Shown: positions 1 to 39,910 of the stretch, in pieces | How the letters are laid out: the number at the start of each line of letters is the position of its first letter | How positions within the stretch are numbered: position 1 is the stretch's first letter | Source: a virus | DNA: 39,910 bases | Virus genome (UHGV): UHGV-1354558 | Strand: one strand, 5' to 3' | The notes under the pieces: generated by a model | Databases searched by the model: none | Told to the model about the DNA's origin: nothing | The model's input: the letters and a program-made list of their open reading frames with translations, nothing else | Made by a program: the position numbers and the translations under genes

Positions 1-247
1 TGCGAAAGCTGAAAATGATGCTCTTCGGCGCAAGCTTGATAATGGTGGTCGGGTGTTCGTCAAAGGAAAATGCCCTGTGCCATCCTCAGACGAAACCTCC
101 AGCGCCTCCGGCATGGGCAATGATGCCACCGTCGAACTCTCTCCAGTTGCTGGACGAAACGTTCTCGGTGTCCGGGACGGAATTATCCGCGACCAAACAG
201 CACTGAGAACGCTTCAGGAATACATCAGGACGCAATGCCTTCGATGA
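1..247 (+). CDS. Rz: Rz i-spanin, 3' portion (continues in frame from 39690..39910 across the window junction)
   Basis: Frame 2 is open from position 2 to the TGA at 245-247. Joined to 39690..39910 it gives 468 nt (155 aa) with a lambda Rz-like N-terminus ([30 protein letters not shown]...). Embedded Rz1 frame is present. Confidence 0.8.
   Translation, partial: AKAENDALRRKLDNGGRVFVKGKCPVPSSDETSSASGMGNDATVELSPVAGRNVLGVRDGIIRDQTALRTLQEYIRTQCLR
15..206 (+). CDS. Rz1: Rz1 o-spanin lipoprotein embedded in the +1 frame of Rz
   Basis: ORF MMLFGASLIMVVGCSSKE... has a signal peptide with lipobox VVGC and a proline-rich stretch PPAPPAW, as in lambda Rz1. The true start may be the ATG that spans the window junction (39910/1-2). 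Confidence 0.7.
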   Translation: MMLFGASLIMVVGCSSKENALCHPQTKPPAPPAWAMMPPSNSLQLLDETFSVSGTELSATKQH

Positions 248-421
248 TAGCGATAATTTTACTCATCATCCTTCACATCTGGCTCTGTAGACAGGGTGGT
301 GATCACTTCTGGAGTGAATCCAGATTAAACATCTCATTGCTGATGCTTGAAGTTGAGCATCTGGCGCGCGGTAAGGGGCTGCGTTGAGATAAGAGCCAGT
401 TCATTACAAATACCAGGATTT

Positions 422-447
422 AGCCTCGCATTCGCGGGGCTTTTTAT
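422..447 (+). terminator. intrinsic terminator downstream of lysis genes
   Basis: Hairpin AGCCTCGC-attc-GCGGGGCT (one G-U pair) followed by TTTTTAT. Confidence 0.5.
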
Positions 448-589
448 ATCTGAATTTCACAGCGCATCTCACGCGCATATTAACGAGAGCCTTTCAGTAA
501 GCGAGCCTGAGAAATGCCGTTATAGGTGGCGACCTCTCTCGGGCGGCTTTTCTGTGAGACAGGCTCACTTTCTAAAAGGTAAAGACGCT

Positions 590-1108
590 ATGAATCATCA
601 ATTGGCTAATCTCGATTTCCGGGACATGGTGGTTGTTTCTGGTGATCGCGTGATCACAACCTCCCGCAAGGTAGCAGCTTACTTCGACAAGCAGCATCAC
701 CACATCATTCAGAAAATCGAAAAGCTAGACTGTTCGGATGAATTTCTAACCAGCAACTTTTCGCGGGTTACCTATGAACACAAGGGTAATCAGTATGTTG
801 AATATGAAATTTCCAAAGACGGCGCGATGTACATCATCATGTCGTTTACCGGCAAAAAAGCTGCCGCCATCAAAGAGGCGTTTATCAAAGCATTTAATTG
901 GATGCGTGACAGGCTGATGGAGATGGCTCACTCATACCAAAGAGAGCACAACGAGTTAATGCTGGAGTTCATGAAGGAAAAGGATGTTGCCAGTATGTCA
1001 GGACGCTTGCTGAACCGCTGGGGCAGGATCAAAAAACCTCAACTCATAGCAAGAATCGAAAGGCTTGAGCAGCAGGCGCAAATATCGATCCCCGGACTGC
1101 CAAAGTGA
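590..1108 (+). CDS. rha: Rha-family phage regulatory protein
   Basis: Translation from MNHQLANLDFRDMVVVSGDRVITTSRKVAAYFDKQHHHIIQKIE... looks like the Rha N-terminal domain. The ORF track begins at 347, but the first 81 codons look like non-coding read-through, so the ATG at 590 is preferred. Confidence 0.65.
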   Translation: MNHQLANLDFRDMVVVSGDRVITTSRKVAAYFDKQHHHIIQKIEKLDCSDEFLTSNFSRVTYEHKGNQYVEYEISKDGAMYIIMSFTGKKAAAIKEAFIKAFNWMRDRLMEMAHSYQREHNELMLEFMKEKDVASMSGRLLNRWGRIKKPQLIARIERLEQQAQISIPGLPK

Positions 1109-1460
1109 CCATTCCAAAGCCAATCTACGGGTGGGCTTGATAATGAAACCGTGATTTACATCCCCACAATCCGGGTATGTAAAAGATAGTTCAGGCGAGA
1201 ACAGATTTAACTAAGTCTGTGCACCACCAGTTGCGGCAGTACCACGAAACAACCCAAGCCAGTAAGTGGGGAAATAACACTGGCAGCCACTGAAAGATGA
1301 ACCTCCTGCCTTATGGCAAAAAAGATTCTTTGTGGTGGCGGACTGATGGAAAGACATCGGTTATTGCAGAGGCCATTCAATGAGTGGTCTCGACAATGGC
1401 TTATAGCCTACACGGGATAACTTAACTGATATCCCTTTTAACGGATAAACGTAGCCAACA

Positions 1461-1703
1461 ATGGCAGAGATTATTCCCATGACTGAAGAACAGAAATTCC
1501 AGTTAGAGATTTACAAACTGGTCATGAACCAGAACGCAGCCGCAGAGGAAGCATTTCAATTCATTGGCACTGACGAGCTGAAGCTTGAGCTATTCAAAAT
1601 TCACTTCCAGTCAGGCGGCGCTAATTCAGATATCACGACCCGCACTATCGAAGCGGTGCGTAAATCGAAGGAAGCGTTAGACCTGTTCACCACCGGAGCA
1701 TGA
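1461..1703 (+). CDS. hypothetical 80-aa protein upstream of terminase (P22 orf80 position)
   Basis: 80-aa ORF immediately upstream of small terminase; P22-type genomes carry an 80-codon ORF here. Confidence 0.5.
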   Translation: MAEIIPMTEEQKFQLEIYKLVMNQNAAAEEAFQFIGTDELKLELFKIHFQSGGANSDITTRTIEAVRKSKEALDLFTTGA

Positions 1704-1738
1704 TGCTCAACCTGAAATAACGATTAAGTGAGATGAAT

Positions 1739-2227
1739 ATGGCAGCACCAAAGGGCAACCGATTCTGGGAGGCCCGCAGTAGTCATGGGCGAAACCCTAA
1801 ATTCGAATCGCCTGAGGCGCTGTGGGCTGCTTGTTGTGAATACTTCGAGTGGGCTGATGATAACCCGCTATGGGAGGGTAAGGTATTTTCATATCAGGGA
1901 GAAATAATTAAGGCTAATGTCCCTAAGATGCGAGCCATGACTATTTCAGGATTGTGTACCTTCCTTGATATCACCAGGCAAACATGGGGAACCTTCCGGT
2001 CAATGGAAGGTTTTTCTGACGTCACATCACGAGCGGAAGACATCATCTACGACCAGAAATTCTCTGGCGCAGCCGCTGACCTTCTCAACGCTAATATCAT
2101 CGCCCGTGATTTGGGCCTCAAAGAGCAGTCGCAAGTTGAAGACGTGACACCTGATAAGGGAGATCGCGATAAGCGACGCTCTCGTATCAAGGAGCTATTC
2201 AACCGTGGAACTGGACGCGATTCTTGA
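1739..2227 (+). CDS. terminase small subunit (P22 gp3-like)
   Basis: Starting at the second ATG gives 162 aa ([22 protein letters not shown]...), the length of P22 gp3. Position is immediately upstream of and overlapping the large terminase. Confidence 0.75.
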
Positions 2228-3704
2228 TAACCTGAGCGACGAAGAGCAAATCGAATTGCTCGAGCTACTCGAAGAAGAAGAGAGCTACCGGAACACACAC
2301 CTGCTATATGAATTTACGCCATACAGCAAACAGCGTGAGTTCATCGACGCCGGGCATGACTATCCAGAGCGATGTTTTATGGCTGGTAACCAGCTTGGTA
2401 AGTCATTTACTGGTGCTGCTGAAGTCGCGTTTCACCTTACTGGGCGTTACCCGGGCACAAAAGGCTATCCTGCTGATGGTAAATATGGCGGTGAGTGGAA
2501 AGGTAAGCGTTTCTATGAGCCTGTTGTCTTCTGGATTGGCGGCGAGACAAACGAGACGGTAACCAAAACGACTCAACGCATCCTGTGCGGTCGTATTGAA
2601 GAGAATGATGAGCCGGGCTACGGTTCAATACCGAAAGAGGACATCATTAGCTGGAAGAAGTCTCCTTTCTTTCCGAACCTTGTTGATCATCTTCTGGTTA
2701 AGCATCACACGGCTGATGGCGTTGAAGATGGCATTTCAATCTGCTACTTCAAACCATACTCGCAAGGCCGCGCTCGCTGGCAGGGTGACACAATCCACGG
2801 CGTGTGGTTTGACGAAGAGCCACCATACAGCATTTATGGCGAAGGTCTTACCCGTACCAACAAATACGGTCAATTCTCAATTCTGACGTTTACCCCGCTG
2901 ATGGGGATGTCTGACGTTGTTACCAAGTTCCTGAAGAATCCCAGCAAGTCGCAGAAAGTTGTCAACATGACCATCTACGACGCTGAGCACTACACCGACG
3001 AGCAGAAAGAGCAAATCATCGCATCCTATCCCGAGCATGAGAGAGAGGCGCGTGCTCGAGGTATTCCTACGATGGGTAGTGGTCGAATCTTCCAGATACC
3101 GGAAGAGACGATTAAGTGTCAGCCGTTCGAGTGTCCTGATCACTTCTACGTAATTGGCGGGATGGATTTCGGATGGGATCACCCACAGGCGCAGGTTCAG
3201 CTTTGGTGGGATAAGGACGCAGACACAATCTACGTTTCACGCGTGTGGAAGGCGAAAGAAAAAACAGCCGTTCAGGCATGGGGAGCTGTTAAATCATGGG
3301 CGCATAAAGTGCCAACAGCATGGCCTCATGACGGAAATCAGCACGAGAAGGGCGGCGGTGAGCAGCTCAAAGGGCAGTATGCAGATGCTGGTTTTATGAT
3401 GTTGCAGGAGCATGCGACATGGCCTGATGGCGGTAACGCGGTGGAGCCTGGCATCACTGAATTGCGCGACATGATGCTCGATGGTCGCTTCAAAGTATTC
3501 AACACCTGTGAGCCATTCTTTGAGGAGTTCCGCCTCTATCACCGTGATGAAAACGGGAAGATCGTCAAGCTTAACGACGACGTTCTCTCAGCTGTTCGCT
3601 ATGCATACATGATGCGCCGCTTCGCCAAAATGATGCGCGACATCAAAAAACCAAAAGAGAAAAAGATACCAGCCCCAATCAGGCCCATCGCACGGAGAAC
3701 TTAA
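2205..3704 (+). CDS. terminase large subunit (P22 gp2-like), GTG start
   Basis: 499 aa, the size of P22 gp2, in the expected position. GTG start overlaps the small-subunit stop; AGGAG sits upstream. Confidence 0.9.
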
Positions 3705-5870
3705 ATGGCCGACGAAAACAGACTCAATTCCATTCTGTGTAAGTTTGACGCAGACTGGATGGCGAGCGATGAAGCCAGAACCGAGGCGACAAATGACCTG
3801 TATTTTAGCCGAGTGTCGCAATGGGATGACTGGCTATCAAACTACACCACCCTGCAATATCGAGGACAATTCGATGTTGTCCGCCCGGTGGTCAGGAAAC
3901 TGGTCGCAGAGATGCGCCGGAACCCTATCGACGTTCTCTTCAGACCAAAAGACGGAGCTAATCCTGATGCTGCCGATGTGTTGATGGGAATGTATCGTAC
4001 CGATATGCGCCATAACACGGCAAAAATTGCCGTTAACATTGGCGTTCGTGAGCAGATAGAGTCCGGCGTTGGTGCATGGCGTCTGGTCACACAGTACGAA
4101 GACAACGATCCAACAAGCAACAACCAGGTAATCAGACGCCTGCCAATCCATGAAGCCTGCTCACACGTCATATGGGACGCCAACAGCAAGCAGATGGATA
4201 AGAGCGACGCTAAGCACTGCACGGTGATTAACGCCTTGTCGCGCAATGGCTGGAAAGAGTTCGCAGAGGATTACGGTATTGATCCGGACACCTTGCCATC
4301 TTTCCAGAATCCGAACGATACATGGCTGTTTCCGTGGGTATCGAATGATGTCGTCTACGTCGCTGAGTATTACGAGGTCGAAGAGAAGAAAGAGAAAGTC
4401 TTCATCTACCGCGACCCGCTGACAGGTGAGCCGGTAAGCTATTACCAGCAGGATATCAAAGACGTCATCGACGACCTGGCTAATCGTGGATTCATTAAGG
4501 TAGCAGAGCGCAAGGTGAAGCGTCGGCGTGTGTATAAGTCGATCATCACCTGTACGCAGATACTGAAAGACCGCGAGAAGATAGCCGGAGAGCATATTCC
4601 AATCGTTCCAGTGTATGGTGAATGGTCATTCGCTGGTGACAAGGAGTGCTACGAAGGAGTGGTAAGGCTGACGAAAGACGGTCAACGCCTTCGTAACATG
4701 ATCATGTCGTTCAACGCCGATATTGTTGCTCGTTCACCGAAGAAGAAACCGACCTTCTTCCCTGAGCAAATCGAAGGCTACGAATACATGTACGGTGGAA
4801 ATGATGACTATCCGTACTATCTGCAGAACAGGACCGATGAAAACGGTAACGACCTGCCGATTGGTCCAATCTCCTACATTGAAAACCCTGAAGTGCCGCA
4901 AGCCAACGCTTACATGCTTGAGGCTGCCACCAACGCAGTGAAAGAGGTGGCTAGTCTTGGTGTGGATGCGCAGGCAGCAAGCTCTCAGGTCGCTTTCGAT
5001 ACCGTCAATCAACTGAACATGCGGGCAGACCTTGAGACATACGTGTTTCAGGATAACCTGGCTACCGCAATGCGACGTGATGGCGAGATTTATGCCTCAA
5101 TGGTCAACGATATTTATGACGTTCCTCGTCATGTAACGCTGACACTTGAAGATGGAAGCGAGAAAGACGTTCAACTCTATGCGCAAGTTGTCGATTACCA
5201 GTCCGGCAATGTGGTCACACTCAACGACATTCGCGGTCGCTATGAGTGCTATACAGACGTTGGACCATCCTTCCAGAGTATGAAGGAACAGAACCGCGCA
5301 GAGATTCAGGAGTTACTCACCAAGGTTCCGCAAGGTACTCCAGAGTTCCAGATGCTGATGCTGCAATACTTCACGCTGCTTGACGGTAAAGGCGTCGAGA
5401 TGATGCGAGAGTACGCGAACAAGCAACTGGTGATGATGGGGCTGAAGAAACCAGAAACACCTGAAGAGATGGAGATGGTACAACAGGCACAACAACAGCC
5501 GCAGCAGCCATCAGCAGAGCAAATTCAGGCGCAGGGCATCCTTCTGCAAGGTCAGGCTGAATTGCTCAAGGCAGAGAACCAACAGGCGCAGATTCAGGTT
5601 GAGGCCGCCAAGGTTGAAGCCCAAAACCAACTCAACGCCGCGAAGATTGCAGAAATCTTCAACAATATGGACCTCGACAAGCAGGCAGAACTGCGTGAGT
5701 ACCTCAAGCTCGTAGGTCAATTCCAGCAACAGCGCAGCAAAGATGCTCGTGCTAACGCTGAGCTGCTTCTTAAAGATGCAGGCCAGACTCATTCACAACG
5801 CATGGATTTCGCGAATCTTATGCGTCAAGTTCAAATCCCCTCCGGCGGAGTAGCCGAGACACCTCAATAA
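3705..5870 (+). CDS. portal protein (P22 gp1-like)
   Basis: 721 aa, directly after the terminase stop with GGAG upstream. Long Q-rich C-terminal helical region as in P22-like portals. Confidence 0.9.
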
Positions 5871-5883
5871 GAGAGAGTTAATC

Positions 5884-6795
5884 ATGGAACAAACCACCGA
5901 CATTCAGGCTTCTGAAGAATTAACCCTGCCCGGCAATCATGCAGCGGCATCTGCTGATGGCTTAGTTGTCGATAATGCCAACGACAACGCAGGTCAGGAA
6001 GAAGGCTTCGAGATTGTCCTGAAAGACGATGAGAAACCAAAACAAGACCCGGCAACTAATGCTGAATTTGCCCGTCGCCGCATCGAACGCAAACGCCAGC
6101 GTGAGCTTGAGCAGCAGATGGAAGCGGTTAAGCGTGGAGAGTTGCCGGAGCACCTGCGGGTGAACCCTGAGTTGCCAAAACAACCAGACCCTAACGATTA
6201 TCTTTCCGAAGATGCGCTGGCTAAGTACGACTATGACCAGAGCCGCGCACTGGCTGCCTTCCAGCAGGCAAACAGTGAATGGCAGATCAAGGCTATGGAC
6301 GCACGAAGCCAGGCTGTAGCAGAGCAGGGCCGCAAAACTCAGGAGTTCACCCAGCAATCAGCGCAATACGTCGAGGCAGCCCGTAAGCACTACGACGCAG
6401 CGGAAAAGCTCAATATCCCTGACTATCAGGAGAAAGAGGATGCATTCATGCAACTGGTGCCGCCAGCAGTCGGTGCCGACATCATGCGCCTCTTCCCGGA
6501 GAAATCCGCTGCTCTCATGTATCACCTTGGTGCTAATCCTGAGAAAACACGCCAGTTGCTGGCGATGGACGGGCAATCCGCGCTGATTGAACTCACTCGA
6601 CTGTCAGAACGTTTAACTCTCAAGCCTCGAGCCAAGCCTGTTTCAGAAGCCCCGTTACCTGATGAACCCATTCAGGGACACGCTGTTGCTGCAAATATCT
6701 CTGCGATTGAAAAGCAGATGGAAGCGGCAGCAAACAAAGGGGATGTAGAGACATACCGCAAGCTCAAGGCGCAACTGAATAAAGGAATTCGATAA
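5884..6795 (+). CDS. scaffolding protein (P22 gp8-like)
   Basis: 303 aa, acidic and helical, lying between portal and coat; P22 scaffold is the same length. Confidence 0.8.
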
Positions 6796-8090
6796 TGGCA
6801 TTAAATGAAGGTCAACTGGTCACGTATGCTCTGGATGAAATCATCGAAACCGTCCAGAACCTGACGCCAATGGCGTCCAAAGTGACAAAATACACCCCTC
6901 CGGCAGAATCCATGCAGCGTTCAAGCAACACCGTGTGGATGCCTGTTGAGCAGGAAGCACCAACCCAGACTGGCTGGGATTTAACTGGCAACGCAACCGG
7001 GATTCTGGAACTGTCCGTGAAATGCAACATGGGCGATCCGGATAACGATTTCTTCGAGCTTCGTGCAGATGACCTGCGTGATGAGCGTTCTTACCGTCGC
7101 CGCATCCAGGCATCCGCCAAAAAACTGGCGAATAACATTGAGTCAGCGATTGCCAAACAGGCAACTGAAATGGGCTCGCTTGTTGTTCACGATACCCGCG
7201 CAATTGGTCCATCTACTGGCCTGTCTGGCTGGGATTTTGTGTCTGATGCAGAGCGCCTGATGTTCTCCCGTGAGCTAAACCGCGATATGGGCATCAGTTA
7301 CTTCCTGAACCCTGACGATTACCGCAAAGCAGGCCGCAACCTGGTAGATGGTGACATCTTCGGGCGCGTTCCTGAAGAAGCGTATCGCAACGGTACTATT
7401 CAGCGTCAGATTGCTGGCTTTGATGAAATTCTTCGCTCACCGAAACTTCCGGCGGTTACCAAGTCAACCGCTACTGGTGTAACTGTTTCTGGTGCGCAGA
7501 AGTTTAAGCCGCAGGCATACACCCTTGATACCGATGGTAACAAAGAGAACGTCGACAACCGTGTTGCAACGGTGACCGTATCCTCCACCACCGGATTTAA
7601 GCGCGGCGACAAAATCAGCTTCACTGGTGTGAAATTCCTGTCTCAGATGGCGAAGAACGTGCTGACTGATGACGCGACTTTCTCAATCACCCGTGTGATC
7701 GATGGTACTCACATCGAAATCACGCCGAAGCCGATTGCGCTTGATGACGCTTCATTGACAAAAGAAGAGAAGGCTTACGCTAACGTAAACACCTCTCTTG
7801 CTGATGCCACTCCGGTAAACGTTCTGAACGTGGCAACAACCACCGCTAACGTGTTCTGGGCTGATGACTCAATCCGTCTGCTTTCTCAGCCGATCCCGGT
7901 AACCCATGAACTGTTTGCTGGCATGAAAACGTCTTCCTTCAGCATTCCAGGTATTGGTGTTAACGGCATCTTCGCAACGCAGGGTGATATCAACACTCTG
8001 TCTGGTAAGTGCCGTATTGCTGTGTGGTATTCAGCATGTGCTGTACGACCAGAGGCAATTGGCGTTGGTCTGCCTAACCAGACTGCGTGA
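6795..8090 (+). CDS. major coat protein (P22 gp5-like)
   Basis: 431-codon ORF whose start overlaps the scaffold stop (TAATG); P22 coat is about 430 aa. Followed by a strong terminator. Confidence 0.9.
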
Positions 8091-8096
8091 TAACCA

Positions 8097-8121
8097 GAGG
8101 GAGCTTCGGCTCCCTTTTTTA
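8097..8121 (+). terminator. intrinsic terminator after coat gene
   Basis: GGGAGC-ttcg-GCTCCC hairpin followed by TTTTTT, 7 nt after the coat stop. Confidence 0.65.
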
Positions 8122-8134
8122 TCTGGAGACAAAC

Positions 8135-8372
<238 letters not shown>

Positions 8373-8395
<23 letters not shown>

Positions 8396-8873
8396 TTTAG
8401 TTCTTGCGGCATTACGTAAGCTCGGTGTGGCATCAAATGCCACGTTAACCGATGTCGAACCGCAGTCTATGGAAGACGGCGTCAACGACCTTGAAATGAT
8501 GATGGCTGAATGGCTTGGCGGTGATGCGTCACCTGGGATCAACGTTGGCTACATTTTTGCTGATGCAGATGTCGCTCCGGATCCTGGCGATGAGCACGGT
8601 TTATCAAATAACGCTATCAATGCCGTCATTTTCAACCTTGCCTGCCGCATTGCTCCGGATTATGCGCTGGAAGCGTCAGCAAAACTTATAACCACTGCCA
8701 GATACGGGAAAGAGCGACTCGTCAAACTGTCTGCAATGGACAGAGCAAAAGCCGCTAAATGTAAGTCCGGTTATCCAAACCGTATGCCTGTTGGTAGCGG
8801 TAACCAGTTGGCGAAGTGGAACGGTTGGAATTACTTCCACCGAAAGGAACCTTGCGATAACGGGAGCGAATAA
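8373..8873 (+). CDS. tail accessory factor / head completion protein (P22 gp4-like)
   Basis: Start at the internal ATG gives 166 aa, the size of P22 gp4 ([36 protein letters not shown]...). The same frame is open upstream to an ATG at 8274. Confidence 0.75.
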
Positions 8874-10291
8874 TGCCGATTCAGCAACTTCCGCTTATGA
8901 AAGGTGTCGGCAAAGACTTTCGAAACGCTGACTATATCGACTATCTGCCAGTGAATATGCTGGCTACACCCAAAGAAATCCTGAACAGCAGCGGATATCT
9001 TCGCTCATTCCCGGGCATTGCCAAACGTTCTGATGTGAACGGCGTATCGCGCGGCGTCGAGTACAACATGGCGCAGAATGCTGTCTATCGTGTGTGTGGC
9101 GGCAAGCTCTACAAAGGCGAAAGCGAGGTCGGTGATGTTGCCGGAAGTGGTCGCGTATCAATGGCGCATGGTCGGACATCACAGGCGGTAGGCGTTAATG
9201 GTCAACTGGTCGAGTATCGCTATGATGGTACGGTTAAAACCGTCTCAAACTGGCCTACAGACAGTGGATTCACTCAGTATGAGTTAGGTTCAGTTCGCGA
9301 CATTACGCGCTTACGTGGGCGTTATGCGTGGTCAAAAGACGGAACTGATTCATGGTTTATCACTGACCCTGAAGACGAATCTCATCCTGACCGTTACAGC
9401 GCACAATATCGTGCCGAGTCTCAGCCTGACGGAATCATCGGCATCGGAACATGGCGAGATTTCATCGTCTGCTTTGGTTCATCGACGATTGAATATTTCT
9501 CCCTGACTGGTGCAACCACCGTTGGTGCCGCTTTGTATGTCGCACAGCCATCACTGATGGTGCAGAAAGGCATTGCCGGAACTTACTGCAAAACGCCGTT
9601 TGCTGATTCGTATGCGTTCATCAGCAATCCGGCAACAGGTGCGCCGTCTGTGTATATCATCGGCTCCGGTCAGGTGTCACCAATCGCCAGTGCGAGCATT
9701 GAGAAAATCCTCCGCTCCTACACTGCTGATGAACTGGCTGATGGCGTAATGGAGTCTCTGCGATTTGATGCGCATGAGCTGCTGATTATCCATCTTCCGC
9801 GCCATGTCCTCGTGTACGACGCATCTTCAAGCGCTAATGGTCCGCAATGGTGTGTGCTGAAAACAGGACTGTATGACGATGTGTACCGCGCTATCGACTT
9901 CATTTACGAAGGCAATCAGATAACGTGCGGCGATAAGCTGGAATCCGTGACCGGGAAATTGCAGTTCGATATCAGCAGCCAGTACGACAAGCAACAGGAA
10001 CACCTGCTGTTTACTCCGTTGTTCAAAGCAGATAACGCCAGAGTTTTCGACCTTGAAGTTGAATCTTCAACTGGCGTTGCGCAGTACGCCGACCGCCTGT
10101 TCCTCTCTGCAACCAATGACGGCATAAATTACGGACGTGAGCAGATGATTGAGCAGAATGAACCGTTCGTTTACGACAAACGCGTTTTGTGGAAGCGAGT
10201 CGGGCGCATCAGGAAAAATGTCGGCTTCAAATTGCGCGTTATCACGAAGTCACCTGTCACTCTTTCTGGCTGCCAGATAAGGATTGAGTAA
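8873..10291 (+). CDS. tail accessory factor (P22 gp10-like)
   Basis: 472 aa, the size of P22 gp10, in conserved order; start overlaps the preceding stop (TAATG). Confidence 0.85.
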
Positions 10292-11139
10292 TGGCGGATT
10301 CGAATCTCAATGTGCCGGTAATCATTCAGGCTACACGACTCGACACATCAGTCCTTCCACGCAATATCTTCTCGCAGTCGTATCTGCTGTACGTTATCGC
10401 ACAGGGTACTGATGTTGGTAACGTGGCGAACAAGGCCAACGAGGCCGGACAGGGCGCTTATGATGCACAGGTCAGAAACGATGAGCAGGATGTGATTCTC
10501 GCTGACCATGAGCAGCGAATTTCTGCTGCGGAAGCAACGCTTGTTAATCATGAGGAGCGAATCAGCCAGGCAGAATCAACTCTTCAGGAACATGAAACGC
10601 GAATCGCTCAGAATGAAAGCGATATTGCGTCGCTTGATACCAGAGTTCAGTCGCTGGAGTCGCAGGTTTCAGACCATGAAACGCGCATTGATGCTCTGGA
10701 GTATGCAACCACACGCAAGAAGTCAGAGGTTGTTTACTCTGGTGTATCTGTAACCATCCCGACAGCGCCGACCAACCTTGTTAGCCTGCTGAAAACGCTC
10801 ACGCCGTCATCCGGGACGTTGGCACCATTCTTTGACACTGTTAACAACAAGATGGTTGTGTTCAACGAGAACAAAACCTTGTTCTTCAAGCTGTCGATCG
10901 TCGGTACGTGGCCCAGCGGAACCGCCAACAGGTCAATGCAGCTAACCTTTTCCGGCTCTGTTCCTGATACGCTGGTCAGCAGTCGTAATGCGGCGACAAC
11001 AACCGACAACATCCTGTTAGCTACGTTCTTCAGCGTGGATAAAGACGGCTTTCTTGCCACAAATGGCAGTACGTTAACTATTCAGTCAAATGGGGCGGAG
11101 TTTACTGCCACAACCATCAAAATCATTGCGGAGCAGTAA
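10291..11139 (+). CDS. tail needle (P22 gp26-like) with C-terminal knob
   Basis: 282 aa with trimeric coiled-coil heptads ([44 protein letters not shown]...) and an extra C-terminal domain, as in knob-bearing tail needles. Confidence 0.85.
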
Positions 11140-11594
11140 TGATTCAGTTCAAACCAACGCGAAACATCGACCTGATCGAAGCAGTCGGAAATCACCCTGA
11201 CATTATTGCCGGAAGCAACAACGGTGATGGATACGACTACAAGCCTGAATGCCGTTACTTTGAGGTTAACGTGTACGGTCAGTTTGGCGGCATTGTTTAC
11301 TATCAGGAGATTCAGCCGCTGACATTCGATTGCCACGCCATGTACCTGCCAGAGGTTCGTGGCTTCAGCAAGGAAATCGGGCTGGCGTTCTGGCGATACA
11401 TTCTGACTAACACCACCGTTCAGTGCGTCACATCGTTCGCCGCACGCAAATTCCGCCACGGGCAGATTTACTGCGCAATGATTGGCCTTAATCGTGTAGG
11501 AACCATCAAGAAATACTTCAAAGGCGTGGATGACGTGACATTTTACAGTGCTACACGCGAAGAACTAATCGAATTCCTGAATCACGGGAGATAG
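11139..11594 (+). CDS. hypothetical protein in the P22 gp14 position
   Basis: 151 aa, translationally coupled (TAATG), between needle and ejection proteins. Assigned by position only. Confidence 0.5.
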   Translation: MIQFKPTRNIDLIEAVGNHPDIIAGSNNGDGYDYKPECRYFEVNVYGQFGGIVYYQEIQPLTFDCHAMYLPEVRGFSKEIGLAFWRYILTNTTVQCVTSFAARKFRHGQIYCAMIGLNRVGTIKKYFKGVDDVTFYSATREELIEFLNHGR

Positions 11595-11596
11595 CC

Positions 11597-12289
11597 ATGT
11601 TATATGCATTTAAGCTGGGCAGAAAACTGCGCGGCGAGGAACCTTATTGCCCTGAAAAAGGCGGGAAAGGTGGCAGTTCTGATAAAAGCGCAAAGTATGC
11701 CGCAGAAGCTCAGAAGTATGCAGCAGACCTGCAAAATCAGCAGTGGCAGACGATCATGAAAAACCTTGCTCCGTTCACGCCGCTTGCGGAGCAGTATGTT
11801 AACCAGCTTCAGAACCTTTCCAGTTTAGAAGGTCAGGGGCAGGCACTTAATCAGTATTACAATTCTCAGCAGTATAAAGACCTTGCAGGTCAGGCTCGTT
11901 ACCAGAGTCTTGCTGCTGCGGAGGCGACGGGTGGACTTGGTTCGACAGCCACAAGCAATCAACTGGCTACGATCGCGCCGACACTCGGTCAGTCTTGGTT
12001 ATCAAACCAGATGAGCAATTACAATAATCTGGCAAACATTGGGCTTGGTGCGCTGCAAGGTCAGGCAAACGCCGGGCAGACGTACGCCAACAACATGAGC
12101 AGCATTGCACAGCAAAGCGCAGCACTTGCCGCTGCTAATGCCAATAAACCATCAAGTCTTCAGACTGCAATTAGCGGTGGCACGTCTGGTGCGATTGCCG
12201 GTGCAGGTCTTGCCAGCCTTTTGGGAACATCAACGCCTTGGGGCGCTGGCATTGGTGCTGGTATCGGATTACTTGGCTCGTTGTTTTAA
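11597..12289 (+). CDS. ejection protein (P22 gp7-like)
   Basis: 230 aa with a Gly/Ala-rich hydrophobic C-terminus (GAIAGAGLASLLG...GAGIGAGIGLLGSLF), typical of gp7-type proteins. Confidence 0.7.
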   Translation: MLYAFKLGRKLRGEEPYCPEKGGKGGSSDKSAKYAAEAQKYAADLQNQQWQTIMKNLAPFTPLAEQYVNQLQNLSSLEGQGQALNQYYNSQQYKDLAGQARYQSLAAAEATGGLGSTATSNQLATIAPTLGQSWLSNQMSNYNNLANIGLGALQGQANAGQTYANNMSSIAQQSAALAAANANKPSSLQTAISGGTSGAIAGAGLASLLGTSTPWGAGIGAGIGLLGSLF

Positions 12290-12298
12290 GGGGTAATC

Positions 12299-22521: not shown

Positions 22522-23682
22522 TTACCTAACATTTAAGTAAACCACGTTCTCCTCTTGTGCCGTATTTGTGCCATTGCGACTTATAATCGCATCGATTTTG
22601 CTCGCGTGCTCGGTGAGATGCCCGGCTGAAAGGTGGGCGTATCTTTGAACCATTTCGAGAGTTTCCCATCCTCCCATCTCTTTAAGTGCAAGAAGAGAGA
22701 CACCTGACTGAACCAGCCAGCTTGCCCAGGTATGCCTCAGGTCATGGAAGCGGAAGTTGCTAATGCCTGCCCGCTTTAACGCTCCCTTCCATGCCTTGTT
22801 GCTGTCGGTTCTCATCTTCCTTACCGCTGCTGTTTTTGTTCCGTCGCTTCGGTAGGCAGGTTTGGTGTGGACAAATACCCATCTCTTATGGAGCCCCTGC
22901 TGTTTTCTTAATATCTGGCATGCGGTTTCGTTAAGAGGAACTCCGATCGCATTGCCAGCTTTTGTTTCATCAGGGTGCATCCATGCCATTTTCTTATCCA
23001 GATCGACCTGTGACCACTCAAGGTCTGTAACGTTGGAACGGCGAAGGCCTGTCGTGATTGCAAACATGACCACAGGGAAGAAGTGAGGAGCAATTTCTGC
23101 AAACAGGCGCTTCGATTCCTCCTCTGTAAGCCATCTGATGCGTCCATTCTTAACGCGTGGTGTTGATATTTTGGGTGCTCTGTCAAGCCATCCCCATTCA
23201 ACAGCCATATTGAGAATGGCGCGAAGTATTGCCAGATGCCTCGTCTTCGTTCCTTTGCTTGCCAGCTTTGGTTTATACTCCGGCACCGGATTGCCAAGTC
23301 GTAAACACCTGTCCCGGCTCATCTCCCAGTTCAGGCGATGGCGGCGGTTTTCCATCCCGTCTACCGCCTCCATTATTTTTTCTGTTGTTATGTCAGAGAG
23401 AATGGCTTCTCTGAAGTGCAACATCCAGAACGATATAATGCTCTTGTCATCATCAATGGACTTCTTATCCGATTTCTCACGCAGCCACCGTATGCAGGCT
23501 TCCTTGAATAGCTTTTTCGGTGATTCCCCGAGATTTTTTACTCTCCACGCTTCTGCTTTCAGACGATCGTGAAGTTCTTGCGCTTGCCTTTTGTCCGATG
23601 TTTCAAGAGAGCGTCTAATTCTTGATCCATCTGGCGCGACGAAATCGCAGTGCCACGTGCCACCGCGTAGTTTGATTGACAT
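22522..23682 (-). CDS. int: tyrosine integrase
   Basis: 386 aa with C-terminal catalytic motifs (HDLRHTWASWLVQSGVSL...LGGWETLEMVQRYAHL). AGGAGG upstream; adjacent to the tRNA-derived att core. Confidence 0.9.
   Translation of the reverse strand: MSIKLRGGTWHCDFVAPDGSRIRRSLETSDKRQAQELHDRLKAEAWRVKNLGESPKKLFKEACIRWLREKSDKKSIDDDKSIISFWMLHFREAILSDITTEKIMEAVDGMENRRHRLNWEMSRDRCLRLGNPVPEYKPKLASKGTKTRHLAILRAILNMAVEWGWLDRAPKISTPRVKNGRIRWLTEEESKRLFAEIAPHFFPVVMFAITTGLRRSNVTDLEWSQVDLDKKMAWMHPDETKAGNAIGVPLNETACQILRKQQGLHKRWVFVHTKPAYRSDGTKTAAVRKMRTDSNKAWKGALKRAGISNFRFHDLRHTWASWLVQSGVSLLALKEMGGWETLEMVQRYAHLSAGHLTEHASKIDAIISRNGTNTAQEENVVYLNVR
22555..22570 (+). repeat. 16-bp direct repeat copy 2 (TTGTGCCGTATTTGTG), candidate integrase arm-type site
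   Basis: Identical to the copy at 22337..22352; lies within the 3' end of int. Confidence 0.4.
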
Positions 23683-23906
23683 GCTTTAACCTCCTGCACA
23701 TCAACCGCATTCACCGCGCTATTGTGTCTCACAGACTTAAGCGCCGCAATGCAGTCTGACTTGCAAATGCGATATGGGCTTTTAGGTTTATCTGGATTTA
23801 TCTTTGCGGCCTGAAGTCGTCCACTTCGTATCCACTGCGTGATAGTGCCTTTGTCTACCTTCAGATACGACGCTGCCTCTTCACGAGTGAAGATTTCTTC
23901 TTCCAC
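23559..23906 (-). CDS. xis: excisionase (HTH), GTG start
   Basis: 115 aa with HTH YLKVDKGTITQWIRSGRL, immediately upstream of int and overlapping it by about 124 nt. GGAG sits 7 nt upstream of the GTG. Confidence 0.65.
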   Translation of the reverse strand: MEEEIFTREEAASYLKVDKGTITQWIRSGRLQAAKINPDKPKSPYRICKSDCIAALKSVRHNSAVNAVDVQEVKACQSNYAVARGTAISSRQMDQELDALLKHRTKGKRKNFTIV

Positions 23907-23996
23907 CTGGAATCTCCATTTATTGGATTGGTATTATTGCGGTAGGTCTGGATATCATTGAGCAATGAACAGGCCTCATCGAGTGTGAGGCTGTGG

Positions 23997-24341
23997 TTAG
24001 TCCTTGCGTAACTCGCTAATTCTTCTGTAAGTCTCTGGTGCTTTGTTCCCGTACGTCTTCATTTCAGACTTCAACAGAGCAACGAGTGAATCCCATTCGT
24101 TGAGGATGCCTTTGAATGCCGGAACGCGCTTTGCAACCTTGTCGAATGAATCTCTGATTTCTGGAATCTGCTCAACAAGTGCAACGCATCGCCGGAAATC
24201 GGCTGCGTCATGTGGAGCACCGAAGCTATGACCATAGATATTCTTTTTCAGTCCACATGCGATTGAGGCAAGAGTTGCGCTACTGATGCCAACATCGCCA
24301 GTCGATTGCCATTTCAAAACCTTCATAGCCAAATCTGACAT
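23997..24341 (-). CDS. hypothetical protein (early-left accessory region)
   Basis: 114-aa ORF with GGAGA upstream, directly downstream of an intrinsic terminator. Confidence 0.5.
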   Translation of the reverse strand: MSDLAMKVLKWQSTGDVGISSATLASIACGLKKNIYGHSFGAPHDAADFRRCVALVEQIPEIRDSFDKVAKRVPAFKGILNEWDSLVALLKSEMKTYGNKAPETYRRISELRKD

Positions 24342-24353
24342 TTCTTGTCTCCA

Positions 24354-24380
24354 ATAAAAAAACCGCCATCAGGCGGCTTG
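24354..24380 (-). terminator. intrinsic terminator within early-left operon
   Basis: Minus strand reads GCCGCC-tgat-GGCGG followed by TTTTTTTATT. Confidence 0.6.
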
Positions 24381-24442
24381 GTGTTCTTTCAGTTCTTCAA
24401 TTCGAATATTGGTTACATTGTTTTCATATATGAATAAATAAA

Positions 24443-24622
24443 TTAGCTTTTTTCGTTGCCTTCGCTTTCTTTATTAATTTTAACAAACTCGTTTTTACCA
24501 CGCTCTCCAAATGCGTCTTTAGAGTCGTTGTATCCGCAATCGCAGCACACATAATCTCCAGACCATCCACGCATTGTTTTTTCTTTTGCAATATTTCCAG
24601 AACCGCATTTTGGACAAGACAT
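24443..24622 (-). CDS. small zinc-ribbon protein
   Basis: MSCPKCGSGN...YVCCDCGYN gives two CxxC pairs. Strong GGAGG 7 nt upstream of the internal ATG; AT-rich 3' half. Confidence 0.5.
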   Translation of the reverse strand: MSCPKCGSGNIAKEKTMRGWSGDYVCCDCGYNDSKDAFGERGKNEFVKINKESEGNEKS

Positions 24623-24718
24623 ATCACTACCTCCAAAGCATGAGTGAGATGACAACGTAACATTGATTGGAGATTAACAATAGATTGCTGATGTAAAAGA
24701 TATGTATAAGCTTCGCTT

Positions 24719-25618
24719 TCAAAGTGGAGGCTCTGGTAGCGGCATCCAGTGTGACGGTTTCCACGACGCACCAGGAATTATCCACCCATCATTAGCGTCA
24801 GGATGACCCGGGATGTAAGTCGCCCATTTCATTCGCCAGTCACCTTTCCTGTCAAACTCCACGGCAACAAGAACGGCTGTTTTGGCATCCGGCATTCGAT
24901 CACTACAGCTTATCCAACCATCCGGAGTTCCCGGAACTGGCGGAATGGCTGTCTGCTCTCGAACGTCATTAGGCGCTATCGGTCCTGCTGCCAACTGACT
25001 GGCATGTTTGTTAATGGTAGCGATAAGCTCTTGCTCAGCCTCATCCAGACAATCACCGATACCTCGCCTGTCACCGTCAAAATCATCGAAATCGGCACGA
25101 ACCCTGGCAATCTTCAGGATTGCGGACAACACATCACCAGGAATTACCGGAGAGTTGCCATTTACATCGAAGTTTGGCTCTGCGTCCTGAACCAGGAGGA
25201 TGTAACCATTCTTGGCTGTATCAAGTTCTAACGCCTCGGTGACGGTACCGAAATAGCGATTACCTAAATCAGCATCACAAGTGCTTACATCAATGGAAAC
25301 TTCCATCCCTTCGATTAATTCTGGCAAGTTGTAAGTTTGGCTTACGAGTTCGGCTTCCAGTTCTGCTATGCGCTTTTTTTCTGCTTCCAGCTCATCCAGT
25401 AATTCCAGCACGGTAGCAGGATTAGCCTTGGCAACAAAATCCCGGACTTGCTTACAATCAATCTCCGCAATGGGTTGATACGATGTGTAGCCATGCTGTC
25501 TTGTATAACTACCGTGACGAATAACGAAAAAATCACCATTTATTTTTTTACCCTGCCACTTATCTTCACCGGCTTTCTCTGCCGCCTCACGCAGTGCCTG
25601 ATAGTCAATCTTGCTCAC
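24719..25618 (-). CDS. hypothetical protein with C-terminal DUF551-like domain
   Basis: 299 aa. C-terminus (WISCSDRMPD...WKPSHWMPLPEPP) resembles the DUF551 domain common in lambdoid early-left regions. Confidence 0.55.
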   Translation of the reverse strand: MSKIDYQALREAAEKAGEDKWQGKKINGDFFVIRHGSYTRQHGYTSYQPIAEIDCKQVRDFVAKANPATVLELLDELEAEKKRIAELEAELVSQTYNLPELIEGMEVSIDVSTCDADLGNRYFGTVTEALELDTAKNGYILLVQDAEPNFDVNGNSPVIPGDVLSAILKIARVRADFDDFDGDRRGIGDCLDEAEQELIATINKHASQLAAGPIAPNDVREQTAIPPVPGTPDGWISCSDRMPDAKTAVLVAVEFDRKGDWRMKWATYIPGHPDANDGWIIPGASWKPSHWMPLPEPPL

Positions 25619-26115
25619 TGGTTACCTCCTTTGCGAATCTGGGAGGCGAACAAACGTACACCAGACGCTTCACTGCGTAGAAACTTAACGGCATCATCAA
25701 AACCACCTCGTTCTGCGTCGTCTGCTCCGTTGTCGAGGTTATCTGCGTACATCTCTACCCCCTGCGCCCGTACTTCAGCCAGGAAAGCATCGGTGGCTGG
25801 GGTTTCCGTGAAGTTGTCCTCCCAACCGTAGTACTCCTGACGACAGAAGTTATTAAATTCCTTCTCAGATTGCTTAAGCGAGGTATTTTCAGCAGCCATC
25901 TTCGCGCATTTAGCCTCAAGGTTATCAATCGTGATTCCAGCAGAACGACACTCACGCAACGCCGTTTCTAGTTTTGATTCAAGTTCACCGAACTTACGCA
26001 CCAGATATTCAGCGTTTGTTTCGTTAACCTTTAAATCACTTGGGATGCATTTACCTTTCAGAAATCCATCCATCTCAATTAGTGACATTTGTTTCATTTC
26101 TTCCCACTCCGCCAC
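25615..26115 (-). CDS. hypothetical protein
   Basis: 166-aa acidic ORF, translationally coupled to the downstream gene. Confidence 0.5.
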
Positions 26116-26274
26116 ATCGCATTCAGATATTTGTTTTGATTCACTGATGGAAAAGAATTTCTCTTAAGCAATTCCTCTCTCGATGGCATTGGCTTTACGC
26201 GTTGGCGAATAATCATTTCTGCCGGAAGAATGCCGGGATTGTATGCAAGCCCTCTCATGGTAAATTCCTCTTTG

Positions 26275-26589
26275 TTAATTTATTTGTATGCCTGCTCTTT
26301 CTTCATCGAGTTTTTTTAGCTTGTATCGCATAGCTCTTACTGAATAAATTGAGCGGCAGGTTGCAATTGCTATTTCTTCTGCGGAGAACTTACCGAAAAG
26401 TGATACTTCGGCTCTTGTCCAGCGTCTTCCACGAAGTCGGCTAACAATGTCAGCGCCAATCCTTGTTGCTTTCGCCATAACTGCTTTTTCAGTCCTTTCC
26501 AGTTTTTCAGCGATAACTTCAACTGGCATTGTCGCCGCCACTTCGCGCAAGAAATCGACTTCCCATTTCTCCCATGGAGTCTTTTTCAT
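26275..26589 (-). CDS. hypothetical protein
   Basis: 104-aa ORF with internal sequence duplication (two similar about 40-aa halves). Confidence 0.45.
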
Positions 26590-26600
26590 AGTCGATACCG

Positions 26601-27089
26601 TTATTTGATAAGAAGTGAAGGTTTCCCAACCTTGAGTTGAGCGCCTGGGATATTTATTCCTGCTTTTAGTTGGTGCTTGATTGCCAACTTGTCGGCTTTA
26701 ATTGTCGTTTCAAACTCAACGTATTCAGGAGGAAGGGCGCTTGAGTCGATGATTTCTACAGTTTCTGACGGTTTGCGGATTGTTACCTGGTGAATACCTG
26801 CTCGAATCTTTTTCTTGCCAACCATTTCAAGCGATGACGCTATATATGATTTGATGCTGTCAATCTTATTTTGAATTACTGCGGCTCGCTCATTCAGCGA
26901 CTTTGCCTCTTCCTTGAGGCGTTCAGCATAACCAGATTCATTTTTAATGACGGAAAGAAGTTGCTCTATTTTATCGGTAAATTCTCCTTCCATGCCTTCT
27001 ATTGTGTCAGCAATCATCTCTGGTTCTAAATCTGAATCCATCAATTTTGCGTATTCATTGGCAATTTCATACAGTTTGCTCACTGGCAA
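26601..27089 (-). CDS. hypothetical protein next to RecT (possible Gam-like or RecT partner)
   Basis: 162-aa coiled-coil-rich ORF immediately downstream of recT. Function assignment is positional and weak. Confidence 0.4.
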   Translation of the reverse strand: MPVSKLYEIANEYAKLMDSDLEPEMIADTIEGMEGEFTDKIEQLLSVIKNESGYAERLKEEAKSLNERAAVIQNKIDSIKSYIASSLEMVGKKKIRAGIHQVTIRKPSETVEIIDSSALPPEYVEFETTIKADKLAIKHQLKAGINIPGAQLKVGKPSLLIK

Positions 27090-27978
27090 CCTCCAGTTTC
27101 GCTTTGCATTCTGCGTAAATGGCTTGTACGTTCTGCTGCAATTTCATTCCAGATGTCAGGCGATATGCTTCTGCAAAATATCGCTTCAAATCATCCATGT
27201 TTTCTGCCTGAGCCATTTCATCACAAAGAAGTTGTGCTTTATCCGTTATTTCCTGCTGGCGTTTCCGTTCATCTTCGCGGATATCTTCCTCTGATTTGTG
27301 CGGCATAACTGGTTCAGTCCACACACCTTCTTCTTCGTTTAGTACGTGAATAGCACTATCAAGACGTGATGCCTTAGGCCAATACTTGCTTGCACGCTTT
27401 ACGACCGTCTTTCGCGCCATCTCATTCCAGTGATTTACCCATGGTCCTTTATCGCTGAAGGCCGCCTTGCTTGTTTTCCTTACAGCCTCAATTTCAGCCA
27501 GACTCATCTCTTCCGTTAGATAATCACCTGCTGACGTCTTAACTGTGCAGTAAACGCCAACGATATCACCACGATCACCGAAGGCGTTGTATTTATGGGT
27601 TGGTGCTTTATCAAGCCCGTTTGACTCATAGGTATCGTTAGCATGAACAAGTTTTGCCTGACCCCATGAGATAACACCAGACTCCATTGCAATATGGAGC
27701 AATCCCATATAACTGATATCAAGGCACACCATGCCGTCGCGCGGAACCAGATAAGCCAGTTTGCTGGCCGGGTTTAAGGTGATGCCGATCGCCGCAACAT
27801 TGATGATGGCGTTCTGTGCGCTGGTTGGATTTGCCAGTGCCGTTTTAGCCAGGCAATCATTTTTCTGGAAATACTGAATTGCAAACTGGCTTTCCTTAGC
27901 CCATGTCACCGTCTGTTCAGTCAATGCCCCGCAGAATAACTGCTCCTGCTGTTTAACGAATTCAACGATATTGCTCAT
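27067..27978 (-). CDS. recT: RecT-family single-strand annealing protein
   Basis: 303 aa with a conserved RecT block (GPWVNHWNEMARKTVVKRASKYWP). Confidence 0.8.
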   Translation of the reverse strand: MSNIVEFVKQQEQLFCGALTEQTVTWAKESQFAIQYFQKNDCLAKTALANPTSAQNAIINVAAIGITLNPASKLAYLVPRDGMVCLDISYMGLLHIAMESGVISWGQAKLVHANDTYESNGLDKAPTHKYNAFGDRGDIVGVYCTVKTSAGDYLTEEMSLAEIEAVRKTSKAAFSDKGPWVNHWNEMARKTVVKRASKYWPKASRLDSAIHVLNEEEGVWTEPVMPHKSEEDIREDERKRQQEITDKAQLLCDEMAQAENMDDLKRYFAEAYRLTSGMKLQQNVQAIYAECKAKLEVASEQTV

Positions 27979-28286
27979 GCTGCTTCTCCATAAATGTGTC
28001 TGCGTTTGAATATTGCGAAGGCATATTCAGCCTTAACTCTTTCGGTTATTGCATCCCAGAACCATTCAGCGGCTTTTTCCTGATAGTTACAGTCATCATC
28101 TTCCAGCCAGTCGATAGCGTCCTTAGTGTGTTCATCTGGTTTATATGAGCGAAGCATTTCGCTTATTGGGTCGCAACGTTTGCAGAGACGATCAACTTCA
28201 CTGTTGATTCGTTCGTAATCATCATCGGTAAAACTTGCGATGATTTGCGATATTTCACGCTTATCATTCAGAGTCAGAACCATCAT
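27975..28286 (-). CDS. hypothetical acidic protein between cIII and recT
   Basis: 103-aa acidic ORF; by position could be a Kil or anti-RecBCD type function (speculative). Confidence 0.45.
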   Translation of the reverse strand: MMVLTLNDKREISQIIASFTDDDYERINSEVDRLCKRCDPISEMLRSYKPDEHTKDAIDWLEDDDCNYQEKAAEWFWDAITERVKAEYAFAIFKRRHIYGEAA

Positions 28287-28367
28287 CTTTCTCCTGTTCT
28301 TTGTGCTGATTGAGCATTTTGTTCATCTGACGAATGAATTCTTCGTCTGACCAGTTATCTGTAAAAC

Positions 28368-28538
28368 TCATGGACGGCCTTGTTGTTTCAAAATATCCCA
28401 AAGCTTTTCGAGCAAACTTTTCATTCTTGGTTGTTTAAAGTCTGCTCCGGTTAAAATATTTTTTCGTGAATGCTGTACCGATAAAATCGGGTTGAAAGGG
28501 CGAACCGATGCCGCCCCTGCAATAGCGAACTGTTGCAT
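28368..28538 (-). CDS. cIII: CIII-like FtsH inhibitor
   Basis: 56 aa (MQQFAIAGAASVRPF...SLLEKLWDILKQQGRP) resembles lambda CIII (MQYAIAG...LLERI...LIDILNQPG). AAGGAG 6 nt upstream. The longer 28368..28643 ORF is rejected. Confidence 0.7.
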   Translation of the reverse strand: MQQFAIAGAASVRPFNPILSVQHSRKNILTGADFKQPRMKSLLEKLWDILKQQGRP

Positions 28539-28602
28539 AGGATGCTCCTTCTGTTTGATTGCATAACGAAAACGCCTCGAGTGAAGCGTTATTGGTATGC
28601 AT

Positions 28603-28628
28603 ATAAAAAAGCCCTCACACTGGAGGGC
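28603..28628 (-). terminator. intrinsic terminator upstream of cIII (tL1-like)
   Basis: Minus strand reads GCCCTC-cagtgt-GAGGGC followed by TTTTTTAT. Confidence 0.55.
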
Positions 28629-28764
28629 AAAGAAGATTTCCAATAATCAGAACAAGTCGGCTCCTGTTTAGTTACGAGCGACATTGCTCCGTGTATTCAC
28701 TCGTTGGAATGAATACACAGTGCAGTGTTTATCCTGTTGTTTATGCCAAAAATAAAGGCCACCA

Positions 28765-29016
28765 TCAGGCAGCCTTGTTGTAAATGTTGCAGGTATCAAG
28801 TAAGTAATTAGATGGAGCGCCATAAATTATGAATTCATCGTTTGTCGGGTCCATCTCCATCTCTTGGCCTATTGCCATTCTTGCGTCAGTGTCATCAGCG
28901 GCGAAGCATAAAACAGCCCACGCACCCATTGTTTTAAAAAGAACTGCAATTGGCTGTGGTTTTACTGAATTTGCGTTAGCGCGAAAATCATAAATCGCAC
29001 TTTCATGAAATTCCAT
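28765..29016 (-). CDS. hypothetical protein immediately downstream of N
   Basis: 83-aa acidic ORF, 9 nt downstream of N. Confidence 0.5.
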   Translation of the reverse strand: MEFHESAIYDFRANANSVKPQPIAVLFKTMGAWAVLCFAADDTDARMAIGQEMEMDPTNDEFIIYGAPSNYLLDTCNIYNKAA

Positions 29017-29024
29017 ATCTCACC

Positions 29025-29324
29025 TCAAATAAGTGGTTTGCTGCCTAATTTCATTTTCTGGCGACCAACACAAGTCACACCCATTTCACTGCGTGGCTTG
29101 CGGTAGTAAATACGGTTCTGTTTACGCTCGACTTCTTCTGCCTTCTTGCAGCGAAGGCTTCCGAGTGATGCTGCTTTGTCTGCTCTGACGCAACCAGAGA
29201 GCTTTAGCGCAATTTTTTGTGCCAGTCGCTGCTCTTGCATTGCCTGTTCACGTTGAGCCTGTCTGCGTGCTCTGCGGCGATTTCTGGCGTTATCGTCAGC
29301 CAGATATGTAATGACTACTGTCAT
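29025..29324 (-). CDS. N: N-type antitermination protein
   Basis: N-terminal arginine-rich motif (DNARNRRRARRQAQ) and a C-terminus (YYRKPRSEMGVTCVGRQKMKLGSKPLI) resembling lambda N (WYSKPGERGITCSGRQKIKGKSIPLI). GGAGG upstream. Confidence 0.75.
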   Translation of the reverse strand: MTVVITYLADDNARNRRRARRQAQREQAMQEQRLAQKIALKLSGCVRADKAASLGSLRCKKAEEVERKQNRIYYRKPRSEMGVTCVGRQKMKLGSKPLI

Positions 29325-29767
29325 GTTGACCTCCGATGATTGACTTTGGTGATTGGATGGCCGGTGCTGAATTCCGGCTTACTGGTTAGAGCGCCCGCAC
29401 TACCAGTGACGCTGTCTTGAGGCGCAGATTGGTTACTGCTTGCCATGAGCGCTGTTTATACATTGGTCGAGCATCAGCCTGCTCATTCATCCAATCCCAA
29501 AGCCAACTACTCTTTGACTCACACTCTCGCAGTGAGCGCGCTCATGCCCTTGAGTCTCTGCCGCTTCATCGCCGCTGATAACCGGTGCGCGTCTGGCATT
29601 CGCGCTGCTTTACCGGAGCTACTTTTAATATATTGACCCTAACCCGATGCTAAGCAGGCTCGCTCAATGGCGACTCAGGGCAGCATCATTACTGCTGCAT
29701 TGCCTTTCGGCTGCGGTCTAACCGCGTTAGTGCACCATTACGGCACCTCCTGTTTGGTTAAACTCAG

Positions 29768-29809
29768 TTCCCGCATTTCGGCGGGACAATCCCATCAATG
29801 TTAAAGAGC
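29768..29809 (-). promoter_or_regulatory. nutL (boxA GCTCTTTAACA plus boxB hairpin)
   Basis: Minus strand has boxA GGCTCTTTAACA followed by a hairpin TCCCGC-cgaaat-GCGGGA, which is the same stem-loop as in nutR. Confidence 0.6.
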
Positions 29810-29855
29810 CTGCCAATCTGTTCCGTTTGGCTTCCAGCGTCCTGCTGATGGCTAA

Positions 29856-29897
29856 AGAATACTGTAGGTATTTTATTGTGTAAATACCCAAGGTATT
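29856..29897 (-). promoter_or_regulatory. PL promoter with two operator sites (OL)
   Basis: Operators AATACTGTAGGTATT (29858-29872) and AATACCCAAGGTATT (29883-29897) fit AATACY-N3-RGTATT. Minus-strand -35 TTTACA and -10 TATTCT with a 17-nt spacer overlap them. Confidence 0.55.
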
Positions 29898-30029
29898 TAT
29901 TTTTGGTGAAATAATGATAAGCAAATGAATACAAAGGATATTTATTTTTTTCGGTGTCTGCTTGTTCAGTGCTTTTTATGCGGGATATGTGAAGTGGATC
30001 CCGATAGCTATTGCTGCCGGGATTATGAG

Positions 30030-30398
30030 TTAGTCAGCGAAGGTTAAGACGAGAATTACCTTAATGATGTCTGCTACAACAGACACGGTCATAGATAAAC
30101 CAAAGACGATCCAAGCCATAGAGATGTCTTCACTACCATCGTATAGAGTTCCGTAATCACTGGTGTAAGGCGTAAATGTCGCGCCTTGATACAATAGGTA
30201 TAAGCTTGATCCATAGAGGATAAATGCAGATATCCCTTGTATTGCCATGATCACCAGAATCATGAAACGAGCTGATCTATGCGCCCAAGCCTGGCTTATT
30301 TTTTCTGATAGAGATTTCGCAATAAAAGCATGCGCTAAGCCGTAAATTGTTGAGATTGCCAACATCCCCAAAAAGCTTGCTATAGCGGTTCCAACCAT
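30030..30398 (-). CDS. small polytopic membrane protein co-transcribed with cI (rex-like position)
   Basis: ATG at 30398 with AAGGGG 6 nt upstream, 18 nt after the cI stop. 122 aa with about four hydrophobic helices; a lower-GC tract follows. Confidence 0.6.
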   Translation of the reverse strand: MVGTAIASFLGMLAISTIYGLAHAFIAKSLSEKISQAWAHRSARFMILVIMAIQGISAFILYGSSLYLLYQGATFTPYTSDYGTLYDGSEDISMAWIVFGLSMTVSVVADIIKVILVLTFAD

Positions 30399-30415
30399 AA
30401 TCGCCCCTTGCGTGA

Positions 30416-31132
30416 TCAAACCAGCCTTAGTTTTGTCTCAATTGCAACGCCTATAATCTTGCAGTTTCCATTGATTGGCACGAGAGGCCATGCAGGATTA
30501 AGTCCCTTGAGGTATTTATTTCCGCCGTCGATTATCAGCTTCTTGAATGTTGCTTCGTTAGAGTCAGAAAGTTTTGCTATGACCAAGCTGCCGTTGATCG
30601 CCTCCCTTCCGGTATCGAAAAGAACGAATGTTCCCTCTGGAATGCTTAACCCAACCGGTGCCGTCATTGAATCACCTTCCACTTTAAGCCAGAACGCATT
30701 ACCTTGAATATGCGCGTCAGACTCAAGCCAAACATCTATGTCTTTAATGGTGTATGGTTCGCATGCTTCACACCACGAGCCAGCCTGGATACTGCTTAAC
30801 ACCGGATACCTCTTTCCTGCTCTGTATTCCCCTGCATACCTTACGTTGGCATCGCTCTTAAGGCTTTCTGCCTGTTCTGCAACCTTGGCAGCAATTGACT
30901 GGCTAAAATCAGCAATTGAGACTTGCAACAGTCGTGCAAAACCAGATGCAACCTCAACGTTTAGCGCGTTTCTGCCATTAAGATAATGCCCTACCGCTCC
31001 TTGGGTGATACCCAGTTCATCAGCGATTGAGTATTGGGTTATCCCCAATTCTTTCTTTTTTGACTCATACAAAGCCTTAAGCCGCTTAGCGTCTTCGAGC
31101 TGTTCTGTCGTCAGTGATTTTTTATTTTCCAT
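30416..31132 (-). CDS. cI: CI-type repressor (HTH plus S24 autopeptidase)
   Basis: 238 aa: MENKKSLTTEQLEDAKRLKALYESKKKELGITQ... closely parallels lambda CI, with the C-terminal LexA-like domain (WLKVEGDSMTAP...FKKL). Apparently leaderless start. Confidence 0.9.
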   Translation of the reverse strand: MENKKSLTTEQLEDAKRLKALYESKKKELGITQYSIADELGITQGAVGHYLNGRNALNVEVASGFARLLQVSIADFSQSIAAKVAEQAESLKSDANVRYAGEYRAGKRYPVLSSIQAGSWCEACEPYTIKDIDVWLESDAHIQGNAFWLKVEGDSMTAPVGLSIPEGTFVLFDTGREAINGSLVIAKLSDSNEATFKKLIIDGGNKYLKGLNPAWPLVPINGNCKIIGVAIETKLRLV

Positions 31133-31143
31133 AGCTTAATTCT

Positions 31144-39910: not shown

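Follow-up and report, generated by a model that had tools for sequence, protein, structure and literature searches.

The window analysed here, a 39,910-nt stretch comprising the virus genome UHGV-1354558, derives from a P22-like phage, and its recombination region is 98% identical to that of phage Gally and about 97.5% identical to those of HK140, mEpX1 and Kapi1. A preliminary description of this DNA had proposed a RecT recombination module made up of an acidic 103-aa protein, RecT and a 162-aa coiled-coil protein; these three ORFs were confirmed on the minus strand at positions 26601–28286. They are part of a larger cassette consisting of a small arf-like ORF, orf102, recT, gp157, orf104 and a DUF2737 gene (Table 1), which was found intact in 75–79 of 80 IMG/VR relatives with variable flanks; the arf-like ORF was kept in 75, orf104 in 78 and the DUF2737 gene in 76 of these close cassettes. 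A scan of 5426 complete E. coli genomes recovered the region at ≥80% coverage in 170, and the cassette occurs in the plaque-forming isolates HK140, mEpX1, Kapi1 and Gally as well as in hundreds of prophages.

Table 1. Recombination-related genes of the window and their family assignments.
Feature	Position	Strand	Family match or context
Small arf-like ORF, 35 aa	28264..28371	-	phrog_17766, phrog_2123, N-terminal part only
orf102 (103-aa ORF), acidic, all-helical; ‘Gam slot’, first recombination gene of the cassette	27975..28286	-	phrog_3486
RecT, predicted annealase, 303 aa; core 1–215, Gp157-linked C-terminal domain 216–303	27067..27978	-	Pfam RecT, phrog_148
Sipho_Gp157, 160 aa (162-aa ORF 26601–27089); exonuclease position	26601..27083	-	PF05565, phrog_253
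orf104, relative of P22 Abc1 and Mu gp9	26275..26589	-	phrog_323
DUF2737-type small protein, cassette companion	26094..26258	-	phrog_1117 (E = 4.1e-38)
83-aa ORF, pI 4.24	28765–29016		next to N in other phages
nin-region recombination genes	35411..37078	+	Pfam
NinB/Orf mediator	35411–35821	+	Pfam NinB (E = 1.1e-55)
YbcO putative nuclease	36429–36719	+	Pfam YbcO (E = 1.8e-44)
RusA junction resolvase	36716–37078	+	Pfam RusA (E = 2.4e-16)

The genes of the cassette are tightly packed. The ATG of the arf-like ORF overlaps the stop codon of cIII, and its own stop codon lies within the start of orf102. As the homologues of the orf102 product are 102 aa long, translation of orf102 probably starts at the second ATG (28283); its stop codon overlaps the start of recT (ATGA). 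Homologues of Gp157 are 160 aa long, and because a GGAGG Shine-Dalgarno sequence is located 6 nt ahead of a GTG at 27083 within the 162-aa ORF, this GTG is probably the true start of gp157, which would then overlap the last 17 nt of recT. The gene orf104 follows 11 nt downstream of gp157. No Chi site was found in the window, a count which is uninformative because just 1.1 sites are expected by chance.

The product of recT matched the Pfam family PF03837 over residues 31–217 (E = 7.6e-32, 110.9 bits versus a cutoff of 24) and phrog_148 (E = 6.9e-93), and the earlier assignment as a clear RecT-family annealase is upheld by these strong matches; among PDB sequences, no significant match was obtained. 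Residues 4–219 are 59% identical to phi80 Rec, whereas the C-termini of both proteins are unrelated. One C-terminal domain was common to 13 RecT proteins encoded next to Gp157 (49–80% identity), and the RecT proteins linked to Exo, which share 49–60% identity in the core, carry an unrelated one. The RecT of locus L117, with 68% core identity, likewise has an unrelated C-terminal domain, and its 1.3-kb contig ends before the downstream gene. The C-terminal 88 residues of RecT change type with the downstream partner, Gp157 or exonuclease, but phylogeny confounds this association, since the RecT proteins linked to Gp157 constitute one clade. This clade extends over at least 12 enterobacterial genera with 75–97% core identity. 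In phage lambda, the C-terminal domain of Beta is the Exo-binding domain; structures are cited in PMC12315714. The exchange of the RecT C-terminal domain together with its partner points to a contact between RecT and Gp157 that can be tested and could explain how the annealase functions without a dedicated exonuclease.

Scans with Pfam or PHROGs revealed no RecE/DUF3799, YqaJ/lambda Exo or other 5′–3′ exonuclease in the nin region or among the listed ORFs from int to N, those of the 28264–28643 interval included. A canonical exonuclease domain was specifically looked for in the flanking ORFs by Pfam and PHROG matching and was not found, and none of the nin-region proteins NinB, YbcO and RusA is a 5′–3′ resection exonuclease. 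The YqaJ and DUF3799 nucleases of related modules gave no tblastn match at a distance of up to 5 kb from the cassette in any of the 80 close relatives. For 17 more diverged RecT–Gp157 loci, 119 unassigned neighbour ORFs were compared with Pfam, and no exonuclease was present among 25 listed of the 32 matched families. The cassette is thus without the adjacent 5′–3′ exonuclease gene by which the ‘SynExo’ systems lambda Red and RecET are recognised, and the preliminary statement that neither a RecE nor a lambda Exo nuclease is recognisable holds in the Pfam, PHROG and tblastn scans. The accompanying suggestion that the module may rely on host nucleases agrees with how modules of the P22 functional type are generally understood (PMC12315714).

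The 103-aa ORF upstream of recT encodes an acidic protein (pI 4.64, net charge −9) belonging to the function-unknown family phrog_3486 (E = 5.6e-59), and its AlphaFold2 model (pLDDT 81) comprises five helices. No match was found in Pfam, among PDB sequences or with Foldseek against the PDB at E < 0.5, where the top hits, T4 UvsY at E = 4.2, were discarded as noise. Homologues of the orf102 product were always encoded directly upstream of a recombinase or nuclease gene, a position retained in 10 diverse contexts, and distant homologues precede RecT+YqaJ, Erf+YqaJ or RecE-like genes. The orf102 product itself was ruled out as the missing nuclease because its homologues sit ahead of modules that already possess a YqaJ or DUF3799 nuclease.

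Lambda Gam and phi80 GamL are known inhibitors of RecBCD. In 95 loci with RecT and Gp157, the first slot was occupied by orf102 in 81 cases, by lambda Gam in six (Pfam E = 2.8e-51) and by phi80 GamL in five (78% identical), and never by two of them together. At the sequence level, none of 39 members of the orf102 family matched Pfam Gam (PF06064) at E values up to 1, and Foldseek of the model against the PDB did not return the lambda Gam structures 2UUZ and 5MBV. Comparison by hhalign gave a weak local similarity to lambda Gam (probability 45%, E = 2.2e-4, 27 colinear columns around DDDxx[YF]QE) and a probability of 3.5% for phi80 GamL. The preliminary proposal of the 103-aa protein as an anti-RecBCD candidate is therefore reasonable with respect to the slot, which alternates exclusively with lambda Gam and GamL, and finds no counterpart in homology; the argument for this role is slot replacement. 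The orf102 product would most likely be a third kind of ‘Gam slot’ protein, acting as a RecBCD antagonist.

Alternatively, the protein could act as an Arf-like or mediator-type accessory factor of recombination, which aids whichever recombinase follows and does not inhibit RecBCD. Translational coupling of orf102 to the next gene regardless of its family (RecT, Erf or DUF3799 nuclease), the presence of arf at the equivalent place in P22, the insignificant resemblance to the UvsY mediator and the presumed anti-RecBCD function of Gp157 in the same cassette are all in line with such a role. However, a separate arf-like ORF is already located upstream, BLASTP of the orf102 product against P22 Arf gave no match, and lambda Gam or GamL replace orf102 one-for-one in near-identical RecT–Gp157 cassettes. 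Furthermore, size, acidity and helical content of the protein resemble those of GamS (98 aa) and GamL (93 aa), and we consider an accessory function rather unlikely compared with RecBCD antagonism.

The gene downstream of recT, at the position of the exonuclease, encodes a protein matching Pfam Sipho_Gp157 over the full length of the profile (PF05565, E = 2.5e-38, residues 5–162 versus profile positions 1–162 of 162) and phrog_253 (E = 1.2e-54). The preliminary description had overlooked that its 162-aa coiled-coil protein is Sipho_Gp157, which had earlier been counted as the MuGam-type anti-RecBCD protein of the module. The AlphaFold2 model (pLDDT 81, pTM 0.44) shows a long helix (residues 21–88) followed by a beta-rich C-terminal domain. 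In a broad family alignment, D26, T27, K38, R66, R103, K132 and K136 as well as glycines and prolines were invariant or near-invariant, and conserved acidic residues were lacking from the beta domain across the family; this set of residues is more suggestive of binding than of catalysis. The earlier idea that a flanking ORF encodes a novel nuclease is disfavoured by this lack of conserved acidic residues and, for the 103-aa family, by its co-occurrence with YqaJ or RecE-like nucleases.

No significant match of Gp157 was detected among PDB sequences, and Foldseek of the monomer model (pTM 0.44) against the PDB gave no match at E < 0.5; against BFVD, other Gp157 proteins and weak matches to PD-(D/E)XK or exonuclease proteins (E = 7.5e-3 to 0.9) were found. 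With regard to Mu Gam, PF07352 did not match at E values up to 0.1, and hhalign yielded probabilities of 1.1% with a 26-sequence alignment and 1.3% with 22 diverse Gp157 versus 10 Mu Gam sequences, shallow alignments that make this a weak negative. As the value stayed at about 1% even with both alignments widened and Foldseek against the PDB was empty, homology of Gp157 and Mu Gam is not claimed here. The equivalent protein of HK140 was placed in the MuGam type of anti-RecBCD or end-protection proteins (PMC12315714); our own tests gave no support, so the source of this label is the PHROG annotation together with the fold-based class of that survey. In 11 loci, Gp157 was accompanied by lambda Gam or GamL, which are genuine RecBCD inhibitors, and this would be odd if inhibition of RecBCD were the sole task of Gp157. 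In distant Gp157 loci (≤41% identity), the upstream genes were mostly unannotatable, including those for 513–737-aa proteins without a Pfam match, and one encoded a Rad52-family annealase.

The position of Gp157 exactly in the Exo slot after RecT can also be explained by a true exonuclease substitute, either a nuclease with a new fold or an adaptor which recruits a host nuclease or helicase (e.g. RecJ/RecQ or a remodelled RecBCD) and passes ssDNA to RecT, as opposed to a simple end-capping blocker of RecBCD. The switch of the RecT C-terminal domain between Gp157 and Exo, which parallels the binding of Exo by lambda Beta, would fit this explanation, as would the weak BFVD matches and the co-occurrence with lambda Gam or GamL, which implies that Gp157 does more than duplicate a RecBCD inhibitor. 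A nuclease is, however, disfavoured by the unconserved acidic residues of the beta domain, the binding-like conserved set and the absence of any nuclease family match in Pfam, PHROGs and the PDB, and we regard substitution for the exonuclease as improbable.

The remaining genes of the cassette show relationships to P22. The arf-like ORF begins with MSFTDNWSDEEFI and matched phrog_17766 (E = 2.1e-15) and phrog_2123 (E = 3.8e-10) with its N-terminal 20–30 residues only; the motif SDEEFI is common to it and P22 Arf, and an Arf-like function is conceivable on this basis. The gene orf104 encodes a basic protein (pI 9.9) with two helix-turn-helix-like repeats which, like P22 Abc1 and Mu gp9, matches phrog_323 (E = 2.2e-20, 1.3e-23 and 5.2e-29, respectively). 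In hhalign comparisons, it reached a probability of 80% with Mu gp9 and 41% with P22 Abc1, and a BLASTP comparison of the 104-aa protein with P22 Abc1 and Abc2 was negative, the link to Abc1 being visible at the profile level only. The relationship of this gene after gp157 to Abc1 and Mu gp9 had not been noticed in the preliminary description. Homologues of Abc2 were absent from the window and its relatives by BLASTP and tblastn. The 83-aa protein, previously put forward by position as an anti-RecBCD or anti-restriction candidate, does not belong to the system: its gene accompanied only seven of 80 near-identical cassettes and adjoins N in phages such as HK633, mEp234 and VT2-Sakai, whose Rec modules are quite different, and on this distribution it was rejected as a module member.

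The cassette is a standard, previously catalogued nuclease-less Rec module and not a new one. We assign a probability of about 0.7 to the reading that it is this module of a P22-like lambdoid phage and operates by the mechanism described below, in which domain identities, gene order and overlaps, cassette conservation, slot replacement and the co-variation of C-terminal domain and partner were computed here and all biochemical activities of Gp157, orf102 and orf104 are predictions. The packed and partly translationally coupled cassette, running from the arf-like ORF through orf102, recT, gp157 and the Abc1/Mu gp9-like orf104 to the DUF2737 gene, would be carried by an N-antiterminated early-left transcript. 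RecT would be the annealase, and Gp157 would stand in at the position held by lambda Exo/YqaJ or RecE nucleases in sister modules. Most likely, Gp157 would act as a dimeric coiled-coil DNA-end binder shielding linear phage DNA from RecBCD, probably tied to RecT via the partner-specific C-terminal domain of the latter, and the orf102 product would antagonise RecBCD from the ‘Gam slot’. Single-stranded DNA for annealing would be provided by host enzymes or replication, as in P22 with Erf, Abc1 and Abc2.

That the module is instead a decayed remnant, deprived of its exonuclease and inactive in recombination, would account for the missing nuclease and is very improbable, given intact and overlapping ORFs, conservation in plaque-forming phages, hundreds of prophages and the RecT clade of at least 12 genera, and retention of a Rec module by nearly all headful packagers, P22-like phages among them (PMC12315714).

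Beyond the standard module described above, the orf102 family may form a new, sequence-distinct class of RecBCD antagonists interchangeable with Gam and GamL, and Gp157, docked on a dedicated C-terminal domain of RecT, may process ends in place of the exonuclease instead of being a redundant second RecBCD blocker; we put forward this combined proposal tentatively and would sooner doubt than accept it. A family of ~100-aa proteins that always opens Rec modules and swaps with Gam or GamL offers an inexpensive candidate for a new inhibitor of RecBCD, of interest for recombineering tools and for defence systems that sense such inhibition (e.g. retron Ec48, Gabija).

The searched literature contained no experimental work on the RecT–Gp157 cassette. 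In a survey published in 2025 and covering 325 lambdoid phages, HK140 is listed with a “RecT-type annealase + MuGam-type anti-RecBCD, no nuclease”, a nuclease is absent from 84 of 246 enterobacterial Rec modules, and the P22 functional type, consisting of anti-RecBCD and annealase only, comprises 46 phages (PMC12315714). The phrog_3486 family of orf102 lies outside the Rec-module genes counted in that survey. Our finding mainly bears out the mosaicism of lambdoid phages, in which the slots of Rec modules are interchangeable and about one third of the modules are nuclease-free.

Mu Gam is a Ku-like protein that binds DNA ends. Mu Gam (174 aa; PF07352, phrog_491) and Gp157 (160 aa; PF05565, phrog_253) belong to separate families whose profiles show no statistically supported similarity (hhalign probability ~1%), and hhalign aligned their C-terminal halves colinearly (93–153 versus 95–159). 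The Gp157 model combines a long helix with a beta-rich C-terminal half; the only feature of Mu Gam documented in the literature is a leucine zipper. In Mu, gp9 adjoins Gam and belongs to phrog_323 like orf104 of the window. The arf-erf-abc1-abc2 module of P22 is also nuclease-less and depends on modified host RecBCD. P22 and the window have in common an Abc1-like gene, the arf-like N-terminus and a trailing DUF2737 gene, which in P22 is orf56 located after abc2. In contrast, the P22 annealase is Erf instead of RecT, P22 has neither Gp157 nor orf102, and the window has no Abc2.

The modules GamL-Rec-Exo of phi80 and Gam-Bet-Exo (Red) of lambda likewise consist of a small acidic gene, an annealase and a third gene, and in lambda the Rec cassette follows cIII in the early left operon as in the window. 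The order Gam-slot gene, RecT and YqaJ/Exo was found in phi80, ENT47670, Midgardsormr38 and the loci L116, L119 and L121. The third slot of phi80 and lambda is filled by a YqaJ/lambda Exo nuclease and that of the window by Gp157; moreover, the C-terminal domain of phi80 Rec is unrelated to that of the window RecT, and the first-slot protein of the window belongs, judged from its sequence, to neither Gam nor GamL. The closest counterparts are HK140, mEpX1, Gally and Kapi1, which were assigned to SAP type 4 with ‘MuGam’ and no nuclease (PMC12315714). Their flanks differ from those of the window, which contains the 83-aa gene and lacks ral and sieB, and an additional 150-aa gene is present in Gally; the core of orf102, RecT, Gp157 and the 104-aa gene has the same order at 97–98% nucleotide identity and is essentially the same in all of them.

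The window covers an entire lambdoid phage or prophage of the P22-like (Lederbergvirus) type. It has genes for terminase, portal, coat, gtrABC and int/xis, and further a leftward early operon, cI-cro-cII, replication genes resembling O and DnaB, the nin region and lysis genes. Across 26200-29400, identity is 98% to E. coli phage Gally (LF82 prophage) and about 97.5% to HK140, mEpX1 and Kapi1; of 5426 complete E. coli genomes, 170 contain this segment at ≥80% coverage. The early-left genes are located on the minus strand and transcribed from PL in the order from N to the DUF2737 gene, beyond which EaE-like, Ea22/DUF551 and Lar-like genes, a 114-aa ORF, xis and int are found. Of 80 close IMG/VR relatives, 75-79 carry the block arf35-orf102-RecT-Gp157-orf104-DUF2737, with variable flanks. 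The recT start overlaps the orf102 stop (ATGA), and Gp157 starts with a GTG preceded by GGAGG, overlapping the recT end by 17 nt. At its start arf35 overlaps the stop of cIII, and at its end the start of orf102; its first 20-30 residues match arf-type PHROGs, with SDEEFI common to P22 Arf, and the remainder is unrelated, so that by sequence it looks like a mosaic junction within an arf-like gene.

Features of the early-left and nin regions in window coordinates
Feature	Position	Strand	Remarks
N	29025-29324	-	phrog_271
83-aa acidic ORF	28765-29016	-	phrog_2471
cIII-like ORF	28368-28535	-	phrog_550
35-aa arf-like ORF (arf35)	28264-28371	-	PHROG matches in N-terminus only
102/103-aa acidic ORF (orf102)	27975-28286	-	phrog_3486; pI 4.64
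RecT	27067-27978	-	Pfam E 7.6e-32
160-aa protein (Gp157)	26601-27083	-	162-aa reading uses a TTG start two codons earlier
104-aa basic protein (orf104)	26275-26589	-	phrog_323
DUF2737 gene	26094-26258	-	phrog_1117
70-aa zinc-ribbon protein	24443-24655	-	sub-threshold Lar match (Pfam E 1.4e-4, 22.5 bits vs cutoff 28.6)
YbcO and RusA (nin region)	36429-37078	+	

The preliminary description had reported a RecT module without a recognisable exonuclease, which might rely on host nucleases. The ORFs are indeed present as described, and no resection exonuclease, whether of the RecE/DUF3799, the YqaJ/lambda Exo or another type, was detected among the early-left ORFs from int to N or the nin-region ORFs; the nucleases among them are YbcO and the RusA resolvase, adjoining NinB. 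Reliance on host nucleases is the standard reading for such modules, and there is nothing unusual in the arrangement, which has been catalogued before. In a 2025 survey of 325 lambdoid phages (Genome Res 35:1767, PMC12315714), a Rec module is described as some combination of SSB, nuclease, annealase (SAP) and anti-RecBCD genes; a nuclease is missing from 84 of 246 enterobacterial modules, and 46 phages belong to the P22 functional type with only anti-RecBCD and SAP genes. HK140, carrying the same cassette as the window, is listed there with SAP type 4 and a 'MuGam' anti-RecBCD gene, and with neither SSB nor nuclease. The most interesting leftovers are the orf102 family as a candidate RecBCD antagonist in the Gam slot and the co-variation of the RecT C-terminal domain with Gp157.

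The orf102 family comprised 27 clusters in a word-indexed search and 54 representatives at E≤0.001 in an exhaustive search. In every visible context its members are the first gene of the recombination module and abut the next gene. They are followed by RecT and YqaJ in Cronobacter ENT47670, Erwinia Midgardsormr38 and the comparison contigs L116, L119 and L121, by Erf and YqaJ in L120, by a DUF3799 RecE-like nuclease in Salmonella SEN22 and L118, and by RecT in L117, which ends before the next gene. Because orf102 homologues lie in front of YqaJ or DUF3799 nuclease genes within such modules, the possibility that this flanking protein is itself the missing nuclease was rejected. In the phage contig L120 (2206-3180), a gene encoding Gad1 (anti-Gabija) is located just upstream of cIII-orf102-Erf-YqaJ; end-binding or recombination proteins have been proposed to license Gabija (PMC12407980).

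Seventeen more diverged RecT-Gp157 loci were obtained from GTDB genomes (Gp157 identity 55-79%). Upstream of RecT, four of them carry a 98-aa lambda Gam homologue (Pfam Gam, best E 2.8e-51); elsewhere this gene is a homologue of GamL (78% identical to phi80 GamL) or of orf102, and in one case something else. A tblastn census of all fetched loci gave 95 with RecT and Gp157, among which orf102 was present in 81, lambda Gam in 6 and GamL in 5, and none had two of these genes. Both lambda Gam and GamL are known to inhibit RecBCD (PMC12315714, with reference to Wilkinson 2022 and Rotman 2012). That these genes replace one another in the loci and never co-occur there, and that orf102 is like Gam and GamL in size, acidity and helical content, together make the strongest case at hand for orf102 sharing their role, namely RecBCD antagonism. 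The anti-RecBCD role proposed earlier for this protein thus gains comparative support, short of proof. By hhalign, orf102 matched lambda Gam weakly (probability 45%, E 2.2e-4, 27 columns around DDDxx[YF]QE) and GamL with a probability of 3.5%; none of 39 family members had a Pfam Gam match, and Foldseek of the orf102 model returned no match to Gam structures. The survey lists four anti-RecBCD types, with no orf102-type protein among them, and scores SEN22-type modules as devoid of an anti-RecBCD gene (PMC12315714), yet these modules do contain orf102.

In SEN22 (L004:4809-6199), the orf102 homologue (94% identical) and the nuclease gene are followed by a 189-aa protein (phrog_11517) with no Pfam match. 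It was presumably counted as the SSB in the SEN22-type row of the survey, which has SSB and nuclease and no annealase (PMC12315714), and it could be an unrecognised annealase. A C-terminal E-A/V-A is retained even in very diverged orf102 homologues (family alignment A7; window 27975-27990). At the DNA level it corresponds to GGAGAAGCAGCATGA, which contains the Shine-Dalgarno sequence of the recombinase gene that follows along with the ATGA overlap; it is probably conserved because translational coupling constrains it, not as a feature of the protein.

For the 83-aa acidic protein, also put forward as anti-RecBCD, the comparison gave no such support. Its gene occurs in only 7 of the 80 close relatives and adjoins N in HK633, mEp234 and VT2-Sakai, phages with quite different Rec modules, and therefore lies outside the recombination cassette. 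It is a widely shared early gene, independent of Rec module type, and about 99% conserved beside N in many lambdoid phages, Stx-converting ones among them. By position, the Lar-like 70-aa zinc-ribbon protein is a better anti-restriction candidate than either acidic ORF.

Gp157, the coiled-coil protein of the preliminary description, matches Pfam Sipho_Gp157 over its full length (E 2.5e-38) and belongs to phrog_253, labelled 'Mu Gam-like end protection'. We treat the Mu Gam label as an annotation by others, because our Gp157 alignments, compared by hhalign with Mu Gam or an alignment of its family, reached a probability of only about 1%, although each comparison paired one and the same colinear stretch of the C-terminus. 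The AlphaFold2 model (pLDDT 81, pTM 0.44) has a short helix, a long helix (residues 21-88) and a beta-rich C-terminal domain. Foldseek found no match to it in the PDB; in BFVD, it retrieved other Gp157 proteins and weak PD-(D/E)XK/exonuclease matches. The latter (ranks 14, 28, 41, 45 and 48) are larger phage proteins of the PD-(D/E)XK or 'exonuclease' kind, such as a 398-aa protein of Tsukamurella phage TIN4 (E 7.5e-3, TM 0.45), and may represent a Gp157-like domain fused to nucleases or a mere helix and beta-meander resemblance. In a survey of Firmicutes phages, the annealase genes erf and sak4 have Gp157-like (orf157-like) and Mu Gam-like genes as neighbours (PMC8093625); our literature search found no experimental study of Gp157 or the orf102 family.

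In the window, Gp157 fills the slot held by the exonuclease in sister modules. A minority hypothesis is that it functionally replaces the exonuclease, either by acting as a recruiter or by being itself a nuclease of an unconventional kind. This idea stays alive because Gp157 often occurs alongside a true Gam or GamL, which suggests that it does more than block RecBCD; against catalysis, its beta domain has no acidic residue that is kept throughout the wider family. Conserved basic residues are K38, R66, R103, K132 and K136.

In Pseudenterobacter timonensis (L097:3738-4942), an IS element with HTH and rve-type transposase ORFs occupies the recT position directly upstream of Gp157, and this is a disrupted cassette copy. 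RecT-Gp157 cassettes on 2-5 kb GTDB contigs titled Actinomycetes MAG, Micromonospora and Streptomyces (L091, L094, L100) share about 70% identity with those of enterobacteria and are most likely assembly contamination. Dam/N6 methylase and HNH_3/AP2 homing-type endonuclease genes are variably inserted in related loci just downstream of Gp157/orf104 (e.g. L096:5955-6506, L098:1074-1625 and L105:5652-6203; Pfam counts are per family, not per ORF) and are not resection nucleases.

Over its core (residues 1-215), the window's RecT shares 49-60% identity with the exonuclease-linked RecTs of phi80, ENT47670, Midgardsormr38 and L121 and 68% with that of L117, whose tail is of the exonuclease-linked type. 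Its last 88 residues are unrelated to the tails of all these proteins. The same C-terminal domain (49-80% identity, motif ...GMKLQQNVQAIY.ECK) was found in 13 of 13 Gp157-linked RecTs, whereas exonuclease-linked RecTs have a different, common one. The C-terminal domain of lambda Beta is a partner-binding domain. By analogy with Beta, and given this co-variation, we infer that the RecT C-terminal domain contacts Gp157. Structures of lambda Beta are listed in PMC12315714. The co-variation could also be a product of shared ancestry, as Gp157-linked RecTs form one clade.

In the most likely mechanism, early-left transcription would lead to coupled expression of orf102, RecT and Gp157, whose gene overlaps are observed. 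The orf102 protein and/or Gp157 would keep RecBCD off the linear, terminally redundant injected genome and off rolling-circle tails. Gp157, with its predicted long coiled coil, beta domain and conserved basic residues, would bind DNA ends and hold RecT there via the dedicated C-terminal domain of the latter. RecT would then anneal single strands exposed by host nucleases or replication, enabling genome circularisation and recombination-dependent replication, and NinB, YbcO and RusA would act later.

The basic protein orf104 shares its PHROG with P22 Abc1 and Mu gp9, which accounts for its 'Abc1' annotation in Gally despite a negative BLASTP search against P22 Abc1; hhalign gave 80% to Mu gp9 and 41% to Abc1. 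Mu gp9 (L007:5482-5781) is encoded directly upstream of Mu gam, and an Abc1/gp9-like HTH-repeat protein seems to accompany end-protection/anti-RecBCD genes in three otherwise unrelated phage types. In the nin region, the window carries YbcO and RusA alongside NinB, whereas P22 has NinG/Rap instead.

Follow-up and report, generated by a model that had tools for sequence, protein, structure and literature searches.

PreS, the renamed LPR1, is an Hfq-dependent sRNA of phage lambda which is encoded between ral and ea10 and whose 3' end is the terminator tL2a (Silverman et al., bioRxiv 10.1101/2024.10.31.621285). Lambda produces it in the lytic cycle only. It activates dnaN translation in the host, has a repressive effect on alaS and helps the phage to replicate its DNA, and its Hfq binding, lytic expression and dnaN/alaS regulation are known for lambda PreS only (bioRxiv 10.1101/2024.10.31.621285). 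Northern blots gave bands of ~88 and 68 nt, with processing from 88 to 68 nt reported, and plasmid-encoded PreS beginning at +1, without the hairpin described below, is active (bioRxiv 10.1101/2024.10.31.621285). The 68-nt RNA is the abundant form. Neither the text nor the supplements of this preprint refer to a hairpin, a stem, RNase III or RNase E.

Among other sRNAs, DicF of the lambdoid prophage Qin/Kim is comparable: both are sRNAs of a prophage early operon, both come from a long transcript by endonucleolytic release (as we propose for PreS), and in both an intrinsic terminator is a possible 3' end. RNase E and RNase III reportedly free DicF from the polycistronic transcript of the dicB operon, and the RNase III site of DicF lies on the 3' side. 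The two differ in sequence, between which there is no similarity; accordingly, the Rfam DicF model gave no match. Hairpins processed by RNase III are also familiar from lambda and T7 (N-leader site, sib and T7 R1.1). ManS of Salmonella is reported to be another RNase III-processed sRNA (PMC11745405).

The window analysed here is the whole 39,910-nt stretch of UHGV virus genome UHGV-1354558, a lambdoid phage. Its PreS locus has in common with that of lambda the place in the pL operon, the terminator tL2a, the seed and the upstream hairpin; from PreS +1 to the end of the terminator stem (28689..28611) the two are identical, and only the U-tract differs (GGGCUUUUUU in the window, GGGCGAUUUUUU in lambda). 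The neighbours are different, being an H0090-type ORF and cIII in the window and ral and ea10 in lambda; ea10 is absent from the window phage. In lambda PreS/LPR1 as defined in the preprint, the hairpin falls 1 nt outside the sRNA.

Location of the hairpin in the early-left operon

A first-pass annotation had reported a perfect hairpin, with a 9-bp stem and a 10-nt loop, at 28691-28718, and had placed it in the leftward early transcript between the N-proximal gene and a 'tL1-like' terminator. The arms are exactly as first described, GTGTATTCA (28691-28699) and TGAATACAC (28710-28718) enclosing the loop CTCGTTGGAA, and RNAalifold also returned the 9-bp stem. The assignment to the leftward transcript is correct too, since the hairpin lies on the minus strand of the early operon, 3' of an N-like gene and an 83-aa ORF. 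The features surrounding it are as follows.

29025..29324, minus strand: gene for an N-like antitermination protein (phrog_271, E = 3e-36), which marks the pL operon
28765..29016, minus strand: 83-aa ORF occupying the place that ral has in lambda (VT2-Sakai H0090 family, phrog_2471; function unassigned)
28747..28776, minus strand: upstream terminator-like hairpin, 9 pairs (2 G.U) and a U-run, overlapping the stop codon of the 83-aa ORF
28668..28823, minus strand: 51-aa ORF across the hairpin (full-length match to phrog_31828, E = 7e-41)
28691..28718, minus strand: core hairpin, perfect 9-bp stem GUGUAUUCA/UGAAUACAC with a 10-nt loop
28571..28590, minus strand: third terminator-like hairpin, in the tL2a-cIII interval, AACGCUUCACUCGAGGCGUU followed by UUCGUU (HK106/HK629-type phages only, not lambda)
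28368..28538, minus strand: cIII-like gene, the next downstream of PreS (phrog_550, E = 1e-22; HK106 annotation)

The minus-strand order is thus N-like gene, 83-aa ORF, terminator-like hairpin (28776..28755), reported hairpin, intrinsic terminator (28628..28611 and T6), hairpin 28590..28571 and cIII-like gene. The order given by the first-pass annotation holds, but the terminator-like hairpin standing between the 83-aa ORF and the reported hairpin had been overlooked. An intrinsic terminator does lie downstream, 62 nt from the hairpin to its stem (28628..28611, followed by a T-run), but it is misnamed: phage O276 annotates the same terminator as tL2a, and the 'tL1-like' terminator is therefore tL2a. 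The interval between hairpin and terminator had not been recognised as a known Hfq-dependent sRNA, nor the terminator as the sRNA's own.

The 83-aa ORF and ral, otherwise unrelated, have only their last codons (..NKAA) in common, which points to a mosaic junction inside the 3' end of the gene. The upstream terminator-like hairpin is kept in lambda, right after ral (lambda ~34077-34097). A probable nutL was noticed at 29370-29400 (minus strand), just upstream of the N-like gene, where GCGCUCUAAC is followed by the hairpin GCCGG-AAUUCAGCA-CCGGC; it is unlike lambda nutL, in keeping with an N protein whose N-terminal arginine-rich motif is different too.

Several identities were considered for the hairpin itself and rejected. 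Its stem is A+U-rich and is followed by GGAGCAAUGU and not by a U-run, and the terminator scan made no call, which excludes an intrinsic terminator. As to a nut or boxA element, CGCTCGTAA is one mismatch away from boxA, a degree of similarity found at chance frequency, hairpin type does not follow N type, and the real nutL of the window is located upstream of N. Coding by the 51-aa ORF was dismissed on the grounds that it has a stop codon in lambda and that the five hairpin types described below have no conserved frame in common; its match to phrog_31828 seems to be an artefact of annotation at the PreS locus, copied from one record of near-identical DNA to the next. HnrS and Pas, sRNAs of EHEC/EPEC prophages, are unrelated loci. 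No Rfam covariance model gave a hit at the gathering threshold, and a permissive search yielded chance-level matches only (E > 0.6).

The window contains 4 independent perfect hairpins of at least 9 bp with loops of 3-12 nt; 100 dinucleotide shuffles gave 1.9 ± 1.6. By window statistics alone a perfect 9-bp hairpin is thus not above chance, and the case for function must rest on other evidence. No other copies of the hairpin and no complementary targets were found within the window.

PreS begins next to the hairpin

The elements of PreS were positioned by alignment to lambda and with the published primers.

28605..28689, minus strand: PreS (LPR1) homologue, 85 nt (lambda alignment and primers P810/P1103/P1104/P1107 of Silverman et al.)
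28676..28689, minus strand: PreS 5' hairpin GAGC-AAUGUC-GCUC, invariant (RNAalifold and folds of all five types)
28638..28654, minus strand: PreS seed core, the region deleted in the published delta-seed phage (primers P838/P839, P888/P889 and P970/P971)
28605..28628, minus strand: tL2a intrinsic terminator, the 3' end of PreS, stem GCCCUC-CAGUGU-GAGGGC and U6

Alignment gave 100% identity between window and lambda from ~28747 to 28611; the similarity starts at the last codons of ral and stops at the terminator. With a 261-bp query around the hairpin, 340 phage records were retrieved at ≥95% identity, lambda included. In the published primers LPR1 starts with GAGCAATGTCGCTCGTAACT, which corresponds to 28689 in the window, and ends with ...GGGCGATTTTTTA; on lambda the RNA so defined spans 34011..33924, exactly the reported 88 nt, as compared with 85 nt in the window. 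The published mutations M1 (28650-28648) and M2 (28640-28638) map in the seed core, and the M1, M2 and delta-seed positions are all intact. The window thus carries the counterpart of the 88-nt lambda sequence with its seed, in the pL operon and ending in tL2a with its U-tract. That terminator is annotated as 'tL2a' in phage O276 and as 'rho-independent terminator' in HK106, and the preprint concurs.

With PreS +1 at 28689, a position which is based on primer design and the ~88-nt northern band and may be in error by a few nt, and the hairpin ending at 28691, a single G separates the hairpin from the first nucleotide of the sRNA. The homology arm used for the full delta-lpr1 deletion ends with ...GTGAATACACG, so the hairpin was retained in the published construct.

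The first 20 nt of PreS (GAGCAAUNUCGCUCGUAAC, 28670-28689, minus strand) are near-invariant between E. coli and Salmonella and are missing from the abundant 68-nt form. The PreS 5' block of lambda and that of ST104 are identical at 22 of 24 positions. Loci were collected through this very block (see below), and the conservation of the first 20 nt is therefore partly a collection effect.

The hairpin is part of a longer helix

When the leftward RNA was folded, the stem was found to extend beyond 9 bp to ~18 helix steps (28724..28685).

28685..28724, minus strand: extended helix, consisting of UGC/GCA, A x A, C-G, U.G, 9 core pairs, U.G, U-A and C-G

Inside the '10-nt loop' U.G, U-A and C-G pairs form, and a CAAC tetraloop remains. 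At the base, a U.G and a C-G pair are followed by an A x A mismatch and three more pairs (UGC/GCA). The sense RNA therefore has 14 uninterrupted pairs, the A x A mismatch and 3 further pairs, and the 3' strand of the helix takes in PreS nt +1 to +5. The predicted energy of the 48-nt sense RNA is -24.2 kcal/mol (z = -6.1), and that of the opposite strand -22.5 kcal/mol. At the DNA level the structure corresponds to an inverted repeat with 22-nt arms (28681-28702 and 28707-28728).

Step 5, counted from the base, is an invariant C-G pair whose G is PreS +1, the start of the published 88-nt PreS. This G is located 13 nt from the loop and is flanked by the conserved A x A of step 4 and by step 6, a U.G or a mismatch. 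GAGC takes part both in the PreS 5' hairpin and in the lower flanking stem, so that only one of the two can form at a time; RNAalifold favours the former, the invariant PreS 5' hairpin (GAGC/GCUC).

Conservation and covariation of the helix

Conservation in related phages had been proposed as a check on the hairpin, and it is borne out by ~245 related loci, which in addition display covariation. The loci were gathered via the PreS 5' block and not via the hairpin itself (patterns GAGCAATNTCGCTCGTAAC, AATATCGCTCGTAACCAAAC and AATNTCGCTCGTAACNAAAC). A hairpin stands directly 5' of PreS +1 in 245 of the 246 genuine loci, the exception being O276, where it is disrupted by IS903. Five unrelated stem sequences were found, and one ungapped 18-step register fits them all.

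Type A (lambda type): GUGUAUUCA/UGAAUACAC, 141 loci
Type B: AAUGACCA/UGGUCAUU, 41 loci
Type C: AAUGCGGA/UCCGCAUU, 33 loci
Type D: AUAGCAGA/UCUGCUAU, 27 loci, with a variant AUAGCUGA/UCAGCUAU (L165 and L208) representing a clean A-U to U-A swap
Type E: UAUCGACU/AGUCGAUA, 3 loci

On at least five occasions, then, a new stem sequence was adopted with no loss of pairing and no shift in helix length or position.

To assess covariation, 46 distinct sequences were aligned with MAFFT, which placed the gaps in the loop. Paired cells amounted to 92.1%, compared with 71.1% in column shuffles (0/500 shuffles reached the observed value) and with 24-50% when the structure was slid by 1-3 columns. Changes on both sides were seen at nine pairs (142 cells), and the covariation score was 0.49 vs 0.13 for shuffled columns (again 0/500 reached the observed value). 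RNAalifold, to which no structure was supplied, arrived at the same 9-bp stem, every one of whose nine pairs shows compensatory changes. Some irregularities are conserved as well: step 16 is U.G in 43 of the 46 sequences, a U.G is found at step 6 in type A and at step 7 in types B-E, and step 4 is a purine-purine opposition (A x A in 39/47 and G x A in 5/47 unique sequences) which is paired in two singletons only. Step 17 is an invariant U-A. In two singletons (L076 and L258) steps 4 and 6 become Watson-Crick pairs, from the 5' side in one and from the 3' side in the other; this is the only covariation support for the lower stem, and it is weak.

The sense fold is more stable than that of the opposite strand in 43/43 variants. 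In DNA, or on the opposite strand, a conserved G.U pair would turn into an A.C mismatch, and the conserved structure is therefore that of the sense-strand RNA. The hairpin is, then, a conserved sense-strand RNA structure of the PreS gene unit, which comprises the helix, the sRNA body and tL2a.

In BLAST searches at lower stringency, homology with the 933W/H-19B group reaches as far as 28723, where the helix has its 5' foot, and that with the HK629 group as far as 28732. In the Salmonella P22-like phages ST104 and SEN22 it covers 28637-28689 only, ending exactly at PreS +1; alignment revealed different hairpins at the same place in these phages, immediately before the conserved GAGCAAT. Upstream of the helix 22 different sequences were counted among the 245 loci, the sRNA body exists in five variants, and the hairpin types have been exchanged between them. 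The helix thus moves together with PreS rather than with the gene upstream of it.

The hairpin together with PreS was found in 2239 of 5426 complete E. coli genomes (~41%), in up to 6 copies per genome and at 20 places on plasmids. Among the eight E. coli records listed, no annotated feature lies under the hairpin-PreS match. A scan of assembly contigs added little, mostly low-coverage contigs from unrelated taxa. The lambda PreS block was seen on contigs of Pseudoxanthomonas, Shewanella, Pseudomonas, Bradyrhizobium, Kitasatospora and Bacillaceae assemblies (including L232, L234, L236, L241-L243, L247, L249-L251 and L256), several of them 48.4-48.5 kb long, about the size of lambda; these are almost certainly lambda DNA contamination. 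Likewise, MW057783.1 ('Campylobacter phage CJLB-4', 48,361 bp), with hairpin-PreS at 33840-34002, 96.9% identity and lambda-like coordinates, is probably a mislabelled lambda or lambda derivative.

In phage O276 (L005, MH547045.1 28349-29263) an IS903 transposase element lies within the 5' arm of the hairpin, and PreS and tL2a are intact.

A proposed role of the helix in PreS maturation

No sigma-70-like promoter was found upstream of PreS in a scan of the window, and inspection revealed no consistent -10 element across the hairpin types. As there is no promoter-like site and PreS appears only when pL is active, PreS would therefore be cut out of the pL transcript. According to the model that we favour, PreS would have no promoter of its own and would be excised from the long N-antiterminated pL transcript, the helix serving as the structural signal which places the endonucleolytic cut at the PreS 5' end. 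A double-strand-specific nuclease of the RNase III type, the most plausible candidate, would cut at the imperfect foot of the helix, GAGC would then refold into the PreS 5' hairpin (GAGC/GCUC), and a second cut ~20 nt further on, probably by RNase E as the candidate enzyme, would produce the abundant 68-nt form. With a conserved stem-loop 1 base upstream of the PreS start, the helix most likely helps to excise PreS from the early-left transcript; that it directs or marks the very cut which creates the 5' end, we consider an even chance. The 'RNA processing signal' of the first-pass annotation gains support from the PreS 5' end 1 nt 3' of the hairpin and from the compensatory changes in the sense strand; the directing role is what we infer from these. 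The helix is not needed for PreS function and is not part of the active sRNA, since PreS expressed from +1 on a plasmid is active.

RNase III cuts within stems and accommodates ~22 bp, in agreement with the 22-nt arms of the lambda-type repeat. The presumed cut, which falls in the helix 13 nt from the loop and between conserved imperfections, resembles RNase III sites, where internal mismatches direct a single-strand nick. Compared with the lambda and T7 processing hairpins and with ManS, the PreS helix is similarly irregular, with conserved internal mismatches near the presumed cut, and this cut would likewise fall in the 3' strand, at the base of the stem, with 22-nt arms in the lambda type. 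It differs from them in that the conserved helix has only 17-18 steps, against the canonical ~22 bp of RNase III (in the lambda-type repeat 20 of 22 steps pair, and the lambda outer extension is not kept in the 933W-type context), and in that the cut-site pairs appear to fit the rules in the lambda type only. RNase E prefers RN↓WUU, and the sequence at the presumed cut, CACG↓GAGCA, is unlike this preference. In vivo, the two positions between the staggered cuts of RNase III are paired, usually with G-C (Altuvia et al. 2018). Under RNase III geometry these positions would be U.G and G-C in the lambda type, and C x U and U.G in types B-E; judged by sequence, types B-E would thus fit the in vivo rules poorly, and the lambda type alone would fit. 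A literature search on tL2a and RNase III processing of the pL transcript found nothing usable. Two further observations stand against the maturation model: O276, a complete phage genome, carries IS903 in the 5' arm of the hairpin, and the lower stem is almost without covariation and competes with the PreS 5' hairpin.

The main rival to a cleavage signal is an insulator or protector. In that case the hairpin would keep the folding of PreS independent of upstream RNA and might block scanning RNase E, so that the enzyme entering from upstream 5'-monophosphate ends would be stopped and PreS would survive. It is established that RNase E scanning is halted by RNA structure; the helix is stable, conserved and directly abuts the sRNA, the RNA upstream of it is AU-rich and single-stranded, and the replacement of stems is what one would see if any sequence were tolerated as long as it pairs. 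Protection leaves unexplained, however, the A x A of step 4, the C-G of step 5, the U.G of step 16 and the constant helix length, as well as the coincidence of the mature 5' end with the foot of the helix, and we regard it as possible but rather unlikely. An alternative which looks to the other side of the cut, namely that after downstream cleavage the hairpin would form the 3' end of the mRNA running from N to the ral-position gene and block 3'-to-5' exonucleases, would suit a stable stem without U-tract, like known 3' stabilisers, located downstream of the ral-position gene on the same transcript. It appears improbable, given the terminator hairpin (28776..28755) already present right after the upstream gene, and given that the hairpin stays with PreS through 22 upstream contexts, with homology breakpoints at its 5' foot.

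The first-pass annotation had also suggested a protein binding site. If the protein, of phage or host, bound RNA (a nut/boxB-like element or the site of another regulator) and the hairpin were not a nuclease substrate, the conservation of the apical steps 15-17 (A-U, U.G and U-A) and the boxA-like CGCUCGUAA 10 nt downstream of the helix would find a place. Yet the boxA resemblance is not above chance, 16 one-mismatch matches being expected in the window and 13 present; phages whose N proteins differ (lambda, 933W, HK106 and that of the window) have the lambda-type stem in common; loop sequences vary between types; and no Rfam family matches. All this makes such a site quite improbable. Binding of a dimeric protein to the palindrome in double-stranded DNA is disfavoured, and very unlikely in our estimation together with its companion, a functionless chance palindrome. 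A dimer could use a perfect 9-bp inverted repeat as its site and the window statistics by themselves are at chance level, but the conserved G.U pairs correspond to A.C mismatches in DNA, the sense-strand fold is always the more stable, and five unrelated stems keep a fixed position relative to PreS +1 with no matching change in a neighbouring gene for a DNA-binding protein. Chance is excluded by the 245 of 246 loci which keep the hairpin.

Within the maturation model, a more far-reaching version can be put forward tentatively, as doubtful at this stage: a dedicated maturation cassette may be made up of the helix together with the 20 invariant nucleotides at the start of PreS. GAGC would be tied up in the helix as long as the precursor is intact; structure-specific cleavage at the mismatched base of the helix would free it, and its refolding into the PreS 5' hairpin would yield an sRNA competent for Hfq and targets. 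Turnover of the stem is unusually fast, with five unrelated stems beside flanks that are 80-100% identical, reassorting with body types. If the cassette existed, the activity of the sRNA would be coupled to the processing of the antiterminated pL transcript, and stem turnover would reflect selection on the stem, e.g. escape from sequence-specific interference by the host or by rival phages.

Implications for the PreS system

The PreS locus was already known; as far as the literature found shows, neither the helix beside it, nor the covariation of that helix, nor the helix's coincidence with the mature 5' end had been described. The finding is a modest one, a refinement of the known PreS system and not a new kind of element. 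It extends the functional PreS gene unit by ~35 nt, a part which the published delta-lpr1 deletion retains. O276 is a natural or laboratory hairpin-disrupted phage that can be used for questions of PreS maturation. Annotation pipelines leave the PreS locus blank or call the spurious 51-aa ORF, although the locus is present in ~41% of complete E. coli genomes. Very few phage sRNAs have a role that has been demonstrated; that of PreS is to increase host DnaN and to assist lambda replication. Its production from the pL transcript has been undescribed so far, and the covarying helix gives a testable handle on its biogenesis.

Follow-up and report, generated by a model that had tools for sequence, protein, structure and literature searches.

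The put RNAs of phage HK022 act through the zinc-binding domain of the β′ subunit of RNA polymerase, one copy being located after pL and one after pR. The N leader of phage lambda contains an RNase III site that modulates the translation of N, a long stem between nutL and the ribosome-binding site of the gene. CreT carries a stabilising structure downstream of its minigene, and there are enterobacterial leaders, such as that of mgtA, in which upstream ORFs control Rho termination. Each put element is about 70 nt long and consists of two stem-loops, and two are present per phage, in a phage without N (PMC9378689). RNA-only or RNA-containing processive antiterminators include HK022 put, conAn2 of pLS20, canT of Tn916 and EAR (PMC11658703, PMC9378689); the canT fragments measure 232-291 bp (PMC11658703).

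Here we analyse a 39,910-nt stretch of viral DNA (UHGV-1354558, hereafter the window), which is a nearly complete HK620/P22-like lambdoid phage. Its N leader contains a 250-nt cassette from a new and widespread family of structured RNAs that have an unusual mini-ORF built in, and beside it lies a lambda-like stem, probably of the RNase III type. This large covarying RNA is unannotated although early and late regulation in lambdoid phages is among the best-studied systems: annotators leave the region blank or set spurious ORFs on it. No description of the family came up in searches of the literature by topic and with the invariant 16-mer.

Like HK022 put, the cassette is a sense RNA of enterobacterial lambdoid phages that is made early in the operon, just downstream of pL or within the leader of early or late genes, and it is predicted to be independent of protein in principle. 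Unlike put, it has a mini-ORF, coexists with N or Q and is also found on plasmids. With conAn2, canT and EAR, which head long operons for conjugation or polysaccharides, it shares the leading position and the format of an orientation-specific structured RNA some two hundred nucleotides in length, and those RNAs often precede terminators (PMC8191782, PMC11658703). They are, however, Gram-positive, unrelated to the cassette in sequence and devoid of a mini-ORF, and conAn requires a protein partner. The lambda bar minigenes and CreT resemble the cassette in that a non-coding transcript from a mobile element contains a strong Shine-Dalgarno (SD) sequence with an ORF of two or three codons. Both rely on particular rare codons (AUA, AGA), whereas the cassette codons vary (K, V, H, Q) and, unlike in bar and CreT, a conserved fold of 210 nt follows the mini-ORF. 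The cassette is also a conserved, complex and co-transcribed prophage RNA, often near tRNA genes, as are GOLLD, ROOL and STnc100 (PMC5737381), but these RNAs are larger (GOLLD and ROOL) or are already Rfam families, none matches the cassette and none has a 5′ mini-ORF.

The pL leader stacks three RNA elements

We assigned the flanking features by reading the sequence, by a consensus promoter scan and from the annotated HK620 record (Table 1). To judge from its sequence, the pL-like site would drive transcription of all the elements below it, that is nutL, the cassette, the stem and N. In the alignment, boxA and boxB match the nutL annotated in HK620 without a difference. The features of a nutL site are thus found in the flank and not in the cassette: a CGCUCUUUAA-like boxA, a boxB hairpin, pL upstream and an arginine-rich N downstream. 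The arginine-rich motif of the N protein is DNARNRRRARRQAQ (residues NRRRARRQAQ), and PHROG 271, 'anti-termination protein N-like', is assigned to N and to the related downstream genes.

An earlier note on this DNA had described an unusually long, GC-rich and untranslated leader of about 440 nt between boxB and the N start codon. The gap measures 444 nt, and its GC content is indeed raised, modestly but really, at 0.505-0.545 over 29300-29799, compared with 0.365-0.375 in the adjoining upstream DNA (29800-30099) and some 0.42-0.47 downstream, below 29200; N itself (29100-29399) has 0.515-0.525. The gap also lacks a convincing ORF, as had been claimed: no frame is conserved, and stops occur in every frame across 99 homologues. 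The minus-strand peptides of 25-34 codons listed at the time were slightly low, the ORFs being 41, 34 and 26 codons long. The term untranslated holds for any credible longer ORF but not for the segment as a whole, which opens with a conserved SD and a three-codon mini-ORF. Nor is the segment one single leader. It comprises two unrelated RNA elements, the cassette and the long stem, and the pL leader altogether stacks three: nutL, the 250-nt cassette and a 20-bp long-range stem. The processing site proposed in the same note is, by analogy, plausible solely for the promoter-distal 190 nt with the covarying 20-bp stem, and its suggestion of a degenerate remnant is not supported: selection on the module, both purifying and compensatory, is strong in hundreds of elements.

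Table 1. Features of the N leader and its flanks, in window coordinates.
Feature	Position	Strand	Basis
cI repressor	30416-31132	-	HK620 record and sequence
hkaS-like membrane protein	30030-30419	-	HK620 record and sequence
pL promoter-like site, TTTACA-17-TATTCT	29856-29884	-	consensus scan; homologue of the pL/OL region annotated in HK620
nutL boxA, GGCUCUUUAA	29810-29801	-	sequence; alignment with HK620
nutL boxB hairpin, UCCCGCCGAAAUGCGGGA	29786-29769	-	sequence; alignment with HK620
Inserted cassette, 250 nt	29517-29766	-	alignment with HK620 and vB_EcoP-611R6; nhmmer; covariance model
Mini-ORF Shine-Dalgarno, AGGAGG, 7 nt before ATG	29746-29751	-	sequence
Mini-ORF, ATG GTG CAC TAA (M-V-H-stop)	29727-29738	-	sequence
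Structured core, 11 helices including one pseudoknot, ~210 nt	29518-29725	-	covariation in two sets
Helix P1	29725-22/29716-13	-	
Helix P2	29711-09/29704-02	-	
Helix P3	29698-93/29685-80	-	
Helix H4	29679-77/29639-37	-	
Helix P4	29673-70/29663-60	-	
Helix P5	29659-55/29646-42	-	
Pseudoknot	29651-49/29619-17	-	
Helix P6	29616-13/29585-82	-	
Helix P7 (GCGCG-N9-CGCGC of the earlier note)	29605-01/29591-87	-	best-covarying helix
Helix H10	29554-51/29544-41	-	
Near-invariant segment, CUCAAGGGCAUGAGCG, H10 and its 3′ flank	29539-29554	-	blastn homologues
Terminal hairpin	29536-32/29522-18	-	
Long stem, 5′ strand, GUUGGCUUUGGGAUUGGAUG	29488-29507	-	MFE fold, covariation
Variable apical insert inside the stem	29360-29487	-	variants, length classes
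Long stem, 3′ strand, CAUCCAAUC-A-CCAAAGUCAAU, bulged A at 29350	29339-29359	-	MFE fold, covariation
N ribosome-binding site, GGAGG	29334-29330	-	sequence
N gene, 99 aa, start codon 29324-29322	29025-29324	-	ORF list; HK620 annotation

The cassette is a discrete insertion

We aligned the N leaders of the window, HK620, vB_EcoP-611R6 and an Stx2c phage. A clean insertion of 250 nt straight after boxB is common to the window and the Stx2c phage and absent from HK620 and vB_EcoP-611R6. The remaining leader of vB_EcoP-611R6 is identical to that of the window, the cassette being the sole difference in the region, and HK620 has the remainder of the leader in a shorter version.

We then gathered 101 unique related N leaders from viral contigs. 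The cassette is present in 10 of them (about 90% are without it), always at the same site between boxB and the stem and always with an inserted length of 250-251 nt, and it is found in combination with three different downstream leader and stem variants. This low frequency, the constant length and site and the exchange of stem variants together identify the cassette as a presence/absence module rather than a stretched leader. In the window it is recognised with an nhmmer E-value of 1e-72 and by the covariance model with 260.7 bits (E 3.7e-74), and we are almost certain that it is a real structured-RNA cassette.

Covariation defines an 11-helix fold on the sense strand

Because RNAalifold alone recovered only part of the structure, the helices were derived from alignment column statistics, and were then tested separately on a discovery set and an independent set. 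As a control, the 3′ partner of each helix was slid and the same pairing measure was recomputed. In the discovery set (108 sequences, 46 pairs, 11 helices), 95.4% of the cells are paired versus 31-36% in the slid control, 472 cells are changed on both sides versus 46-92, and 31 of the 46 pairs show compensatory changes. The independent set (67 sequences, 43 pairs) gave closely similar values, with 97.2% of the cells paired versus 30-35%, 315 cells changed on both sides versus 15-41 and compensatory changes in 26/43 pairs. G.U cells greatly outnumber A.C cells (347 versus 82 in the discovery set and 192 versus 31 in the independent set), and the fold therefore belongs to the transcribed sense strand. 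The thermodynamic stability of single sequences is ordinary (z -0.9 to -1.1), so that the evidence for structure in the module is comparative only.

The core is G-rich, with near-invariant junction nucleotides and GNRA-type loops. Variation across the family alignment is modular, with optional hairpins at two places and many compensatory changes. Among the homologues retrieved by blastn, which are 69-99% identical, CUCAAGGGCAUGAGCG is invariant; the one variant encountered is that of mEp237, CUCAAAGGCAU. The 99 homologues submitted to a coding test have a median of 2-4 stops per frame, and their core lengths modulo 3 are distributed as 35/34/30.

The structured RNA proposed in the earlier note is thus borne out by covariation in two independent sequence sets, and the comparative alignment that it recommended reveals strong covariation both in the cassette and in the leader stem. 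The Rfam scan that it also recommended returned no match in the window, yet the covariation supports a structure. Of the two palindromes it had pointed out, GCGCG-N9-CGCGC (29605-29587) is the true helix P7, with compensatory changes in 5/5 pairs. The other, GAGCGCGCTC (29543-29534), is not a conserved hairpin: it is specific to a subtype and straddles two different helices, and most family members have GAGCGYGGCC at its position.

A mini-ORF of one to three codons opens the cassette

Almost all copies share one architecture: a strong SD, then an ATG with no, one or two more codons before the stop, and after it the fold of about 210 nt. By strict criteria, SD and mini-ORF are present in at least 122 of 161 unique members, and most of the copies outside these criteria have weaker SDs or TTG starts. 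The stop lies 1-9 nt before P1 in the family, and in the window it ends 1 nt 5′ of this helix. A ribosome positioned on the stop codon of the mini-ORF must melt P1. The encoded peptides (M, MK, MV, MKH, MKQ, MHQ and MVH) are not conserved in sequence and 21 copies consist of a bare start-stop. Conservation thus bears on initiation and immediate termination at this place, and not on the product. The fusion of an ORF of one to three codons with such an elaborate RNA fold is unusual.

The family is confined to mobile elements of Enterobacterales

A blastn search with the 250 nt matched 16 phage records, including phiKO2, with Escherichia, Klebsiella, Hafnia, Edwardsiella and Providencia as hosts. 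The module is present in 118 of 5426 complete E. coli genomes, in none of which it is annotated as RNA, and on 23 plasmids of Pantoea, Rahnella, Erwinia, Pectobacterium, Yersinia and Klebsiella. Some database records place hypothetical proteins over it.

A search pattern taken from the most conserved stretch matched at least 120 viral contigs as well as 99 species-representative genomes. About 58 of these genomes hold true members and belong to Enterobacterales; the one true member outside this order is on a contig in a Vagococcus assembly, probably a contamination. The 41 pattern matches in other phyla correspond in number to the chance expectation and none of them passes nhmmer (0/41); 33 of these loci were also searched with the covariance model, again with 0 matches. 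Built on 108 copies, the covariance model identified 68 copies in loci outside its building set and none among the 33 chance-pattern loci. As a rule there is one copy per element, and the window and every phage record have a single one.

On the evidence of these sequence comparisons, the family is a conserved, non-coding and strand-specific structured RNA confined to mobile elements of Enterobacterales. It occurs in prophages of E. coli, Klebsiella, Citrobacter, Xenorhabdus and others, in the N leader, behind Q or before the terminase genes, and it also precedes pilus and type IV secretion operons on plasmids of plant-associated enterobacteria.

The module lies in sense orientation ahead of heterogeneous genes

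In every annotated phage or plasmid record examined, the module is in sense orientation to a closely following gene; in one further E. coli record, the closest annotated feature downstream lies on the other strand. Three positions recur in phages. The first is the pL leader just past nutL, in at least two unrelated types of N leader, the second is directly behind the Q gene and its tR′-like terminator, and the third is between Rz/Rz1 and the small terminase gene (terS). In all five conjugative plasmids examined, the module is in the leader of a type IV pilus operon (pil, MPF_I) or of a virB operon (MPF_T). A Yersinia plasmid has a promoter-like site immediately upstream of the cassette, so that the T4SS mRNA would begin with the cassette there. 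The consensus scan of the window gave pL only, and no promoter belonging to the module or internal to it was found in the phage contexts.

The downstream genes are heterogeneous and include N-like genes, holins, TerB-like proteins, methyltransferases, RdgC and Bor-like proteins, among others, and start about 20 to more than 400 nt away. Many of them (TerB-like, methyltransferase, Bor-like) are moron-like. In late regions the module adjoins tRNA genes or STnc100.

An intrinsic terminator is located immediately upstream in 31/111 copies. Downstream, a conserved A/U-rich spacer and an intrinsic terminator at a fixed distance follow 21 of 151 copies, in more than one context, and about 85% of the copies are without a downstream terminator. 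An RNase III-type stem lies directly downstream in the pL leaders of two N types. HK225 has an empty site behind Q at which both the terminator and a GGAGG are kept, which indicates that the cassette at this site uses a resident SD, much like a gene module.

Known classes do not account for the cassette

The 4227 models of Rfam 15 gave no match at gathering thresholds anywhere in the window, and none on the module in 17 related loci. With E-values up to 10, scans of three members returned weak, unrelated matches, none of which was shared and none of which was a ribozyme or intron model. ARAGORN found no tRNA or tmRNA in the window.

Several specific candidates were rejected. A protein-coding gene on either strand is incompatible with stops in all frames and with indels that ignore the reading frame. 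As for a MITE or insertion-sequence derivative, terminal inverted repeats are absent at 29517/29766. A target-site duplication was rejected because in 141 of 142 copies the direct repeats at the flanks do not exceed those of controls in length, PSTCR7lys being the sole locus with a 17-bp flanking repeat. An RfaH ops/JUMPStart element, GGCGGTAGnnTG in the non-template strand, was rejected since the P1 region, GCGG-NNAGA-CCGC, contains one extra base and is in the wrong register; its TAG is not conserved (CAG and AAG variants occur), and the Rfam JUMPstart model gave no match. A homologue of HK022 put is not compatible with a single-copy module of 215-250 nt and 11 helices that has N and nutL alongside. 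A riboswitch would have an expression platform at a fixed distance, which is absent (~20 to >400 nt; 85% without terminator). The layout of a bar/CreT-type minigene, with SD, AUG, one or two sense codons and stop, is found in the cassette, but a rare-codon minigene was rejected since the codons vary (AAG, GUG, CAC/CAU, CAA/CAG) and 21 copies are start-stop only. A specific partner gene is not supported either, with heterogeneous downstream genes and with the cassette as the sole difference from vB_EcoP-611R6 at this locus. Not among the rejected candidates is a processive-antitermination RNA, which would be orientation-specific, lie in an operon leader and cause read-through of downstream terminators; the cassette may be one, with its sense orientation, its leader position and a terminator behind it in 21/151 copies.

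Possible functions of the cassette

We tentatively favour, at somewhat less than an even chance, a role of the cassette as a cis-acting leader device that secures the expression of long operons. The sense orientation, the lack of an own promoter, the position at the head of long operons and the presence before two unrelated kinds of plasmid transfer operon suggest such a device. A ribosome would load on the mini-ORF once it is transcribed and terminate at once. The terminating ribosome would insulate the fold from upstream RNA and cover the sole unstructured stretch, and the compact RNA could then act in cis on its own transcript or elongation complex, as an RNA-only antitermination or anti-polarity device. 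Where the cassette forms the 5′ end, the mRNA might also be protected. The outcome would be expression of the distal genes, which are N and the pL operon here and the late genes or the pilus and T4SS operons elsewhere.

The discreteness of the insertion, the strong covariation and the leading position in long operons are consistent with this cis-acting device, and the terminator at fixed spacing (21/151) fits an element able to read through. RNA antiterminators (put, conAn2, canT and EAR) already fill this niche. However, the mechanism is pure inference, and an extra antiterminator looks redundant beside N and nutL, as in the window, or behind Q. HK620 and vB_EcoP-611R6 thrive without the cassette, and the downstream genes are heterogeneous and often moron-like. 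Moreover, no antiterminator RNA is known to require a mini-ORF. If the cis-acting role is correct, the cassette would be a portable, protein-free module for long operons, additional to N, Q, put and RfaH, and might be of use in synthetic biology.

A single copy at variable positions fits a trans-acting product better than a device in cis (HK022 has one put per operon), and the downstream terminator or RNase III-type stem could instead delimit a discrete stable RNA. The cassette might accordingly be a cargo gene for a stable trans-acting ncRNA, comparable to phage tRNAs, GOLLD and ROOL, a reading that is the chief competitor of the cis-acting role and in our view only a little less probable. 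Co-transcribed with its host operon and freed by the following terminator or by cleavage of the RNase III stem, the RNA would hit a conserved target in the host or its defences during lytic growth or transfer, and the mini-ORF would protect its 5′ end or couple it to ribosomes. The single copy, the coexistence with N or Q, the moron-like neighbours and the terminator or stem that follows argue for such a processed RNA. So do the location at classical moron sites, the adjacency of tRNA genes or STnc100 in late regions and the near-invariant loops and junctions across hosts. The conserved spacer with its fixed-distance terminator in more than one context, the RNase III-type stem that adjoins the module in the leaders of two N types and the resident SD kept at the empty site of HK225, where the cassette behaves like a gene module, also speak for it. 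Against a trans-acting RNA, no own promoter was found in phage contexts, about 85% of the copies have no terminator, the module of all five conjugative plasmids is in the pilus or T4SS leader instead of the accessory or leading regions, and no target can be proposed. If it is correct nonetheless, phages and plasmids would carry a new effector RNA.

A self-cleaving or otherwise catalytic RNA, or a dedicated processing or stability element, that would cleave long transcripts of mobile elements and leave a protected 5′ end on the downstream mRNA, is improbable. The complex pseudoknotted fold with GNRA-type loops and near-invariant junctions would suit a ribozyme, many small ribozymes have a similar intergenic sense placement in phage operons, and the RNA would gain stability from a ribosome sitting on the SD at its 5′ edge. 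At 210 nt, however, the fold exceeds the known self-cleaving classes, which to our knowledge are all smaller; no Rfam ribozyme or intron matches it at E-values up to 10, and no conserved context of a candidate cleavage site was identified.

Equally improbable in our view is a riboswitch-like or translation-sensing attenuator that gates costly operons (lysis and late genes, pili, T4SS) in response to a ligand or to the availability of ribosomes, with the mini-ORF as the sensing step coupled to alternative pairing of P1. It would agree with the leader position, with conserved junctions of the kind typical of ligand pockets and with the melting of P1 by a ribosome at the stop codon, and invariant segments can pair alternatively with the 3′ strand of P1. 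There is, however, no consistent expression platform, given the variable distance to the gene and the scarcity of terminators; an ORF of one to three codons, sometimes only start-stop, cannot sense amino acids; and the genes that would be regulated have no common function.

A degenerate remnant, a functionless MITE-like insertion or a small-protein gene, which the presence/absence polymorphism, the phages that function without the cassette and the hypothetical proteins annotated across some copies might suggest, is highly improbable and is largely refuted by the covariation and the frame statistics, with compensatory evolution and invariant loops over at least 58 species, no terminal inverted repeats, no target-site duplication in 141/142 copies, stops in all frames and indels that disregard the frame.

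It is also conceivable, though we would not count on it, that the cassette is the founder of a class of ribosome-primed structured RNAs of enterobacterial mobile elements, in which the start-stop or the ORF of two or three codons is an integral and conserved part of the pseudoknotted RNA. Free of any element-encoded protein, such an RNA would either reprogram the transcription complex, as a second and unrelated type of put-like antiterminator common to phages and conjugative plasmids, or be a new ribozyme or ribosome-binding effector. Nature provides isogenic pairs in which one partner has the cassette and the other lacks it, namely this phage and vB_EcoP-611R6, and mEp237 and HK225.

A covarying long-range stem precedes N

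Between the cassette and N, 190 nt of leader fold far better than their shuffled versions (MFE -75.2 versus -53.7 kcal/mol, z -5.1) because of a long-range stem of 20 bp with one bulged A, which ends 4 nt 5′ of the N SD. In 30 variants of this leader the outer 10 bp are invariant and the inner 9 bp are wholly changed yet paired (GGUGACGUG/CGCGUCACC, ACUGGC/GCCAGU, GCAAGCG/CGCUUGC and others); across 12 stem variants, 9/9 variable pairs are compensatory. The apical region measures about 28-130 nt in relatives. A decayed second copy of the cassette inside the stem was also considered: short similarities are at chance level and nhmmer gave no match at E-values up to 10.

By analogy, this stem is likely to be an RNase III-type element and the counterpart of the lambda N-leader stem. 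Like the latter, it is a long double-stranded RNA between nutL and the N SD; it has 20 bp with one bulge, ends 4 nt before the SD and is conserved by compensatory change while its apical part is free to vary. The comparison covers 29339-29507 alone and not the cassette, and the stem has no sequence similarity to that of lambda. Cleavage by RNase III at this stem would detach the RNA of nutL and cassette from the N mRNA and tune the translation of N.

Presence, absence and variants of the module

A filled and an empty site can be compared at the after-Q position, where the phages mEp237 and HK225 form a natural pair: mEp237 carries the module (the structured-RNA element whose 250-nt copy in the window lies between the nutL boxB and N), whereas HK225 lacks it and retains the terminator and UUUCUGGAGG. 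The mEp237 copy has CUCAAAGGCAU, the sole variant that we saw of an otherwise invariant motif. In the Providencia phage PSTCR7lys, the module is flanked by a perfect 17-bp direct repeat, GGTGAGTTGATTAATAG, a duplication of the 5′ UTR/SD sequence that belongs to the gene downstream of the module. A flanking repeat of this kind was found at 1 of 142 module copies, that of PSTCR7lys only.

In mEp213, recombination occurred at the terminator-like sequence GCCCTCCAGTGTGAGGGCTTTTTTAT, which in the window belongs to the pL operon, and as a result this phage has the module and a second N gene. The copy of Klebsiella phage vB_VIPKPNMC05, with the lysis genes on one side and the HNH/terminase region on the other, scores 57.7 bits against about 200-260 for full copies and is truncated or degenerate.

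Features in the window and at module loci of other phages and plasmids
Feature	Locus	Position	Remark
Second boxA-like sequence GCGCUCUAACC	window	29384-29394	inside apical insert of leader stem
Hairpin GCCGG-N9-CCGGC	window	about 29378-29360	inside apical insert, after second boxA-like sequence
Intrinsic-terminator-like hairpin and T-run GCCCTCCAGTGTGAGGGCTTTTTTAT	window	28607-28632	pL operon, downstream of small ORF 28765-29016
Direct repeat, 17 bp	PSTCR7lys (L009)	1441-1457 and 1697-1713	
Filled site	mEp237 (L353)	1921-2203	
Empty site	HK225 (L354)	about 2026-2100	
Low-scoring module copy	vB_VIPKPNMC05 (L011)	1459-1640	
STnc100 sRNA	L031	7958-8219	RF02076, 90 bits; tRNA gene directly 3′
C4-type antisense RNA	Pectobacterium plasmid pLPa1526 (L012)	533-618	RF01695, 69 bits

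Apical insert of the leader stem

Two stretches of the apical insert are complementary to the module, one perfectly over 9 nt (29444-29452 with 29538-29546) and the other at 10 of 11 nt (29384-29394 with 29713-29723), and they touch the invariant CAUGAGCGC and the region of P1, the first helix of the module core. This complementarity is probably due to chance, since 8 of the 11 leaders having the window's stem variant have it without the module.

Annotated CDSs and neighboring RNAs

Database records annotate hypothetical-protein CDSs over the module, those of RothC on the opposite strand, and the 611R6 record places a "repetitive proline-rich cell wall protein 2" CDS within the leader stem. 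These calls (the records at issue being L007 1416-1752, L002 1774-1914 and the E. coli matches H50, H59 and H63) are probably spurious.

In the pL-side region of Edwardsiella phage EPP-1, a stretch of about 650 nt (L008, about 815-1480) that lies upstream of the module contains no convincing ORF and no Rfam match, and may be another non-coding element. At L031, about 800 nt separate the module from the STnc100 sRNA and the tRNA gene downstream of it, all within the after-Q late region, which thus holds a cluster of several non-coding RNAs. On pLPa1526, the order is C4-type antisense RNA, traA, a NusG paralogue (PF02357), a hypothetical gene, the module and the pil operon.
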